A stretch of 64,000 bases of DNA from a virus (IMGVR_UViG_3300035698_010625:32001-96000); one strand, 5' to 3'. Counted from the first letter of the stretch, positions 1-64,000 are shown. A program made the numbers and translations. Notes: generated by a model from the sequence alone, not told the origin.

Positions 1-203
1 CACACACAAATCTCTTGATTCTCGATGAAGTATTCGATGGATCACTTGACATCGTTGGACTTGACACACTAATGGAAATCCTTGGTGAAATGTATGAGAC
101 TAACATATTCGTAATTTCACATAAGGGTGAGCACTTACAAGACAAAATGCAATCTGTTGTGAAATTTGAGAAAGTTAAGAATTTTTCGAGGATGGTTACA
201 TGA
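1..203 (+). CDS. C-terminus of gp46-like recombination endonuclease ATPase subunit (5' truncated by window)
   Basis: LILDEVFDGSLD Walker B/D-loop and VISH motif of the SbcC/Rad50/gp46 family. Confidence 0.9.
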   Translation, partial: HTNLLILDEVFDGSLDIVGLDTLMEILGEMYETNIFVISHKGEHLQDKMQSVVKFEKVKNFSRMVT

Positions 204-412
204 AAAATCAAAAATGGGGTATCAAATTAAGCACCGCTGGCCGATCTTTATTTGTTATAGATATAAAGGAGGTCGCTGGTCGAGCTATCATATCGGTAGA
301 TGCTAGTGAAGAAAACAAAAACAACGAAGTATTATCATTTGATAGTCAAGAATTAGCAACTAATTACGCGGAGAGAATGGGATGGATACTGTACAGGATC
401 GCACCGATCTAG
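200..412 (+). CDS. hypothetical protein
   Basis: ORF coupled to gp46 (ATGA overlap). Confidence 0.55.
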   Translation: MKNQKWGIKLSTAGRSLFVIDIKEVAGRAIISVDASEENKNNEVLSFDSQELATNYAERMGWILYRIAPI

Positions 413-924
413 AAACAATGGATCGTAATATTGTAAAACATGACCACGCTAGCCTTCGTAGAGTGTGCCGATACTTTAACTTTGAAAATCCACCAGCCGA
501 TCCTATGTACATAGCAGAGGTTATGATATATAATCTTATTAAGCACCGCGGCCTTGGTCTTGCAGCACCACAAATTGGATTTCCGTATAACGTTTTTGCA
601 GTAGGTAATCCAGACCTTCCAGATAAGGTTATGGTTTTCTTTAATTCAACAATCGTACATTTCTCGGAAAATGTTATACTCTTAGATGAAGGTTGCTTAT
701 CATTTCCAAGTCTATTTATGAAAATTAAAAGACCAGATTCTATCCGAATGAGATTTACTGATCCAGATGGGGTTAAGAAAACAGAAAAATTTGATGGAAT
801 ATTAGGGCGTGTAATTCAACATGAGTACGATCATATCAATGGCAAACTATTCACATCTCGAGTTAACCCAATTGAATACGATCGAGCAAAACGTCGTCAA
901 AAAAAAATATTGAGAAAGGTATAA
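382..924 (+). CDS. def: peptide deformylase
   Basis: GLGLAAPQIG, EGCLS and QHEYDH motifs. Confidence 0.95.
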   Translation: MDTVQDRTDLETMDRNIVKHDHASLRRVCRYFNFENPPADPMYIAEVMIYNLIKHRGLGLAAPQIGFPYNVFAVGNPDLPDKVMVFFNSTIVHFSENVILLDEGCLSFPSLFMKIKRPDSIRMRFTDPDGVKKTEKFDGILGRVIQHEYDHINGKLFTSRVNPIEYDRAKRRQKKILRKV

Positions 925-927
925 AGT

Positions 928-1365
928 ATGTCTAGTAACTGGGTTAATGATATTCGTCTAATGCACGAACACTTTGGTGTTACTGATTGGATGGATGATC
1001 TTAAAAATGAAACGAAGTTCGATGAATTTTTAGCATTTAGATTAAGGTTTCTCCAAGAAGAACTGGATGAAACAATGAAAGCTTGGAAAGAAGGTGATTG
1101 TGAAGAAATTGTTGATGGTTTAATAGATCTTTGTGTAGTAGCTATTGGAACACTTGATGCTTTCAATATTGACTCTAATAAAGCATGGAATAATGTATTA
1201 AAAGCAAATATGAGTAAAAATACAGGCGTAAATAAAACTCGCCCTAATGCACTTGGTCTTCCAGATTTGATTAAACCTATAGATTGGGAAGCACCTACAC
1301 ATAAAGAAAATCATGGATTGTTACTTGCGTGGCGTAATATTTCATCATTAGGTGAAGGCACATGA
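928..1365 (+). CDS. MazG-like/all-alpha NTP pyrophosphohydrolase (possible dCTPase/dUTPase)
   Basis: FLQEELDE...EEIVDGLIDL acidic helices; adjacent to dCMP hydroxymethylase. Confidence 0.75.
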   Translation: MSSNWVNDIRLMHEHFGVTDWMDDLKNETKFDEFLAFRLRFLQEELDETMKAWKEGDCEEIVDGLIDLCVVAIGTLDAFNIDSNKAWNNVLKANMSKNTGVNKTRPNALGLPDLIKPIDWEAPTHKENHGLLLAWRNISSLGEGT

Positions 1366-1733
1366 AGCCCGAACTACCAAAAATGCCAGATGCTACATTA
1401 CCTATGCCATCACAATCTGCTTCTTTAGATGTTTTAATGGAATGTGCTGGTCTTCAGAGACGCAAATCTAACGATTATCAAAATCCGAATTCTAACATCA
1501 AGCAAGCAATGCATTACCGTCGTGGTATAGATACTATTCATGACATGATTGCACAAAAACTCCTTCGGGCCCAATCTTTACTAGAATCTAAAGAAGATCC
1601 AAATAACGAATCATTAGAAGATACATATAAAGATATGATTAACTATTGCTCATTCGCAGTAGTATATTTGAGAAAACAGATGGATGGACAGGATCCTTCC
1701 AGGGATATTTTTAATGCACCAGAACGTACGTGA
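1362..1733 (+). CDS. DUF1599/nucleotide modification associated domain 1-like protein
   Basis: KSNDY...KLLR...ESLEDTYKDMINY pattern. Confidence 0.7.
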   Translation: MKPELPKMPDATLPMPSQSASLDVLMECAGLQRRKSNDYQNPNSNIKQAMHYRRGIDTIHDMIAQKLLRAQSLLESKEDPNNESLEDTYKDMINYCSFAVVYLRKQMDGQDPSRDIFNAPERT

Positions 1734-2409
1734 TATACGCGATAGATTTCGTGATGAACTGAAAAACGCTAGATACATTACAGATAAAAGTGGTGTAAAA
1801 ACTATTGAATTAATGTCTGTCAATTTCAAAGCAGATGAGACAAGTATCTTCGGTAAGGTTGATGAAAATTTTGTAAAGAGAGAAACTAATTGGTATTTAA
1901 GTCAATCGTTAAATGTTAATGATTTAGTAGATGCTCCTGCGATATGGAAATCTGTTGCATCACGCCATGGTGCAATCAATTCAAATTACGGATGGTGTGT
2001 ATACAGTAGAGAAAATGGTGACCAATACGGGTTTGTTTGTAATGAACTTTGGACTAATCCAGATTCACGTAGAGCTATCATGATTTACACTCGCCCTGAT
2101 ATGCACACTGCAGCTTTTAAAGAAAATATGAATGATTTTATGTGCACGAACACTGTACAGTATCTCATTCGTGATAGCAAACTTCATGCACATGTAAGTA
2201 TGAGAAGTAATGATGCAGTCTTTGGATATAAAAATGATTTTGCTTGGCAGCACCGTGTTTTTAGTCGGGTGTTAGAACTTATAAATCACCGCCGTGCTGT
2301 ATACGATGAAGATCCATTAATAGCTGGCGACATTATCTGGAATGTTGGTTCACTTCACATATACGAAAGACATTTTCATATAGTAGATTCACAGCAGGTA
2401 CTTTTATGA
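1714..2409 (+). CDS. dCMP hydroxymethylase-type enzyme (T4 gp42-like, thymidylate synthase fold)
   Basis: DFMCTNTVQYLIR catalytic Cys; MRSNDAVFGYKNDFAW with the cytosine-specifying Asp; GSLHIYERHF. Confidence 0.88.
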   Translation: MHQNVRDIRDRFRDELKNARYITDKSGVKTIELMSVNFKADETSIFGKVDENFVKRETNWYLSQSLNVNDLVDAPAIWKSVASRHGAINSNYGWCVYSRENGDQYGFVCNELWTNPDSRRAIMIYTRPDMHTAAFKENMNDFMCTNTVQYLIRDSKLHAHVSMRSNDAVFGYKNDFAWQHRVFSRVLELINHRRAVYDEDPLIAGDIIWNVGSLHIYERHFHIVDSQQVLL

Positions 2410-3284
2410 TTAAAAGAATTTACATCCCTACATATGGACGTGTAGACAAACAAGAAACGTATGATTATCTTCCAAAGAAATGGCAGAAGCGCTGTCTTCT
2501 AGTAATTGCTGAAAAAGAAAGAGAAGCATTTGAGAAAACAGATTATCCGTTTGTTGTTTCACCATGTCAAGGACCTGCACCAGAAGGCGCTGACCCATTA
2601 GATTATGGTTTGAGTCCTACAAGAAAATGGATTGCTTATCACGCGGGTGATATGAAGTATGGTGTGCTGGATGATGACATTAACGAATTTGTGTATACAC
2701 CAAGACCTTCTGAAGTTGACTATCACGAATACACAAATGCTCAAATCAATGAACACAATAAGAAACTAGGGTATGGTGGTTATTTTGATGATATGATGAC
2801 AATGCTCGACGAGTGGCTTGAAGATTTTGTTACTGTTGGACTTGAAGTATCATGGAATCCACCTTTTGAAGAAGATCATACAGAATGCTGGAGACAAACA
2901 ACTAATCACTTTTACAATGGAGCTAATTTTCCAAAAGATGACATCGATTTCACATCTCTGAAATGTGCTCAGGATTACTTTATCCTTCTCCAGTTGCTAG
3001 TTATGGGATATAAAAATCGAATCAGTTTGAGATATCGCGTACGTCCTGCTATGACACAAGAAAAAGGTGGTTGTGAAGTATACAGAACTATTCAAGTCCA
3101 TAATGACTCGATGGAAAAATTACGAGATGCTTTTCCAGATTTCGTAAATCTGAATACTAAAATCACAAAGACTGGACCTTGGGCAGGACAGGAAAAATTC
3201 AGCGCTTCTATCCAATGGAAAAAGGCGTATAAATCTAGTATAGGAAAGACAAAACCAACTAACTCTTTAGCAGATTTCTTTTAG
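2406..3284 (+). CDS. putative DNA-base glycosyltransferase (GT-A fold)
   Basis: IYIPTYGR N-terminus, LDDD motif, QDY..LQLL..G, GGC motif; directly downstream of the hydroxymethylase. Confidence 0.7.
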   Translation: MIKRIYIPTYGRVDKQETYDYLPKKWQKRCLLVIAEKEREAFEKTDYPFVVSPCQGPAPEGADPLDYGLSPTRKWIAYHAGDMKYGVLDDDINEFVYTPRPSEVDYHEYTNAQINEHNKKLGYGGYFDDMMTMLDEWLEDFVTVGLEVSWNPPFEEDHTECWRQTTNHFYNGANFPKDDIDFTSLKCAQDYFILLQLLVMGYKNRISLRYRVRPAMTQEKGGCEVYRTIQVHNDSMEKLRDAFPDFVNLNTKITKTGPWAGQEKFSASIQWKKAYKSSIGKTKPTNSLADFF

Positions 3285-3293
3285 AGGTATATA

Positions 3294-4082
3294 ATGAACG
3301 ATTACATAATGAAATTCCTTGGAACTGGTAACGCATTCCCTTACGATCTTAACCTTCCACCAGAGGATCAAAACTTCCAGTCAAACGCTATGTTGATTGC
3401 ACCTAGTGGTAGAAAGTTACTCATTGATGCTGGTGGATTGATTCAAAATGCATTAGGTTTTTACCAAATGTCTTCAGCGGATCTTGACAGTGTCTATATT
3501 TCTCATCCACACGGTGATCATATCGGTGGATTGGAGTATATTGCATTCACTACTTATTTCAATCCAACACTCCCGAAACCACGTCTAATTGCAAATAAGA
3601 AACTTGTTCGTGAATTATGGAACAATAGTCTATCTGGTGGACTTGGTAGCATTCAAGGACAAATCACTGACTTAGATACTTTCTTCAATGTCGATGCTGT
3701 TGGAAAGAATCAAACATTTCGTTGGTCAAATATCGATTTTCAGCCAGTACAAGTAGTACACTATATGGATGGATTTGATATTGTGCCTTCTTATGGCTTG
3801 TTCTGGGAAGTTAACGATAAGAAATATTTCTTCACCAGTGATACACAACATTGCCCAAATCAAATTAAAGATTTCTACAATGTTGCTGATTTGATTTTCC
3901 AAGATTGTGAAACAGCACCATTTCCTTCTGGTGTACACGCTCACTATACAGAACTTGTTACTTTGCCAGATGACATTAAAGCAAAAATGCATCTATATCA
4001 TTATCACCCAGGTGAAAAGCCAGACTGTGTTACTGATGGTTTTGCAGGATGGATCACACGAGGTCAGGAATTTATTCTATGA
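3294..4082 (+). CDS. metallo-beta-lactamase fold hydrolase, RNase Z-like
   Basis: FLGTG, LIDAG, SHPHGDHIGG, FTSDT, HAHY, HLYHY motifs. Confidence 0.8.
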   Translation: MNDYIMKFLGTGNAFPYDLNLPPEDQNFQSNAMLIAPSGRKLLIDAGGLIQNALGFYQMSSADLDSVYISHPHGDHIGGLEYIAFTTYFNPTLPKPRLIANKKLVRELWNNSLSGGLGSIQGQITDLDTFFNVDAVGKNQTFRWSNIDFQPVQVVHYMDGFDIVPSYGLFWEVNDKKYFFTSDTQHCPNQIKDFYNVADLIFQDCETAPFPSGVHAHYTELVTLPDDIKAKMHLYHYHPGEKPDCVTDGFAGWITRGQEFIL

Positions 4083-5296
4083 TTACCCATGCGAGTATAG
4101 TCCCACTGATGGGCAGTGCTACATTAGCAGCTGATGAAGTTTTTGAAAATGATTCAAAATATCTCTTATCTTATAGTGATTATGAAGTCAATGATTCACA
4201 CTTAGTCCATTACTATAAGCAAACAAATAAAGATGTACCGTACACTTTTGTTACAGGAGACACTGTTCCAGAGTATGTGGATGTTGTTACTACACAATGC
4301 TATCCAGGCGCTCTAGCTAGTTTTAGTGATGATGTTTATCCGGGTAATCACCAGAACAATGAAATTGAAAAAGTAACAACTTTTGTTCTTAACAAAATTA
4401 AGCCAAAGGTTTTTTGGGGTGAAGCAGCACCTTCATTCTCACATACAATTGGTAAGAGAATTCGAATGAAATTAGCAGCACTTGCCACTGCTAATGGATA
4501 TTCAATGTCAGTGTTTCGATCTAAAGCAACATTTCATGGATCACCACAAGTTAGACAAAGATCGTTTTTCATATTCTGGAAAGAAGTTAGAAATGTACCA
4601 ATTCTAAAATTCTTCGAAACAGTATGTGTGCCAGTTAAGGATTTAATTCCTTCTCTCAAAGGTGATACACAGCATCATTTAGTCAACTCTCAAGATCCTA
4701 TAGATAATCCTTATTACCACTATCTAATGGATCAAATTCATCCTAATACTACACACGAAGATTTCATCGATAGTTTGCTACAATCCTACGATGTAATTCA
4801 GTATATGAGAGAACAAGGAGTTGAATATAGGGAAATGACATTGTGGTTTAATTCTAACGGATATGAATCTGAATCTATAAAAATCAAAGAACAGTACATT
4901 TCTACGAATAAGAAATTAGATTCTAGTGGAGTACTTTTACCTCGCTCAGTGTTCGCTCCTAAGCAACATATAAATGGCTTTGTAAAGCACTTTCCACGAA
5001 CGATGATGCACCCAGTGATACGACGTCATTTAACATATCGTGAATGTATGGGTTTCATGGGATTCCCAGAAGATTTTGAAATGTTAAACCCTGAAAAAAA
5101 TCTCGATCATGTCTGTGAAAATATTATTGGTGATGTAGCAAAAGATATTCTCGGTGAAATTAAAGCCTATCTAGAAGGTAATCGTGAAATGGTTCGTTGC
5201 GATATGGTAATACAGTATAATGAAATTAAGAAAACGAAATTGATTAATCCTGATACTACGGGTGATGTTGGTGGGTTAAGTAACTTTTTAACATAG
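4079..5296 (+). CDS. C5 DNA methyltransferase paralog with degenerate active site
   Basis: Collinear with next gene; CPCAG replaced by CYPGA, ENAP replaced by EAAP. Confidence 0.75.
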   Translation: MITHASIVPLMGSATLAADEVFENDSKYLLSYSDYEVNDSHLVHYYKQTNKDVPYTFVTGDTVPEYVDVVTTQCYPGALASFSDDVYPGNHQNNEIEKVTTFVLNKIKPKVFWGEAAPSFSHTIGKRIRMKLAALATANGYSMSVFRSKATFHGSPQVRQRSFFIFWKEVRNVPILKFFETVCVPVKDLIPSLKGDTQHHLVNSQDPIDNPYYHYLMDQIHPNTTHEDFIDSLLQSYDVIQYMREQGVEYREMTLWFNSNGYESESIKIKEQYISTNKKLDSSGVLLPRSVFAPKQHINGFVKHFPRTMMHPVIRRHLTYRECMGFMGFPEDFEMLNPEKNLDHVCENIIGDVAKDILGEIKAYLEGNREMVRCDMVIQYNEIKKTKLINPDTTGDVGGLSNFLT

Positions 5297-5309
5297 GCAA
5301 ATAACAATA

Positions 5310-6512
5310 ATGAAACACGCGACTATTATCCCTCTTATCGGTGGAATTTCACTAGCATCTGACCAAGTGTACGGAACCAAACCAAAGTGGATTGCATCCT
5401 ACGATGTATTCAAAGGCAATGACGCCCATCTTCGTAATTATTACGAATTCCAGAATCATGATGTACCGTATAAATTGCTTGACGTTGAAGCACATAATGG
5501 TATTAAATTAGAGCAAGGAATGGATGTCATCTCAACAGTATGCCCGTGCGCTGGCCTTTCCACAATGAGTCTTACATCTGGTGCTGATAATCCTCTGAAT
5601 GAATGGATGGCTCATAGTGCTGAATATGTGTTGACTAACCTTAAGCCAAAGGTTTTCTGGGGTGAGAACGCCCCAACTTTTGCTGGAAACACTGGTAAGA
5701 AAATCCGCGATCGTATCTATGAAATCGGTAGAAAGAATGGTTATACAATGACAGTTTATAGAACTAAATCATTGTTACATGGTCTTCCACAAATTCGCCA
5801 ACGCTCATTCTACTTTTTCTGGAAAGAGAAAAATCACGTACCTATGATGGAATATTTCCGGCGCCCTAATATTGACATCAAAGATTTCATTGAAGGAATG
5901 GGTGGTAACTCTCAACAGGAATTGGTTAACCCTAAAATTCCAACTGATAATCCTTATTACAAATTCATCCTTGAGAAGATGCATCCAGGAATGCAGCACC
6001 ATGAATTTGTTGAGCAACTCGATAAATCATATGAGCTTACACGTTACATCAGAAAAAATGGAATTCAATTTCCAGAATTAGGAGAATACTTTTATGGTCT
6101 TGGCCTTGAGAAAGAAGGTGATAAGTGTTACCGCCGCCAAGCAAAACTAGATAGTGGTGGAGGAATCATGACCCGCGCCCTATATATTCCAAAGGATTAT
6201 ACTGGAGCATTTGTTGGTCATCTTCCACGTGACATGACTCACCCTGTTGAAAATCGCTTTTTGACTTATCGTGAATGTATGGGTATGATGGGATTGCCAG
6301 AAGATTTTGAATTGTTAAATCCTAATAAAAATCTCAATCACGTTTGTCAGAATGTTCCAGTAACAACTGCTAAGGATATGGCAACTGAAGTTAAAGCTTA
6401 TCTAGAAGGCAACCGCCCTATGGTAAAAGCGACTCAACTATTTCAACGTAATGATCCACGCACCCATGAAATTATGGAAGCAGATCATAGTACTCTTGGA
6501 GATTTTATATAA
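5310..6512 (+). CDS. C5 cytosine DNA methyltransferase-like protein
   Basis: PC motif (VCPCAGLS), GENAP, PQIRQRSF, RFLTYRECM..MGLPEDF, QNVP. Confidence 0.85.
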   Translation: MKHATIIPLIGGISLASDQVYGTKPKWIASYDVFKGNDAHLRNYYEFQNHDVPYKLLDVEAHNGIKLEQGMDVISTVCPCAGLSTMSLTSGADNPLNEWMAHSAEYVLTNLKPKVFWGENAPTFAGNTGKKIRDRIYEIGRKNGYTMTVYRTKSLLHGLPQIRQRSFYFFWKEKNHVPMMEYFRRPNIDIKDFIEGMGGNSQQELVNPKIPTDNPYYKFILEKMHPGMQHHEFVEQLDKSYELTRYIRKNGIQFPELGEYFYGLGLEKEGDKCYRRQAKLDSGGGIMTRALYIPKDYTGAFVGHLPRDMTHPVENRFLTYRECMGMMGLPEDFELLNPNKNLNHVCQNVPVTTAKDMATEVKAYLEGNRPMVKATQLFQRNDPRTHEIMEADHSTLGDFI

Positions 6513-6958
6513 TGCCTGGTGAAAGTGATCGTGAAAAAATACTACTTGATGATTATTTCTCAAGTTTAAACACCGCCCGTGGTGCTACTACTCAAAAATT
6601 AGTTAAAGCATTTAATGACTTACAAAAAGGCGACGTAAATGAAATGGTGAATTCTAGTCCTCTCCCAGCAGGTATAAAGAACGATAAAGGTAAAGATCGT
6701 TGGGATTTGTTACCTATAGGACCTGTACGTGAAATTGTTAAAGTACTCACATTTGGCGCAGAAAAATACTCTCCAGATAATTGGAAATATGTTGATAATC
6801 ACAAAGCCCGCTACTTTGCAGCAATGCAGAGACATATAACTAGTTGGTGGGAAGACGATGAAATGTTCGACCCTGAAACTGGCATCCATCATTTAGCTCA
6901 TGCTGGATGCTGTATGCTTTTCGCAATTTGGCATGATATGAATCCTGGTAAAAAGTAA
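6512..6958 (+). CDS. dATP/dGTP diphosphohydrolase domain protein (DUF5664-like)
   Basis: GIKNDKGKDRWDLLP...FGAEKY...NW...DPETGIHHLAHA. Confidence 0.85.
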   Translation: MPGESDREKILLDDYFSSLNTARGATTQKLVKAFNDLQKGDVNEMVNSSPLPAGIKNDKGKDRWDLLPIGPVREIVKVLTFGAEKYSPDNWKYVDNHKARYFAAMQRHITSWWEDDEMFDPETGIHHLAHAGCCMLFAIWHDMNPGKK

Positions 6959-7834
6959 ATGAATGAAGAATCAATTGCAGAAATTTCTCTTAGTGAACTA
7001 CGTAAAAGAAAGATCTTTGTAGCAACACCAATGTATGGCGGAATGTGTACTGGGCAATTCACAAAATCCTGTACTGATTTAGCAAAAATGGGAGCATTGA
7101 ATGGAATTGAAATTGAATTCTTTTCACTGTTTAATGAAAGCCTTATCACACGCGCACGTAACTATTGTGTTGATGAGTTCCTTCGTAGAGAGGAATTTAC
7201 TCACCTTATGTTCATCGATGCTGACATTGGATTTAATCCAAAAGATGTAATCGATCTAGCAATTCTATCAGATCCAGAAAGTGATTACGATATTCTTTGT
7301 GGTCCTTATCCAAAGAAAACTATCTCTTGGGAAAAGATTGCTGCTGCTGTAGACCAGGGATTCGCTGATGAAAATCCAGAAAATCTATCACGTTTTGTTG
7401 GTGATTATGTTTTCAATCCAGTAGATACTAAAGATGGTAAAATTCATCTGGATCGGCCAGCAGAAGTTCTAGAAGGTGGTACTGGATTCATGATGATTCA
7501 GCGTAAAGTATTTGCAAAATTTGCTGAAGGTTATCCTGAACTTAAGTACAAACCAGATCATGTAAGAACAAAACACTTCGATGGTTCCCGATATATTCAT
7601 GCTTATTTTGAAACGGTAATTGATCGTGATGAAAATGGAGAAGGCTCTGAAAGGTATCTCTCTGAAGATTATATGTTCTGTCAGTATTCTAGAAAACTTG
7701 GGATGAAAGTTTGGATGTGCCCTTGGATGAAGATGATGCATATCGGGACTTACTTCTTTGGAGGAAGTTTGATGGACCTCGCGCAAATTGGAGCACATGC
7801 TACTGCCGATCCTTCTAAATTAAAGAAAAAGTGA
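6959..7834 (+). CDS. GT-A fold glycosyltransferase-like protein conserved in T4-like phages
   Basis: FVATPMYGG, SLITRARN, FIDADI, GTGFMMI, YLSEDYMFC. Confidence 0.75.
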   Translation: MNEESIAEISLSELRKRKIFVATPMYGGMCTGQFTKSCTDLAKMGALNGIEIEFFSLFNESLITRARNYCVDEFLRREEFTHLMFIDADIGFNPKDVIDLAILSDPESDYDILCGPYPKKTISWEKIAAAVDQGFADENPENLSRFVGDYVFNPVDTKDGKIHLDRPAEVLEGGTGFMMIQRKVFAKFAEGYPELKYKPDHVRTKHFDGSRYIHAYFETVIDRDENGEGSERYLSEDYMFCQYSRKLGMKVWMCPWMKMMHIGTYFFGGSLMDLAQIGAHATADPSKLKKK

Positions 7835-7889
7835 TGTACGTATACCGTCTAGAATGTTATAATAATCCTTTATATACAGGAAATAAACT

Positions 7890-8540
7890 ATGAATATTTC
7901 GAAAGAAACCTTGGCATACCTGAAAAGTTTCGCGCAAATTAACCCTTCAATCTGGGTTAATTCTGGAAGCACACTCCGGACTATGTCGACGAATAAGACA
8001 ATTGTCGCCTCGGCTAAAGTACCAGAAGAGTTCCCAATTGATTTTGGTATCTATGACCTTAATACTTTCCTAAGTGTTATTAGTCTTATGGAACAACCAG
8101 AATTTGAGTTCAGCCCAAATCACGTTGAAATCTCTGCAGGCAAAACGAAGGTTCAATATCGTTATGTCTCGAAGAAAGTTATTGTTACTCCTCCAGAAAA
8201 GGAACTAACTATTCCTGATGAAGCACTTGCATTCTTGCTTACTAATGAAGATATGCAGCGTGTCATGCGTGCTGCTAAAGTAATGAGTCTTCCTAACATT
8301 GTTGTTGATACTCGAAATAATGAACTGTTTCTAGTTGCAACTGATGATTCAAATAATGACAGTAATGAATATCGAATTGTTGTTGGCGAAACATCTCCAG
8401 ATGAGCAGTCATTTACTTTCCGTGAAGAGAACCTTAAACTTATTGAGGGTGATTATGAAGTCATTATCTCCAGTAAGGGTATTGCACAATTCACGGGCAA
8501 ATCACAGGATGTAACATACTTTATCGCTACTGAGTCTTGA
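7890..8540 (+). CDS. sliding clamp (gp45)
   Basis: LKSFAQINPSI, FGIYDLNTFLS, YFIATE; precedes clamp loader. Confidence 0.93.
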   Translation: MNISKETLAYLKSFAQINPSIWVNSGSTLRTMSTNKTIVASAKVPEEFPIDFGIYDLNTFLSVISLMEQPEFEFSPNHVEISAGKTKVQYRYVSKKVIVTPPEKELTIPDEALAFLLTNEDMQRVMRAAKVMSLPNIVVDTRNNELFLVATDDSNNDSNEYRIVVGETSPDEQSFTFREENLKLIEGDYEVIISSKGIAQFTGKSQDVTYFIATES

Positions 8541-8553
8541 TATGAAACGCAGA

Positions 8554-8577
8554 TAATACTCCATTTCTGGAGTATTA
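8554..8577. terminator. perfect 10-bp hairpin between gp45 and gp44
   Basis: TAATACTCCA-TTTC-TGGAGTATTA. Confidence 0.45.
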
Positions 8578-8660
8578 CGTCTTAATGTACAGTATAAACC
8601 CCATTCAATTTCCTATATTGTTATTGAAGCAAAACTAGGTCCACAAGGATACACTATATA

Positions 8661-9593
8661 ATGAATCAACTTTGGGTAGAAAAATACCGTCCAGGAACTG
8701 TTGGAGAATGTATCCTCCCAGCAGCAACGAAAGCAGCATTTCAAACTTTCGTTGATAAAAAATATGTACCAAATCTTCTTTTATCTGGAGGACCGGGAAT
8801 TGGCAAAACCACTATCGCTAAAGCAATGCTTGCTGAGTGTGATTTCGACTCTATTGTTATCAATAGTTCCATGGATGGTAACATCGACATATTACGCACT
8901 CGTATTCGTGACTACGCATCTACCGTATCTTTCAGCGGCAGTCGCAAGTATGTTATTCTAGATGAAGCTGATCATCTGAATCCACAATCGACTCAGCCTG
9001 CTCTACGTAACTTTATGGAAGAGTATAGTGAGAACTGTGGGTTTATCATGACCTGCAATTACAAGAAACGTATCATTGAACCTTTGCACTCCAGATGCTC
9101 TGTTGTTGATTTTAAGATTGGTACGAAAGAACGTGCTGAAGTCGCAAAGCAAATGATGGCGCGTATTCAATATATTCTAGATGAAGAAAAAGTACCTTAT
9201 GAGAAGCCTGTATTAGCACAATTGCTACTCCAGCATTTTGGTGATTGGCGTCGTCTTATCAATGAACTCCAGAGATATTCTGCATCTGGAACTATTGACG
9301 CTGGAATTTTGGTAAATCTTGGTGATGATAATTTCAAGAAACTCATTAAGAGCCTTAAAGGAAAGGATTTTAAAGCAGCTCGTGTATGGGTAGGTACGAA
9401 CACTGATCTGGATTCTTCTGAGATTTTTCGTGCACTTTACGATCAATCGGTGGAAATTATGACACCACCTAGTATCCCACAGTTAGTTCTGATTCTTGCT
9501 GATTACTCTTATAAAGCAGCTTTCGTTGCTGACCAAGAGATTAATCTGATTGCATGTTTAACTGAAGTGATGACATCTTGTGAGTTTAAATAA
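8661..9593 (+). CDS. clamp loader large subunit (gp44)
   Basis: LWVEKYRP, GGPGIGKTT, ILDEAD, PLHSRC. Confidence 0.96.
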   Translation: MNQLWVEKYRPGTVGECILPAATKAAFQTFVDKKYVPNLLLSGGPGIGKTTIAKAMLAECDFDSIVINSSMDGNIDILRTRIRDYASTVSFSGSRKYVILDEADHLNPQSTQPALRNFMEEYSENCGFIMTCNYKKRIIEPLHSRCSVVDFKIGTKERAEVAKQMMARIQYILDEEKVPYEKPVLAQLLLQHFGDWRRLINELQRYSASGTIDAGILVNLGDDNFKKLIKSLKGKDFKAARVWVGTNTDLDSSEIFRALYDQSVEIMTPPSIPQLVLILADYSYKAAFVADQEINLIACLTEVMTSCEFK

Positions 9594-9949
9594 TGAAATT
9601 ACTAGTATGTGGCGGGAGAGATTATAAGGATAGGCACCGAATCTATAGGTCTCTCGATAAAGTATTAAAAGCTCAAAATGGTGATTTAACAATCATCGCT
9701 GGTGGCGCTAACGGTGTAGATACTATTGCTGAAGAATGGGCAGTAGAAAATAATCTGGAGACAGATATCTACCCTGCTGACTGGGATAATCTAGGGAAGA
9801 AAGCTGGATATGTCAGAAACGCACAAATGCTTGAAGAAGGTAAACCCGATTATGTCCTAGCCTTTCCCGGAGGTCCAGGGACTAAAATGATGAAAAATCT
9901 AGCACGCAAGAAAAAGATTGGTGTTCTTGTAGTATCTAGTAAAGGATAG
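9593..9949 (+). CDS. SLOG/YspA-like (DUF2493) protein
   Basis: LVCGGRDY, GGANGVD, YPADW, KAGYVRN..M, AFPGGPGT. Confidence 0.85.
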   Translation: MKLLVCGGRDYKDRHRIYRSLDKVLKAQNGDLTIIAGGANGVDTIAEEWAVENNLETDIYPADWDNLGKKAGYVRNAQMLEEGKPDYVLAFPGGPGTKMMKNLARKKKIGVLVVSSKG

Positions 9950-9952
9950 ATA

Positions 9953-10321
9953 ATGAAATTATGGGATCACGTAAACGCAATTAATAGCGGTAAAGGTACT
10001 CTTGCCGATGATCTGTCAGAATACAAACCCTTTCTCATTAACCGTCAGTTATCGTATTTCAAAGATACAGTCTTCATAGCAGCAGAAATGAATTCTCATG
10101 CAAATCTCGATAAAGATATGCAACATGCTTTTCTTATAAATATTGTGAGGCCGAGGAAACGTTTTTCTAAATGGGCGAAAGCTCCGAAGGACGCTGATTT
10201 TTCTGCTGTTATGGAGTACTTTGGTTATGGACCCGTGAAAGCCAAGGAAGCTCTTAAAATCCTTACCGATGATGATCTACGCGATCTGAAAAAAGAATTA
10301 GAAAAAGGCGGTAAACAATGA
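9953..10321 (+). CDS. clamp loader small subunit (gp62)
   Basis: YKPFLINRQLS, EMN, RKRFSKW, KGG. Confidence 0.92.
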   Translation: MKLWDHVNAINSGKGTLADDLSEYKPFLINRQLSYFKDTVFIAAEMNSHANLDKDMQHAFLINIVRPRKRFSKWAKAPKDADFSAVMEYFGYGPVKAKEALKILTDDDLRDLKKELEKGGKQ

Positions 10322-10719
10322 ACTTTGATATTAACGATTTAGTGGAGGTGTCTTTAAAAACTGACGATGATTTTCTGAAGATTAAAGAGACACTAACTAG
10401 AATTGGAATTGCTTCTAAGAAAGATAATGTACTATACCAATCGTGCCACATCCTACACAAACGTGGACGATACTTTATCATTCATTTTAAGGAATTATTT
10501 GCTTTAGACGGTAAGCCATTTAACATGACAGAGGATGACATTGGAAGGCGTAATACCATCTCTAGCCTTATCGCAGAGTGGGGTTTAGCTGCAATTGTAA
10601 ATCCGGAATCTATGGAGCAACCACGCGCTCCTATGGCGAAAATCAAAATCCTACCTTGGAAAGAAAAGGACGACTGGGACCTAGTAGCCAAGTACGATAT
10701 CGGTAAAAAGCGTACATAA
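10318..10719 (+). CDS. regA: translational repressor RegA
   Basis: DDFLKIKETLTRIGIAS, LYQSCHILHKRGRYFIIHFKELF. Confidence 0.96.
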   Translation: MNFDINDLVEVSLKTDDDFLKIKETLTRIGIASKKDNVLYQSCHILHKRGRYFIIHFKELFALDGKPFNMTEDDIGRRNTISSLIAEWGLAAIVNPESMEQPRAPMAKIKILPWKEKDDWDLVAKYDIGKKRT

Positions 10720-10723
10720 GAAA

Positions 10724-10740
10724 GGGGCCATGTCGGCCCC
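10724..10740. terminator. GC hairpin between convergent transcription units
   Basis: GGGGCC-ATGTC-GGCCCC just after the regA stop. Confidence 0.5.
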
Positions 10741-10772
10741 CGATCCCTCCATAAACGGTCAATCATGGCCGC

Positions 10773-11078
10773 TTAATTATTGATTTCCACCTGCACTTTA
10801 GTAGTTACCACCACAGGTTCTACTTTAAATGCACGATATTTTGGTGGCCCTCCTGAGCGTTTTTCCATTTCAGAAATCGCTAGAACAAAATCTTCTTTAT
10901 CTGTGTATGCAACATAATCTAGATTAGGCTCATTGCTAGCAGGATAACCATGCCCTAGATTACTCCTCGAGCGCTCATCACCGGGAACATATCTAGTAGT
11001 GAAGTGCATGATTCCCCAATGTGGACCTTTAGGACAATCCCTTTCTCGGCGAACATAAAACGTATTACTATTTTTCAT
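10773..11078 (-). CDS. hypothetical protein
   Basis: ORF coupled to upstream minus-strand gene. Confidence 0.55.
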   Translation of the reverse strand: MKNSNTFYVRRERDCPKGPHWGIMHFTTRYVPGDERSRSNLGHGYPASNEPNLDYVAYTDKEDFVLAISEMEKRSGGPPKYRAFKVEPVVVTTKVQVEINN

Positions 11079-11461
11079 GATGCTAATTTTCCATTGTAAA
11101 CGTGTTTCCAAATATCGTCTTCATTAAATGAGCTTCTAAATCCAGCGCGTACTAAATCAAAACTCTCCATATGATGATCATGTGCTAACACAGCAACTGC
11201 CGTGTGCATACCTTCCATACTATCTTCATCTTCATAAAAATCAGCGTATTGTTCTCCACTGTTAAATAGAAGATTTGTTAGATAAATCATTCGGGCACTA
11301 TTACCACCTTCCAAAATAATGAGGGTTTTGTGATCTTCACACCACTGATTTACATATTCATTATTTTGATGAACCAATTCTGCTACTGCATGAGCGCTCT
11401 GGATGCCTTTCTGCAAAGGACTCAACCACGTATGGGCAAACACATATACTCTCATTACCAT
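11075..11461 (-). CDS. peptidyl-tRNA hydrolase II-like phage protein
   Basis: LSPLQKGIQSAHA...W...KTLIIL...FYEDE...TAVAV resembles the PTH2 fold pattern. Confidence 0.55.
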   Translation of the reverse strand: MVMRVYVFAHTWLSPLQKGIQSAHAVAELVHQNNEYVNQWCEDHKTLIILEGGNSARMIYLTNLLFNSGEQYADFYEDEDSMEGMHTAVAVLAHDHHMESFDLVRAGFRSSFNEDDIWKHVYNGKLAS

Positions 11462-11862
11462 TCTCCCCCAAATTCATTATTTGGATCAGTATCAATTCTG
11501 ATATCACCAAAGTAAATAGTACTCTCATCCATTCCAACTTCAAATGGCTCTTTAAAAGTAATTACAGCACCAGATCCTCTTTCGACGAGTTTAGCAAGAT
11601 CAACACCATTAATGTCCCCAACAGTGAAATCGTCGAAGTGGATGCAACCGATAGTACCGGAATCCACAGAGTACTTCCGGCCGAAATCATCTTCGAAACG
11701 TCCATCCCCATAAGTTGTATTGAAAGCAGCCATGTGCGCATTGTTTCTCTCCTTTACTTTAAAGTCATTATTTTCAATTACATATTCACACATATAATCC
11801 CAATCATTATCATCAATCACGTAGCAAAGATCACCTACGTAATATCGTCCAGGTTTCATCAT
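11455..11862 (-). CDS. conserved phage hypothetical protein
   Basis: YYVGDLCY, TTYGDG, VDSGTIG motifs. Confidence 0.7.
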   Translation of the reverse strand: MMKPGRYYVGDLCYVIDDNDWDYMCEYVIENNDFKVKERNNAHMAAFNTTYGDGRFEDDFGRKYSVDSGTIGCIHFDDFTVGDINGVDLAKLVERGSGAVITFKEPFEVGMDESTIYFGDIRIDTDPNNEFGGEW

Positions 11863-12185
11863 TATTCAAATTCTCTCTTAAGTTCTTCAAATTCCCGTAG
11901 TCGCGCTGCTTTAGCAACAACCTCCCGCTCAGTAATTCGGTCATGTTTACGATTAGAAACCCTTACAATAACATCTGTCATAGCTTCACTGGATTGTTCA
12001 ATAATTTCAAATGTTATTAGTTTACAATCTTTATAAACATTCTCCGCAGCATATGTACCCATCATTACAATATGATTAGATATATGTCCCAATGCAGCCC
12101 AAGTTTTTCCTCTTGGATTGAATTTAGGGTGACTTGTTCCAGTAGAAAAGTTACCATTCTTATCGCGTATTTTAAAGACTAACAT
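11862..12185 (-). CDS. hypothetical protein
   Basis: coupled ORF in minus-strand block. Confidence 0.6.
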   Translation of the reverse strand: MLVFKIRDKNGNFSTGTSHPKFNPRGKTWAALGHISNHIVMMGTYAAENVYKDCKLITFEIIEQSSEAMTDVIVRVSNRKHDRITEREVVAKAARLREFEELKREFE

Positions 12186-12741
12186 CTTTGATTGTTATCT
12201 CCCCTTTCCATGGCTGAATGAAATCTACCCAAGACTCGTGATCCAAAGTAATAGGATATTTTCTACGCAGTGAAACTAGCTTTGAATAGGACGGTGTATA
12301 TGGTTTGTGCCGTGGCTTTTTGTTTTTCGCATCTGTGTCACCATAATTATGATTACAAGGACCACACGACGCGAGATAATTGTTCCAACCATCTCGCCCT
12401 CCTTTTGCTTTCGGAATGTAATGATCATAAGTAAGTGTATCAATTGAAAGCGGACAACTGCAGTATACACACTTGTAGTTGTCTCTCAGAAGGATATATT
12501 GCTTATTGTAAGGAACTGTCTCAGGTCTCTTAAAGTATTTAGTTCGCGCCATCACTGACGGTACAGGGATATGGTGTTTCCCACCTGCAGTACTAAAGAC
12601 ACGATCATATGTCGCAACAGTAAAGCACGTCCCATTAAGTACGCGTACAATAGCTTGTTCTACCTGATTAGCACGCATAGTCAGTGCATTCACTGGCATC
12701 ATGTCAGCATTTAATACAAGTGTCTTTAGTCCAATACTCAT
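12172..12741 (-). CDS. HNH endonuclease
   Basis: RDNYKCVYC...TYDHYIPKAKGG..GWNNYLASCGPCN. Confidence 0.9.
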   Translation of the reverse strand: MSIGLKTLVLNADMMPVNALTMRANQVEQAIVRVLNGTCFTVATYDRVFSTAGGKHHIPVPSVMARTKYFKRPETVPYNKQYILLRDNYKCVYCSCPLSIDTLTYDHYIPKAKGGRDGWNNYLASCGPCNHNYGDTDAKNKKPRHKPYTPSYSKLVSLRRKYPITLDHESWVDFIQPWKGEITIKDVSL

Positions 12742-12875
12742 TTACTTTCTTCTCTTAACTTGAAACGTAATTCTCCAGTAAAGTTTAACTTTACACCAAA
12801 ACTCTTGGGGAATGCCAGCAGCGCAAAATAGCATCACTAGCATCGCTGCTACAGATATATATGCTACCCACTCCA

Positions 12876-13259
12876 TTAGAGAGCTTCCCAAGCTGCATTA
12901 CCAGTACAACGTGGCTTTCCATCTGAACCTAGTAGAGGTGTTAGAAAATCACTAACGCGAATGTACGTACACCCAGTTTCTAGATCTTTGTACAATCTGA
13001 AATTATCTGCTGGTTTATCTACTCGTGGAAATCTATCAACGCTACTAGTAGTTTTTGTTGTTTCTCCTCTTGCTTCTGCCATCGCTTCTTGTTTTCCTTC
13101 AACAATTGCTATTACAGAGAGCATAAGGAACACAATCAGAGAACAGAAAGAGAGAGTCCAAGCTTCATCTCCAATCTTGCTTCGCACAAAATAAGAATGC
13201 ATTATATAGCATACTGTACAAAGAAAAATAAGTGCTGATAGAAATATAAAAAAGTCCAT
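12876..13259 (-). CDS. membrane protein with C-terminal DUF6440-like domain
   Basis: two hydrophobic segments; DLETGCTY...LTPLLGSDGKP. Confidence 0.55.
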   Translation of the reverse strand: MDFFIFLSALIFLCTVCYIMHSYFVRSKIGDEAWTLSFCSLIVFLMLSVIAIVEGKQEAMAEARGETTKTTSSVDRFPRVDKPADNFRLYKDLETGCTYIRVSDFLTPLLGSDGKPRCTGNAAWEAL

Positions 13260-13261
13260 AA

Positions 13262-14020
13262 TTAAATCTCCAGTAGAAGTTCGGGATTATGGTCAGTTTC
13301 TTCTGCCCATGTTGATGTTACATATCCAAAAGCATTACAAACGACGCGCGTATCACCAATGGTATAGTTACTAGGAGAATGAATGTGCCCGTGGAACCAA
13401 TACTTCGCTCGGGAAATTCGGACTACTTCATCAAGATTAGATGCAAAGTAACAATTTGATGTTTCTCCTGCATACTTAGCACCAATTGATCGTTCACTTG
13501 GAGCATGATGTGTAACAATCACTCGAGGAAGGTCTGTCTCCTTTTCCATCTCAGACAGTAACCAAGCAAGGTCCCGTTTGTGACGGTCAAGAATCTCCCA
13601 CCCTGTAGTTTTACTATGTTTTGCATCATTAAGAACTCGGTGATACATTTTCTCCATGAATATACCGTCACCGTAAAGATTAAAGTCAGTCCATAGCGTG
13701 CAGCCAATGAACTGAACTCCTTCAACAGTAACTACATCACGATTCAAAAAGTAAACGTCATCATAAAACTCAGCTGCTTCTTTCATTGCAAAGTAGTTAG
13801 GTGCTAACCCCGCTTTGTTGTAATGTTCATGGTTCCCAGCAACCAAGATAACTGGCACCCCTCCAGATCGTGCTCCAATTTGCGCTCCAACATCTACCAT
13901 CGTTGGGTTATCAAAGAGATCCCCTGCAATGACAATGATGTCAGTACCTTCTGGTGCTTTATACTCAGCACCAGGTGTAAATTCATGGTGAAGGTCACTC
14001 ACTAAATGTATATTTGTCAT
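13262..14020 (-). CDS. calcineurin-like metallophosphoesterase
   Basis: SDLH, AGD, GNHE, THHAP, HGHIH. Confidence 0.92.
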   Translation of the reverse strand: MTNIHLVSDLHHEFTPGAEYKAPEGTDIIVIAGDLFDNPTMVDVGAQIGARSGGVPVILVAGNHEHYNKAGLAPNYFAMKEAAEFYDDVYFLNRDVVTVEGVQFIGCTLWTDFNLYGDGIFMEKMYHRVLNDAKHSKTTGWEILDRHKRDLAWLLSEMEKETDLPRVIVTHHAPSERSIGAKYAGETSNCYFASNLDEVVRISRAKYWFHGHIHSPSNYTIGDTRVVCNAFGYVTSTWAEETDHNPELLLEI

Positions 14021-14604
14021 AAGTTAAGGTCTCGTTAATCCAAGGATCGAATCAACATAGAGCTTCCATGCTGGTTCGTTTAAAGGTTCTGGCTGTCGCA
14101 CTCCCATTTTTCGAAGCGCATCGGGATTGCGTACTTCCATGAATTCATGTCTTATAAACCCATCTGCGTTTTTGAAATAAGAGTAAATAAAACCGCGATA
14201 TGAATATGTAAGAACGTGAATTTTCATGAAATATCAAATCTCCTTTGGATTGCAGTATCCATAATATATATTGCGGTTATGTTATCAGCATCCAAAGATA
14301 TCGCACCTAGCGCTGCTTCAAGAAATAGTTTTTCACTCCCAACAATGCGGTGTTCGCCACCTTCAACCACAATATTAATCGTATACTGTTTATGCATCAG
14401 TCAGGCGTCCAGATCCAGCCGCCGCGTTTCTCCGGTTCGATGCTCCCATGTATTGCTTCAAGGTCAGCGATTTTTCTGCCCAGTCTTCAGCATTTTCCAA
14501 CGTACCACATATAAAAGCATGGTGTTGGATAGAAGTAAATCCAACGTGCCCACAAGGTGAAATTTTCAAATATTTCATACTTTCAATTTCGTAAATGATA
14601 AACA

Positions 14605-14982
14605 TCAAACCAAATCTCCATGTTTTTCAATGAGATAAGCAAGTCGCTCACGTAAAGCTTTTATTTCTTCAAGTGCTTCATATCGAGCTCGCGTTCTTTT
14701 ATTCGTTGCGATCGCTTGAACAACCTTGGGATAATCACGAATCATTAAACTACGTTTGGGTACGAATGCATCACCAACCCACATTACAACAAATCCACCA
14801 TCCAATTCAAGAGCGAGTGAATGATAGTTGTTGCGAATGATAATGTCAGCAACCCGTCCAGCATCGAGAATTGAGTTATAACGCTCGGCTTCCCACATTG
14901 AACCCGTAAGTGACATTGTTTTGTCATCGTCTAATTTGAAATAACGCAAGCTAGTAGCTTCTTTGATAACGTAATAAGCCAT
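14605..14982 (-). CDS. hypothetical protein
   Basis: ORF with GGAG RBS before MAYYV. Confidence 0.55.
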   Translation of the reverse strand: MAYYVIKEATSLRYFKLDDDKTMSLTGSMWEAERYNSILDAGRVADIIIRNNYHSLALELDGGFVVMWVGDAFVPKRSLMIRDYPKVVQAIATNKRTRARYEALEEIKALRERLAYLIEKHGDLV

Positions 14983-15031
14983 AAAAATTCTCCAATGCTG
15001 GGTGAGACAGCGCCCCACCCAGTAAGGTTAA

Positions 15032-15280
15032 TTAGAAGAGAGGGCATTCCAGTGCAACCGCCCGGACAACGCCTTGCCAGCTGTGTTTGGAGACGAGTGC
15101 AGAGACTGCTTCATCTGCTGCTTTGTCATCCCCGTAAAGCCAGAGTCGATTAGCGTCAAGACAAGCTTCGACCGCTTCATGATTATCGCTGATACCCTCC
15201 ATGCAGTCGGGGCCGATGCAGTTCCAAGTAGTGTACACTGCAGTTTTGATAGCGTCAGAGATTTCAATGTCCATGTTCAC
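15032..15280 (-). CDS. hypothetical early protein
   Basis: ORF in minus-strand early block. Confidence 0.55.
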   Translation of the reverse strand: MNMDIEISDAIKTAVYTTWNCIGPDCMEGISDNHEAVEACLDANRLWLYGDDKAADEAVSALVSKHSWQGVVRAVALECPLF

Positions 15281-15474
15281 CAGCCCAGTTGTTTTTCGAG
15301 AAGTTCAATCCGCGCAGCAGCTACGGTGGCGCGTTCATTGAGGTCGAACGCTTTCTTTTCATCGCCAGCAGTGATAGCGTCATCACGGTCCAAGATGAGA
15401 ATGTCGTACCCAGCGTTTTCACTGAGAAGTTGGAGGCCGTTGCGGACGTCGCGCATCAATTGAGTGTCTGGCAT
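15277..15474 (-). CDS. hypothetical early protein
   Basis: MPDTQLMR start after AAGG RBS. Confidence 0.5.
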   Translation of the reverse strand: MPDTQLMRDVRNGLQLLSENAGYDILILDRDDAITAGDEKKAFDLNERATVAAARIELLEKQLGW

Positions 15475-15478
15475 GTTA

Positions 15479-15679
15479 TTAAACCTTCTTGGATTTGTAG
15501 ATGAAAGGCAGTTCGCGTTTTGGGGTGATGCGACAGTTGTGCACTTTCCATTTTCCAGAGCGACAAGCTTCGATGCGGCGTTTGCGCGAGATTTTCTTCG
15601 CTGGGAGGATTTCAATGACTCCGCCTGCAGCGTAGAAGTGAGCCATTTCGCGTTCAGTAGCGTTCATAAGAGTAACCAA
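15479..15679 (-). CDS. hypothetical early protein
   Basis: first ORF below the leftward promoter. Confidence 0.45.
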   Translation of the reverse strand: MVTLMNATEREMAHFYAAGGVIEILPAKKISRKRRIEACRSGKWKVHNCRITPKRELPFIYKSKKV

Positions 15680-15812
15680 GTCAGAGGGAGAGAGCGCCCC
15701 GAGTGTAATTTTTCTCGGCCCAAGCTTTCATTTTAGTGACCACTTGGTCCTGGCGCCGTGTCATCGTGTAAGGCGCAGATGGCATGTGGTTGGCCGTTTT
15801 TGCTGTTGGAGT

Positions 15813-15852
15813 TGATAAGTCCATTCTATATGGTTGAGCCAAATGTTACACA
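15813..15852 (-). promoter_or_regulatory. leftward early promoter
   Basis: minus strand reads ...ATATAGAATGGACTTATCAAC, resembling the rightward promoter GTATATAATGGTCCTTGTCAAC. Confidence 0.5.
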
Positions 15853-15866
15853 TATAAAACCTTAAT

Positions 15867-16289
15867 AAAATCAGCCACTTACGGGCCGGTTGCGCTAAGT
15901 GATTGATTCTATTAGGAAATCATTTGAACTTGTCGTTCGTTCACGCCTATATAAAGGACTAAAAAATATAGTGTAGAATCAGGCACTTAGAGCACATCAC
16001 TCTAGAGGAAATATAGTGTAAAGACAGGCACTTAGAGACCAAAAGGGCACTAGAGTTAGGTAACCAAGGTTGACACCTTAATGACCGTCTCAGAAATGAC
16101 ACTAGAGTGAATCCACGAAAAACGTAACGAAATCAGGCACTTAGAGCCGAATTTCGTGGTTATTTTCTTACCACAAATGGTCATTTTATGTGCAATTGTA
16201 TCAAAATCAATCACTTACGTCACACTCTGGCTTTTTAGTGTAGAATCAATCACTTAGATCATCAGGCTGCTAAGTGCCTGATTTCGTTA
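15867..16289. repeat. array of eight AATCA(G/A)(G/C/T)CACTTA(G/C) motifs, direct and inverted
   Basis: copies at 15869, 15895 (rc), 15977, 16022 (variant), 16131, 16205, 16244, 16270 (rc); 16125-16144 and 16270-16289 form a perfect 20-bp inverted repeat. Confidence 0.9.
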
Positions 16290-16299
16290 ACAATTTAGG

Positions 16300-16342
16300 T
16301 ATGTTTTTTATTACCACACTGTATATAATGGTCCTTGTCAAC
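16300..16342 (+). promoter_or_regulatory. rightward early promoter
   Basis: TGTATATAAT -10 element upstream of the GGAG RBS of the ATPase gene. Confidence 0.55.
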
Positions 16343-16402
16343 ACAACAACCTAAACCACGCACTGCACTGACACGCACTGCACTCGACACTAGGAGATAC
16401 GA

Positions 16403-17374
16403 ATGGCACGCCGCTTTCGTATGACTGCAAAACGAAAAGCCCGCCTCGATTTTTTGGGCCTTTCGCTTGATGACCTCGACACTGACGTTCAAGGGATTCG
16501 CGTAACACGCGACGCCATCGACGCCATGGAAGAACTGATGGACGCCGCTGAGTCTGACATGCATCGCCAGCGCTTTTCAGCTGCGACGCTCGCTGAAGAC
16601 ACGCAGGAAACTGACGACGAAATCTTGGAGCGCTTGAACGACCGCTTCGAAATTTTGCAGGAACTGACTTCACTGGCCATCAAGGGTACCGCCAAGGGAC
16701 TCATCGTCTCTGGCCCACCCGGCCTTGGAAAATCGCACACCATCATGGAGATGGTTGCTGCTCTCGAACTCGAAGGCAAAGCTGAAGTCATCTCTGGGAA
16801 AGTCAAGACCACCGGCTTGTACAAAGTTCTGCACCGCCACCGCAAGCCCGGCCACGTGGTTGTCTTTGACGACTGCGACTCCATCTTCAGCGATGAAGAT
16901 TCGCTCAACATGCTGAAGAAGGTTTGCGACTCCACCAAGACGCGCCGCTTGTCATATCTTTCTGAATACCAGATTGTCGACGAGACCACACTCGAAGTCT
17001 GCCCTAACACTTTCGACTTCGAAGGCGCCGTGATTTTCATCACCAACTACAACTTCGATGATATGATCGAACGCGCCCATCGCCTTTCGCCACATCTCGA
17101 AGCCATGGTTTCACGCTCGCACTACATCGACTTGGCGATGCGCACCAAGCGCGACTACATGCTCCGCATCAAGCATGTAGTCGCGCATGGGATGCTACGC
17201 GACAACGGCCTCAACGCTGAACAAGAAGCAGATGTCATGGATTTCATCGCTGAAAACACCGACAATCTCCGTGAGCTTTCACTCCGCATCGCCCTCAAAA
17301 TTGGCGCCCTGCGGCTGACAAATGGAAATTGGCAGAAAACGGCCCGGGTCACCTGCTGCAGAAACCTAGCATAA
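16403..17374 (+). CDS. AAA+ family ATPase
   Basis: GPPGLGKS Walker A, VVVFDDCD Walker B, FITN, SRS. Confidence 0.85.
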   Translation: MARRFRMTAKRKARLDFLGLSLDDLDTDVQGIRVTRDAIDAMEELMDAAESDMHRQRFSAATLAEDTQETDDEILERLNDRFEILQELTSLAIKGTAKGLIVSGPPGLGKSHTIMEMVAALELEGKAEVISGKVKTTGLYKVLHRHRKPGHVVVFDDCDSIFSDEDSLNMLKKVCDSTKTRRLSYLSEYQIVDETTLEVCPNTFDFEGAVIFITNYNFDDMIERAHRLSPHLEAMVSRSHYIDLAMRTKRDYMLRIKHVVAHGMLRDNGLNAEQEADVMDFIAENTDNLRELSLRIALKIGALRLTNGNWQKTARVTCCRNLA

Positions 17375-17757
17375 TCACTGAGGGCGTGGTTGCACCGGGT
17401 CACTCTGGTCCGGTTGCACCACACTCTACAAAGGCTGAACTACAATGCACCCAACACTGACTGAAAATCTCAACCGCGGTTGCACCATCGCTTTTCGCAT
17501 TGCAATCGCCATCACTCTCATCAAAATTATGGGAGTCGAGTGGAGTATCGATAGCGCCTTGGTTACTTTCGCCGCCGTCTTCGCTTCAGGGTTAAATGTC
17601 ACTTGGATAGAAGAGGTGTAACCCATGGAATGGTTTGGATTTTGGATTTTTCTCACTGCACTCGTTTCAGCTGAATATATAGATAGAATGTACAGCAATT
17701 ATTGTAAGAAGCGAATTGCTGAAGTTAAACTTTTACTCACAACAAAGGCACAAGATA

Positions 17758-17922
17758 ATGAATGAACAGACCAAGCGTAAGACCGGTAAGCGTCGTTCTG
17801 CACTACGCAAAGCGGTTGCTGATCCCAACGGTATGTTCACTACGCGTAAGCATGCTGACCGCTCCAAATATGAGCGTAAAGCACGCTACAAAAATGATGG
17901 CTACCACAACGACGAGAGTTAA
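17758..17922 (+). CDS. small basic hypothetical protein
   Basis: MNEQTKRK...KYERK ORF. Confidence 0.45.
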   Translation: MNEQTKRKTGKRRSALRKAVADPNGMFTTRKHADRSKYERKARYKNDGYHNDES

Positions 17923-18142
17923 ACAATGGACATCACAGTATACCGTTGGTGCGCTTCGAATGAAAGTGGCTGGTCGACTACTATTTACGGGTCAACACAA
18001 AAACGGTATACTGTGAGATGGGAGAACACCCCACCCCTGCCCTCGATGTAATGAAGCTCTCAAACCCGTAGCAGTTTCCGTTTAACTTTAAGTGAGGTTG
18101 CACAGATGCCTTCAACAGATACATACATGAAAAAAACTCCGC

Positions 18143-18472
18143 GTGTCCGTTAATGACATGCTTGTAGTTATCCCAGAAAATATCAACAGTATGAAGTTTG
18201 ATGTTGATATAAATGGCAATCAATTGTCACTGAGCGCTAGTGACATTATTGAAGCAGTAGTTGAATCGGCAGTTAATCTCCGTGCAGGTGCTGAACTTGG
18301 TGGTGACAATACAGATGGTGGGTGTCGCAAAGCTATCACTGCGCTGAACTTGTGGTTGATTGGACTCATGGGAGAAATGCCAATGCAATTTTCAGCAAAT
18401 GTTTATGCAATGCGCCACCATCATCCTGAGTATAAAGAGTATTTGAGATTGAAGAAACTTTTTGAGAAATAA
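18143..18472 (+). CDS. hypothetical protein
   Basis: ORF ending EYKEYLRLKKLFEK. Confidence 0.55.
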   Translation: MSVNDMLVVIPENINSMKFDVDINGNQLSLSASDIIEAVVESAVNLRAGAELGGDNTDGGCRKAITALNLWLIGLMGEMPMQFSANVYAMRHHHPEYKEYLRLKKLFEK

Positions 18473-18570
18473 TCTCTAAAACATCTCCGGTGTGTATATA
18501 TAATAGTACAAAAGGAACGGTACATCTGTTCCTATTAACCTTTGCTTTAAAAGTTAATCATGTGTTATCC

Positions 18571-18591
18571 ACCTTGCATCTAAGGTATAAT
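18571..18591 (+). promoter_or_regulatory. promoter with ACCTT-N6-AAGGT palindrome at the start of the RNA island
   Basis: ACCTTGCATCTAAGGT followed by ATAAT (TATAAT at 18586). Confidence 0.6.
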
Positions 18592-18599
18592 TGATACAT

Positions 18600-18857
18600 C
18601 GATTGGAACAAAATGGCTTGCGCCATTACACTGATTAACTTTTACTTTAAGTGTTAACTGTATGTTTTCTGATCGGTAGCTGATATACAATAGCTACTTG
18701 ATTGGAGGAAAGGAAACGGTAATTACTGCTTCTGATTACTTCAATATCGAATTTAAGTGTAATGCGAAACGAGCTCGCCGGGACACTCTAAAATCCTAAA
18801 AGGGGCGGAACCGAGGATGGCGTATTTTTACAATACTCAAAAATCCGGATTTCAACA
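18600..18857 (+). ncRNA. candidate structured non-coding RNA
   Basis: no ORF; nested pairings GCGCCAT/ATGGCGT and CATTACACT/AGTGTAATG; long hairpin TCTGATCGGTAGCT/AGCTACTTGATTGGA. Confidence 0.5.
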
Positions 18858-18876
18858 ATAATAAGTTTTCATTGGT

Positions 18877-18951
18877 GTGGCCGTGGCCGAATGGTTTAGG
18901 TGCCTGACTGTGAATCAGATTATATGGGTTCAATTCCCATCGGTCACCCCA
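18877..18951 (+). tRNA. tRNA-His(GTG)
   Basis: cloverleaf, CT-GTG-AA loop, C73 plus CCA. Confidence 0.92.
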
Positions 18952-18966
18952 ATGAAAATTTACAAT

Positions 18967-19043
18967 GCCCTTCTAGCTAAACTGGACAAGGCCCTCGGCT
19001 ACGAACTGAGAGATTGAAGGTTCGAATCCTTCGGAGGGTACCA
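18967..19043 (+). tRNA. tRNA-Arg(ACG)
   Basis: cloverleaf, CT-ACG-AA, CCA. Confidence 0.92.
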
Positions 19044-19223
19044 TATTAAGGAGTTTGTTATGAGTAAATGGGATTACCCCAAGACTAAGAAGAATTCTGA
19101 TGGAGCAAAACTGACTGCTGCTGAATTACGCGCACAAAGAAAAGCTCATCGGAAAGCAATTAAAGCTACTGCTCATACTGAACTCAAGACGAAGAAAAAT
19201 AAAGATCAAATTAAGTAACAATT

Positions 19224-19300
19224 GGGTGCTTCGTATAACGGCACATTATGTCGGACTCTTAATCCGAACGATCTGGGTTCGAATCCCAGGGTACCCACCA
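19224..19300 (+). tRNA. tRNA-Lys(CTT)
   Basis: TCGGA-CT-CTT-AA-TCCGA, CCA. Confidence 0.92.
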
Positions 19301-19315
19301 AACAAAGGTATTATT

Positions 19316-19588
19316 ATGGAATTCACTGCTGAACTTGCTAAACAAATAGTTGAAGAAGATCATGATGATTGGGAACAAGTTAATGAAGAATCTTCTAATT
19401 CTTCCCGATGGCATACTCATTACAGTGGTGTTTATAAAAATACATTAACTGGAAAATACTATGAATTTATTTGGCAGCGTGGTTCTACTGAATATCAAGA
19501 TGAAGGTACAGAATTTTACACTGACCCAATAGAAGCTGTAGAAGTTATTGAAAAATCAGTAACTGTAATGCGCTGGGTTGCTGTTTAG
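19316..19588 (+). CDS. hypothetical protein
   Basis: MEFTAELA...RW...GSTEYQD; true start lies after tRNA-Lys. Confidence 0.65.
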   Translation: MEFTAELAKQIVEEDHDDWEQVNEESSNSSRWHTHYSGVYKNTLTGKYYEFIWQRGSTEYQDEGTEFYTDPIEAVEVIEKSVTVMRWVAV

Positions 19589-19683
19589 TTTGTACGCGGA
19601 CGGTACTGCTTGGCAGTCCACTTGAATATCTTGTGGGTCACTGCACAGTCCGGGTTGAAGAACCTTAAACTTAACTAACAATT

Positions 19684-19759
19684 GCCGGTGAAGCAATCAG
19701 GGTATTGCAACTCGTTGTCTGCGAGAGATAGGAGGGTTCGAGTCCCTTCATCGGCGCCA
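19684..19759 (+). tRNA. tRNA-Asp(GTC)
   Basis: cloverleaf, TT-GTC loop, GCCA. Confidence 0.85.
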
Positions 19760-19765
19760 ATTTTT

Positions 19766-19841
19766 GGGGGATTAGCTCATCTGGGAGAGCGTCTGTTTTG
19801 CAAGCAGAAGGTGATCGGTTCGAGTCCGATATCTTCCACCA
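19766..19841 (+). tRNA. tRNA-Ala(TGC)
   Basis: G3:U70 pair, TT-TGC-AA, ACCA. Confidence 0.93.
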
Positions 19842-19876
19842 TTTTACTAGAAAGATTCATATACTTTCTAGACATT

Positions 19877-19954
19877 CGTTCGGTAGCTCAGCCTGGTTAG
19901 AGCACCCGTCTGATACGCGGTAGGTCGAAGGTTCAACTCCTTCTCGAACGACCA
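19877..19954 (+). tRNA. tRNA-Ile(GAT)
   Basis: cloverleaf, CT-GAT-AC, ACCA. Confidence 0.88.
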
Positions 19955-19959
19955 ATTTA

Positions 19960-20199
19960 AAGAGCTTAGGTGTAGAAACGAGAATGCACCTTTAAGAAAA
20001 CCTTGTTGCTGGGCTACCCGATAAATCATCTTCTCAGATGTATGCAACACAAACTTCAGCTCTTCCTTTTGTACTGTCATGCGGGGTCGCCTCGGTGACG
20101 AAAGTGCTAGCGGGTACCGTCTTAGTAACGGTTTCACGAGGTGCAGGACCTCGGGGGTTTTCAGTTTCCACAATCGGGCTAGCTAAAACTGAAGTACAA
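19960..20199 (+). ncRNA. candidate ~240-nt two-domain pseudoknotted RNA
   Basis: AAGAGCT/AGCTCTT and TTGTACT/AGTACAA closing stems, internal hairpins, cross-domain complementarity. Confidence 0.6.
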
Positions 20200-20211
20200 T
20201 TTTATTACAAT

Positions 20212-20288
20212 GCTACGTTCGTCTAATGGACTAGGACTCTGGGTTTTCACTTCAGATAATATCGGTTCGAATCCGATACGTAGTACCA
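20212..20288 (+). tRNA. tRNA-Glu(TTC)
   Basis: TT-TTC-AC loop, CCA. Confidence 0.9.
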
Positions 20289-20296
20289 ATTTCAAT

Positions 20297-20372
20297 TCCT
20301 AGTTAGTATTCTTGGTGAGCACGGGTGACTGTTAATCACTTCAGGTAGGTTCGAATCCTACACTAGGAGCCA
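20297..20372 (+). tRNA. tRNA-Asn(GTT)
   Basis: CT-GTT-AA loop, GCCA. Confidence 0.92.
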
Positions 20373-20378
20373 AATCAA

Positions 20379-20453
20379 TGAGAGTTTAGTTCAAGTTAGA
20401 ACATCTGGCGCAATAGTCAGAAGATGCTGGTATCGAATCCAGTCCCTTTCACC
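20379..20453 (+). pseudogene. tRNA-like gene with aberrant anticodon loop
   Basis: D and T arms present; TCTGGC/GTCAGA stem with 6-nt loop; no CCA. Confidence 0.55.
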
Positions 20454-20460
20454 GAATAAT

Positions 20461-20546
20461 GGATGTGATGTACCGGTGGTGGTATAGCGGGCTGTAACCC
20501 CGTGGCTCTTATGGGCGAGTAGGTTCGACTCCTTCCACATCCACCA
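20461..20546 (+). tRNA. tRNA-Tyr(GTA)
   Basis: CT-GTA-AC loop, long variable arm, ACCA. Confidence 0.9.
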
Positions 20547-20634
20547 ATTTCGTTGGCAGTAAGGTCACGCATTGAGATTGACCTCCTAGTAATAGGTACC
20601 TGATGGGTAAATTAAAAAGTGCGATTTCAAATTC

Positions 20635-20712
20635 CGGTGATTAGCTCAGCCTGGTTAGAGCTCTCCGTTTGGGGCGGAGTTGCCAGAGGTTCGAATCCTC
20701 TATCACCGACCA
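20635..20712 (+). tRNA. tRNA-Pro(TGG)
   Basis: CTCCG-TT-TGG-GG-CGGAG, ACCA. Confidence 0.93.
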
Positions 20713-20805
20713 ATAACTAATTATCTAATGTGCTTGCCGGCATATGCGGATGATTGCACGAACTTCTATTGATAACAAGCGGTAACTTGTAATCATAAGA
20801 TGAGT

Positions 20806-20870
20806 TAATTAGTAGTTTAACGGTAGATCGCCTGGCTGGAAGATGCGGGTTCGAATCCTGTCTAATTACT
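20806..20870 (+). pseudogene. tRNA-like gene lacking a proper anticodon arm
   Basis: TAATTAG/CTAATTA acceptor, D arm, GCGGG-TTCGAAT-CCTGT T arm, truncated middle. Confidence 0.55.
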
Positions 20871-20885
20871 TTCGTGATTTACAAC

Positions 20886-20960
20886 AGTTCCTTAACTCAG
20901 AGGCAGAGTATCGCTTTTACACAGCGAAGGTCGAGATTTCGAAATTCTCAGGAACTACCA
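20886..20960 (+). tRNA. tRNA-Val(TAC)
   Basis: TCGCT-TT-TAC-AC-AGCGA, ACCA. Confidence 0.9.
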
Positions 20961-21027
20961 GTAACTAATCAACAGCTCGATGGGAGTCTTGCTATTTGAT
21001 TGCACAGCGTCTTACTCCCATAAGATT

Positions 21028-21098
21028 TATTGATAGTGTAATGGATGCACACTGGGGTTTAAACCTGGAAGTACGGTTCGATTCCGTGATTAATAACT
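21028..21098 (+). pseudogene. tRNA-like gene with TTA in the anticodon position
   Basis: AT-rich acceptor, CTGGG-GT-TTA-AA-CCTGG, GGTTCGATTCC T arm, no CCA. Confidence 0.5.
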
Positions 21099-21148
21099 TG
21101 GGCTGTGATTTACAAATCGCTTGAGCAACTGCTCGCGTACAATACAAT

Positions 21149-21236
21149 GGGAGTGTGGTGGAATTGGTATACACATTGGTCTTAGAAACCAACGACTGTA
21201 ATGGTCACGCAGGTTCGACTCCTGTCACTCCTACCA
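21149..21236 (+). tRNA. tRNA-Leu(TAG)
   Basis: CT-TAG-AA loop, long variable arm, ACCA. Confidence 0.93.
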
Positions 21237-21242
21237 ATCAAT

Positions 21243-21310
21243 GTTCGATTAGCATAATGCAATGCGGCAAGTACTTGTAGAAGAAAGCTCGAATCTTTCA
21301 TCGAACTCCA
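21243..21310 (+). pseudogene. tRNA-like gene with collapsed anticodon loop
   Basis: GTTCGAT/ATCGAAC acceptor plus TCCA; anticodon arm reduced to GCAAG-TA-CTTGT. Confidence 0.6.
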
Positions 21311-21319
21311 AATTTAAAC

Positions 21320-21393
21320 GCTCAATTAGTTCAATGGTAGAACAACGGCCCGGTAAGTCGTTAACGTAAGTTCGATTCTTACATTGAGCACCA
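21320..21393 (+). tRNA. tRNA-Thr(GGT)
   Basis: ACGGC-CC-GGT-AA-GTCGT (C33), ACCA. Confidence 0.82.
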
Positions 21394-21399
21394 ATTAAT

Positions 21400-21476
21400 G
21401 CCCGGTTCGTCTAAATATTAGGACCTCTGCCATATTTGAGCAGAAAATAAAAGTGAGATTCTTTTACCGGACACCA
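21400..21476 (+). pseudogene. tRNA-like gene with 9-nt anticodon loop
   Basis: TCTGC-CATATTTGA-GCAGA; degenerate T loop; ACCA. Confidence 0.55.
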
Positions 21477-21482
21477 AACAAT

Positions 21483-21555
21483 GCCAAGGTCGTCTAATAA
21501 TCTAAGACCCTCTCGTGATAGAGAGAAATGAGGTGTAAATCCCCCCGAGGCACCA
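21483..21555 (+). pseudogene. tRNA-like gene with 6-nt anticodon loop
   Basis: CTCTC-GTGATA-GAGAG; imperfect acceptor; ACCA. Confidence 0.5.
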
Positions 21556-21561
21556 AACAAT

Positions 21562-21637
21562 GCTGGAGTCGTCTAACGGCTAGGACTTTACATTCTCAGT
21601 GTAAACAATGCGAGTTCGAATCTCGTCTCCAGTACCA
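21562..21637 (+). tRNA. tRNA-Glu(CTC)
   Basis: TTACA-TT-CTC-AG-TGTAA, ACCA. Confidence 0.9.
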
Positions 21638-21642
21638 AATCT

Positions 21643-21729
21643 GGATTGATCCGCTGGGTAGGCCGGCAGCACGGTTTGAACCCGTGGGTGACCGAAAGGT
21701 TAGGGGTTCGACTCCTCATCTCTCCGCCA
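21643..21729 (+). tRNA. tRNA-Ser(TGA)
   Basis: CACGG-TT-TGA-AC-CCGTG, long variable arm, GCCA. Confidence 0.85.
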
Positions 21730-21735
21730 ATTTTA

Positions 21736-21812
21736 TCCTTCGCTCGTCTAATGTTAAGACACCAAACCGTGGAGGTTTGGGGATAGAGGTTTGATTCCTT
21801 TGCTTAGGACCA
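21736..21812 (+). pseudogene. tRNA-like gene with extended anticodon stem
   Basis: CCAAACC-GTGGA-GGTTTGG; imperfect acceptor; CCA. Confidence 0.5.
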
Positions 21813-21965
21813 ATTTTAATGACTACTTCCTATACGTAGGTTAATAACTGAAAAGTTAAGAGTGGTCACCAAGTTATCCCACACTCATCGAATGGTACGG
21901 TAAACGTTAAGAAACGTTTCGTGGGGAGTTTATCAGAAAGCCGTGACAGATAGACAACTAACAAT

Positions 21966-22039
21966 AGCTGCATAGCATAGTGGTAATGCGGGGGTCTTTG
22001 AAACCTCTCAGTAAGGTTCGATTCCTTATGCGGCTGCCA
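21966..22039 (+). tRNA. tRNA-Gln(TTG)
   Basis: CT-TTG-AA loop, GCCA. Confidence 0.9.
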
Positions 22040-22125
22040 ATTTTGATGTGGATATAATCTATCCCTTGTGCGGGTGCCCCTAGTAATAGGTCAAGGCAGC
22101 AAACTGCTCACATCAGATTTAATAT

Positions 22126-22212
22126 GGAAGATTAACTAGACAGGGTTCTAGAGCTGTTTGCTAAACAGATGGTACCGCAAGGTATGAGTTTCGAATACTC
22201 AATTTTCCGCCA
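22126..22212 (+). tRNA. tRNA-Ser(GCT)
   Basis: TT-GCT-AA loop, long variable arm, GCCA. Confidence 0.88.
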
Positions 22213-22241
22213 AACATAAAGAAAAATTAAGTATTAACAAT

Positions 22242-22316
22242 GGGACTCAGGTGTAACTGGGTGCACGGCGGACTTTTAATCCGTAAGGACAGGGTTCAAG
22301 CCCTGGGGTCCCACCA
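22242..22316 (+). tRNA. tRNA-Lys(TTT)
   Basis: GCGGA-CT-TTT-AA-TCCGT, ACCA. Confidence 0.88.
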
Positions 22317-22403
22317 AATGTAAATGGAAATGCTTCGGCATTGTAAAACTCACCGAAAGGTTTCCACCCAAGTGTGGATATAAAGAAGTTCCGATTAGTC
22401 AAT

Positions 22404-22477
22404 GCGTCTAAGTACAAGGTGTATCCTCGGGTTTCCAACCCGTAGTGAGTGGGTTTCGATTACCCCTAGTCGCTCCA
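22404..22477 (+). tRNA. tRNA-Gly(TCC)
   Basis: TT-TCC-AA loop, TCCA. Confidence 0.82.
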
Positions 22478-22482
22478 ACAAT

Positions 22483-22555
22483 AGTTATCTAGCTCAACTG
22501 GCAGAGCACTAGCTTCATACGTTAGGGAATCTCGGTTCAAATCCGAGGGTAACTA
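22483..22555 (+). tRNA. tRNA-CAT (elongator Met or Ile2)
   Basis: CTAGC-TT-CAT-AC-GTTAG; CCA not encoded (CAA). Confidence 0.85.
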
Positions 22556-22561
22556 CAATCT

Positions 22562-22569
22562 TATAAATA
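22562..22569 (+). promoter_or_regulatory. T4-type late promoter
   Basis: TATAAATA upstream of the 22596 ORF. Confidence 0.7.
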
Positions 22570-22595
22570 CTCTTTTAATAAACGAGTATCAGAAA

Positions 22596-22850
22596 ATGCA
22601 AACTTTTAAAAGTTTCACCGAAGGAAATGTCGTTAAATTTCCTAAGAAGAAAAAACAAACCCACGATGAAATTACTGGATTGCCAATTGATTCACGTCTT
22701 CCAGATACCCCAGACGAATGGATGGTTGTATCAAAGGATGAGAGTGTAGCATATAGCACTTCACCAACTCGTCAAGAAGCACAGAAAAAACTTAAGACGT
22801 ATATGATGAAGACAGGTAAGAGAGATCTTAAAGTCATCAAATTTGGCTAA
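22596..22850 (+). CDS. late hypothetical protein with capsid-targeting-like N-terminus
   Basis: MQTFKSFTE; late promoter upstream. Confidence 0.6.
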   Translation: MQTFKSFTEGNVVKFPKKKKQTHDEITGLPIDSRLPDTPDEWMVVSKDESVAYSTSPTRQEAQKKLKTYMMKTGKRDLKVIKFG

Positions 22851-22855
22851 GATAA

Positions 22856-22887
22856 TCCTCGCCAAGAAGGTCTAAACCATATATAAT
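22856..22887 (+). promoter_or_regulatory. sigma70-like promoter
   Basis: TCGCCA-17-TATAAT; near-identical to 29425-29453. Confidence 0.7.
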
Positions 22888-22898
22888 GATATAACAAA

Positions 22899-22970
22899 GC
22901 GGGTATAGCTCAGTGGTAGAGCGGAACGTTGCCAACGTCCAGGTCGAGAGTTCGAATCTCTCTACCCGCT
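22899..22970 (+). tRNA. tRNA-Gly(GCC)
   Basis: canonical cloverleaf, TT-GCC-AA; CCA not encoded. Confidence 0.92.
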
Positions 22971-23606
22971 CTAATTTAGGATTATATGATGAATTTGGGA
23001 CTAACAAGTGATTGTGAGGCAGAAGCATATTTTGATAGCGCTGATACTTACATCAAACAATACAACGCTACTTATATGTTTGAGAATAGTTCTGCGAGAG
23101 TCCGAACTATCATTGCTGAATATTTTGCTAATCTAGATAATAAAACTATTTGGCTTTGGAAAACTAAGAGTGATTGAATCATGCGCCTTATCATTTCGCG
23201 GACTAACAATGACAGCACTTTGGACTTCGAAGTTCATGATGCACGTTGGGTTACTTTTAGTGATAAAATGAAAGCATTTGCTTGGACTCGTCCGGGTAAT
23301 AAGCTTGGAATTTACTTCTCCGAGGAATATGTCAATCGCCGCTTTGTGAACATCTTTTGCATTAGCGCGCTTGAGAACATGCACTGGCAGGTTAAGTGAG
23401 GATTACATTATGTGGATTCGATTTGAAGAGAAACAACCCAAACAAGATAAAGACCTTTATTACTTCTTCGATGTAGTAGGTGTTCACTCAGGGCGCTATT
23501 ACGGCGGTGATACATTTCAAGGCCGAAGAGGTTTTCTCAATGGTGACGTTACTCATTGGCAATATGATAAAGGGCAGGGAAAACCTGCTGAACCAAAATG
23601 AATAAT

Positions 23607-23683
23607 GCAAGAGTGGCTCGACTGGTGAAGGCCGGCGTCTTATATGCGTCTATATGTGGGTTCGAATCCCGCCTCTTGTACCA
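23607..23683 (+). tRNA. tRNA-Ile(TAT)
   Basis: GGCGT-CT-TAT-AT-GCGTC, ACCA. Confidence 0.82.
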
Positions 23684-23691
23684 AAATATTT

Positions 23692-23768
23692 CAGGGTATA
23701 AGTCAGTCTGGTAGACACCCCGGTTTGGAACTGGGAAGCCGTTGGTTCGAATCCAACTACCCTGACCA
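23692..23768 (+). tRNA. tRNA-Pro(TGG), second copy
   Basis: CCCGG-TT-TGG-AA-CTGGG, ACCA. Confidence 0.9.
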
Positions 23769-24034
23769 TTTAAAGAGAGTACATTATGCTTACATTCAAT
23801 ATTAAAGATTTCTTTTGTTGGCATAGTATTCAAAAAGAAGAGTCATTTGAAGCTTTTCATGCAAGAGCAGAAGCACTGCATGAAACTTATCAACATTGGA
23901 CTCCTGTAAATGAAATTGAAAGAACAAATAGAGCAGTATGTTTTGTATCTTTTATTAACAATCACCCAAAAATCGTAAATCCATATACTGGTAAAACAAA
24001 AAAACAATTTTCTTTAACGGAATATCCTATATCT

Positions 24035-24058
24035 ACCTTGTCTTAAAGGTTGTATAAT
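24035..24058 (+). promoter_or_regulatory. promoter with ACCTT-N6-AAGGT palindrome
   Basis: ACCTTGTCTTAAAGGT then TGTATAAT. Confidence 0.6.
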
Positions 24059-24069
24059 GATTATTCAAT

Positions 24070-24145
24070 ACACGGTAAGCAATTATGGTTAATGCGCTGG
24101 CTTGAAGTCCCAGATAACTAAGTTCGATTCTTAGACCGTGTACCA
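24070..24145 (+). tRNA. tRNA-Phe(GAA), divergent
   Basis: TT-GAA-GT loop with C:C mismatch closing it; ACCA. Confidence 0.7.
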
Positions 24146-24168
24146 ATTTATTATGGAGTGACTGTGAT

Positions 24169-24870
24169 ATGTTTGCTGATTTTTGCACTGATCATTTCTC
24201 GACGAGTAACAATGCACATTACAGAAATCCGCGAACTGTTGACCAAAATGTAATTGCTAATGAGACAATGCTATTTAGCGCATCTCCAGAATTTGCTACT
24301 GCAAATGGTGGCCCACTTACTGCTTACTTTCTCTCCAAGCTTTTTGATGGTGGATTTGAAAGCATTGATACTCGAGGAATGCATTGGGTCATTGATACTC
24401 GCTCGCACATGCTGATGCCAGGTCAATTTCCTTCTATTCCAGGTTGGCATTGTGATGCTTGGGAGCGAGATCCAAAGACACAACAACCACTTTTATGGCA
24501 GCACCCACATGGTACCGCTATGCATTTTGTAATGACACTTGGTACTAATGATGATGGTGTATCACTTACAAAATTCATACTTCCTTTTGGTGTGCCGATT
24601 CGTGTATCTTACGATCCATCCAAAGTTTGGGGTTCTGTAAACGAATCAATTGAACACCAAATTGAAGATCTCGTTATATCACCAGATAGAATTATTAGTG
24701 CGCCTTCAGGGACACTCATTTCGTTTGGACAAAACATATTACATACGGCTAGTGTAGCTACCAGTAAAGGCTGGCGCTTCTTTGCTCGTATAAGTTTAAT
24801 GACAAATCCACCACTCAACAAAATTCGAAAACAGGTACAAGTTTACGCTGATTCAAATGTTGGTTGGTAA
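24169..24870 (+). CDS. 2OG-Fe(II) dioxygenase-like phage protein
   Basis: PGWHCD (HxD), distal H (LHTA) and R.F.R strand pattern. Confidence 0.6.
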   Translation: MFADFCTDHFSTSNNAHYRNPRTVDQNVIANETMLFSASPEFATANGGPLTAYFLSKLFDGGFESIDTRGMHWVIDTRSHMLMPGQFPSIPGWHCDAWERDPKTQQPLLWQHPHGTAMHFVMTLGTNDDGVSLTKFILPFGVPIRVSYDPSKVWGSVNESIEHQIEDLVISPDRIISAPSGTLISFGQNILHTASVATSKGWRFFARISLMTNPPLNKIRKQVQVYADSNVGW

Positions 24871-24959
24871 ATGAATTAAGGGAAACGTTGGTTCGAGTCC
24901 AACTCCTGCGCTGGTGCAAAGGATCGTAATTGATGGCCAAGACACCCTTACGTTACAAT

Positions 24960-25033
24960 GTTGATATGGCAGAATGGTTATGCCGTGGCTTGCAAACCCA
25001 CTTACTCTGGTTCGATTCCGGATATCAACTCCA
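24960..25033 (+). tRNA. tRNA-Cys(GCA)
   Basis: TT-GCA-AA loop, TCCA. Confidence 0.88.
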
Positions 25034-25285
25034 AGATAAGGCTTTAGCCGCAGCAGAGTAGTCAGGCATGACATAAAAGGTCGAAATGAAAAAGTTTAGC
25101 CGGCTCGACCAGCTTTATTTCTGAGTTCAAAGGTGGTCCTGAGCACGATGGATATGCACCAATTGTAAAAAATGTCTGTGATGGTGATTATACCGAATTC
25201 TCAGTTTGTTTGGAATGTGGTACTCTGAAAGGTACTTTCCCGGTTGATGATCCTGTTTGGAATGATGAAGAAGAAGATTAACAAT

Positions 25286-25358
25286 GCGCCGCGCTCTGGG
25301 TAAGCAGTATGGTTTCCAATGCCTCGCGTGTGGAGTTCGATTCTCTGGCGGCGTGCAC
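25286..25358 (+). pseudogene. degenerate tRNA (Trp CCA- or Gly-like)
   Basis: GCGCCGC/GCGGCGT acceptor and T arm; weak anticodon stem; no CCA. Confidence 0.5.
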
Positions 25359-25380
25359 CTGTAATAGATTAAAGAATAAT

Positions 25381-25456
25381 AAGAGTATAGTATAATGGCT
25401 CATTACCCCGGGCTCTGAACTCGGTAATCTAGGTTCGAATCCTAGTACTCTTGCCA
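25381..25456 (+). tRNA. tRNA-Gln(CTG)
   Basis: CCGGG-CT-CTG-AA-CTCGG, GCCA. Confidence 0.92.
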
Positions 25457-25463
25457 AATATAC

Positions 25464-25538
25464 GCCTGCTAAGCATTAATGGTGATGCACTGGTTTTGTA
25501 ATCCAGAGAAGAGGGATCGTTACCTTCAGTCGGCACCA
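25464..25538 (+). tRNA. tRNA-Thr(TGT)
   Basis: TT-TGT-AA loop, ACCA. Confidence 0.85.
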
Positions 25539-25541
25539 AAT

Positions 25542-25615
25542 CGCGAGATGTTGAAATGGCATCCTGCTGGGCTCATAACCCTTCGTTGGCGGTTCAACTC
25601 CGTCTTTCGCTACCA
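25542..25615 (+). tRNA. initiator-type tRNA-fMet(CAT)
   Basis: C1 mismatch, GGG/CCC anticodon stem, CT-CAT-AA, ACCA. Confidence 0.8.
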
Positions 25616-25728
25616 ACTTTGTGAGATCGTCAAGTGTAATTATGTTAAAGCCCGAGATGATGACATTACAAAATGTACGAATCGGTTAATCTTTAACTAG
25701 CACAAGGGACATCTCACAAACTTTTTTA

Positions 25729-25870
25729 TGTTGTAACTGCAAGGATAATGCAGGGTGGTTGGAGAGCTTGTGAGGGTGTACAACCTTTTATCCACAGGTA
25801 TAAAGTTAGCTTTAACAAATCGAGGCGCTTTATAAATCTCTAGTGAAGTTCGATTCTTCATTACAACACT
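25729..25870 (+). ncRNA. tRNA-like RNA with ~85-nt insert in place of the anticodon arm
   Basis: TGTTGTAA/TTACAACA acceptor, CTGCA/TGCAG D-like arm, TGAAG-TTCGATT-CTTCA T arm. Confidence 0.55.
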
Positions 25871-25876
25871 TTCAAT

Positions 25877-25964
25877 GGGAGTATGGTGGAATTGGTATAC
25901 ACAGCAGACTTAAAATCTGCCGCCTGTAATGGGCTCGGGGGTTCGAATCCCTCTACTCCTACCA
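25877..25964 (+). tRNA. tRNA-Leu(TAA)
   Basis: CT-TAA-AA loop, long variable arm, ACCA. Confidence 0.94.
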
Positions 25965-26117
25965 AATTAAGGTAAATATGATGCAGGAAACAAGCACTAA
26001 AACTATAGCAGATAAAGAAGCATTGATTCTGTCTGCTGGTGAATGTTATCCAGATACATCTAGTTTTATACGAGATGAAGTTGTGAAAGACATTAATTTT
26101 AAGCTAGTTGATAAGAT

Positions 26118-26393
26118 GTGGGGCAAATAACGAGTGTTGCTCATGCTCCAACCTTCATATACAATGGTGAATGTAAACCTTGTGTAAGTAGGTTGTACCG
26201 TAGCTATTTGAGATACACTTATATAACTGCTGCACACATTAATGCACTGGTGTATGACATGGTAGTGGAATTAGATGATTTACTTATAGATGCTTCTGAA
26301 TTTCACCCATATATGATGGCGATACCACAATTAGCTGAAGAAGAATATATTGAATTTAATCGAATTGCATTCAAACTTCGATTTGCATTTTAA
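26118..26393 (+). CDS. hypothetical protein
   Basis: ORF between tRNA genes. Confidence 0.45.
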   Translation: MGQITSVAHAPTFIYNGECKPCVSRLYRSYLRYTYITAAHINALVYDMVVELDDLLIDASEFHPYMMAIPQLAEEEYIEFNRIAFKLRFAF

Positions 26394-26404
26394 AGATTAA
26401 CAAT

Positions 26405-26479
26405 GCCCCGGGTGTTGGATACACAGCAGAGGTTTCTACCCTCAGCCTTCTGGGTTCGACTCCTAGTCGGGGTACACCA
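26405..26479 (+). tRNA. tRNA-Arg(TCT)
   Basis: TT-TCT-AC loop, T arm GGTTCGACTCC. Confidence 0.8.
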
Positions 26480-26492
26480 TTTAAGGTTCATT

Positions 26493-26771
26493 ATGAAATA
26501 TCTTCTTGAGTTGTATTGGATGTGGAGGGACCGCCAAAGAGCAGAAGCTGAACTCGATAAATTCATAGCTGTTAAAAAGTGGGATGCTAGCATTCGTTGG
26601 AATAATGACAAATCGGTTGAAAACATTCTTTATATTGGTCTTGAAAATGGCCGTGGTGAACGTAAAATACAAATTCATGATTATGGATTAACCCGTACTT
26701 ATTCTAAGTCGAAGGCCCATCTCATTTATACAAAGTACGTTTTGCCATGGCAGCATAAAATAAATGAATAA
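26493..26771 (+). CDS. hypothetical protein
   Basis: MKYLLELY start after tRNA-Arg. Confidence 0.55.
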   Translation: MKYLLELYWMWRDRQRAEAELDKFIAVKKWDASIRWNNDKSVENILYIGLENGRGERKIQIHDYGLTRTYSKSKAHLIYTKYVLPWQHKINE

Positions 26772-26773
26772 TA

Positions 26774-26805
26774 ACCTTTATCTTAAGGTCCTATATTGAT
26801 ATAAT
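26774..26805 (+). promoter_or_regulatory. promoter with ACCTT-N6-AAGGT palindrome
   Basis: ACCTTTATCTTAAGGT; TTTATC-17-TATAAT. Confidence 0.6.
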
Positions 26806-26877
26806 ATACTTATTGGAACGCACCTATTTTGCTGTCAACGCAATGTTGGCTTTTTTGTAATTAAACGGGGATACATT

Positions 26878-27702
26878 ATGATTACGCGAAACAAATTGGC
26901 TGTTGCTATTCTTGCTGCAGTTTCCATTACTACCGCAGCACACGCATCTGAAGTTACTACAATCACCGCTGGCTCCAAGGGCGGTGCATACGCTACTTAT
27001 GGCAACAATCTTGCAACTATGCTCACCCAGAATGATTGGAAGAGTAAGGTTATTCGCAGTAAGGGTTCAATTCAGAATATTGCCCGTCTTGTAGATGGCT
27101 CAGCACAAATTGGTTTCACCCAGGGCGATGCTTTGCAGCTCTCAAAGGCTGGTGGTAAGATTGATATTCTTGGAGCACTTGGAATGGAATGTGCTTTCAT
27201 TGTTTACAGTAAGAAGGGTAAGGTCACTGACGAAGATCATCTTCAGAATGAGGGTGTGAAAATTGCTGTTGGTAAGAAAGGTACTGGTTCACAAGCAACG
27301 TGGTCTTACATGGTTCAGCTAGAACCTGCATACGGTAATGCATCTGCACAGTATACTGGCGGAGCTCGCGCACTTGGCGCACTCAAAGCAGGCACTGTTG
27401 ACGCTGTTCTCTTTGTCACCGATCCCACTAATCTGAGTCATAAGCTTATTCAAGCAGTAAATGGTGATCCAGACCTCGATTTTCTAGACGTTGATGACAG
27501 TGACTTGAATGATGATCTACCTAATGGCACGCCTGTCTATGAATTCAAAGAAGTTGACACTGAAACGGGTGCTTTCGCGGATGACGTAGATACTATCTGT
27601 ACGCCTTTGCTAGTAATTGCTAGTGCAGATGCTGACGAAGACATGCTTGATGATGCTGCAGGAATTATGCTAAGCAATCGCAATGCGGTGCTTGGTAAGT
27701 AA
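26878..27702 (+). CDS. TAXI-family TRAP transporter solute-binding protein-like, secreted
   Basis: signal peptide (AHA-S), TAGSKGGAY, SKGSIQNI, IGFTQGD, VGKKGTGS. Confidence 0.8.
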   Translation: MITRNKLAVAILAAVSITTAAHASEVTTITAGSKGGAYATYGNNLATMLTQNDWKSKVIRSKGSIQNIARLVDGSAQIGFTQGDALQLSKAGGKIDILGALGMECAFIVYSKKGKVTDEDHLQNEGVKIAVGKKGTGSQATWSYMVQLEPAYGNASAQYTGGARALGALKAGTVDAVLFVTDPTNLSHKLIQAVNGDPDLDFLDVDDSDLNDDLPNGTPVYEFKEVDTETGAFADDVDTICTPLLVIASADADEDMLDDAAGIMLSNRNAVLGK

Positions 27703-27725
27703 CAATGCAAAAGATAGTCGTTCCC

Positions 27726-27925
27726 AAGTTAGTACTTAATCGCTCTACGGAGAGGAAAGTCGGGACAAGCGGCATGATCGTGTGGGAGGAGTTAACTCCG
27801 CTTTACCACCGTGACATAGCTTGCAACACAAACAGGATTAGACAAATTGTGCATCAATGATATCCGGGTTGTGGCCAATAGACGAATGATAGCATAGAAC
27901 AGGATCCCGCTTACGGATTACTTAC
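27726..27925 (+). ncRNA. rnpB: minimal RNase P RNA (catalytic domain, S-domain largely absent)
   Basis: CR-I GAGGAAAGTCGGG (27752), CR-V ACAGGATCCCGCTTA (27899), P4 AAG[T]CGGG/CCCGCTT, TAGACGAATGA (27879), P5 CAAGC/GCTTG, P15 CACAA/TTGTG with GGT. Confidence 0.85.
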
Positions 27926-28212
27926 TACTTACAAGGAGCAAATGATGAGCAAGGTATACCCTCACTCAAGCACTAAGCAACGCGAACGATACGTGAAACA
28001 AAACGCTATTAAAGGCGAACGCTCTATCGGGCAAACTGATGCTTCAGTAGGCTGGTATGGACTTACAGTAAATTGGAAAGCTATTGTGCGTGGTGCACCG
28101 TGTTACATTACAACTAACTAAAAGGAGCAAGATATGCGCTTGATGAATTTAGAGCACCTCCTTAAATTGTGATTTTTGGTAAAACACTAATTCACACTTA
28201 AGGAAACATCTA

Positions 28213-28590
28213 ATGAAAATCACTTATCTCAAAATTAAAGTAAAGTCACTAGCAGCAGAGTCACGCATGATCCGCCAAGAGGAGTTGAAACTCAAACGTC
28301 GATACCAGGCGATTAAACTGTTGGACAATCAGTATGACACTGCAGCAGAAGAGGGAGACATAAGGTCTACTCGTTTAGGTCTTTATGAACACCGTACAGA
28401 TGATGTACGTCGAGAGTCGCGTGTAGCTAATATTGCTTACGGTCTACTTCGAGGAAGAGAGTATAGCAAAATTGAGCGAGGAGTTCGGGAGTTTAATCAA
28501 CCGAAATGGACACGCGTTACAAAGTTGATTGAGAAGTATTCAAACAGTGAGGAGCAGAAGGTTAAAGCTTTTCAACTGATTGAGCAGTAA
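28213..28590 (+). CDS. conserved phage hypothetical protein
   Basis: LKIKVKSLAAESRMIR...HR...R..NIAYGLLRG..Y..IE. Confidence 0.7.
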   Translation: MKITYLKIKVKSLAAESRMIRQEELKLKRRYQAIKLLDNQYDTAAEEGDIRSTRLGLYEHRTDDVRRESRVANIAYGLLRGREYSKIERGVREFNQPKWTRVTKLIEKYSNSEEQKVKAFQLIEQ

Positions 28591-28598
28591 ATATCATG

Positions 28599-28624
28599 AC
28601 GGAGCGCTTCGGCGCTCTCGTTTT
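28599..28624 (+). terminator. intrinsic terminator
   Basis: GAGCGC-TTCG-GCGCTC followed by T-run. Confidence 0.75.
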
Positions 28625-28693
28625 GGCTGACACGGTGACTACCTGGCTTTCAATCCAAAGGAGTTTAGGGTTCGATTCCCTTATCAGCCACCA
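28625..28693 (+). pseudogene. tRNA-like gene with reduced D arm and 8-nt anticodon loop
   Basis: GGCTGA/TCAGCC acceptor plus ACCA, AGGG-TTCGATT-CCCT T arm. Confidence 0.55.
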
Positions 28694-28838
28694 AATTTTA
28701 GGAGAGGCATTATGAGTATATTTGCTTGGATTGTTTTTCCATTTTTATTCCCCGTGGTTGTCGCAATGTTTTGGGTGCTGACACATGTGGATCCATACAC
28801 TGGTAAGGTTCATTGGAATCTTACGTGGTAAACGATAT

Positions 28839-29128
28839 CATGTAGTAGTTTAAATGTTGGCATTATGAGGAAAGGTGAAGATTATTTGAAAGTAAAATTA
28901 AGTTAGTAGCAATTCTGTAGTGGTGATGTAACGAGACGTGTAGGTAAAAACGTGAGCCAAATGAAAGATTGGACAGGCATCATCATCGAGGGCGTTGCGA
29001 ATTCTTCTTTTGAACCCTTTAATTAGTAACCTTTACTTACGTGTCACACGGAAAAACGCTAGGAACCCCCCCGCTTACGCGTCTCTTAATCCTGGATATC
29101 CACGGTTCAATACCGGGCTACATGGCCA
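28839..29128 (+). ncRNA. ~290-nt RNA closed by a tRNA-like acceptor/T-arm/CCA
   Basis: CATGTAG/CTACATG-G-CCA, T arm CGG-TTCAATA-CCG, internal 12-bp helix GAGACGTGTAGG/CTTACGCGTCTC. Confidence 0.65.
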
Positions 29129-29152
29129 ATTTCTTGAAACGGAGTTTATAAT

Positions 29153-29398
29153 ATGAATGATTATTTTAATGCGTTTATTATGATTTTGGTTATAGCGATA
29201 GTAACAAATGTTGGTTGGATTATTAATTATGATGATCTTAAAACACTTCATGAAAAGGCGTTAAGTATTCATAAGATTGAAGTCATGCAACATAGACAAG
29301 CTATTTGTCGTAGTGCAACAGCTGAACACGCAACTAATACTGCTACACTCTTCGAAGCAATCAATAAGCTCAATTCTGCTGCTAAGGCTGCAGAATAA
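29153..29398 (+). CDS. small membrane-anchored hypothetical protein
   Basis: GGAG RBS, N-terminal TM segment. Confidence 0.55.
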   Translation: MNDYFNAFIMILVIAIVTNVGWIINYDDLKTLHEKALSIHKIEVMQHRQAICRSATAEHATNTATLFEAINKLNSAAKAAE

Positions 29399-29421
29399 TT
29401 TACTTTAATGGCATAAGATAT

Positions 29422-29453
29422 ACCTTGCCAAGAAGGTCGAAACCATATATAAT
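29422..29453 (+). promoter_or_regulatory. sigma70-like promoter with ACCTT-N6-AAGGT palindrome
   Basis: TTGCCA-17-TATAAT. Confidence 0.8.
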
Positions 29454-29459
29454 GGTACT

Positions 29460-30348
29460 ATAATCTGAACACAAACTAATAGATTGGGTCGCGTGGGATC
29501 CATAAGATAAGTAGCAGTAATGTTACGAAAGGCTATCTCATTTACGGATAGCGCCACTTTTATGAAGGTGGACATCTACGCAAGCCAAGCTCTTTACGGG
29601 TACCTCCGGGTGCTCTGGAAGATAAGTTGTGACCGACAAACACATCCAGGCCAACGGTGAGGATGATAGATTCCGCAAGAATCTCGGGTCAAGCAAAAGC
29701 AACGAACTTCAATGAGCAAAGGGTAGATTGAAAAGTTAAGCTTGCAGGTAAGGCTTTCAATCAATACGATAGGTGAAAGAAGATACAGCCTTCTGGAATC
29801 TAGAAATATTGCTAAGTAGCTCGCAAGGCGAAAGGTACGAGGTGGGTGGTATTTGGTAACTCAAAGGTTATTGAGCCACAGGCATTCGCTCATCTTAAAA
29901 TGTAAATATGTAAACGGAATAGGGGAATAGGTACACCCGCCCGGCCGCCAAAGCCAGGATCTGTTGGTTCGAATCCAACTTTCGTTATCAACTTTGTATT
30001 GATAACAAATCTTAAATGCAAAGACGAATGCCACCGTGAAGTGGAAATTGCTTAATCCTCAAACCCATAGGGTAATTGAGGTTCAGGATGCTCGCAAGGC
30101 GGATTGAATTAGTTGGAGTCACAGGTAAATTCTTAGCGGAGTTACACAGCCCAGCAAGGCTGACCGGTCGATGAATGCTGAAAAGCTCGCGGATAGAGGA
30201 ATCGCTACCTCTTTAAACAAAGCAGCAATGGTTGATTACTATGCCGCTCTTCGGAGGGTAAAGTGGAAAAGAGAAGAACCTAGCGGATCGCACCGTGTGG
30301 ATAATTTCTCGAAGGATCAACTGCATATGAGTATATTCTCAACTCATC
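29460..30348 (+). ncRNA. GOLLD-like giant structured RNA with embedded tRNA-like element
   Basis: ~890 nt with no credible ORF, many GCAA/GAAA/TTCG-capped hairpins, located in a tRNA array, terminal hairpin ATGAGT-ATATTCTCA-ACTCAT, tRNA-like insert at 29913-29990. Confidence 0.7.
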
Positions 30349-30452
30349 TGTTTACTTATGGCAGGTTGTACGTTCTCTGCCTTAAACGTACTGGCTTTCT
30401 GGGGAGGCTCAGATAACCGGGTAGTTCACCTAACTACCTGCCATAAGTAAAT
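30349..30452 (+). ncRNA. multi-branched small RNA or terminator with 15-bp closing stem
   Basis: TTTACTTATGGCAGG/CCTGCCATAAGTAAA enclosing three hairpins. Confidence 0.5.
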
Positions 30453-30557
30453 AGGAAGATAATATGAACATTGATAAAGTTGAACTTCAGAAGATCTTTC
30501 TTGAAGTTTTTACTAAACACCCAGAAGCTGCAAAGATTTTTCTAAAGGGTAATAACT

Positions 30558-30857
30558 ATGAGCACGACCCCTACAAGAAGTTTGAGAGTTGAAAGATCAT
30601 ATACAAATAAGTTTAACCAAGTAATTGAAGTTGGTGATGAAGTAGTATTTGTTGCAACTTCTTGGGGTGGTACTGATATTCGCCAAGGTGTTTATCTTGG
30701 ATATTACCCACGCACTGGTTGGGATGGTCGCCCTGCACTTCATGCTGCTAGTGTATCATACATTGGTAAGGAGTGGGATGGAAGAAAATGGATTGACGAT
30801 GCAGTACTTCATTCTGTTCTTGAACTCGGTCGTGTTTTCAAAATTGAGAAAGTATAA
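30558..30857 (+). CDS. hypothetical protein (paralog of next gene)
   Basis: N..NQ.IEVGD.V...R.G.Y.GY...FKI shared with 30857. Confidence 0.65.
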   Translation: MSTTPTRSLRVERSYTNKFNQVIEVGDEVVFVATSWGGTDIRQGVYLGYYPRTGWDGRPALHAASVSYIGKEWDGRKWIDDAVLHSVLELGRVFKIEKV

Positions 30858-31174
30858 TGGCATTCCTCGAAGAGTCATTTGTCAATGAAATCGGGCAACG
30901 TATTGAAGTTGGGGATCGTGTAATAGCGGTCGCACATGGATACAATCTCAACTGCCGTCCTGGTATCTATGAAGGTTATCACAGTCATGGCGAACAATAT
31001 TATACTATCTCACAACTTGTAGAAACTGCAGATGGTGGGTTTAAGAAAGATGAACGTGGTAATTATGTGAGATATACGAAAAAACATTATTACATTCGAA
31101 TGTTACATCGCGTATTGTACGATGAAGGTTGGCGTGGAATACTTCAGAATGGTAACATTTTCAAAATTGCATAA
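30857..31174 (+). CDS. hypothetical protein (paralog of previous gene)
   Basis: NEIGQRIEVGDRV...RPGIYEGY...FKI. Confidence 0.65.
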   Translation: MAFLEESFVNEIGQRIEVGDRVIAVAHGYNLNCRPGIYEGYHSHGEQYYTISQLVETADGGFKKDERGNYVRYTKKHYYIRMLHRVLYDEGWRGILQNGNIFKIA

Positions 31175-31178
31175 CAAT

Positions 31179-31268
31179 GGCATTGTGGTGGAACTAAGGT
31201 ATACACAGCGTCTTCAAAAGCCGCCGGTCTTTGAGACTATGAGGGTTCGACTCCCTCCGATGCTACCA
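31179..31268 (+). tRNA. tRNA-Leu(CAA)
   Basis: TT-CAA-AA loop, long variable arm, ACCA. Confidence 0.9.
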
Positions 31269-31381
31269 AGTTTAGGTTAACGAGTAACAGGCTTATAAGA
31301 AGTCGCGGTTCTTAGGTTCCTCTCCATACTGTTAATTTGGAGGAAAAGTTACTCACTCACACTATACAAAGGATCTTTATT

Positions 31382-31831
31382 ATGGGTATTATTAAACGTG
31401 ATAGTATGCTTGGCCGTTGGATCTTTTCACCCAATACTTTTATCTATCAAGATGCTAAACTCTCTAGTGTTGAAACTATTAATTCTTGTCAAATTGTGCA
31501 AATGATTCTTTGGCGGTGCTTTGTAACTGTCGCAGTACTTTTTCTTGGATTTGTACTTGGTACACTAACCATCGGCTTGGTTACTGGGTTAGGCACTATG
31601 GTTGGTTTTTTCGACTTTGCTGCAATTTTCTTGTATGATTCATATTTTGGTGGTGCAGTAATGCTAGCTGGATTGATGTCAGTAATGGGATTAGTTATCG
31701 CTGGTTCATATTATTTTGAAGAATGGAAGATAGCCCGTCAGCACAAGCCCCGTGATGTTGACTCTGTTGTTGAAATCATGTATGATGGTTTCAAAAATAA
31801 GTTCTGCCCAATTTTTAAGGTAGTCGATTAA
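31382..31831 (+). CDS. membrane protein
   Basis: 2-3 TM segments, C-terminal KNKFCP. Confidence 0.6.
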   Translation: MGIIKRDSMLGRWIFSPNTFIYQDAKLSSVETINSCQIVQMILWRCFVTVAVLFLGFVLGTLTIGLVTGLGTMVGFFDFAAIFLYDSYFGGAVMLAGLMSVMGLVIAGSYYFEEWKIARQHKPRDVDSVVEIMYDGFKNKFCPIFKVVD

Positions 31832-32055
31832 ATGAAGTATTATGTAGATTCTATGAGACATTTGGTATGTGTGCCTTACAGTATATCTAATCTACATAAA
31901 TGGCAGAAGTGTTAGAAATTAATCGTTGTTGGTTTCACAAAAATCATTACGACGTACCTAAAAGAAGAATCAAAGAAATCCAAGCAAAAGCTACATTAGT
32001 ATCTCCTCGAATTATTTTGAAGATTACTAAAGGTGAAGGATATGAACACCCTTGA
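31832..32055 (+). CDS. DUF4031-like protein, frameshifted in the A-run at 31898-31900
   Basis: HLVCVPYSISNLH then, in another frame, MAEVLEINRCWFHKNHYDVP. Confidence 0.55.
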
Positions 32056-32503
32056 CTCTTTTTCTAACTGCATGCCTATTACGAACTTTGGAGACGAAGA
32101 CACTCGTTTTCTCAGTAACTTTTGGATGCCAGTAATAGGGCTTGAAGGTCCTTCGGTAGAACACGTGTACGCCGCTGCTAAAGCGGTTTCAGAACTTGAC
32201 CGTGAAGCAATTCTCGCTTGCCAAACTCCTGGTCAAGCTAAGCGCCTTGGGTCCAAGGTTCAAAAAATCAAGTGCTGGGATGACATTAAACTAAACGTTA
32301 TGTTCTCTGCACTTCTGATAAAATTCAACTTTAAGAAAAATCCGGAACTTGCTAGACAGTTGCTTCTAACTAAGGATCGTGACATAATAGAAGGAAACAC
32401 CTGGGGAGACACTTTCTGGGGGACTTGCAACGGTAAAGGTGAGAACCATTTAGGAAAACAGTTAATGGAAATAAGATCCCTATTAACTCGTTGTGATATA
32501 TAG
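32033..32503 (+). CDS. NADAR (YbiA-like) family protein
   Basis: FLSNFW, SVEHVYAAAK, AKRLG, KF, EGNTWGDTFWG, GENHLGKQLM. Confidence 0.92.
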   Translation: MKDMNTLDSFSNCMPITNFGDEDTRFLSNFWMPVIGLEGPSVEHVYAAAKAVSELDREAILACQTPGQAKRLGSKVQKIKCWDDIKLNVMFSALLIKFNFKKNPELARQLLLTKDRDIIEGNTWGDTFWGTCNGKGENHLGKQLMEIRSLLTRCDI

Positions 32504-32518
32504 TCTAAAGGAAAACAA

Positions 32519-32866
32519 ATGAAAGTTGGAAGAAAATGCTTTGAGAAATACTATGATGAAGTAAATCATTGTTATATCACAACAGCTAGTCCAAAAGAAA
32601 TGGACGCTATCTTCACAGCAAAATTAAACAATGCTGGCGAAAGTGGAATGATTAAAGATCATTTCCCTGATTCAGTATTCAAACGTCTAAAGAAGAAAGG
32701 TTTAATTTATACTTACCGTGGTTACAGATTTCATAGAACTCAACGTACAATGGTGAGGTTAAAGACCTTTACTCATTTAGAAGTAGTAGAAGAAAGAGTC
32801 CCGTATCGTAAACGCAATGAAGATATTGCCCTAATGAAAGAGAAGTCAAAATGTCGTCGAAATTAG
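32519..32866 (+). CDS. hypothetical protein
   Basis: ORF with AAGGA RBS. Confidence 0.55.
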   Translation: MKVGRKCFEKYYDEVNHCYITTASPKEMDAIFTAKLNNAGESGMIKDHFPDSVFKRLKKKGLIYTYRGYRFHRTQRTMVRLKTFTHLEVVEERVPYRKRNEDIALMKEKSKCRRN

Positions 32867-33130
32867 TAATCGTATTCGCAACACCACAAGGTGCTGAAAC
32901 TCCAAGTATTGAAGTATTTTTTCCAACAGCTGATGAAGCTCTAGCAGTATCTCAGAGTGTACGCGTTGGTGGAACACAAAGTGCTTGGGCAACATATATT
33001 CAAGAAGTTCAATCAGATGTAGTTGGTTCATTTCCTAATGGTGATGCATGATTAAAGAGTTGACTTAATCATCACAAAGACTGGAGGTATAGTATGTCAT
33101 TAGGTAATTAAATAACCTAGGAGGCATCGC

Positions 33131-33676
33131 ATGCACAACACAGAACCTTTTAAACCGATTGTTCGGTTGAAAAATAAGCACAATCAAGTAGTGTTTGAGT
33201 ATAAAGATAAACACGAAGCAGCACTCTATATTGGTAGGGATATTAATCGCCATAAATGGATTAATGCTGTTGGAACTGAATTCCCAGTAATTTCCTGGGA
33301 AGATGAATTCAGAGAACTGTACAGTTCTCTATCTAAGAGACCTTATTACTATTACCGTCACAATGAAATTGAATATGTTTTACATGATGAGCACAACAAT
33401 GTCATTGACCCAGAAAAAATCTGGAATCTTGGTGTACGTGCTATAGCACGTACACAGCCCCGTAAGCGTGGTTGCGCTTACGGGTACAAAGCTCCAGTAA
33501 CAACGCAAGAGAAGAGACAATGGTACGCTGCATTTGACCAAGACTCAGACGTCCCTATCAAAATGCGAGTTAAGCGTTCCCCGATGAACATAGCGGATCT
33601 ATGGGACGACCGCGGTTACGAGACAGGTGGATCATGGAAGAATTGGCGGAAGACGCAGTACCGTGTAAAGACATGA
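33131..33676 (+). CDS. hypothetical protein
   Basis: GGAGG RBS; C-terminal SWKNWRKTQY motif typical of phage proteins. Confidence 0.65.
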   Translation: MHNTEPFKPIVRLKNKHNQVVFEYKDKHEAALYIGRDINRHKWINAVGTEFPVISWEDEFRELYSSLSKRPYYYYRHNEIEYVLHDEHNNVIDPEKIWNLGVRAIARTQPRKRGCAYGYKAPVTTQEKRQWYAAFDQDSDVPIKMRVKRSPMNIADLWDDRGYETGGSWKNWRKTQYRVKT

Positions 33677-33978
33677 GTCGGGCACTACGCCGACACCACG
33701 CCCGGCGTATGTATGCTCGTACTGAATCTATTATGAATATGTGGGATTGGTTTCCTATGGATGGAAAAGATCCAATTACTAAAGAACAGCGTCACATGAG
33801 AATTAGTCAACTTCGAGATAATTTCTCGGCGTGTTCATGTGATAGCTGTTGTAATGTTCGGAGAAATCCTTGGCATGGAGATAAAGCGAAAATGACTATG
33901 CAAGAATTGAAAACCACAACTGTCGATGAAGAAATGTTAATGCATTTTGCAGAAGAAAGAACCAATAACTCCAGATGA
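33673..33978 (+). CDS. hypothetical protein with CxCxxC motif
   Basis: MSRALRRHH...CSCDSCCNVRR. Confidence 0.6.
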   Translation: MSRALRRHHARRMYARTESIMNMWDWFPMDGKDPITKEQRHMRISQLRDNFSACSCDSCCNVRRNPWHGDKAKMTMQELKTTTVDEEMLMHFAEERTNNSR

Positions 33979-34026
33979 ACAAAAAGAATTGGAAGCTATT
34001 CGAGAAAGGAAATATAATGAAAGAAA

Positions 34027-34973
34027 TTGATAATTGACTTTTGGATGCTTGCTGGTTTTTTACTAGCTGCATATTCTGTTATTGCTAATGACAGTGCTCA
34101 GACACTCGGTACTTGGATCGCATCTAACTCAAATGTTAAATGGCAGTATCTTTGGTTAGCTGCTTCGAGTGTTTTGGTATTCACATTAGGTTATGGCTGG
34201 TTGTTAAACGGGGAGACATCAGCTTTGGAAGGCTAGCGCTTATACCATTTATAGAAGTCCAGTGGTATCACGTTTTAGCACCATTAATTTTAGCAGTACT
34301 TACTCGTTACGGTATACCTGTCTCCACCTCTTTTATAGTACTTAGTGCTTTCGCGTCAACTTTCATATTAGAACAAATGTTGATTAAGTCCATTATAGGA
34401 TATGGCATTGCAGCGATAGGTGGTTACTCACTATGGATTATATTAGCTAGGCATTTGAATGAAAAGATTCCCGTAAAGCCCGGCCGAGAAACTATGTGGA
34501 AAGTGCTTCAATGGCTAAGCACTGGATTTCTTTGGTTCACATGGTTAAGTCATGATATTGCAAACATTGCAGTGTTCTTACCCAGAGTACTACCACTAGA
34601 AGGTCTTTTGCTAGTGATGTTAGTATTTGTCATTGGATTAGCGTATCTCTTTTGGACGCGTGGTGGGAAAATCCAAGACATCATAATGGAGAAAAATCAA
34701 AGTATTAGGTATACACGATCAGCTACTATAATTGATATTGTGTACGCAGTAATCTTATTAGTCTTCAAATCGTATAGTAACATACCAATGTCTACTACTT
34801 GGGTGTTTCTAGGGCTACTAGCAGGTCGAGAACTAGCTATAGCAACTGTCATGAAGAATGATAAGATTAAAAATGTCTGGCCTCTAGTAGGTAAAGATTT
34901 CCTAAGGATGTCAGTAGGTTTGATCGTTTCAGTAGTAGCGATCCTTTTGATACATCACTTTACTATAGGATAA
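34027..34973 (+). CDS. multi-pass membrane protein, PiT phosphate transporter-like, frameshifted at G-run 34210-34213
   Basis: ANDSAQTLGT, GIPVSTS, HDIANIA, PMSTT signatures; one extra G joins the two ORFs. Confidence 0.7.
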
Positions 34974-35029
34974 TATAATGAAACTTACACCATGCGAATC
35001 AGTTACTACCATCCCAAATAGTCCACACT

Positions 35030-35581
35030 TTGCTGTCACTGTATCAGGAGCAGATGCTCATGCAATCCCTGAGAATTGATTTACGTGGATTAAGTTTAAG
35101 CTCTTCTTGTGTATCATTTAGACCTAAGGGAACTTATGAACACCCTGCTAAATATGGAAATTACTGTGATGCGTACACACAAGTAGGTAAGTTTCGCCAA
35201 GGTCTTCGAATGGCGAATATGTGGTTTGAAAACATTAAACTATTACAGAACAATGGATTTACTGGGATAGATGGTTACTATTGGCAACATGAAGATGCAG
35301 CTTGGTTTGTATTAAAAGATGAAACAGTTGATGTAAAATTTACAAATCCAAATTTATGCTTTACAGGATATCTATCACCACCGTCATTTATGGTAAGAGA
35401 AATGTATGAAATAAGTGGTGGCAATCCAGAAGAATTGGTGAAGTATACAGACCCAGAAAAATATTATGAAAAACGTGGAATGAAATATAAAAATGGCATA
35501 GTATGGACCACAGCTGGTCTTGCATTTGCCGAACAACAAATTGCAGCTCGAAAAGCTAGATTAAAAGGAACAAAAGTATGA
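35030..35581 (+). CDS. hypothetical protein
   Basis: ORF, start uncertain. Confidence 0.55.
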   Translation: MLSLYQEQMLMQSLRIDLRGLSLSSSCVSFRPKGTYEHPAKYGNYCDAYTQVGKFRQGLRMANMWFENIKLLQNNGFTGIDGYYWQHEDAAWFVLKDETVDVKFTNPNLCFTGYLSPPSFMVREMYEISGGNPEELVKYTDPEKYYEKRGMKYKNGIVWTTAGLAFAEQQIAARKARLKGTKV

Positions 35582-35790
35582 CAAAGAATACATCAAGAGA
35601 TATCCAAGAAGCATATGACAAAGGGTTTGACTTAGGGAAGTCAGCATTGATTTTGAGTGAGGGCGCTGCTAATCATAAGGACCACAATCCATATGATGTA
35701 GGAGTCCAACGAGATCTTTGGATGTCCTTCTCCAAAGGTTTTAATCAATCTCTTCTCAACGAGTCTGGACCACAGCTTTTGAACGGTTGA

Positions 35791-35863
35791 TATAAATACA
35801 GATGAGGATCAATGCATCTTCATCAAGGCTAAGTTTTGATGGGGTGCTTCGGCGCCCCTTTTT
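35791..35863 (+). promoter_or_regulatory. late promoter followed by hairpins and a terminator upstream of phoH
   Basis: TATAAATA at 35791; GGGGTGC-TTCG-GCGCCCC-TTTTT at 35841-35863. Confidence 0.65.
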
Positions 35864-35911
35864 AGTCTTGAGCTTTTGTTATGATATCCCCTTAAACAAG
35901 GAAATCAATAA

Positions 35912-36643
35912 ATGCTCAACCGAAATATGTTAGATAACAATTATGAACCATCGAGTAGAAAAAGTAAAAAGTCGTCTAAGCGGCTCAAAGGCCCACAAAA
36001 TTTGAACTTATCTAAAGTAATGCCTCTCACTAAAAACCAGACTCGCTTCTTTGACAATTATAAGCGACACGATATTATGGTCCTTCATGGATTTGCTGGA
36101 ACTGGTAAAACATACATTGCACTGTATAACGCTTTGTACGATGTTGTGAATGGTGATTATGACGGAGTAGTAATCTGTCGCTCTTCTGTACCTTCTAGGG
36201 ATGTAGGATTCTTACCTGGAAACGAGCAAGAGAAGATGAAAGTATATGAAGCGCCTTATCAAGCGATGGTCAATATGTTATTCAACAGAGGAGATGCTTA
36301 CGAGTGTCTAAAAGCTAAGAAACATGTGGAGTTCATGTCTACATCATTCGTTCGAGGTATAACAATCGACAACAAGATTATCATCGTCGACGAAATGCAA
36401 AACCTTAGCTTTGAAGAATTGGATTCGATAATCACCAGAGTTGGAAAAAACTCAAAGATAATTTTCTGTGGAGATTATAGTCAAACGGATCTTAAGAAAA
36501 GAGAGCAAGATGGTCTAGATAAGTTTTTAGATATTCTGGAACTGATAGAAGAAGTTGGTATGATTGAATTTGAAATCAGTGACATTGTAAGATCTGGTCT
36601 TGTTAAAAAGTACCTTATAGCAAAGGAACAACTTAATGATTGA
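35912..36643 (+). CDS. phoH: PhoH family ATPase
   Basis: GFAGTGKT, GFLPG, RGIT, VDEMQN, GDYSQTD, VRSGLV. Confidence 0.95.
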   Translation: MLNRNMLDNNYEPSSRKSKKSSKRLKGPQNLNLSKVMPLTKNQTRFFDNYKRHDIMVLHGFAGTGKTYIALYNALYDVVNGDYDGVVICRSSVPSRDVGFLPGNEQEKMKVYEAPYQAMVNMLFNRGDAYECLKAKKHVEFMSTSFVRGITIDNKIIIVDEMQNLSFEELDSIITRVGKNSKIIFCGDYSQTDLKKREQDGLDKFLDILELIEEVGMIEFEISDIVRSGLVKKYLIAKEQLND

Positions 36644-36690
36644 TAAAGGGCAAGATTATTATATCATCTTTGTCTAGAGTGTAAAGGTAT

Positions 36691-36736
36691 AATACTGCCG
36701 GAGCAAGAATTAACAACCGTTTTCTCCGGCAGTATT
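36691..36736. terminator. 13-bp inverted repeat upstream of gp43
   Basis: AATACTGCCGGAG/CTCCGGCAGTATT. Confidence 0.5.
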
Positions 36737-36794
36737 TACCGTTCCAATATCCACCTGAGCTTGATATAATATAGCATTGGATAGGAGGATTTAC

Positions 36795-39293
36795 ATGAAG
36801 AAATTTTACACCTCTGTCGAGCGTGTCGGCAATCAGATTTATTTAGTAGAATATGTTAACGGTGAACGTGTTACCAGAAAGGTACCATTTCAGCCTATAG
36901 TTTTTGTACCTGCACGTAAAGAGACTGGGTGGACTACGTTAAAAGGTCAGCACATGGAGCCTGTTAGACAAGACTCTATGAAAGGCGCTAAAATGTTCGT
37001 TGAAGAGTTTAGCGCAAGTAATTATGAGATTCTTTACAATCGCGATATGGTCGCACAATTTATCTCAGAAGAATATCCCCGCGGATGTCTCGATTCTTAT
37101 GACATCTCTGTACTCAACATTGTTTATGTCGATATTGAAGTAGTATTTGGTAAAGGTGGTTTGGACACTATCAACACTCCACAGCCTTTGACTGCTATCA
37201 CAGTTAAATCCAGTAAAGATGATGTCTTTTACTCTTGGGGCTTACGCCCATATAATCCTGCTGATAACGTAATTTATAAGCAGTGTGAAGATGAGAAAGA
37301 ATTGTTACTTCGCTTTTTAGCTTGGTGGGCAAGTAATCCACCAGATATTGTAAGTGGCTGGAATGTGAAGAATTATGATATGCCGTACATTATCAATCGT
37401 GCTATCAGATTGCTTGGTGAAGATGCTGTTAAGAAACTGTCTATCTTTGGATTCAAGCCTTCTCTTCGTACTAACGATATGGGTAACATTCATTACGATA
37501 TTCTTGGTTTAACAATTCTAGATTGGATGGAAATTTTCAAGAAATTCGGTTACACATACGGCCCACAAGAAAATAACAAACTGGACACAATTGCTTTTAC
37601 TATTCTTGGGCAAAAGAAACTCGATTATTCTGAGTTCGCAAGTTTAAACGAACTGTATGAGAAAGATCATCAAAAATATATGGAGTATAATGTTCGAGAT
37701 ACTGGTCTTGTTGAAGACATGGAAGAGAAAGCTGGATTAATCGGTACTGCTCTTACGTTGGCATATAAGGCAAATTGTGCATATGAGTGTACATTTGGTA
37801 CTACGAAAATCTGGGATACGTTTATCTATAACGAACTCCTGAAACGTGGTATTGTTGTTCCAAATTCTGCTAATCATCCTTTCAGAACTATTGAGGGTGG
37901 ATACGTTAAAGCAGTACAAGTTGGGATGTGGATGTGGTGCATGTCGTTCGATTTGAACTCTTTGTATCCTCACCTTATTATGCAATACAATATGTCTCCC
38001 GAAACTGTCGGTGATATGATGCCCGCAATTGATGTTGATAGATTGATGTCTGGAGCAATTTCAAATCTCGATATTCCTGAAGGTTTCTGTATGGCAGCAA
38101 ATGGGCAGCTGTTTGACATTACTAAGAAAGGTATTTTTCCAGAAATTGTTGAAACACTCTATGCCGAACGATCTGCTATTAAGAAAAGAGCATTGGGTGC
38201 TAAACAGTTAAAAGAAGATAATCCAAAAGATGCTGCTATTCTAGATAAGCAAATTGCTCACTATGACAATGAACAGATGGCTATTAAGATTCTGATGAAT
38301 TCACTGTATGGTGCTATGGCATCTAAGTACTTCAGATACTTTAATGCTAATGTAGCAGAAGCAATTACTCTTTCTGGACAGTTAAGTGTTCGTTGGGCAG
38401 AACGTGTAGTAAATGATAAGCTTAATTCAATTGTTGGTGGAAATGAAGAAGATTATATTCTTGCAATTGATACAGATAGTTTGTACGTTCATTGCGATAG
38501 TATACTTGCTAAAATCCCAACTGCAATAGACACTGAGAGCAGGACTAAGACACTTGATTCTATTGCTAGGAAAATCGTTGAACCAGCACTGAATAATGAG
38601 TACATGCGCCTTCAACGTTTGCTTAAATGCCGTGAACAGAAGATGGTAATGGAACGTGAAATTATTGCTTCTAAAATGGTATTCACCGGGAAGAAGAAAT
38701 ATCTAGCTCATGTACTCAACAGTGAAGGAGTACAATACGCTAAACCAAAACTAAAAGTTGTAGGAATAGAATCTGTTCGTTCATCTACTCCTCAGTTTTG
38801 TAGATCATTGATTGAAGAAACAATTGAACTTATCATGAACACCGATGAAAAGACAGTACAAGCTTTCATTGCAGATCATCGACAAGAATTCATGGACTTG
38901 CCACCAGAAGATGTATCTTTTCCACGAGGGATTCATGGACTACGTAAATATTCTGGTGATATTGCTGGTGAGTTGTATAAGAAAGGAACTCCAATTCACG
39001 TTCGTGGAAGCATCCTATATAATACGTTACTTAGGCAAATGGACCTTGGTAGCAAATACGAGTCTATTGTCGAGGATGACAAAGTAAGATTCTGTTACTT
39101 AAAAATGCCGAATATTCTGGGTGAAAATGTAATCGCGTATCCGGTTGTGTTGCCCACAGAATTCGGCTTACATACATACGTAGACTATACATTACAATAC
39201 GATAAAACATACGTTGATCCGATGCGGTCTATTTTAGAAGCAATTGGTTGGTCGGTAGAAAAACGTTCAACACTCGAGGATTTTTTCAATTGA
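36795..39293 (+). CDS. family B DNA polymerase (gp43)
   Basis: DIE exonuclease, SFDLNSLYP, KILMNSLYG, IDTDS, KKKY. Confidence 0.97.
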   Translation: MKKFYTSVERVGNQIYLVEYVNGERVTRKVPFQPIVFVPARKETGWTTLKGQHMEPVRQDSMKGAKMFVEEFSASNYEILYNRDMVAQFISEEYPRGCLDSYDISVLNIVYVDIEVVFGKGGLDTINTPQPLTAITVKSSKDDVFYSWGLRPYNPADNVIYKQCEDEKELLLRFLAWWASNPPDIVSGWNVKNYDMPYIINRAIRLLGEDAVKKLSIFGFKPSLRTNDMGNIHYDILGLTILDWMEIFKKFGYTYGPQENNKLDTIAFTILGQKKLDYSEFASLNELYEKDHQKYMEYNVRDTGLVEDMEEKAGLIGTALTLAYKANCAYECTFGTTKIWDTFIYNELLKRGIVVPNSANHPFRTIEGGYVKAVQVGMWMWCMSFDLNSLYPHLIMQYNMSPETVGDMMPAIDVDRLMSGAISNLDIPEGFCMAANGQLFDITKKGIFPEIVETLYAERSAIKKRALGAKQLKEDNPKDAAILDKQIAHYDNEQMAIKILMNSLYGAMASKYFRYFNANVAEAITLSGQLSVRWAERVVNDKLNSIVGGNEEDYILAIDTDSLYVHCDSILAKIPTAIDTESRTKTLDSIARKIVEPALNNEYMRLQRLLKCREQKMVMEREIIASKMVFTGKKKYLAHVLNSEGVQYAKPKLKVVGIESVRSSTPQFCRSLIEETIELIMNTDEKTVQAFIADHRQEFMDLPPEDVSFPRGIHGLRKYSGDIAGELYKKGTPIHVRGSILYNTLLRQMDLGSKYESIVEDDKVRFCYLKMPNILGENVIAYPVVLPTEFGLHTYVDYTLQYDKTYVDPMRSILEAIGWSVEKRSTLEDFFN

Positions 39294-40525
39294 GTAAGAA
39301 AGAGAAAGTAGAGAAAAAGAAAGTATCATTACGTGATAAGATCATTAGTAATAGTACGATTAAATACACATCAGTACTTGAAGATAGTATGCTGTTTAAC
39401 ACTGGAATGGAAGTTCAAACTCCAGTACCGATGATTAACATGGCGCTCGGCGGATCAGTTACTGCAGGTCTTATGGCTGGTGTTCTAGTCATTGCAGGTC
39501 CGTCTAAACACTTCAAGACAGGTTTTACCCTATTGATGGCAAGATCATTCATCAAGAAGTGGGGCGATGATGCAGTCATTCTTTTTTATGATTCAGAATT
39601 TGGTAGTCCGAAGAGTTACTTTTCTTCATTTGGTATCCCAACTAGTCAAGTAGTCCACTCACCAATTGTTAATATTGAAGTATTGAAATTCGACATCATG
39701 CAGCAATTGGAGAATTTCGAACGCGATGATAAGGTTCTCATCATGATCGATTCGATTGGTAACTTGGCATCTAAGAAAGAAGTAGATGACGCAATTGCTG
39801 GTAGTTCTAAAGCAGATATGTCTCGAGCAAAACAGCTTAAATCTTTCTTCAGAATTATCACGCCTTACGTTAATCTGCTAGACATTCCACTCGTCGCTAT
39901 CAATCACATTTATATGGAAATGGGACTGTTTCCCAAAGCTATCGTAAGTGGTGGTTCTGGTCCTTATCTATCTGCGGATGATATTTGGATCCTTGGTAGA
40001 AGGCAGGATAAAGATGGGCGAGAAGTTATTGGATATGAATTTGTTATCAATATTGAAAAATCTCGAACAGTTAAAGAGAAATCTAAAATTCCAATTGGTA
40101 TCACATGGGAAGGTGGAATCGCTAAATGGTCTGGCTTATTTGAGCTTGCACTAGAACTTGGATTTCTTGTAGCACCTAAGCAAGGATGGTACGCAACAGT
40201 AAATCAAGAAACTGGTGAAATTGCTGAAACACTTCAACGTAAAGCAGATTTTGAGAACAATGGAGATTATTGGAAAGAGTTATTTGCAACAACTAACTTT
40301 GCTAAACGACTTAGCGATAAGTTTAAGATCTCTGAGGAACAATTACTAGAGCAAGAAACTGCTGGTGAAACTGGTGTTGGTTTCGACGTTCAACAAGAAA
40401 TAGCAGATACCATTGATGAACATGTATTGGAAGAAATAACAAAAGAGATTATGGAGAAAGGATATGGAGACACATTGGAACCAGAGATTCTTGCAACTGG
40501 CATCAGTGATCGCAACATGGAGTAA
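39290..40525 (+). CDS. uvsX: UvsX RecA-like recombinase
   Basis: GPSKHFKT, YDSEFG, DSIGNLAS, VSGG. Confidence 0.95.
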   Translation: MSKKEKVEKKKVSLRDKIISNSTIKYTSVLEDSMLFNTGMEVQTPVPMINMALGGSVTAGLMAGVLVIAGPSKHFKTGFTLLMARSFIKKWGDDAVILFYDSEFGSPKSYFSSFGIPTSQVVHSPIVNIEVLKFDIMQQLENFERDDKVLIMIDSIGNLASKKEVDDAIAGSSKADMSRAKQLKSFFRIITPYVNLLDIPLVAINHIYMEMGLFPKAIVSGGSGPYLSADDIWILGRRQDKDGREVIGYEFVINIEKSRTVKEKSKIPIGITWEGGIAKWSGLFELALELGFLVAPKQGWYATVNQETGEIAETLQRKADFENNGDYWKELFATTNFAKRLSDKFKISEEQLLEQETAGETGVGFDVQQEIADTIDEHVLEEITKEIMEKGYGDTLEPEILATGISDRNME

Positions 40526-40916
40526 AGATCCGCGTAGAAAAATTGGTGCAGTAGTAGTGGATCCGGCAACACGCCGGATTCTTTCAACTGGATATAATGG
40601 ATTTCCAGCTGGTATCAATGATGACGATGAAGAACGATATAAGACAAGTGAAATTAAAGCACAATTTGTTGTTCATGCAGAAGCAAATGCTATATACAAT
40701 GCCACCCTTAATGGTATAAGTTTAGCAGGTGGACATATTTTCATCTATGGTCTTCCAATTTGTGGTGAGTGTGCAAAAGCAATCATTCAAGTAGGTATTA
40801 AAGAAGTTTTCATTGAAGATTCAAATTTATATGAGGAGGATGCTCGATGGAAACTTTCTTTTGATTTGTCCATGTTGTTATTTAATGAAGCAGGCGTAAT
40901 ATGTCACCGGATTTAA
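40464..40916 (+). CDS. dCMP deaminase
   Basis: WSKDP, GYNG, HAEANA, PICGEC. Confidence 0.92.
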   Translation: METHWNQRFLQLASVIATWSKDPRRKIGAVVVDPATRRILSTGYNGFPAGINDDDEERYKTSEIKAQFVVHAEANAIYNATLNGISLAGGHIFIYGLPICGECAKAIIQVGIKEVFIEDSNLYEEDARWKLSFDLSMLLFNEAGVICHRI

Positions 40917-41242
40917 CTGAAAAGGATTATGTTATCCTTCCAGATAATGAAATAATTGAGGGTGTAAATGCTCGTATCATGCTTGTGCGAGCACCATGGG
41001 AAAGCATAATTTTCAGATACACATACGTCAAATTTAACTGGGATGAAGCTAATGATCAAATCAGCGTTAAGTTTAATGTTGAGATTATTGAACCACTCTC
41101 TGTCAAAGCAAATATAGATAAAAATGGAATTCCAGATGGACTGCAAGAATACATGGGAGATCTAATCATGTTTTTCTATGCCAAAAATTTAGAGGGTGAG
41201 AATGAGAATCGAACAGACGGTACTGTACAACCTACTACATAA
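40901..41242 (+). CDS. hypothetical protein (gp40 position)
   Basis: lies between uvsX region and helicase. Confidence 0.5.
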   Translation: MSPDLTEKDYVILPDNEIIEGVNARIMLVRAPWESIIFRYTYVKFNWDEANDQISVKFNVEIIEPLSVKANIDKNGIPDGLQEYMGDLIMFFYAKNLEGENENRTDGTVQPTT

Positions 41243-42629
41243 TGAAGAATATTATCGCCGCGTACTACCTTTTCTAGAACCAGATTACTTCAGTGATAGT
41301 TCTGAAAAATACATCCTGAAGAAAATTTTTGATTTTGAAGATAAGTACGCTAAACAGCCAAGTAAAGAAGTAATTGCTGTTGAATTAGAAACAGATGAGA
41401 ATGTACCAGAAGGTCTTTACGTTGAAGTACGTGATCGCTTGGATGATTTCAAAATAGAAGAAAGAAACATTGATTGGTTAATCGATCAAACAGAAAAGTT
41501 CTGCCAAGATCGTGCAATTTACAATGCAATCATGGCTTCTATTCAAATCATTGACGGTAAAGTAGCAGACAGTAGTCGCGGTGCTATACCAGAGATTTTG
41601 AGTGAAGCATTAAGTGTAAGCTTCAATGATGCTATTGGTCATGATTTCTTTGATAATGCTGAAGATCGATATGACTTATATCAAACTAAGGAAAACAAAC
41701 TTCCATTCGATCTTGATGTCTGGAATGAAATCACGGGCAATGGTGTAGAAGATAAAACGTTAAATGTACTTATGGCAGGTACAGGTGTTGGTAAAACATT
41801 GACCATGGTACATATGGCCGCTGGTCATTTAACTATGGGAAACAACGTTCTATATATTACATGTGAAATGGCAGAAGAGAGGATTGCTAAACGAATTGAT
41901 TCTAATCTCCTTAATTTGAAGGATGAAGACATCGATCGTATGAGTAAGGATATGTTCATTGGGCGAGTTGGAAAGATTAGGGAGAAAACTAATGGTAAAC
42001 TAATCATTAAGGAATACCCGCCAACAACAGCGTCATGTGGTAATATTCGAGCACTTCTTAAGGAACTATCGTTAAAGAAGAATTTTGTACCAGATGTCAT
42101 TTATCTTGATTACTTGAATCTCTTAGCATCATTTAGAATTCGTATGGGAAAAGCATCGAGTACATATGAGTATGTTAAAGCAGTAGCAGAAGAAGTACGT
42201 GGACTAGCTGTTGAGAATGTGGTGCCTATCATTACTGCTACTCAGTTAAATCGTTCAGGTTACACCAACAGCGATCCAGGATTAGAAGATACTTCAGAAT
42301 CCTTTGGTTTGCCTGCTACAGCTGACTTTATGATTGTTGGTATTACAAGTGAAGAGCTTGAGGATCTTGAGCAAATCATGTGGAAGCAATTGAAGAATCG
42401 TTACAAGCCTATTGAGAAAGACAATCGTCGCTTTATGACTGGTGTAAATCGCGATAAGGCTCAGTTATATGATGTTGAGCAATCATACATCACCGACCAA
42501 CAAGAAGAAAAGAGTAAAGGTAAGAAGAAAGACCAAGAAGAAGATATTCCGCTATTTGATAAATCAGATTTTGGTAGAAGAACTGGCGGAGGTCGTCCAG
42601 ATTTAAGTAATTTGAATTTAGGAGAATAA
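41202..42629 (+). CDS. replicative helicase (gp41)
   Basis: AGTGVGKT, LDYLN, TATQLNRSG, SESFGLPATAD, QLKNRY. Confidence 0.96.
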   Translation: MRIEQTVLYNLLHNEEYYRRVLPFLEPDYFSDSSEKYILKKIFDFEDKYAKQPSKEVIAVELETDENVPEGLYVEVRDRLDDFKIEERNIDWLIDQTEKFCQDRAIYNAIMASIQIIDGKVADSSRGAIPEILSEALSVSFNDAIGHDFFDNAEDRYDLYQTKENKLPFDLDVWNEITGNGVEDKTLNVLMAGTGVGKTLTMVHMAAGHLTMGNNVLYITCEMAEERIAKRIDSNLLNLKDEDIDRMSKDMFIGRVGKIREKTNGKLIIKEYPPTTASCGNIRALLKELSLKKNFVPDVIYLDYLNLLASFRIRMGKASSTYEYVKAVAEEVRGLAVENVVPIITATQLNRSGYTNSDPGLEDTSESFGLPATADFMIVGITSEELEDLEQIMWKQLKNRYKPIEKDNRRFMTGVNRDKAQLYDVEQSYITDQQEEKSKGKKKDQEEDIPLFDKSDFGRRTGGGRPDLSNLNLGE

Positions 42630-42832
42630 TAAATGATGTTTACACTAGGACACATTACAGATTTGGTAGAACTTATCGAATCTCATGCAGAAGCTGGAAG
42701 AATTCCACCAGAAGAAATGGAGCGTTGGGGTAAAATTTACAATGCTGCATCTACATTCATTATCGTATCTGCACAGGAATCGGCATTACAACGAGCGGGG
42801 ACAACTGCTTCTACAAAAGCAGATCCCGAATA

Positions 42833-43270
42833 ATGCAGTTAAATATTAAAGGAGGCACTAAACGACAGAAAAAATTAGCAGCTGAAACAGTACTATGGGC
42901 AGGCGGGTATCTCATGTCAACTCGCTTATTGGGTAATTTACAATGCAGTATTGATATCTGCAAACCCAAAGGCCTATTTGGATCTTGTGTTTGGTCAGAA
43001 ACTAATCTTCGCCCCAGACATTTTGACATTGAAGTTCACAGAGAAATTGATGAGTACACTTTTATAGAAACACTTTGCCATGAAATGGTTCACCTTAAAC
43101 AATTCGCAAAAGGAGAGCTTCGGGAACTTTACAAGCCAGTTCATAAAGTAATGTGGTTTGATCACGATATGACTGAGTTAAATTATGATGACCAGCCTTG
43201 GGAATATGAGGCTAGTTTATTAGAAACAGATATGGCACACGGATTTTTGGAGTATAAATATTTGCATTAA
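42833..43270 (+). CDS. HExxH zinc metallopeptidase-like protein
   Basis: TLCHEMVHLKQ, QPWEYEA. Confidence 0.75.
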   Translation: MQLNIKGGTKRQKKLAAETVLWAGGYLMSTRLLGNLQCSIDICKPKGLFGSCVWSETNLRPRHFDIEVHREIDEYTFIETLCHEMVHLKQFAKGELRELYKPVHKVMWFDHDMTELNYDDQPWEYEASLLETDMAHGFLEYKYLH

Positions 43271-43290
43271 ACCATCATACAGAGATGTAA

Positions 43291-44634
43291 ATGCAAACAG
43301 CAACGGTATCGAGAGTATTACTATCAAAGGATCCAGTTAGTTACTTTCAAGCACACGGGTATGAAGTAAAGAAGATATCCAGTAAAAGAATTGCACTTGT
43401 TACTAAGGAAGATCGCATAGAATTCCTTACTAAACTTGCAAAAACCTTAAAGGGTAAATACGACCCAAAGTTTAAAGGTTCTTCTACTGGTGCAGTGGAG
43501 TTTAAAACAGGATTAGTTGTCCTTGCAAAACCAGCGGAACTTGGTTCCCATGGTGGAAGTGCTGCTCAAACTAAATTAGCGGAATCGGCCCAGTGTGTAT
43601 ATGCTGCTGCAACGTTTAGTAAGACAGGTTACACTAAGGACGAATTAAGACAAGCTAACAGTAGACACTGCAAAACAGATGAGAGCATACGAAATATACT
43701 TGCTAATCTTCCAGCAGAATGGGAGGATTCTTCTATTATGATCGGTGAAAGATTGTATAAAGAATATGGGAATACTAATAAGCAGTATGTTTTCCATAGA
43801 GGTTCAGCTTGGGTACAACGTTTAGAAAAGCATTGGTTGAAGTTAAACAGAATTGAACGTAAATTCTCAAACATTAACAAATGGAGTCCAGCAGATATTT
43901 ACATGGTATCTCCGGAAGGCGCTGCACTGAAGTTTGCTAAGACAACGAATCTTTATGAGTTGAATGCATTATTGAAAGATGCTTTGGAGAGTAGGGATAT
44001 CATAGGCGTTTCGCTAAAGAAGGTCCTCAAAAATCCCACGCTAAAGTATCTGAACACTGATGATAGCAAAATGCCGGCGTATAAGTTTGAAGGTTACTCT
44101 TTAGGCAAAAGAGGATTATTTATGTCTAAGGATGTTTACACTAAGTTCAATGGAGGATCTGCAGCACGCACATCTGGAACAGGAAAAGAAAATACATTCT
44201 TTACATCTAAAAATGTATATGTGAAATTTGAGGGAGGACAGATTCAGTTCAGAACTTTCCCTACGTGGCAAGGAGAAATTAAAGGCAGAAATGCTAATAT
44301 GGGAAAAATCTCTGGTGGCCCAATTGGTGATGTATTCATGAACAATGTCAAAATAGAATTAACTAAACAACGAGAATTGAAAGCTGGTATAACGAAACAT
44401 CATCTTGAGTTATTCTGGAAATACTATGACTACTTAGAATCAGGTGAAGTAAAGTCAGAGTTCATTCAGAAGCTAGGTGAACAAGAGTTATCTTGGTTTG
44501 AATCAAAGTTTCTTGGCGTAGAAGTAATCTATCATATGGTACATTCTAAAAGAGCCGATGATATCATATCTGGAATTTTAGGGTATGCCTCATCACAGTC
44601 TGAAATGTCAGCCCCATACATTAAGGTAAGTTAA
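43291..44634 (+). CDS. conserved late hypothetical protein
   Basis: TATAAATA at 43253; KWSPADIY, GVSLKK suggest a PD-(D/E)xK-like domain. Confidence 0.6.
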   Translation: MQTATVSRVLLSKDPVSYFQAHGYEVKKISSKRIALVTKEDRIEFLTKLAKTLKGKYDPKFKGSSTGAVEFKTGLVVLAKPAELGSHGGSAAQTKLAESAQCVYAAATFSKTGYTKDELRQANSRHCKTDESIRNILANLPAEWEDSSIMIGERLYKEYGNTNKQYVFHRGSAWVQRLEKHWLKLNRIERKFSNINKWSPADIYMVSPEGAALKFAKTTNLYELNALLKDALESRDIIGVSLKKVLKNPTLKYLNTDDSKMPAYKFEGYSLGKRGLFMSKDVYTKFNGGSAARTSGTGKENTFFTSKNVYVKFEGGQIQFRTFPTWQGEIKGRNANMGKISGGPIGDVFMNNVKIELTKQRELKAGITKHHLELFWKYYDYLESGEVKSEFIQKLGEQELSWFESKFLGVEVIYHMVHSKRADDIISGILGYASSQSEMSAPYIKVS

Positions 44635-45041
44635 ATGAAATCATTCAAATCATATATTACAGAATCAACAAATCCGCACTATAAAGTTGGTAAAATCACT
44701 AAACGGTACATTTATCTTTAACAGGTTATGAGAAGGATACTAAAAAGAAAGTGTCTGGATCAGTTGATATAGCATCTCCAATTTGGAAAAAACGCCAATT
44801 ACGTCCAGGAGATTATATCGCGGATTTTCCTGGTGGAGTATTTTGGAGAAGCTCTAAATCTTCAACAGCATTTGCTTTTCAATTTAACGACCCAGGACAT
44901 AGAGCAGATCCATATGCTGAAAAGAGAAATGGCCCTAAATCTGATGATGTAAGGAAAGCTTTGGAAATGATGTTGAAGAATTATTCTCTTCTCAATGATC
45001 CAGATGCATCTGTTAAGTTTAACATCAAAAAGGTAAGTTAA
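44635..45041 (+). CDS. putative internal head protein, frameshifted near 44715
   Basis: MKSFKSYITE start; reading continues in the 44751 frame. Confidence 0.5.
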
Positions 45042-45056
45042 TCGAAAGGATATATT

Positions 45057-46262
45057 ATGAAAACTGATAATGATCATATTGAACACCTAGAAGATGGTGT
45101 CTTTACAGAAGGTGAGAAAGGAATTGAGAGAGCTTTCAATTATTTAGAAGATGTTAAACATATTTTAACTGGGTTCACAACAGATACAAATATCACAACA
45201 AAATGGGATGGGTCCCCGGCAATCTTTGTCGGGATTGACCCTACTGATAATAAGTATTTTGTTGCTAAGAAGAGTGTCTTTAATGTAAATCCAGTTATGT
45301 ATAAATGCATAGATGACATTGCATTTGATGATAAACTTTGTGATGAATTGAAAGAAGTTCTTGAACTTTGCTTTGTGAATTTTCAATCTTTTGGAATTAC
45401 ACATGGTATCTATCAGGGTGATTTACTTTTTACTTTAAAGCATCTCCACCTCGAAGCAATCCATAATGTCTCATACCTAACTTTCCAGCCAAACACTATT
45501 GTTTACGCGTATGAAATTGATAGCGATCTATCAAGTACTGCGGATATTGGTGTTGTGTGGCATACACAGTATCATGGTGATTCATTACACAAAATGGTAG
45601 CAGAATATCGAACACCAATAACTCCATTCTTCAAAAAAGATGAAAGTGTTTATATGTTCGATGCATCTTGGGGTAAAAACATAAAAACAGCTTGTACTGT
45701 TAGTGATATTATTAGAATGAGTCAAGCTATAGGTGATGTGACCGTTATTTCACGTGACTTCTTTAAGAGTATAACACTTAATGAAAATATAGCACACCCA
45801 ATTCCAAACAATAAAGAATTGATGAATTTAGTAAAAATCTATATCAATAAAAGGATTCGCGAAGGAATTGACAATTTCACTACATATGGATTTTTAGAAT
45901 TCATTGATGTTAGATATAGTGCAGAAATTCTTAAGCGTAAATCAAAAAAAGGTAAACATACCCAACTTGAGAAAAAAGAAGAATTGTTAGCGATTGTGCT
46001 TCGTTATTTACACGATTTTTCTTTAGCATTTCAATTGCACAATGCTATCACTTTTGCGAAAGAAGTACAAATAGATCTTCTAGATATTAGTGATAACCAT
46101 CCAAAAATGTTCCTTAAAACAAAAGATGGGTATATTAGCACTACACCAGAAGGTTATGTACTATCAGATAATAATGAGCATCAAGCTCCATGCAAAATGA
46201 TTAACCGTCGTAAATTCAGTCACGCTAATTTCAGTGGTGACTATATTAAAGGTTGGTCTTAA
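45057..46262 (+). CDS. conserved T4-like protein (DUF6267-like)
   Basis: HIEHLED, TTKWDGSPAI, QGDLLF, FQPNTI, PEGYV, FSHANF. Confidence 0.75.
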   Translation: MKTDNDHIEHLEDGVFTEGEKGIERAFNYLEDVKHILTGFTTDTNITTKWDGSPAIFVGIDPTDNKYFVAKKSVFNVNPVMYKCIDDIAFDDKLCDELKEVLELCFVNFQSFGITHGIYQGDLLFTLKHLHLEAIHNVSYLTFQPNTIVYAYEIDSDLSSTADIGVVWHTQYHGDSLHKMVAEYRTPITPFFKKDESVYMFDASWGKNIKTACTVSDIIRMSQAIGDVTVISRDFFKSITLNENIAHPIPNNKELMNLVKIYINKRIREGIDNFTTYGFLEFIDVRYSAEILKRKSKKGKHTQLEKKEELLAIVLRYLHDFSLAFQLHNAITFAKEVQIDLLDISDNHPKMFLKTKDGYISTTPEGYVLSDNNEHQAPCKMINRRKFSHANFSGDYIKGWS

Positions 46263-46624
46263 GTAATAACCATATCTAGTAAAGCTTGAGGAGCAAGACT
46301 TTTCGAATCTAAGTAGCTAACAGCACTTGTAAATGTTACACTGTTAGCTGCTGATTTGTAATCCGCCATTGTGTATAAAAGTGCAACGAATCTCTTTATA
46401 CCTACATCATTACTTTCTAACACTGCATCTAATTCAGAGTCAGTAAATGCTTTTCGTATATCACGAGAAGAATAAGTAATTAATGGATTCACCAATGCTG
46501 GAATTGATTCATCAACCCTTAAGATAAAAGTGTTAGACTGCAACCTAACACCATTACTCATTGAAGACACTTTAACTTTACTGTGAAGATTAGGGTCAAA
46601 ACTTTCTTCTGTTATTGTAGTCAT
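46259..46624 (-). CDS. hypothetical protein (possible fibre chaperone)
   Basis: coupled to upstream fibre-like gene. Confidence 0.5.
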   Translation of the reverse strand: MTTITEESFDPNLHSKVKVSSMSNGVRLQSNTFILRVDESIPALVNPLITYSSRDIRKAFTDSELDAVLESNDVGIKRFVALLYTMADYKSAANSVTFTSAVSYLDSKSLAPQALLDMVIT

Positions 46625-47494
46625 TAAACAATCCTCGGTATAGCATAGAGTGTAGCAGATCCAGATGTAAAAGTACCAGAATCACGCAATAATTTAATAG
46701 CACCAATTTCACCAGGTGGTACCCATCCCGTGACAATCGCCATTCCATGAGAACTAGAACTTCGTAGATAACGCGTACGACCAAAATAACTACCTAATGA
46801 ACCAGTTGGATCTCTTATGAAATCCACTTACTGGATTTCCCAATAAATCAGCAGACATATTGAACATATAAGCTCTGGTTTGTGCAAAGCTTGAACCCTG
46901 TGCATATGAAGGAGTGCTACCATATAATTCTAATGCAAGTGTTCCATAACCAGTTGTAGCAAAAGTTGGAGAAGCACCAGTACTTGTAGATGTTCTAAAT
47001 GATGTATAAGAATTAGTATCTGGATTATAATTAACCGTTGCTCTGAAATCACAATCAGTAGGTAATCCTTCCCATTGTACACTAGACATTCCAGCAAGAT
47101 TCATTACATCAATGACATACATACTTCTTGAAGTATTGATAGTTCCATCGTGATTAATGTCAAGAGCAGTTGCTATAAGTGTTGTTTCATCATCCGCATA
47201 AGACCTTATCTTTAAAGACCCTTCTTCAACATTAATCTTCCAAACTTGAGCATCTGCTGTGTTATTAGCTTGCTCCAAAATAATATTAGGCGTACTACCT
47301 CGAATGCTTATTGTGTTTGATACTGACACACCATTCGCTGTTAAGCTATTCATTACAGCAACGTTAGCAGTAACTGATTCAATGACACTGACGTTGGCAG
47401 TTAATAAATTTCGAATAATAGCATTGTTTGCATTCAGTGATTCAAAATTAAGATCGCCTGTTACTGTTAAAGCGTCATCTATGGTAAATCCCAT
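46624..47494 (-). CDS. fibre/virion-like protein, frameshifted at A-run 46820-46822
   Basis: repeated (S/L)xTAN beta motifs; C-terminal GTFTSGSATLYA in shifted frame. Confidence 0.55.
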
Positions 47495-47545
47495 GTAGTG
47501 TCTCTCTTTTATAAATAGATAAGTATTAGGTAGAAGGTCTTCAAT

Positions 47546-48829
47546 ATGTCGAAAAATGTAGTTTTTAGTTGGGGAAGAATGAATCCACCGACGCTTGGTC
47601 ATCGAAAATTAGTAGATGTCCTTAATAAGCAAGCGTCTGTGCGTAATGCAGAAGCTCATATCTATTTATCTCACACCCAAGATAAGAAAACAAATCCTTT
47701 TGATTATTTAACAAAAATCAGATTAGCACAATCAGCTTTTGGTGATATCGTTAAACGTTCTGGTGCTAAGACAATCATTCAAGTTCTTAAGCAGTTAGAA
47801 TCAAAAGGATTTGAAGAAGTAACACTTGTTGTTGGAGCTGATAGAAAATCTGAGTTCGATATTCTAGTGAATAAATACAATGGCAAGGATTTTAAGTTTA
47901 AAAAAGTTGAGGTCACTTCCCAAGGATTAAGCAGAGATCCAGATTCTGATAGTATTGATGGAATGTCTGCTTCGAAAGTTAGACAATTAGCAGTTGATGG
48001 AGAACGAGAAGAATTCGATGTAGCCTTACCACCAGGCTTGAGTTCAGCTGAAGCTTCAAAGATTTATAACACTATTAGAAAAGTTATCGGTAAAACTCCA
48101 CGTAAACGCGTAAGAACAAGAGTACCTAAAGATCCTACTTCAAATGCTACTGATATAAGAAAAACCAATGCTAAGCAAGCCAGTCCCGGCATTTCAAAAC
48201 AAGAAAAAGATAAACTGTATAAGGGTGGTTTGTTTGACCATTATACTAGAGAGGAGCAAGACACAATGAACGAAGATCTAGATTTTGGTGATTTCGTTGT
48301 TACTGAACAGGAAATTGACATTTACGTTGAGATGTTCGACGCATATGAAAATGATGAATATCTACAAGAAAGAGTTGTTACATTAGCCCAGCGTAGAAAG
48401 ATGGGTCGAACAATGAAACGCCTTGCTCCTAAGATGGCACGCCGTCGAGCTATTCAATCGAAGAAAATGGCAGATCGTGGTCGCCTTGCCAAACGTGCAT
48501 CTAAAGCAGCTACTAGCCTTCTGAGAAAGAAGTTCGCTGGTAAGCATGGTGCTAATTATGGTAAACTATCTCCATCTCAGAAAATCTCTGTAGATAAGAT
48601 GATTGATAAGAAACGCCATATGGTTAGTAAGCTTGCTAAGAGAATGCTTCCTAAAGTTACTAAGAAAGAAGTACAACGTCTTCGTAATTCACGTAAGCCA
48701 AAGAATGAAAGCTATGATGCCAAAGGTGGTAATGGTGCTGGCGAAGTAGGAACAGACGAACTCCGTAAGCACTACGAGAAAGGTACACCTGGGCAGAATG
48801 GTAAAAAGAGAGCATCAGAAAATGGGTAG
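47546..48829 (+). CDS. cytidyltransferase-like nucleotidyltransferase with long basic C-terminal extension
   Basis: WGRMNPPTLGH, VVGADR, GMSASKVR; TATAAATA at 47510. Confidence 0.8.
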   Translation: MSKNVVFSWGRMNPPTLGHRKLVDVLNKQASVRNAEAHIYLSHTQDKKTNPFDYLTKIRLAQSAFGDIVKRSGAKTIIQVLKQLESKGFEEVTLVVGADRKSEFDILVNKYNGKDFKFKKVEVTSQGLSRDPDSDSIDGMSASKVRQLAVDGEREEFDVALPPGLSSAEASKIYNTIRKVIGKTPRKRVRTRVPKDPTSNATDIRKTNAKQASPGISKQEKDKLYKGGLFDHYTREEQDTMNEDLDFGDFVVTEQEIDIYVEMFDAYENDEYLQERVVTLAQRRKMGRTMKRLAPKMARRRAIQSKKMADRGRLAKRASKAATSLLRKKFAGKHGANYGKLSPSQKISVDKMIDKKRHMVSKLAKRMLPKVTKKEVQRLRNSRKPKNESYDAKGGNGAGEVGTDELRKHYEKGTPGQNGKKRASENG

Positions 48830-49883
48830 ATCAATCCAAGAAAGTATTCGAATTGCAGCAGTAGATTCGTTTAACTTAAAGAATATTAATGAACTCGAGA
48901 ATGAGTTAGCAAAGTGTACTACTGCTTTAAAAGAATCTACTAATGAAGCGTCATCTGCTCTTCTTGGTCATCGTATTACAAATATTAACCAACAGCTTCG
49001 TCATTTCAAGTCACAAGTAGAAGGCTTTGAAAAGAAAGAAAAAGATGATGGAGAATCTGATGATGGATCGAAGAAGAAAAAGAACCCATTCGCTAAAGAC
49101 GATGGCGAAGAAAAGACTGATAAGAAGGCGAACCCTTTTGCTAAAAAGACTGATTCTGGGGATAGCGGATCTTGCGACGATGAGGATGACAGTAGCGTAG
49201 ATGATGATGAAGATGATGGAGATAAAGACGGTGATGGTGATCGCGACGATAAAATAGATGATCCTGATGGAGATAATGGTCAAGAAGAGCCTGATGATGA
49301 AACTCCAGAAGATCGTGAAGATTTAGAAAACAAGAGTCCTTCTCGCGTTAAAAATAAGAGAAAGGGTTTGCATGATGTTGATGTAAACGAAAGTAAATTT
49401 TGGGGAACATTCAAAGACGCTTGGATAACCGAAGCAGAGTCTGAGGAAGAATCTAATAAGAAGGATAAGAAACCTAATCCTTTTGCTAAGAAAGGCGCCG
49501 AGGATGGTGATGGCGATGATAGCAAAGATGGTGGTGAAGAAATTAAGAAAAAGAAGAAAGACCCATACGATGATAAGGAGCCTGATCCCAAGAAGGATGA
49601 TATAAAAATGGATCCGGAGAATACTCCTCAATATAGTGTTGAGAGTGTTGGAATTCCTAAAGGCGCTACACCTGAGCAAACAAAACACATTAAAGCATTC
49701 CTTAGTAGTATTGAAGGCAAAGGTGTAAAAGACTCGTCTGTAACATCTGGTATAAATGCTATTATGAAAAATATTAACGAGCAAAAGGTGAGTAATGTTT
49801 TTGCTCGTTATAAATACTTCAAAGAACAATATGGAACACGAGCAGACGAAGTACTATCTGCTACAATTAAACTAATCAAATAA
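48822..49883 (+). CDS. acidic low-complexity protein with NPFAK repeats
   Basis: D/E/K-rich, NPFAK x3. Confidence 0.65.
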   Translation: MGRSIQESIRIAAVDSFNLKNINELENELAKCTTALKESTNEASSALLGHRITNINQQLRHFKSQVEGFEKKEKDDGESDDGSKKKKNPFAKDDGEEKTDKKANPFAKKTDSGDSGSCDDEDDSSVDDDEDDGDKDGDGDRDDKIDDPDGDNGQEEPDDETPEDREDLENKSPSRVKNKRKGLHDVDVNESKFWGTFKDAWITEAESEEESNKKDKKPNPFAKKGAEDGDGDDSKDGGEEIKKKKKDPYDDKEPDPKKDDIKMDPENTPQYSVESVGIPKGATPEQTKHIKAFLSSIEGKGVKDSSVTSGINAIMKNINEQKVSNVFARYKYFKEQYGTRADEVLSATIKLIK

Positions 49884-49930
49884 ACTATATCATGCCGAGT
49901 AGACATTGTCGAAAAGAGAGGTAATCTAAT

Positions 49931-50659
49931 ATGTCAAAATGGAATTGGAATCACGAAAAGAACATTGATCCTGCATCAGCAAATACGCTAGCAGGTTATT
50001 ATTCGGGTGCTGCACCTATGTTCGAAGCAGACTCATTAGTTTCTAAGAGAAACGTAATCGCAACAGATAAAGGCTGGATCCGCCGTTTGCAGTTTACAGA
50101 TTCGTCTGGTAACCTGCGTACAAAGGATGATGTCCTAGTCGCTGCTCACCCAGGCTTAGATGTCCAAGGTGGATATACTAACACAGCATATCTTGCTTCA
50201 CCAGATATCACAATCATGCAGCTTCAAGCTAACACTGCTACAGGTGTAGGAGCCTTCTCCAACACAACACCAATGACAGTATGGGTGTCGTTCAATGAGC
50301 CAGTATACAGCACAGCTAATGTAACAATCACTATTGAAAGTCGGGATGGTGCAACTACATTCCCACTACTATCCAACACAACGAATGCTGTGGGTTCTTC
50401 TGCTAAGATCCTTTCTCCAGGTGCTAATAACACTTTAGTATTCACCGGAACTCCAGATCTAAATGGTGGAGCAACTAATCCTAAAGCAGGTATCTATAAA
50501 GTTAAACCACAGACAATTGCTGTGACAGCTTCGGGTACACTTACTAGTCGTAATATTGGTACTGTTACTGCTAACACTGAAGTACGTGCTTCACTTGCGA
50601 ACTTCATGATGACTGTTGATGGAGCTATTCTTGCGAATGGCGAATTCACGCTTGTCTGA
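49931..50659 (+). CDS. virion structural protein-like
   Basis: RNVIATDKGW N-terminus, T/N/G-rich Ig-like body; TATAAATA at 49809. Confidence 0.6.
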   Translation: MSKWNWNHEKNIDPASANTLAGYYSGAAPMFEADSLVSKRNVIATDKGWIRRLQFTDSSGNLRTKDDVLVAAHPGLDVQGGYTNTAYLASPDITIMQLQANTATGVGAFSNTTPMTVWVSFNEPVYSTANVTITIESRDGATTFPLLSNTTNAVGSSAKILSPGANNTLVFTGTPDLNGGATNPKAGIYKVKPQTIAVTASGTLTSRNIGTVTANTEVRASLANFMMTVDGAILANGEFTLV

Positions 50660-50674
50660 TCAGAGGAATAAGTA

Positions 50675-51025
50675 ATGGCAGATCTACCAATTTCAGATAT
50701 GCCTAGTGTAAGCGTCTACAGCAATAGCGATATTGTTCTTGTTGTAGACGTTAGCGCTAATACTACGAAGCAAGACAGCCTCCAGAATTTCTTTGGTAAT
50801 GTCCCGGCTTTTGTTAGTGTTGGAGGTGGTTTAACAGTAGCAGGTAACACTGTTGTTAACCAATCAATTACACTTGGTGGCGGTTTAACAACTATCGGCT
50901 CTAATAATGCTACAACTCAATTTGGTGCAGGTAAGGAAGGCACAATTGCGTGGGATACAAACTATCTTTACGTTGCTGTTTCCAATACCGAAATCAAAAG
51001 AGTAGCGCTGACAGTATTTTCATAA
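50675..51025 (+). CDS. small virion/fibre protein
   Basis: MADLPISDMP, GTIAWDTNYLYVAV. Confidence 0.6.
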   Translation: MADLPISDMPSVSVYSNSDIVLVVDVSANTTKQDSLQNFFGNVPAFVSVGGGLTVAGNTVVNQSITLGGGLTTIGSNNATTQFGAGKEGTIAWDTNYLYVAVSNTEIKRVALTVFS

Positions 51026-51038
51026 CAAGTGAGATTAT

Positions 51039-51431
51039 ATGTTTGACACTCTTGATGATACCAATTTTGACTTATATGCTGCAAAATATTACGACAACCC
51101 AAGCAATGCTGGAGAACGAGAATTCGAAGATGATCTTAGTAAGATACGTTATCTGAAAAGACTCTTCGCTCGTTACAAAGAACGAGATGAATTAAATGAA
51201 AGGTTGATACTTAATCACCTGACTATTCTTTATAATGTGTTCGAAGCAGAAGCTTGTACAAGGATGCTTGCTTACAGATTAAAAGAGTTTCTGCCTTGTT
51301 TAAAGCCGTTTCTCATATATCTTTCATATTGGCCAGATACGATAAAACCAATTGGTATACATAAAGAGGTTGTTGATTGTACTGGCATTTCAATTGATGA
51401 TTTTGTAATACATAAACTTAGGAAACTATAA
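51039..51431 (+). CDS. conserved T4-like hypothetical protein
   Basis: YAAKYYDNP, EF.DDL..IRYLKRL, ERLILNH. Confidence 0.75.
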   Translation: MFDTLDDTNFDLYAAKYYDNPSNAGEREFEDDLSKIRYLKRLFARYKERDELNERLILNHLTILYNVFEAEACTRMLAYRLKEFLPCLKPFLIYLSYWPDTIKPIGIHKEVVDCTGISIDDFVIHKLRKL

Positions 51432-51715
51432 TGAAAACATTAAAAGAAGCAATTGCAAAAGCTGCTGCAGATAGATTTGCAGAAGCTGTATCACGCGAAT
51501 TGCTAGAAGGTACTCGTTCACAAACAACTTCACGTAAGTTAAATCGCGCACAAGCAAAAGCAAAAGTAGACCCAAAAGATGAGCAGATCATGATTACTAA
51601 AGATAGTAAACACATGACTATCAAAAAATCTGCTCTAGATAATTATGAAGCTGATGGTTGGAAATTTGCTAAAAGTAGTACTCAAACATGGTCAAAATCC
51701 AAAGAAAAACGGTAA
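51431..51715 (+). CDS. hypothetical protein
   Basis: MKTLKE start, coupled to previous gene. Confidence 0.55.
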   Translation: MKTLKEAIAKAAADRFAEAVSRELLEGTRSQTTSRKLNRAQAKAKVDPKDEQIMITKDSKHMTIKKSALDNYEADGWKFAKSSTQTWSKSKEKR

Positions 51716-51724
51716 AATAAGCTA

Positions 51725-52588
51725 ATGGGCGATCCAGTAAATTTGTTTGTACTCTATAAAATCATTCGAGAATTGAGTACACCATTTAGTGAGACAAAAG
51801 CTTTCGAGTTAGGTCTCATTGATGATAACGGTAAGCTCCTTAAAAAACCTTCTACTAAAAAGGAAAAGGCGGCGTACACCTACTTCTTTCGTTTCATTTT
51901 CAACCTTAAGCGTATGCTTGGTGAAGTAGGATTAAAGAGTAAATTTGCTACATTCGCTGCAGCACTCTTTCTCCTTAAAGAAGATACCGATAAGAACTAT
52001 AGTGATAAAGAATTACTGGAATGCATATACCGCGAAATGACTTTTCTTGGTGATCACATGCACATCATGGAGGATGCTCCTGCTAATGTTACTGGTGCAT
52101 CTACTCTTGGTTCTGCTACTCCAGATTGGCGAAGTAAAAAGTCTAGAGGGAGACCTAAAGCAATGGGTAAGAGTATAGATGGCGTACGGTATATCATGCG
52201 TGGTAACCGAAGAGTCAAGAGAAGTATGGAAGAAGGTGTCTTAGATGATATCAAGAATGCTGTAAAGAAAAAGAAAAAACAGTACTTAGAATATCTGCCA
52301 GAATTAGATCGCTTTGACACTCTAACAGCTTTGCGTCATGCTTTAAGTGGTATGGGTATCAAGCTAGATATAGTTAGAATTATGGGTTGGGATAAGCGTG
52401 GTACAAGTATTAAAGTAATAGCCGGTAGTGCTCGAAGTGGTGGCGATGATTTCGTATATAACACTCGCACTGGTAAAATCAAAGTAGCTGTCACTGAAGA
52501 AATTGATGATGGTACCTATGATGCTTGGGGTTCTAAAGATCCTAGTAAAATAAAAAAGAGACGTCGGAAAAACAATGAAAACATTTAA
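51725..52588 (+). CDS. conserved T4-like hypothetical protein
   Basis: TPF.ETKAF.LGLIDDNG, AAALFLLKE. Confidence 0.7.
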   Translation: MGDPVNLFVLYKIIRELSTPFSETKAFELGLIDDNGKLLKKPSTKKEKAAYTYFFRFIFNLKRMLGEVGLKSKFATFAAALFLLKEDTDKNYSDKELLECIYREMTFLGDHMHIMEDAPANVTGASTLGSATPDWRSKKSRGRPKAMGKSIDGVRYIMRGNRRVKRSMEEGVLDDIKNAVKKKKKQYLEYLPELDRFDTLTALRHALSGMGIKLDIVRIMGWDKRGTSIKVIAGSARSGGDDFVYNTRTGKIKVAVTEEIDDGTYDAWGSKDPSKIKKRRRKNNENI

Positions 52589-52768
52589 CAAATTTATAGC
52601 AGAAGCTAGAGACGCAAAAAGGGTTATGTTGATCCAGATGCTGACATGAGAGATGTTCCACTTCCATCTCAAGCGAACAAACCTAAGCCTAAATTATTTA
52701 AAGATCGTACAGCAACAAAAGGTAGTGATTTAGCAAAACGTCCAAAAAGATTAAATACTGGGAGATAA
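52575..52768 (+). CDS. putative internal head protein, frameshifted at A-run 52616-52620
   Basis: MKTFNKFIAE start; one extra A restores an open frame to 52768. Confidence 0.5.
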
Positions 52769-52772
52769 AATT

Positions 52773-53222
52773 ATGTTTAAATTAAGTAAAAGAAGTTTGA
52801 GTAGACTTGAAGGTGTTGATGAGCGTCTAGTAGAAGTTGTTAAAGATGCTATCAATTTAACCAAAGTTGATTTCGGTGTAACTGAAGGTTTACGGACTGT
52901 TGCACGACAGAAAGAACTTGTTGCTAAAGGCGCGAGTCAAACAATGCATTCAAAACATATCAAAGGACACGCTGTTGATTTAGTCGCGTATATTGGATCT
53001 CGCATTAGCTGGGAACTTGCGTTATATGATGACATTGCTGATGCTATGAAAGCAAGTGCAGGTGCCCATGGTGTTCAAATCAGATGGGGTGCAGCTTGGA
53101 CTATTGAAAATATTGCTCTGTGGGAAGGTACAATGCAAGAAGCAATGGATAGTTATGTAAAAACACGTCGCGACGAAGGACGTAGACCTTTCATTGATGC
53201 CCCACACTTCGAACTACGTTAA
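52773..53222 (+). CDS. endolysin, M15 (L-Ala-D-Glu) peptidase
   Basis: FKLSKRS, EGLRT..RQ, SKH..GHAVD, IRWG, DAPHFEL. Confidence 0.92.
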   Translation: MFKLSKRSLSRLEGVDERLVEVVKDAINLTKVDFGVTEGLRTVARQKELVAKGASQTMHSKHIKGHAVDLVAYIGSRISWELALYDDIADAMKASAGAHGVQIRWGAAWTIENIALWEGTMQEAMDSYVKTRRDEGRRPFIDAPHFELR

Positions 53223-53645
53223 ATGAAAACTTTCAACCAACTTCATGAAGCATTTTCTAATCCTTACTCTTGGAAATGGACTAGTAAAGATGACGAACGG
53301 TGGATAGCAAATTTTCCTGAAGTGAAAGGCCAAGCAGAAGTGCATTTAATAGATAATGATCTTGTTGGTTATACATTCGAAATAGATGGTAGTATGGGTG
53401 TGACTGGTAAGGGTGATGGGTTTCGTATATTTGCTACAGCTATAGAAATTCTCGTAGATTATATAAGAAAAGAGAAACCAAAGCAGATTAATTTTTCTGC
53501 AGAAAAGTATAATTTTGCCGCAAAGAAGAAAACTAATAGAAATAGATTATATACACGGATGATAAAGAAATATGTACCAAAAGAATACAAATTGAATATG
53601 ACAAATACTGAATACGATACAATATTTCATCTTAAAAGAAAATGA
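53223..53645 (+). CDS. putative internal head protein, paralog 1
   Basis: MKTFNQLHEAFSNPY...TGKGDGFRIFAT...LYTRMIKKY. Confidence 0.65.
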   Translation: MKTFNQLHEAFSNPYSWKWTSKDDERWIANFPEVKGQAEVHLIDNDLVGYTFEIDGSMGVTGKGDGFRIFATAIEILVDYIRKEKPKQINFSAEKYNFAAKKKTNRNRLYTRMIKKYVPKEYKLNMTNTEYDTIFHLKRK

Positions 53646-54073
53646 AAACTTTCATCCAACTCCATGAAGCATTTTCCAATCCTTATCCTTGGGCTTGGAA
53701 AGTTAAAGACGATACTAATTGGATAGCAATTGCTCGCGAAGCAAACTTGAGAATTGTTATAGATAAATATCGCAAAACTTGGGAATTGGTTTTTATGATA
53801 AATGGTAAAACACGAGCTACTGGTGCTGGTGACCAATTCCGCATATTTGCTACAGTACTTGAAGTAACAAAGGATTTCATTGAAAAAGAAAATCCAGAAG
53901 AAATAATGTTTACAGCAGATAAACCAGAAGGGAACGAAAGCCGCACAAAACTTTATACCCGAATGGTGAAAAAATATTTATCGAAAGGATATAAAGTTAG
54001 TACAATCAATGAACCGGGTCTATATGCTGGTCTTCTTGATCCTAATGTTAAATTTATGATTACAAAGAAATGA
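53642..54073 (+). CDS. putative internal head protein, paralog 2
   Basis: MKTFIQLHEAFSNPY...TGAGDQFRIFAT...LYTRMVKKY. Confidence 0.65.
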   Translation: MKTFIQLHEAFSNPYPWAWKVKDDTNWIAIAREANLRIVIDKYRKTWELVFMINGKTRATGAGDQFRIFATVLEVTKDFIEKENPEEIMFTADKPEGNESRTKLYTRMVKKYLSKGYKVSTINEPGLYAGLLDPNVKFMITKK

Positions 54074-54654
54074 AGTCGTTTAAACATTTCAATGAAGGTA
54101 TACTCGATGATCTATTAGCAGATTTTGATGGTGTTTTAGATAATACTACACCATCAAAAGCAGCTGCTACTATTACGCGTGCTAATGACAAAGAAGTACT
54201 CCCTGTTTTAAAGCATTTCAAAATACGTAGATATAAAGCACGCGTGATTAAAGGTACTAAGCCCGATGGGTTCAAGAAATATTTAAGATCGATGCAAGAA
54301 GTTAGAACAGAGCTAGGTGGTAAAGTAACACTCGATGGTGTTCTACAGCTCTTTGCTAATGACAATATGGTTCTCTCTGACAACATTATTCTTGAACTAC
54401 CAATTGCTGAAATTCATAAATATCGTGAGTACGATAGAACATTCAAAAATCCCGGTAAGCGTGACACAGAAGAAATGAAAGAACTTGCTGCAAACATTAG
54501 AAAAAACGGTATAAAAGAAGCAGGAATAATCGTAGTGCACCGAAAGAAAAATGGAGACATCACTGCAATTCTAGGTGAAGGTAATCATCGCCTTAGTGTA
54601 GCACGCAAATACAAAATACCCATGATGAAAATCTGGGTAACTTATTACGGATAA
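54070..54654 (+). CDS. ParB/sulfiredoxin N-terminal domain protein
   Basis: LAANIRKNGI...GEGNHRL; MKSFKHFNE start. Confidence 0.65.
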   Translation: MKSFKHFNEGILDDLLADFDGVLDNTTPSKAAATITRANDKEVLPVLKHFKIRRYKARVIKGTKPDGFKKYLRSMQEVRTELGGKVTLDGVLQLFANDNMVLSDNIILELPIAEIHKYREYDRTFKNPGKRDTEEMKELAANIRKNGIKEAGIIVVHRKKNGDITAILGEGNHRLSVARKYKIPMMKIWVTYYG

Positions 54655-54660
54655 AATATT

Positions 54661-55095
54661 ATGTTTGCAGGTTTTGCATTACAGAAATTATTAGTACTAG
54701 CACTCTTTGCATTGAGTTTGATTTTTGGTGGATTATTCATCAAAGCAAAGATTGCAGACATCACAACACTGCGTGCAAATGCTGTCATATTAGAAACAGC
54801 GATTGTAGAGCAGCAAATTGTTATCGAACAGAAGATCACTGAAATTGGTGATATACGCGTTGCTATGACACAAACAGAAGTAATCAACACAGAGCTAAGA
54901 CAAGCACAAATAGACCTTCAAGATAAATTCACTAAAAGAAAGCCAGACGGTACAAAGCGTGACATTGGTAAGATTGGTATCGCTAAAGATACGCTGCTTG
55001 AACGTGTAATAAATAGAGGTACTATAAAGGCTCTTGCTTGCCTAGAGGATATAACAAATGAAGAAGTTACTGATAGTAGCAATTGCAGTAATTAG
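54661..55095 (+). CDS. i-spanin-like protein
   Basis: N-terminal TM, coiled coil, overlaps a lipoprotein gene. Confidence 0.7.
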   Translation: MFAGFALQKLLVLALFALSLIFGGLFIKAKIADITTLRANAVILETAIVEQQIVIEQKITEIGDIRVAMTQTEVINTELRQAQIDLQDKFTKRKPDGTKRDIGKIGIAKDTLLERVINRGTIKALACLEDITNEEVTDSSNCSN

Positions 55096-55444
55096 TTTAA
55101 CATTAGGTGGATGTTCAACTGTAAAACCGATTGAGACCCAAGTAATAGAAGTAGCAAAGACACCACTCGCACTCCCTAACCCAGCGCCTCTTTCTCTTAG
55201 TAGAATTGATTGGCACGTTATAACAATAGGGAATGAAGCAAGAGTATTTGGCGAACTAGCAGAGAAAGGAATTGATCCTATACTCTTTGGATTAACTGAT
55301 GATGATTACGCGCTTATATCATTGAACTTTGAGAAGATCCGGGCTTATATAGTCCAGCAGAAAAATCTTCTCAATCAATATCGCCTCTATTACGAGGGAG
55401 TGCCACAAGATGCCACAATCATCCCAATCATTGGACCTGAATAA
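55058..55444 (+). CDS. o-spanin-like lipoprotein
   Basis: lipobox LGGC, Pro-rich linker. Confidence 0.75.
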   Translation: MKKLLIVAIAVISLTLGGCSTVKPIETQVIEVAKTPLALPNPAPLSLSRIDWHVITIGNEARVFGELAEKGIDPILFGLTDDDYALISLNFEKIRAYIVQQKNLLNQYRLYYEGVPQDATIIPIIGPE

Positions 55445-55736
55445 TAACGGTATCATAACTGAAGAAGAGGTTCGCCTCCAGAATATTATTATGAAAACAG
55501 AAACACAAGCACAAATCGCAAAGTGGGCATTAATAGCAATGATCATTATTACATTGCTTGTGTTTGCTCCAATATTTCCAGATTCGAGAATACTTATTCT
55601 TTCAGATCTTCTGACTCTCTTCTATATTTCCATGGCAGGCATCATTGGTGCGTTTATGGGTGTTAGTGGTTGGATGGCAGTTAAGGGTAAAAACACAGAG
55701 GTAAAAGGAAATGGGCCAGTACAACGACCTACTTAA
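55410..55736 (+). CDS. two-TM membrane protein, holin-like
   Basis: DLNNNGII motif and two TM helices within the lysis cluster. Confidence 0.5.
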   Translation: MPQSSQSLDLNNNGIITEEEVRLQNIIMKTETQAQIAKWALIAMIIITLLVFAPIFPDSRILILSDLLTLFYISMAGIIGAFMGVSGWMAVKGKNTEVKGNGPVQRPT

Positions 55737-56187
55737 TGGAGAGTTTTATCCACCACGCTCTTGGGTATTAACGGATGAACTTTCATATACTACTGCAGAT
55801 TTAGAACCTACTGTAATGAGAGATTTATGGGAACTCCAAGATCTTCACATTACTATGGACGCACACACAAATACACTTGTGGTAACTGCTCCTGTAGATT
55901 TTGATACTAATCTAGCGTCTACTCCACGTTTCATTTGGCCTATTGTTGCGCCATTTGATATTGCCCGTGCAGCAGCGATACATGATTATCTGTATGTTTC
56001 TATTGAACAGTATATTGTTAAACGTCGTGATGTTCCAATGAGAATGAAGAAACGTTTAAAATATGCTGCAGACTCTGTATTCAAGTTAGCGCTATTAGAT
56101 GCTGAACCAAGTTTACCAACATGGAAAATTTTACTTTGTCATTGGTCAGTTGTAATTCTTGGTGGTAAAAATATCATCGGCTTTTAA
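55711..56187 (+). CDS. DUF1353 family protein
   Basis: F.TNLASTPR, AAAIHDYLY, AD..F. Confidence 0.8.
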   Translation: MGQYNDLLNGEFYPPRSWVLTDELSYTTADLEPTVMRDLWELQDLHITMDAHTNTLVVTAPVDFDTNLASTPRFIWPIVAPFDIARAAAIHDYLYVSIEQYIVKRRDVPMRMKKRLKYAADSVFKLALLDAEPSLPTWKILLCHWSVVILGGKNIIGF

Positions 56188-56225
56188 AGAGAGCCTTCTA
56201 TTACACTCAGAGTCACTGATATACC

Positions 56226-56255
56226 TTGCCAGCCAACCGTCAGCTATGGTATAAT
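56226..56255 (+). promoter_or_regulatory. sigma70-like promoter facing primase
   Basis: TTGCCA-18-TATAAT. Confidence 0.6.
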
Positions 56256-56275
56256 ATTCTTGTCCGGAAGGAATA

Positions 56276-56842
56276 TTAAAGGAACTTACAATTATTACCG
56301 TGCCATCTGGCGATATTGCCTTTTGTGGTAATAATTGGGCAATACTCACATGTGTATGTGCTCTTATTTAAATGATCCGCTGCATGTTTATTTCCATACA
56401 TTGGATTTTTAGAGCCAATTTTACTTACACGTATTTTTTCATTTCTTTCTAATGTAATGGTGGGTTTATGACCAAGTTTAAAACTACCACTATTAGTACG
56501 AAGTACACTCATTGGATTATTATTTTTCATTCGTGTTGATGCATTAGCTCTAGCTTCATCGTTATCAGCCCACCCACCTCCACGGGTTCTGTTATAGCCA
56601 TTGTGATAAGAGTCATATTGTTTAACATATTTTTTTTCTAGAGTATTTAATGTATATAACTTATCGGGAGAACTTGCAATAACTGAAAATGAAAATGACT
56701 CTTTTCCAAATTCTCTCATTGCTTTATGTAATGGAGAATTCATAGACCAACAGTGCTGATTCCATCTTTTTTTGGGATTTTCAGTGAAACCGATGTAACA
56801 TAAAGCATTTGTGAGATTTTCTATTTTATAAATGTAGTACAT
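56276..56842 (-). mobile_element. free-standing GIY-YIG homing endonuclease
   Basis: YYIYKIEN...YIGFT...RW..H...E...GYN, KNPMYG; antisense to neighbours. Confidence 0.88.
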
Positions 56843-56880
56843 TAATTATGCCCGCTTTGTGGTGATAAAGGTATATAAGA

Positions 56881-57906
56881 ATGGCACTTTGGCTTGATAT
56901 TAAGTACATGGCTTTAATCAGTAATCAATTAGAAAGGTACCAGCCGCTTAAGACTCAGCCTTTCTTAGCTAAGTTTCGCTGCAATATCTGTGGTGATAGT
57001 CAGAAGCATAAACATAAAGCACGCGGTTATGTGTACGAAGGAAAGAATGGATTAGCATTCAAGTGCCATAACTGCGCTGCTGCTATGAACTTTTACAGTT
57101 TCTTAGAATCAGTATCACCAGCGCTCCATAATGAATACCGTGCTGAGAAATACTTTGAAGATGATCGTAAGCGACCTCCTCGTGTACCTGAGCATAAAAA
57201 GAAAAGCAAAGCTGAGAAGACATACTTCAAGAATGGAGATGTCGTTGGAAAAAGTTACCAGTCCATTGCTGAGCTTCCAAAAGATCATCCTGCTCGAGTA
57301 TATTGTGAAAGTCGTGGCATTAGTCTGAAAGGCATGATGCGCTTATATTATGTAGACACTATTGATACTTTAGCGCAGAAGATGGGTGCTTACTTTAAGA
57401 AATCTGTTAGGCATCGTATCGGATTACCGTTCTTCAATAAGGATGGAACACTCAGTGCTATCACTTGTAGATCACTCGATCCCAATGAAGAGATGCGCTA
57501 TATTAACGTTAAATTTTATGACAACCCTAAGTTATTTGGTGTTGAGCAAGTAACAGATACAAAAAATATCCTCGTAGTTGAAGGTCCATTTGATAGTTTG
57601 TTTTTGCCTAATTGCGTTGCATCTGGAGATAGCAATCTCACACGTGTAAGTAATTGGTTTGATATTGACAAGTGTACACTTATCTTTGACAATGAGCCAC
57701 GCAACAAACACATTGTTAAACTGATGCTTGGTGGATGGCATAAAGGATTTAAAGTAGTTATTTGGCCTGAACGGGTAGAAGAGAAAGACATTAATGAGAT
57801 GGTGCTCAAAGGTCTAGATCCATTGACAATGATTAATGAGAACACATTCTCCGGAGCTGAATTGAGACTTCGTACTATAAAATGGAAGAAAGTAAATTAT
57901 GACTAA
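56881..57906 (+). CDS. DNA primase (gp61)
   Basis: FRCNICGDS...KCHNC zinc finger, VEGPFDS, FDNEPRN, KDINEM. Confidence 0.95.
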   Translation: MALWLDIKYMALISNQLERYQPLKTQPFLAKFRCNICGDSQKHKHKARGYVYEGKNGLAFKCHNCAAAMNFYSFLESVSPALHNEYRAEKYFEDDRKRPPRVPEHKKKSKAEKTYFKNGDVVGKSYQSIAELPKDHPARVYCESRGISLKGMMRLYYVDTIDTLAQKMGAYFKKSVRHRIGLPFFNKDGTLSAITCRSLDPNEEMRYINVKFYDNPKLFGVEQVTDTKNILVVEGPFDSLFLPNCVASGDSNLTRVSNWFDIDKCTLIFDNEPRNKHIVKLMLGGWHKGFKVVIWPERVEEKDINEMVLKGLDPLTMINENTFSGAELRLRTIKWKKVNYD

Positions 57907-58249
57907 TGAAACACATATTTATTGTGAAGATTGTAAATGGTTTAAACCACCTCTACGATATATCGGGTGGTTTTTTGGCGATGTAGCAGGATGTAGTAAT
58001 CCAAACAATTCTTCTATAAATTTATTGCAACGTAATAAAGCATATCGTGATTGTGGTTATGCCCGCTCTACTGAAAATCTTTGTGGGATAAAAGCAAGAC
58101 ATTTTGAGCCTACTTCATCTGGTTTAATGCGCAAATTTATTGAAGAATACGAAGCACGAGATAATGCAATTCATACTCCACCGTTTAAAGAAGCTAAAGC
58201 AGAACCAGGATGTAATTCTAGTAACTATCGCTATGATCCAGGAGAATAA
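57899..58249 (+). CDS. Cys-rich hypothetical protein
   Basis: CEDCKWF...C...C..AR...CG...F. Confidence 0.55.
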   Translation: MTNETHIYCEDCKWFKPPLRYIGWFFGDVAGCSNPNNSSINLLQRNKAYRDCGYARSTENLCGIKARHFEPTSSGLMRKFIEEYEARDNAIHTPPFKEAKAEPGCNSSNYRYDPGE

Positions 58250-58251
58250 TT

Positions 58252-58545
58252 ATGAAAACACCACAAGATCGTATAAATGAATATGATAAGTACATCTTTA
58301 TACTCAAAGAAGATCGTGAAGCAATTCACCGTAGAACACTTAGTGCACTCACTAGCGCTACTTTCTATCAACGGCGTATGATGGAGCAAGAAGAAAGTAT
58401 ACTCATGGCATTAGAAGCATTAAGAATAAGAGACGGTAAACACGCCTGGAATATTCTTTGTGATGAAATGTCGTGGACTCGTAATATTTCTAAAGATGAA
58501 AAACCCACCCGACTATCAAGATTCATTAACCCTAAAGAAGAGTAA
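58252..58545 (+). CDS. hypothetical protein
   Basis: GGAG RBS. Confidence 0.5.
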   Translation: MKTPQDRINEYDKYIFILKEDREAIHRRTLSALTSATFYQRRMMEQEESILMALEALRIRDGKHAWNILCDEMSWTRNISKDEKPTRLSRFINPKEE

Positions 58546-58547
58546 AC

Positions 58548-59219
58548 ATGGCAGACTATATAGCAAAACTAGTAGGATTCACTACACCTACTGAAGAATT
58601 TATCCGTGACATGATTGAGTCACCAGAAGACTTGATTGCTTACTGTGCACGTGTAAGTAATCCTAGCAATCAATTGAACACACAAACTGCAAGTAAATTG
58701 CTTGATTATTGTGCACGTAACAATCATTGGTCAATATTTGAAATGTGTAACGCTGTTGTGGAAATTAATCTTACACGTGACATCGGCCGCCAAGTACTTC
58801 GGCATAGATCATTCAGCTTTCAAGAGTTCAGTCAACGGTATGCGTCAGTAGCAGAAATGCATCCTATGGTATGCGAAGTACGTCTTCAAGATACTAAGAA
58901 TAGACAGAATTCTATCGCTACTGACGACGAAGATTTAGCGTTATGGTGGAATGAAAAGCAATATGAAATCTGGCTGGAGTGTATGGATCTTTACAAAGAA
59001 GCACTTGACAGAGGTATTGCAAAAGAATTAGCGCGTAAGGTTATGCCAGAAGGTCTAACACCCTCACGTATGTATATGAATGGTACTATCAGATCGTGGA
59101 TCCATTACATTGGTTTACGCACAGGACACGGCACCCAAAAAGAACATATTGATGTTGCCCGTGCTATCGGTAATGTACTCATTCCTATCTATCCAGACAT
59201 TGTTCGGGTTATGAAATGA
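58548..59219 (+). CDS. thyX: flavin-dependent thymidylate synthase
   Basis: HWSIFE, RQVLRHRSFSFQEFSQRY, TQKEH. Confidence 0.96.
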   Translation: MADYIAKLVGFTTPTEEFIRDMIESPEDLIAYCARVSNPSNQLNTQTASKLLDYCARNNHWSIFEMCNAVVEINLTRDIGRQVLRHRSFSFQEFSQRYASVAEMHPMVCEVRLQDTKNRQNSIATDDEDLALWWNEKQYEIWLECMDLYKEALDRGIAKELARKVMPEGLTPSRMYMNGTIRSWIHYIGLRTGHGTQKEHIDVARAIGNVLIPIYPDIVRVMK

Positions 59220-59316
59220 AACCAAATGATGATTTTGTGTATGATATAATCATCTGGTATTCCTGGTAATCTCACTAATATATAAACTTACTAAACAATA
59301 ATAACAAGGAAAATGA

Positions 59317-61107
59317 ATGGAATTTCATGGTATTACAGTCGACCCAAACCGCGACGAACTATTTGATGAAAACGGAATCCAACGCTTAAAAGATTCATAC
59401 ATGCGTGATGAAGAGATTTCACCACAAGAACGTTTCGCGTTCGTGTCAAAGACTTTTGCTACTGACGCAGCACATGCTCAACGACTGTACGACTATGCTT
59501 CCCAACACTGGCTTTCTTACTCTACACCAATCCTATCATACGGTAAATCAAGAAATGGACTCCCAATCTCTTGTTATCTCAATTGGATTCCGGATACTTC
59601 CGAGGGCCTTGTAGATACACTAGCAGAAACAAACTGGTTATCAATGCTTGGAGGTGGTGTTGGTGTAGGCTTTGGTATTCGCTCATCAGACGATAAGTCT
59701 ACTGGAGTGATGCCACATCTTAAAATGTATGACGCTTCTTCATTAGCATACCGTCAGGGCAAGACACGTCGTGGATCATACGCTGCATATCTTAACATTG
59801 AACACCCAGACATTATTCAGTTCTTGGAGATGCGTAAACCCACAGGTGATCAAAATTTCAGATGTTTAAACCTACATCATGGCGTGAATGTAAGTAACAA
59901 ATTCATGAAGATCATTGAAGAAGCTATGACTAATCCAGATGTCGATGACTCTTGGGAGTTAAAGGATCCACACTCTGGTGAAGTAGTAGAGACGGTGTCG
60001 GCAAAGGATATGTGGCAACGAATTATCGAGACGCGTATGCATACAGGAGAACCTTATCTACACTTCATTGATACTTCTAACGACCACTTAAAGCAATGGT
60101 TTAAGGATGCAGGACTATCCATTAAACAATCAAATCTCTGCTCCGAAATTACTTTAGTTACTGATCTTCTACGCACTGCTGTATGCTGTCTATCGTCACT
60201 CAATCTTGTTTACTTCGATCAATGGTCTACTAACAAAATGTTCCTTGCTGATGTACTGGAGATGCTTGATAATGTACTTCAATACTTTATCGAAAACGCT
60301 CCAGATTCTATCTCACGTGCTGTCTTCTCTGCTATGGATGAACGTTCGGTTGGTGTTGGAGCACTAGGCTTCCATGCTTATCTACAACAGAAGAATATAC
60401 CATTTGAGTCAGCAATGGCTAAATCGACTAATATGCGAATCTTTAAACATATTCGTACACAACTCGATCTTGCTAATGTCATGCTCGCTAAGAAACGCGG
60501 TGAAGCACCTTTAGCAAAAGGATATGGCGTACGTAACTCGCATGTAATGGCAATCGCTCCTAATGCTTCATCATCGATTATTATGGGTAACACTAGCCCA
60601 TCTATCGAACCATGGCGCGCTAACGCTTATCGGCAAGATACACTAAGTGGTTCCTTTCTCAACAAAAATAAACATTTAGATGCTTTAATAGTGAGTAAGG
60701 TATCATCTGATCCTACATTAGATTATGATAAGATTTGGAGTAGCATAATTTCAAGTGATGGCTCTGTCCAACATCTGAAATGTCTCGACGATTATGAGAA
60801 AGACATTTATAAGACAGCAATGGAGATTGACCAACGTTGGGTAGTTGAACACGCAGCTGATAGACAGCCGTTCATTGACCAAGCACAGTCACTGAACTTA
60901 TTCTTTAGACCAGATGCTAACATTAAGTATCTACATGCTGTACATTTCTTAGCCTGGTCTAAAGGACTGAAAACACTCTACTATTGCCGCTCTGAAAAGA
61001 TTGGTAAAGCAGACAAAATCTCCAAACGTGTAGAACGTAATGTAATTAAAGAGTTAGATATGACAGCGATTGCAGCAGGTGAAGATTGTATCGCATGTGA
61101 GGGTTAA
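59317..61107 (+). CDS. nrdA: class I ribonucleotide reductase alpha subunit
   Basis: PISC, SNLCSE, APNASSS, KTLYY, C-terminal CIACEG. Confidence 0.96.
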   Translation: MEFHGITVDPNRDELFDENGIQRLKDSYMRDEEISPQERFAFVSKTFATDAAHAQRLYDYASQHWLSYSTPILSYGKSRNGLPISCYLNWIPDTSEGLVDTLAETNWLSMLGGGVGVGFGIRSSDDKSTGVMPHLKMYDASSLAYRQGKTRRGSYAAYLNIEHPDIIQFLEMRKPTGDQNFRCLNLHHGVNVSNKFMKIIEEAMTNPDVDDSWELKDPHSGEVVETVSAKDMWQRIIETRMHTGEPYLHFIDTSNDHLKQWFKDAGLSIKQSNLCSEITLVTDLLRTAVCCLSSLNLVYFDQWSTNKMFLADVLEMLDNVLQYFIENAPDSISRAVFSAMDERSVGVGALGFHAYLQQKNIPFESAMAKSTNMRIFKHIRTQLDLANVMLAKKRGEAPLAKGYGVRNSHVMAIAPNASSSIIMGNTSPSIEPWRANAYRQDTLSGSFLNKNKHLDALIVSKVSSDPTLDYDKIWSSIISSDGSVQHLKCLDDYEKDIYKTAMEIDQRWVVEHAADRQPFIDQAQSLNLFFRPDANIKYLHAVHFLAWSKGLKTLYYCRSEKIGKADKISKRVERNVIKELDMTAIAAGEDCIACEG

Positions 61108-61267
61108 ATGACACAACGCGTAATATCAGAAGCAGATGAATTTAAAGTAATTTTAGATGAAAATGGAATGATTGATATAATAGACGGAGAAGAAGTTATC
61201 CGTGTAACTATGTTTGAAGACGAATGGGACGCACTCTACGCTTCCTACGTAAAAGGAGATGTATATT

Positions 61268-61531
61268 ATGTTTGGACTTAAAACTCTGGTCACTGTTGCA
61301 AAGAATCGTATTAGTGATGCAGCTGAAACAATCGGAGATAAAGCAGCAGATTTGATTGATGACGCTACTGATGCTCTGGATGAAGTTGGTGAAAAAGCAC
61401 AAGAGCTAAAAATTGCAGCTGGTACAAAAGCGCAAGCAATGAGTGAAGCTGCAAGTGATAAGTATGAAGACAGTAAAGAGCGTGTTAATCGTGCTGTCGG
61501 TGAATTCAAAAAGGATAATGATGAATACTAA
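61268..61531 (+). CDS. small amphipathic helical protein
   Basis: A/D/K-rich repeats, GGAG RBS. Confidence 0.5.
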   Translation: MFGLKTLVTVAKNRISDAAETIGDKAADLIDDATDALDEVGEKAQELKIAAGTKAQAMSEAASDKYEDSKERVNRAVGEFKKDNDEY

Positions 61532-62168
61532 TAGCGCACCACAGCTTATCAATGAATTACGAAAATTAATTCAACATCGGCGAAGCACAGATACAAATGA
61601 TGCTCGTTTATCTAGTTCAGTTATATTATGTGGGAGCCGAAGTAAAGCTGCGGGTTTAACAAATTTGAAAACCCCACCTCGTTGGGCACCTGCTGTCCGC
61701 AAGCATTTTCAAGAAAATGATGAATCTATCGATTTTGATTACTGTATAGACAATAGTAATTTTTATCATCTTTTAGAATTTGCTAGATTGTATCATTCTG
61801 AAGGATTGACACTCGATAACTACACTCACTATAAAGATAATATGTGTGTAGCTGTGGTAAAGAGTGCTAAACACAACCTTCAAATTGTAGTACGCACTAG
61901 TCTTATGCAGTATATGTCAGTTTGGAATGACATTTGCCCAGAATTTTTCTTTGGTTATATGTGGAAATCCCATCACTTGGTACCTTCACTATATGAAAGA
62001 AATTCTAGATCTGAGCATTGGATTACACAAGAAGATGTTTTAAACACTATGAACAGTCTATTTCAAATTGGGCATGTACATGGTTCATATTTAATTGATC
62101 ACAGTTCATGGATTATGTCAGAGACTCCAGAATTAGTCATTAAAGTTCACGAAGCACTGGATTTATAG
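61518..62168 (+). CDS. hypothetical protein, possible nucleotidyltransferase fold
   Basis: LCGSRS...DFDY. Confidence 0.45.
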   Translation: MMNTNSAPQLINELRKLIQHRRSTDTNDARLSSSVILCGSRSKAAGLTNLKTPPRWAPAVRKHFQENDESIDFDYCIDNSNFYHLLEFARLYHSEGLTLDNYTHYKDNMCVAVVKSAKHNLQIVVRTSLMQYMSVWNDICPEFFFGYMWKSHHLVPSLYERNSRSEHWITQEDVLNTMNSLFQIGHVHGSYLIDHSSWIMSETPELVIKVHEALDL

Positions 62169-62169
62169 A

Positions 62170-63078
62170 ATGAGAATTGCAGTATTATATCACTCCCTTA
62201 ATGGTCAAAAACATTGTGATGATGGATTTGGTTCTTATTGGGTAGCACGTAGAAGTCTTGGTGATGGCGCTGATTACTATCCAGTACAACACGGTCAACC
62301 ACATCCTTTAACACTTAGCGATTATGACCACGTCTATATTATTGACTTTTGTTATGCTCGCGCTACGCTCTTAGAAATGGCGGAAGGTTTATCTGATGGT
62401 CTCACTATCCTCGATCATCATATCACTGCCCGTGATGATGTAGAAGGCCTGGATGATCATCCCAAGATTAATCTTAAATTCGACATGGATCACTCTGGTG
62501 CTATGCTCGCATGGATGCATTTCTTTCATGATTACATGCTACCACCACCAGGAATTCAGTATATTGAAGACAATGATTTGTGGTTGTTTAATCACCCAGA
62601 AACAAAATCGTACATCAGGGCGCTTCGTGCATATGAGCAGGATTTTGACGTATGGACTGATATACTAACTAATCGAGAAACTATTGAGAGAATGGTGAGT
62701 CTTGAAGGACCGATTCTCGAAGCAAATTTCAACAAGTCAGTAAAAGAACACGTTGATACTTGCACTTGGGGTATTATTGGTGGAATGAAAGTTCCGATGT
62801 CTTCTTGTTCTCCTGAATACGTTTCTGATGTTTGTATGGAGCTAACTAACAAATATCCTGAAGCTAAATTCAGTGCAGCATATGTAGTCTATGGGAATAT
62901 GGTTAAATTATCATTCCGTTCAAATCGTGATCTTAGCAATTTTAATGTAGGTACAGTCGCTAGTATTTTTGGCGGAGGTGGTCACCGTAATGCTTCTGGT
63001 TGCCAAATCAATTTATCACAACTACAAGTGATGCATGATCTTGCGCCTTTCTTTGAAGGAGCGTATCCAGATACCTAG
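62170..63078 (+). CDS. DHH/DHHA1 phosphoesterase
   Basis: CDDG, IIDF, LDHH, SGA, SFRS, GGGGHRNASG. Confidence 0.9.
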   Translation: MRIAVLYHSLNGQKHCDDGFGSYWVARRSLGDGADYYPVQHGQPHPLTLSDYDHVYIIDFCYARATLLEMAEGLSDGLTILDHHITARDDVEGLDDHPKINLKFDMDHSGAMLAWMHFFHDYMLPPPGIQYIEDNDLWLFNHPETKSYIRALRAYEQDFDVWTDILTNRETIERMVSLEGPILEANFNKSVKEHVDTCTWGIIGGMKVPMSSCSPEYVSDVCMELTNKYPEAKFSAAYVVYGNMVKLSFRSNRDLSNFNVGTVASIFGGGGHRNASGCQINLSQLQVMHDLAPFFEGAYPDT

Positions 63079-63346
63079 AGGTCATCACCATGGATTTACT
63101 TACAGCTTTAGTAGTAATGGCGCTCTTTCTGACTATAACAAATCATTTTATATCAGAAAAAATGTGGGAAGATCCTACTGCTATTAAACTTCAATATATG
63201 AACTATTTGTTCGCTTCGATATTCATGCTAATATTCGTATATTCAGCAATTTTTTTAGTCGGTTTTGTCATACCGGTTATCTCAGTATTCCTAATTTGAA
63301 AACTAATACATAATGAAGAGGAACACATAATAAAGGTTAAGACTAC

Positions 63347-64000
63347 ATGTTAACAGATGAGAGAGCGTACTTCAAACCATTCAATTACGCATGGGCATAT
63401 GATTTATGGCTGAAGCACGAACAGGCACACTGGTTATTTTCAGAAGTGCCAATGATCGAGGATATGAAGGACTGGAAGATAAAGATTAATACAGTCGAGC
63501 GGTATTTTCTTACACAGATTTTCCGCTTCTTTACACAATCAGATATTGATGTAGCAGGTGGGTACGTTAACAATTACTTACCTAAATTTCCACAGCCCGA
63601 AGTGCGGATGATGTTGATGGGATTTGCAGCGAGAGAAGCAATTCATATCGCTGCTTATTCACACCTAATTGAAACACTAGGAATGCCTGATAGTACGTAT
63701 AACGAATTCTTTGAATATGATGCAATGCGGGAAAAACACGAATATTTTGCGTCTTTTGATAATGCAGAAGTAACAACATCACTACCCGCCCGCATGGCAG
63801 CAATATCAGTGTTCACAGAAGGATTAGCACTCTTTTCTTCTTTCATCATGTTACTTAATTTTCCACGTCACGGGAAGATGAAAGGTATGGGGCAGATTAT
63901 TACTTGGTCTATTGTAGATGAAACGATGCACGTAGAAGGAATTGTAAGACTCTTCCGTACGTACGTTGAAGAAAATAGAGAGATTTGGAACGACGAATTA
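63347..64000 (+). CDS. nrdB: class I ribonucleotide reductase beta subunit (3' truncated)
   Basis: MLTDERAYFKPFNYAWAY, FFTQSD, REAIH, EG..LFSSF, DETMH read from the + strand. Confidence 0.95.
   Translation, partial: MLTDERAYFKPFNYAWAYDLWLKHEQAHWLFSEVPMIEDMKDWKIKINTVERYFLTQIFRFFTQSDIDVAGGYVNNYLPKFPQPEVRMMLMGFAAREAIHIAAYSHLIETLGMPDSTYNEFFEYDAMREKHEYFASFDNAEVTTSLPARMAAISVFTEGLALFSSFIMLLNFPRHGKMKGMGQIITWSIVDETMHVEGIVRLFRTYVEENREIWNDEL

Follow-up and report, generated by a model that had tools for sequence, protein, structure and literature searches.

A short CAAT leader shared by tRNA and tRNA-like genes of a T4-type phage, probably a lineage-specific variant of the leader preferred by RNase P

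An RNA island with a recurrent leader

The window analyzed here, a stretch of 64,000 nucleotides (IMGVR_UViG_3300035698_010625:32001-96000), derives from a T4-type phage and contains an RNA island (18877..31268) delineated using ARAGORN, Rfam and structure folds. Its 29 tRNA and about 12 tRNA-like genes all lie on the + strand, with small ORFs in between. The 29 tRNAs were predicted by ARAGORN with the same start coordinates in Rfam, and 12 tRNA-like elements were drawn from Rfam, relaxed ARAGORN searches or cloverleaf folds; 8 of these 12 escape the Rfam tRNA model at a cutoff as loose as E<=10. Leaders were compared across this set of 41 genes. An encoded CCA is found at the 3' end of 32 of the 41 genes, including 24 of the 29 canonical tRNAs. 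The 3' flank is stereotyped too, with A as the base after CCA in 28 of the 32 CCA-ending genes.

A short word, (A/T)CAAT, precedes many of these genes on the + strand. ACAAT ends at -1 of tRNA-Arg(ACG) (18962..18966), tRNA-Glu(TTC) (20207..20211), tRNA-Leu(TAG) (21144..21148), tRNA-Glu(CTC) (21557..21561, in the spacer CCA-AACAAT), tRNA-Gln(TTG) (21961..21965), tRNA-Lys(TTT) (22237..22241), tRNA-Met (22478..22482, where it is the entire 5-nt spacer after the preceding CCA), tRNA-Cys (24955..24959), tRNA-Arg(TCT) (26400..26404) and tRNA-Leu(CAA) (31174..31178). TCAAT occupies the same position before tRNA-Asn (20292..20296), where the entire spacer from the previous CCA is ATTTCAAT, before tRNA-Phe (24065..24069), which also has a TATAAT 11 nt upstream of +1, and before tRNA-Leu(TAA) (25872..25876).

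The tRNA-like genes with a CAAT leader adopt cloverleaf folds, and most end in CCA. TCAAT lies at -1 of the genes at 20380 (20375..20379; Rfam tRNA score of 28.9 bits), 21243 (21238..21242; 7-bp acceptor stem and CCA end) and 22404 (22399..22403). ACAAT lies at -1 of those at 21483 (21478..21482; again in the spacer CCA-AACAAT) and 25286 (25281..25285; 7-bp acceptor stem, no CCA). In two further cases ACAAT is followed by one extra T and is thus offset by one base, before tRNA-Lys(CTT) at 19224 (19218..19222) and tRNA-Asp at 19684 (19678..19682).

The word is enriched, locked to -1 and coupled

The initial annotation had listed 17 starts with [AT]CAAT ending at -1, together with the one-base offsets at 19224 and 19684. 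All of these were verified, both offset leaders reading CAATT, and we observed one more case, as the tRNA-like gene at 20380 is preceded by ATCAAT. In total, (A/T)CAAT ends exactly at -1 in 18 of the 41 genes against a chance expectation of 0.2 (P about 1e-32), the background per position being 0.0040 over the whole window and 0.0048 within the RNA island. This comparison with background, a check proposed at the outset, bears out the enrichment. The same holds for the claim that the word also precedes tRNA-like genes, since 5 of 12 carry it (P=8e-10), as do 13 of the 29 canonical genes (P=4e-24). An offset scan from -25 to +15 gave a sharp peak, with 18 matches at -1, 2 at -2 and at most 1 at any other offset.

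From -6 to -1, the column counts (n=41) are W 38, W 37, C 22, A 32, A 29 and T 34, with G in at most 2 of 41 leaders at each position. Furthermore, CAAT behaves as a coupled word, as it was observed 18 times vs 10.1±1.8 in shuffled columns. Near-variants also occur among the leaders (AATAAT three times, TTAAT, CAAC and CAAA). The predicted accessibility of the native leaders exceeded that of random hexamers of local composition (0.79 vs 0.62; Wilcoxon p=8e-5), the gain over G-poor, AT-rich leaders being small (0.79 vs 0.73; p=0.07).

Identity between gene bodies is at least 74% in just three pairs, two within the three tRNA-Leu genes and one Ile-Pro pair, so the CAAT instances are essentially independent. 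Because the tRNA bodies are otherwise unrelated, the shared leader was not simply copied along with the genes.

A reduced RNase P RNA-like gene in the island

The island also contains a 202-nt RNase P RNA-like gene (27728..27929, + strand) that matches Rfam RF00010 at 38.3 bits (E=1.5e-10), under the gathering score of 100. This gene retains P1-P4, the GCAA of J5/15, the GGGU of L15 and CR-IV/CR-V, and its S-domain is mostly absent. Its product is one candidate enzyme for the CAAT leaders. The sole complement of CAAU in this RNA is an AUUG at 27847-27850; it is not conserved in the P RNA of jumbo phage G001, and we found no conserved element that could read the word. No RnpA gene is present in the contig, which is 59% complete. 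TAACAAT|G also occurs in a tRNA-free stretch, 20 nt before the P RNA gene, and this single instance is within chance (about 0.004 per position).

CAAT in other phage tRNA arrays

We compared these leaders with those of 638 tRNAs from 105 IMG/VR phage loci. The consensus in this sample is W-T-A-T, with T(-1) in 60%, A(-2) in 58%, T(-3) in 49% and G in 3-8% at -1 to -4, and CAAT precedes just 2.4% of the tRNAs. Some arrays are equally stereotyped around another word, such as ATAT in 10 of 14 leaders. In the window, CAAT precedes 45% of canonical tRNAs, the top frequency among the arrays examined, compared with 9-20% in T5, Vibrio phage 6E35-1b, G001 and L061, which also carry the word. Specifically, CAAT was found in 9 of 44 tRNAs in G001 (P=3e-13), 5 of 26 in 6E35-1b (P=3e-7) and 2 of 23 in T5, where both junctions read CCA-AACAAT. 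The usual word in phage arrays is (A/T)TAT, and C(-4)A(-3) is a lineage-specific feature. In other respects the arrays of the IMG/VR sample, T5 and 6E35-1b resemble the one described here: their leaders are short, G-poor, A/U-rich and AU-ending, and a leader often constitutes the entire 3-9-nt spacer after an encoded CCA. Across phage arrays, an A in the trailer and A(-3) are correlated (rho=0.52, p=0.012).

The initial annotation had proposed that the word makes up for the lack of an S-domain in the phage RNase P RNA, and had named a comparison of phages with and without a mini RNase P as a check. We observed no such co-occurrence. CAAT is enriched in G001, whose P RNA is 342 nt long (268 bits), and in 6E35-1b, in which no RNase P RNA was detected. 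Conversely, among comparison phages with reduced P RNAs of about 160-250 nt, the word is absent from L003 (0 of 26 tRNAs; P RNA of 200 nt), L071 (0 of 21; 250 nt) and L396 (0 of 28), and from L393-L397 as a whole.

Fit to RNase P leader preferences

The passages on leader determinants in PMC5602109, which summarise Zahler 2003, Koutmou 2010 and Niland 2017, describe a strong preference of E. coli RNase P for A(-2) and a contact between U(-1) and A248, located in J5/15 of the P RNA. In these passages, pairing of the leader with the 3'-RCCA/ACCA is an anti-determinant, and the RNase P protein contacts the leader from N(-3) to N(-8), N(-4) included. The A(-2)U(-1) part of the word, for which a bacterial preference had been invoked in the initial annotation, agrees with these passages, as T(-1) is found in 34 of 41 leaders and A(-2) in 29 of 41. 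The leaders also avoid the letters that would favor pairing (G at -2/-3, U at -4), since G occurs in at most 2 of 41 and C or A occupies -4 in 31 of 41. Like bacterial substrates, then, the phage genes combine U(-1), A(-2), avoidance of G and an encoded CCA, and the phage P RNA retains J5/15 and L15, the elements through which -1 and CCA are read. In contrast, the E. coli holoenzyme works best with U(-3), whereas A(-3) is found in 32 of 41 leaders and T(-3) in 7 of 41; this optimum belongs to one enzyme and is not universally required. C(-4) has no described role among these determinants. The four letters are moreover coupled in about 45% of the phage genes, whereas cellular leaders are far more variable, with CAAT in 0.7% of 281 tRNAs in a bacterial sample.

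Interpretation of the leader and competing explanations

Where tRNAs are only 3-9 nt apart, RNase P is the obvious enzyme to separate them. In addition, promoter-like sites in the island are at chance level, with 39 vs 34.4±5.2 in shuffles; long transcripts that need endonucleolytic processing are therefore likely. We thus consider it somewhat probable that WCAAU is a selected single-stranded RNase P leader that doubles as an inter-tRNA spacer. The word often makes up the complete spacer, in the arrangement CCA-A(A/T)CAAU-G, and selection would retain it as a favorable single-stranded context for RNase P at about 40 sites in long polycistronic transcripts. A bacterial-type P RNA would read U(-1) and A(-2), and a leader free of G would not pair with the encoded 3'-RCCA, to which the L15 loop of the P RNA has to bind. 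As -3 to -6 lie at the binding site of the RNase P protein, C(-4)A(-3) may reflect the preference of the enzyme or enzymes used by the phage, namely the holoenzyme of the host and possibly also the phage P RNA joined by the host protein. The motif would aid cleavage without setting its position, because it stands one base off at 19224 and 19684. The position-locking, enrichment, four-letter coupling and avoidance of G, like the P RNA with its leader- and CCA-reading elements, are observed directly; what we infer is cleavage by RNase P at these leaders and a contribution of C(-4)A(-3) to it. Several observations sit uneasily with this explanation. A(-3) departs from both the E. coli U(-3) optimum and the T(-3) seen in 49% of the phage sample, the gain in accessibility over G-poor, AT-rich leaders is small, the contig has no RnpA gene, and the coupling (18 vs 10.1) is not predicted by independent per-position preferences. 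We know of no published rationale for C(-4). The coupling could reflect a different reader or the copying of spacers.

Copying would leave the word functionless, spread by tandem duplication, by unequal recombination or gene conversion of junctions, or by tRNA cassettes exchanged between phages. It would yield the four-letter coupling, and it is visible in places: CCA-AACAAT-GC precedes the genes at both 21483 and 21562, which are clearly duplicated units, the three tRNA-Leu genes are paralogous, and T5 has the identical junction twice. We nevertheless judge it unlikely, as at least 16 unrelated gene bodies follow the word, the sequence upstream of -6 is not conserved, and the word stands not only after tRNAs but also after the stop codons of ORFs and after long non-coding gaps. 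The word is also independently enriched in unrelated phages with different tRNA bodies, the window's polymerase having no match in G001. Somewhat less credible is a reader other than RNase P, either a host or phage endoribonuclease or RNA-binding factor, or a role as the 3' trailer of the upstream RNA, for instance in controlling exonucleolytic trimming to CCA. RNase P offers no rationale for C(-4)A(-3), the word occurs without a tRNA upstream of the P RNA gene, and both the A that follows CCA and its correlation with A(-3) would suit a trailer. However, the occurrence near the P RNA gene is within chance and no candidate nuclease was identified. A trailer role is not general either, since the word keeps its register with the downstream +1 rather than with the CCA before it, the spacers upstream of CAAT-led genes range from 5 to >200 nt, and many instances follow ORFs or long gaps.

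A stronger version of the RNase P explanation, in which CAAU is a discrete -4 to -1 word, more than a sum of per-position preferences, that is read by a phage-adapted RNase P and confers kinetic priority through a code common to several phages, appears doubtful to us. If true, the enzyme would consist of the phage P RNA with a host protein or some phage protein, phage pre-tRNAs and tRNA-like RNAs would be processed ahead of host precursors, and several unrelated tRNA-rich phages (this one, G001, KVP40-like Vibrio phages and L061) would have come to share one code, by separate origin or by spread. Even more doubtful is a private tag for the S-domain-less phage P RNA that replaces T-loop/D-loop recognition and prioritizes phage pre-tRNAs and tRNA-like RNAs. 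The window does top the CAAT frequencies (45% of canonical tRNAs vs 2.4% of the phage sample), has the 202-nt P RNA-like gene and shows coupling beyond four independent preferences. Yet the word is enriched beside the long P RNA of G001 and in 6E35-1b, where no P RNA was detected, and it occurs in T5; other phages with reduced P RNAs lack it, and the AUUG complement is not conserved in G001.

The least probable reading takes WWCAAT (TACAAT, AACAAT, AATAAT) for a -10-like promoter or start element giving tRNAs with very short leaders or none, as in Nanoarchaeum. These hexamers are similar to TATAAT, and two scan matches (21121-21148 and 24930-24959) take the motif as a -10 element. A TATAAT also lies 11 nt upstream of +1 at tRNA-Gly (22899), as at tRNA-Phe (24070), and judging from this spacing, the primary leaders of these two tRNAs may be about 3-5 nt long. 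However, T4-type phages use the host sigma-70-type polymerase, whose -10 element would be a TAnnnT hexamer that stops 6-8 nt short of the RNA 5' end and has a -35 partner 16-18 nt upstream. A -10 element ending at -1 would place the transcription start at about +6 to +8, within the tRNA. Hexamer position 2 is T in 6 of 18 cases, a -35-like partner exists in just 2 of 18, the number of promoter-like sites does not exceed that in shuffles, and motifs within 5-8-nt spacers right after another tRNA leave no room for a -35.

Discussion

We conclude that the CAAT leader most probably represents a variant, particular to this lineage, of the short leader without G that RNase P prefers, rather than a tag for a mini RNase P. 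The tRNA-like genes that share it resemble rna1, rna2 and rna3 of T5 and rnaC and rnaD of T4, which are also non-decoding, tRNA-shaped RNAs inside phage tRNA arrays. As these are annotated as stable RNAs, they offer a precedent by analogy: the tRNA-like genes of the window may likewise be expressed and processed.

Precedents also exist for altered specification of tRNA 5' ends once RNase P recognition is reduced or lost, the idea that underlies the proposed compensation: Pyrobaculum has a type T RNase P RNA without an S-domain, and Nanoarchaeum equitans transcribes leaderless tRNAs. Both are archaeal, however, and their adaptation consists of short or absent leaders and not of a sequence tag. 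Across phages, CAAT does not track the loss of the S-domain.

Phage tRNA arrays require dozens of mature RNAs to be cut from long transcripts. They use short, highly stereotyped leaders whose word differs by phage: (A/T)UAU predominates, and this phage and a few others use CAAU. Whether or not C(-4)A(-3) alters RNase P kinetics, the comparison of phages removes the proposed link to a miniature RNase P. If kinetics are unaltered, CAAT is an ordinary RNase P leader bias; if they are altered, these arrays would provide a natural case of leader-encoded substrate ranking, and the word would also help to annotate precisely where odd tRNA-like RNAs have their 5' ends.

An RNA island in a T4-type phage contig

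The window covers bases 32001-96000 of a viral contig of 105.6 kb that encodes a T4-type family-B DNA polymerase with 42% identity to cyanomyovirus gp43, as well as a gp44-like clamp loader and PhoH. Between these genes lies an RNA island (18877-31268) that contains 29 tRNAs, all predicted by ARAGORN on the + strand, and about 12 further tRNA-like elements recognized by Rfam, relaxed ARAGORN or cloverleaf folds. Of these 12, 8 escape the tRNA model of Rfam at a threshold as loose as E ≤ 10. The island also carries a GOLLD RNA (29839-30345) and a 202-nt RNase P RNA-like gene (27728-27929; RF00010, 38 bits, E = 1.5e-10, under the gathering score). Alignment of the latter to RF00010 revealed P1-P4, J5/15 GCAA, L15 GGGU and CR-IV/V, and showed that most of the S-domain is absent. 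No match to the RNase P protein (Pfam PF00825) was found in the phage contig, which is 59% complete. Searches with three proteins against IMG/VR and one protein against metagenomes found no close relatives of the window phage, and a metagenome search with a P RNA-specific DNA pattern likewise brought up nothing but further phages with a mini-P RNA.

The two best sigma-70-like promoters of the island (22859-22887 and 29425-29453) are nearly identical over ~30 nt (CCAAGAAGGTC-N-AAACCATATATAAT); one of them drives GOLLD, and the other sits 11 nt upstream of tRNA-Gly. Gaps of 65-260 nt that are poor in ORFs separate tRNA genes at 19955-20211, 20961-21027, 21813-21965, 22040-22125, 22317-22403 and 25616-25796. 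Rfam found no match in these gaps, which may contain further structured RNAs.

A coupled CAAT word ends at position -1 of tRNA and tRNA-like genes

The initial annotation listed 17 genes directly preceded by (A/T)CAAT. All of its coordinates were verified in the sequence, and the gene at 20380 provided an additional case. The word thus ends exactly at -1, the base before the mature 5' end, in 18 of 41 genes (13/29 canonical and 5/12 tRNA-like), and is displaced by one base at 19224 and 19684. This exceeds background by far, as a frequency of 0.0040 per position in the window predicts 0.16 occurrences (binomial P = 1e-32). When other offsets were scanned, we observed two occurrences at -2 and at most one at any other position. 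The consensus from -6 to -1 across the 41 genes is WWCAAT, with G almost missing, and CAAT behaves as a coupled word, being seen 18 times compared to 10.1 ± 1.8 when the columns were shuffled independently. Only three pairs of gene bodies share at least 74% identity (two among the three tRNA-Leu genes and one Ile-Pro pair), so recent gene duplication does not account for the common leader.

An encoded CCA terminates 32 of the 41 genes, and the spacer is often nothing but CCA-A(A/T)CAAT-G. The trailer of these 32 genes is stereotyped (CCA-A-(A/T)-T), its first base being A in 28 of them, compared to 49% of 506 phage tRNAs. The trailer A and the leader A(-3) are correlated among phage arrays (rho = 0.52, p = 0.012). 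A lone TAACAAT-G site (27701-27707), an extended form of the leader word that overlaps the preceding ORF's stop codon and precedes the predicted P RNA 5' end by 20 nt, is within chance expectation.

Five of the 12 tRNA-like genes carry the word, in agreement with the earlier observation that it is not confined to intact tRNAs. Most of them fold as a cloverleaf with an acceptor stem of 5-7 bp, and 8 of 12 have a CCA end. By analogy with T5 and T4, whose tRNA arrays include annotated tRNA-like stable RNAs, it is plausible that the tRNA-like RNAs of the window are expressed and 5'-processed. The leader of the gene at 21483 may have been inherited along with the neighbouring tRNA-Glu unit.

CAAT leaders are rare among phage and bacterial tRNAs

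We assembled a P RNA-independent sample of 638 tRNAs from 105 viral loci using a T-loop-to-CCA pattern as seed; in all, the comparison covered ~900 phage tRNAs, a subset of the whole collection. The sampled leaders have the consensus W-T-A-T (T(-1), 60%; A(-2), 58%; T(-3), 49%), with G at 3-8% from -1 to -4. Several arrays match the window in stereotypy, but with ATAT or TTAT. Therefore, short, stereotyped, G-free, AU-ending leaders are general in phage tRNA arrays. CAAT itself accounts for 2.4% of the sample, which is not above the prediction from independent columns. tRNA-Gln(UUG) carries CAAT in all four CAAT-using phages; over 866 phage tRNAs, a tie of CAAT to tRNA-Gln or to a non-G +1 was not significant (Fisher p = 0.14 and 0.86, respectively).

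The tRNA-His of the window (18876-18951) has C73 and a T rather than a G at -1, hence its G(-1) is not encoded in the genome. T5 and Vibrio phage 6E35-1b likewise have T at -1 and C73, and G is found at -1 in most other tRNA-His genes of the phage sample.

For a clue to the host, bacterial sequences were queried with the junction GTTCGAATCC-N11-CCA-WWCAAT-G. Matches were spread over Gamma-, Beta- and Alphaproteobacteria (including several Pelagibacteraceae), Planococcus and others. A tRNA follows the match in only 12 of these 120 loci, and only 2 of the 281 other bacterial tRNAs therein (0.7%) have a CAAT leader; no host clade could be inferred from these matches.

CAAT usage does not follow loss of the S-domain

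An exact IMG/VR search using the CR-I variant GAGGAAAGTCGGGA revealed numerous viral contigs whose tRNA arrays include an RNase P RNA gene. The initial annotation had proposed that the leader word compensates for the missing S-domain of the mini RNase P, a proposal that comparison across phages contradicts and that we consider very improbable. CAAT is also enriched in G001, a 278-kb jumbo phage contig that contains locus L056 and encodes a 342-nt P RNA (268 bits); here 9 of 44 leaders carry CAAT (P = 3e-13) and the letters are coupled (p = 0.001). CAAT also precedes 5 of 26 tRNAs (P = 3e-7) in Vibrio phage 6E35-1b, for which neither the whole record nor a permissive scan of the 18-kb array yielded a P RNA, 4 of 21 in viral locus L061 (P RNA of 252 nt) and 2 of 23 in T5, which has no P RNA and contains CCA-AACAAT twice. 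Conversely, CAAT is absent from L003 (200 nt; 0/26), where spacers read CCA-T, CCA-TAT or CCA-TAA, from L071 (250 nt; 0/21), and from L393-L397 (~160 nt between CR-I and CR-V), including L396 (0/28). CAAT thus does not follow S-domain loss. Direct base pairing between the leader and the mini P RNA was also considered, as AUUG, the complement of CAAU, occurs in a hairpin at 27845-27860. This pairing was rejected because G001 has CAAT leaders yet lacks AUUG in the equivalent region of its P RNA.

The P RNA genes of viral contigs with tRNA arrays form a graded series from ~160-200 nt to 354 nt (61-268 bits with RF00010). This series, drawn from IMG/VR and metagenomes, comprises the window gene, L003, L056, L061, L071, L393-L397, L106 and L113, as well as L051, L014, L085, L047, L025 and L058 (354 nt for L106, then 280, 277, 265, 263, 247 and 236 nt for the last six, respectively). 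P RNA genes are flanked on both sides by tRNAs, with gaps of 0-8 nt, in L003 (12072-12271), L047 (293-555), L058 (352-587), L061 (8366-8617) and L106 (351-704). Their ends would therefore come from tRNA processing, the 3' end being cut by RNase P itself. In contrast, the window gene sits between two ORFs. Between the P5 strands, the smallest P RNAs (window, 27770-27815; L003, L025 and L071) have in common a conserved insertion of ~45-70 nt, which reads GGU(G/A)GGAG-hairpin-...ACCG(A/U)G in an alignment judged by eye and may be a minimal replacement of the S-domain. tmRNA genes lie beside the tRNA arrays of two contigs with reduced P RNAs, L014 (1822-2187, 132 bits) and L003 (6-363, 101 bits). 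Among the papers searched, none was relevant to RNase P RNAs encoded by phages or to motifs in phage leaders.

The leader word as a plausible processing signal

In E. coli, N(-1) and N(-2) are read by the P RNA, with a strong preference for A(-2) and a contact between U(-1) and A248, while the protein subunit contacts the leader at N(-3) to N(-6). [quoted passage not shown] T(-1), A(-2) and the missing G agree with the E. coli preferences and thus fit an RNase P leader. However, A(-3) differs from the E. coli optimum, U(-3), and published work offers no explanation for C(-4). The native leaders had a predicted mean unpaired probability of 0.79; the value was 0.62 with random hexamers of local composition (p = 8e-5), 0.73 with hexamers poor in G and rich in AT (p = 0.07) and 0.71 with WWWUAU leaders (p = 0.03). 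Folding thus only modestly backs a single-stranded leader. On balance, we lean slightly toward the CAAT word being a processing signal, a plausible reading.

Could the word instead be a promoter element? This is unlikely, since transcription from a -10 element that ends at -1 would begin inside the tRNA, and promoter-like sites in a sigma-70 scan were at chance level. TATAAT does occur 11 nt upstream of +1 in tRNA-Gly and tRNA-Phe, whose primary leaders probably comprise only a few nucleotides. Neutral spread by copying accounts for a few adjacent units, but leaves unexplained both the word before at least 16 unrelated genes and the enrichment of CAAT in unrelated phages. The coupling of all four letters, together with the unexplained C(-4)A(-3), leaves room for a reader other than RNase P.

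Considered as a processing signal, the CAAT leader is a lineage-specific form of an already known type of signal. CAAU is a minority dialect among phage leaders, and is strongest in the window phage.

Follow-up and report, generated by a model that had tools for sequence, protein, structure and literature searches.

The stretch of DNA analysed here (the window) comprises 64,000 nucleotides and corresponds to G000:C1:32001-96000 of an IMG/VR virus record of 105.6 kb that is estimated to be 59% complete. The family B DNA polymerase of this record shares 42% identity with gp43 of T4-like cyanomyoviruses, implying that the carrier is a distant T4-like phage. Between positions 18877 and 31268 the window holds a tRNA island in which ARAGORN identifies 29 tRNAs, all on the + strand, together with a GOLLD RNA. 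Even with about three more tRNAs from Rfam, this falls short of the roughly 40 tRNA-like transcripts given in the original prediction for this DNA. CCA is encoded in 24 of the 29 tRNAs, and 24 of the 29 have U at -1. The GOLLD RNA (29839-30345, + strand; 151.6 bits, just over the Rfam cut-off) carries a tRNA-Trp (29913-29987) in its linker. One tRNA-like gene, at 21028-21097, would, with its anticodon UUA, read the stop codon UAA; it is called 'tRNA-Stop' by ARAGORN, scores 30 bits with Rfam and has no CCA. An ORF with a NADAR domain (32033-32503) lies just past the island, and outside the window, at G000:C1:4786-5124, the same record has a gene for a CCA-adding-family nucleotidyltransferase (PF01743, 96.8 bits).

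Inside this island, with the nearest tRNAs 1259 nt upstream and about 2 kb downstream and the GOLLD RNA 1.9 kb downstream, is a small RNA gene that runs on the + strand from the 5' strand of helix P1 to its 3' strand (27728..27925), as delimited by the match to Rfam model RF00010 and by a family covariance model, R1. The gene sits between an NMT1_3-like ORF of 274 aa upstream and two small ORFs, and fills the gap from a stop codon at 27700-27702 to an AAGGAG ribosome-binding site at 27933-27938. This gap had been described as free of ORFs; a 51-aa ORF can be read mechanically at 27705-27860, but no frame is kept open across the relatives. Apart from the NMT1_3-like ORF the neighbouring ORFs have no Pfam match, and no candidate RNA-binding partner adjoins the gene. 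No sigma-70-like promoter is present directly upstream and no terminator follows, so that the RNA would have to be cut from a longer transcript.

The leaders of the window's tRNAs tend to the sequence AAcAAU at -6 to -1, and [AT]ACAAT ends exactly at -1 of 10 tRNAs. The heptamer TAACAAT also overlaps the stop codon upstream of the RNA gene (27700-27706), 21 nt before P1, where it could act as a signal for processing. In other carrier phages the leaders share no more than a general preference for A(-2)U(-1), and in some of these phages hardly any CCA is encoded. A pairing between the leader ACAAU and the AUUGU of loop L17 was considered and set aside: five nucleotides are within chance, the L17 segment is used by the P6 pseudoknot, and the motif is not shared by other carriers.

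In a global alignment, positions 1-367 of RF00010, the Rfam model for bacterial class A RNase P RNA, are matched by 27728-27929 on the + strand. The match has a score of 38.3 bits and an E-value of 1.4e-10 when the 451 nt from 27600 to 28050 are searched at permissive thresholds, and an E-value of 7.6e-12 when the whole viral record is searched. The original prediction, that the phage carries a genuine RNase P RNA homolog which an RNase P model should recognise, is borne out by this match and by the covariation of the family. About 170 model positions, most of them in the specificity domain (S-domain) and P18, are deleted, which explains why the score lies far below the 100 bits of the RF00010 gathering threshold; the remaining positions align well. 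With Rfam's curated thresholds the window yields 28 tRNA matches and the GOLLD RNA, and RNase P RNA is not reported. RF00010 is the best model of the RNase P clan for this sequence by cmscan, in which only the top model of a clan is reported. The family model R1 matches 27734-27914 with 123.8 bits, the window copy being one of its seed sequences. Simpler comparisons gave little: a blastn search of the region against the INPHARED phages returned no match at E 1e-5 and short seeds only at E 10, no relatives were found through the upstream 274-aa ORF, so that synteny of protein neighbours was unusable, and in single-sequence folding the window copy reaches a minimum free energy that does not improve on shuffled sequence (z +0.79). 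From the sequence, we conclude that 27728-27925 (+) is a miniaturised RNase P RNA, a conserved homolog derived from the bacterial type A form.

All the motifs quoted in the original prediction, GAGGAAAGTCGGG at 27752-27764, ACAGGATCCCGCTTA at 27899-27913 and TAGACGAATGA at 27879-89, stand where they had been placed on the + strand, and the helices P3, P4, P5 and P16 had been read correctly from them. In the Rfam alignment, P1 is formed by GUUAGUA (27728..27734) and UACUUAC (27919-27925), with six Watson-Crick pairs and one U.U mismatch, and is homologous to a clean P1, UUAGUAAC/GUUACUAA, in the relative L029. P2 pairs AUCG (27739..27742) with UGAU (27887-27890); numbered by their last two coordinate digits, its three Watson-Crick pairs are A39-U90, U40-A89 and C41-G88, joined by a G.U pair, G42.U87, that is conserved in the family. 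A P2 helix therefore exists as proposed, but the version first drawn (AATCGC with GAATGAT) is longer than the conserved helix, which ends after four pairs at an A.A mismatch. The P3 mini-hairpin CUC-UACG-GAG follows (27743..27752), its closing C-G pair invariant in all 65 family members. The conserved regions CR-I, GAGGAAAGUCGGG (27752..27764), and CR-V, ACAGGAUCCCGCUUA (27899..27913), form the pseudoknot P4 (GAGGAAAGUCCGG with ACAGAAnCCGGCUUA), in which 27757-27764 and 27906-27912 make seven pairs around a bulged U at 27760. P5 pairs CAAGC (27766..27770) with GCUUG (27819-27823), and double changes are seen in the family for all four of its modelled pairs. A second pseudoknot, P6, joins GCAUGAU (27772..27778) to AUUGUGC (27846-27852) in the loop of P17, again by seven pairs.

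The 3' half of the catalytic core is equally well marked. J5/15 contributes the CAA at 27824..27826, part of a GCAA that is invariant or nearly so in two MAFFT alignments, A1 and A2; it is the counterpart of A248/A249 of E. coli, which contact the residue at -1 of the tRNA leader. The P15-P16-P17 arm (27827..27873) contains P15 (CAC/GUG, 27827-29 with 27871-73), P16 (GGAU/AUCC, 27835-38 with 27862-65) and P17 (UAGA/UCAA with one mismatch, 27839-42 with 27854-57); all three helices covary, every modelled pair showing double changes. P15 had been predicted as CACAA/TTGTG. The CAC/GUG part is conserved, but the AA/UU extension would bury part of the GGU loop of L15, the 3' side of which is GGGUU (27866..27870), aligned to the GGGUa of RF00010. 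In type A enzymes this GGU binds the 3' RCCA end of the pre-tRNA. An AUUG/CAAU hairpin that was implicit in the original reading is not a conserved fold; in its place the family has P17, whose loop pairs as P6. The CR-IV (J18/2) element, UAGACGAAU, occupies 27879..27887 and is conserved in the family as AG..AAUG. Between P15 and CR-IV lie only five nucleotides, GCCAA, and P18, the helix whose GNRA loop docks on P8, is absent, as had been predicted.

The specificity domain (P7-P14, with CR-II and CR-III) is likewise absent save for a stub, about 140 RF00010 positions being deleted there. The predicted size of about 200 nt, without P8-P14 and P18, is thus confirmed by the Rfam alignment and by the window sequence itself. 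The figure of only about 50 nt inside P5 also holds, 48 nt being counted, but the organisation of this segment had been overlooked. It contains a P7-like stem, GUGG/CCAC (27782-85 with 27806-09), whose pairs covary and which encloses the whole remnant (27782..27809). The stub interior (27786..27805) consists of a 5' GA (27786-87), a hairpin GGAG-UUAA-CUCC (27788-99) and a 3' loop GCUUUA (27800-05).

Relatives were collected with a P4-anchored pattern, GAGGAAAGTCNGG-gap-ACAGNANCCNGCTTA, with 24 fixed bases and a gap of 85-175 nt, for which the chance expectation is estimated at about 0.02 per collection scan. In a full-length bacterial RNase P gene the corresponding gap is about 300 nt. Matches were obtained on 25 viral and 59 metagenome contigs and amount to about 74 distinct short forms. 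Some ten matches are ordinary bacterial genes shortened by N-masking or assembly gaps, or very GC-rich outliers, and these (for example L009, L012, L024, L025, L027, L031, L049 and L058) were left out of the seed and final alignments. RNAalifold applied to 39 sequences recovered P2, P5, P15, P16 and P17, with compensatory changes in 18 of 22 pairs. The covariance model R1 built for the family has 177 positions and 28 pairs, and its E-values are rough; 65 matches were realigned with it (alignment A4). In this alignment, which is fitted to R1 and so favours the R1 helices, P4 and P6 lying outside the model, 97.1% of cells pair, compared with 72.5% for shuffled sequences and 30-44% for slid partners, and double changes occur in 29 of 35 pairs, pseudoknot P4 included. 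P2 is 97% paired across the family, with double changes in six of its seven pairs.

The two pseudoknots provide evidence that R1 does not impose. P4 is 99.8% paired on A4 though it is outside the model. Its variable pair, both positions of which are free in the search pattern, is A-U in 32, C-G in 23 and G-C in 18 of the 74 distinct matches, with a single mismatch; the original prediction had read the window's P4 as a compensatory swap that homologs should show to covary, and three pair forms are indeed found. The conservation of CR-I and CR-V, on the other hand, is partly imposed, as most members were collected with a pattern that fixes both motifs. For P6, the MAFFT alignments A1 and A2 are out of register in the P6/P7 region for the window's subgroup, and this helix was therefore tested sequence by sequence with a permutation test rather than by column counts: across 34 distinct classes the true partners form 5.8 bp, compared with 3.8 +/- 0.18 for swapped partners, and none of 1000 permutations was as high. 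Compensated versions such as UGUUAGU/ACUAACA and UAAGAGA/UCUCUUA are found in relatives. The J5/15 CAA, the L15 GGU and the AG..AAUG of CR-IV are all conserved although they lie outside the search pattern. No conserved reading frame was found across the members, a frame being open over most of the length in only 18%. The pattern of change points to a family that, as a whole, is clearly under selection, which excludes a fresh capture from the host.

The family extends well beyond the window. A signature, CGUGAYAnAG, that follows the stub is common to the window copy, L016, L021, L029, L052 and a member from the cultured Stenotrophomonas phage vB_SmaS-DLP_6 (DLP6, KU682439.2). The DLP6 member (L088:3813-4036, about 105,784-106,007 of KU682439.2; R1 68.2 bits) and one from LR756511.1, a 595-kb uncultured phage (L086:2855-3048; R1 102.7 bits), were found from BLAST seeds, without the pattern. 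Both are unannotated, and they share a compensated P4 variant, GAGGAAGUUCGNCG with CGNCGGCUAC; the DLP6 member occupies a gap inside a tRNA array, 19 nt upstream of a tRNA-Arg. Such linkage is general, with a tRNA within 2 kb of 47 of the 65 copies and within 100 nt of 34, and with 304 of the 306 tRNAs inside the 2-kb limit on the same strand as the RNA. In two metagenome contigs a second copy stands in tandem directly upstream of the main one (L060:721-866 and L039:1-127).

Among prokaryote genomes of 185,579 species the pattern matches only 16 contigs, mostly from metagenome-assembled genomes (MAGs). The isolate Achromobacter anxifer LMG 26857 carries a mini form on a 487-kb contig (L102:6086-6284), within an array of 32 tRNAs spanning 8 kb, and its genome also has a normal 405-nt rnpB (202 bits). 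Several Gemmataceae MAGs carry mini forms, and in two of them a full-length gene was not found. A 0.9-Mb MAG of Candidatus Shapirobacteria (CPR) has as its sole RF00010 match a 212-nt form (L095:2058-2244; 88.9 bits), with no tRNAs nearby, a possible case of natural reduction in a cellular RNase P RNA.

The family can be defined as a catalytic domain (C-domain) of type A, about 130-230 nt long, in which P6 is kept, P18 is absent and the S-domain is either absent or reduced to a P7-like stub, and the window copy fits this definition. It belongs to the main size class, which has the stub. A conserved module, in which P6 and a P7-like stem of 4 bp are combined with a 5' GA, a hairpin and a 3' loop of 6-7 nt, is present in 48 of the 65 members. 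Of these 48, 35 carry the 5' GA, and in 39 members the 3' loop measures 7 nt. Where a 3' loop exists (47 rows), its first residue is G in 41 and its last is A in every case. Longer forms have extra hairpins at the P18 position, or larger remnants. At the other extreme, a class of about 150 nt, represented by marine IMG/VR contigs of up to 328 kb (L064-L070), has no S-domain remnant at all, and its P5 is closed by a loop of 8-9 nt that pairs with L17 to form P6. At that size it would, as far as we know, be smaller than any other RNase P RNA of bacterial type.

How do these RNAs compare with systems already described? The bacterial class A RNAs (RF00010), such as the 377-nt M1 RNA of E. coli (rnpB) and that of T. 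maritima, have a type A catalytic domain that is matched element for element, with P1-P5, the bulged U of P4, J5/15, P15 with the GGU of L15, P16, P17, P6, CR-I, CR-IV and CR-V in common. The phage RNA differs from them in having about half the size, in missing P8-P14 with CR-II and CR-III as well as P18, and in a P3 of only 3 bp; it is also virus-encoded and near tRNA genes, with no rnpA found in the same genome. An engineered E. coli C-domain ribozyme, Eco CP RPR (PMC5839562), is likewise a type A catalytic domain without an S-domain; it depends on a P6-like pairing, which the phage family keeps, and is little affected by loss of P18, which the family lacks. The phage RNA, known here from sequence, is in contrast natural and evolutionarily conserved, and has the stub of P7-like stem, loop and hairpin. 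The archaeal type T RNA (PMC13462272) is also a natural RNA of about 200 nt that keeps P6, lacks P18 and has an S-domain reduced to a single loop-interrupted stem, which has been modelled as one T-loop. Type T RNA, however, is cellular and essential, and its core is of archaeal type, with Pop5, Rpp30, Rpp29 and L7Ae as protein partners, whereas the phage RNA is of bacterial type A in sequence, with RF00010 as its best clan match, suggesting that the likeness is probably convergent and does not reflect shared descent. Finally, the Theta (HDV-like) ribozymes (PMC10879173) are likewise encoded by phages in physical linkage with tRNA genes, and a role in maturing these tRNAs has been proposed, but they are small, self-cleaving RNAs that act in cis on 3' trailers, whereas the mini RNase P RNA is a homolog of the trans-acting enzyme of 5' processing.

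The comparison with type T RNA bears on what the stub may do. Because it resembles the single stem with one T-loop of that RNA, complete loss of elbow reading should not be assumed, and by this analogy the stub may still read the tRNA elbow. Its conservation weakens the original suggestion that T-loop reading is lost and that non-canonical tRNAs are processed in consequence.

The homology and covariation, and the placing of the family next to tRNA genes on the same strand, lead us to propose as the probable function that the mini RNase P RNA acts in trans as a phage ribozyme, using the host RnpA protein to cleave the 5' leaders of phage pre-tRNAs. It would be transcribed together with the tRNA island and would assemble with host RnpA; no RnpA gene (PF00825) was detected in the 59%-complete record of the window or in 12 other carrier phage records, among them four with a completeness of 90% or more and the complete genome of DLP6. 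The assembled enzyme would cleave the leaders of the phage's own pre-tRNAs, with the L15 GGU holding the encoded 3' CCA and J5/15 holding U(-1), and the outcome would be extra 5'-maturation capacity for the phage's approximately 30 tRNAs. The encoding of CCA in most of the window's tRNAs matches the retained GGU. We infer transcription, catalysis, protein partner and substrates alike.

Biochemistry of the E. coli enzyme is consistent with such an activity. On its own, the C-domain of the E. coli RNA retains cleavage at about 1% of the wild-type rate, and the C5 protein stimulates it about 190-fold (PMC5839562). This domain needs a P6-like pairing, whereas P18 matters little, its loss having no effect without C5 and lowering activity modestly in the presence of C5 (PMC5839562); the phage family, which keeps P6 and drops P18, agrees with these results. 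The selective benefit is harder to see. When T4 infects E. coli, the rnpB RNA of the host remains stable and T4 itself depends on it (PMC9697503), so that the need for a phage copy is not obvious.

This last point lends some weight to a different role, in which the RNA would be a non-catalytic decoy or sponge for host RnpA or for pre-tRNA 3' ends, diverting or throttling host RNase P or timing tRNA maturation. If host rnpB persists, extra catalytic capacity may be unneeded (PMC9697503); the regions that bind RnpA (P2/P3, CR-IV and CR-V) are kept, while a phage rnpA was not found in the records searched, and what is missing is what makes catalysis on tRNA more efficient (PMC5839562). Selection nevertheless also maintains elements important for chemistry and substrate placement rather than for binding protein, namely the P6 pseudoknot, the bulged U of P4, the adenosines of J5/15 and the GGU of L15, and a same-strand position next to tRNA genes fits a processing enzyme. 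We regard the decoy role as unlikely.

An active ribozyme might instead have main substrates other than ordinary tRNAs, such as the tRNA-Trp within the GOLLD RNA, aberrant cloverleafs or cut sites in polycistronic transcripts. The GOLLD RNA with its internal tRNA is close by on the same strand, several tRNA-like genes in the island are odd or low-scoring, the leader motif TAACAAT recurs before the mini RNase P RNA itself, and the biochemistry of the C-domain suggests that a reduced S-domain should loosen the requirement for a tRNA elbow (inference from PMC5839562). Many members, however, lie in ordinary tRNA arrays with no GOLLD RNA in the fetched locus, and the conserved stub may still read the elbow (PMC13462272). 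This alternative seems to us just as improbable as the decoy.

Could the window copy be a decaying relic, whether of a phage gene that was once functional or of a piece of host rnpB that had been captured? Its P1 and P2 are weak, as the U.U mismatch and the four remaining pairs attest, and a competing pairing of UAAUC (27737-41) with GAUUA (27916-20), extended by AGUA/UACU, is better by about 7 kcal/mol in a nested nearest-neighbour model that ignores pseudoknots. Its R1 score is about 20 bits under those of three of its four nearest relatives and the lowest in the subgroup, and it is flanked by ORFs, more than a kilobase from any tRNA. Against decay, the core is intact (P3, P4, P5, the 7-bp P6, the stub, P15, P16, CR-I, CR-IV, CR-V, the GGU and J5/15), the R1 score is still well over 100 bits at 123.8, the gene exactly fills its intergenic gap, and selection on the family rules out a fresh host capture. 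A relic is thus slightly less probable still than the two alternatives above. A chance resemblance or a protein-coding stretch, to which the mechanical 51-aa ORF and the unremarkable minimum-free-energy fold might point, is already refuted by RF00010 E-values of about 1e-10 to 1e-12, by covariation in 65 homologs and by the scarcity of members with an open frame.

The reading of the RNA as a tRNA-processing ribozyme can be extended from the window to the family, although with the chances here evenly balanced. On this broader proposal, large phages and the tRNA-array elements of some bacteria would encode a working RNase P ribozyme, the smallest natural one of bacterial type, that takes over host RnpA and reads tRNAs through a single-loop stub or, in the 150-nt class, does not read them at all, giving the phage its own tRNA 5' maturation with altered substrate rules.

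RNase P RNA is, to our knowledge, regarded as a universal cellular ribozyme, and we know of no virus reported to carry it. No account of an RNase P RNA encoded by a virus turned up in full-text literature searches, and phages go unmentioned in recent reviews and papers on reduced RNase P. Standard annotation misses these mini genes because their scores fall far below the Rfam threshold. A conserved viral form of 150-230 nt would amount to a natural experiment in the minimal bacterial ribozyme, with P6 kept and P18 and the S-domain dropped, just as mutagenesis of the E. coli C-domain predicted, and the presence of a member in the cultured phage DLP6 makes genetics and biochemistry directly feasible. 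If the proposed function is correct, a 5'-end step would be added to the tRNA-supply kits of phages, alongside tRNAs, CCA-adding enzyme and repair enzymes, raising the question of whether phages reprogram the RnpA of their hosts.
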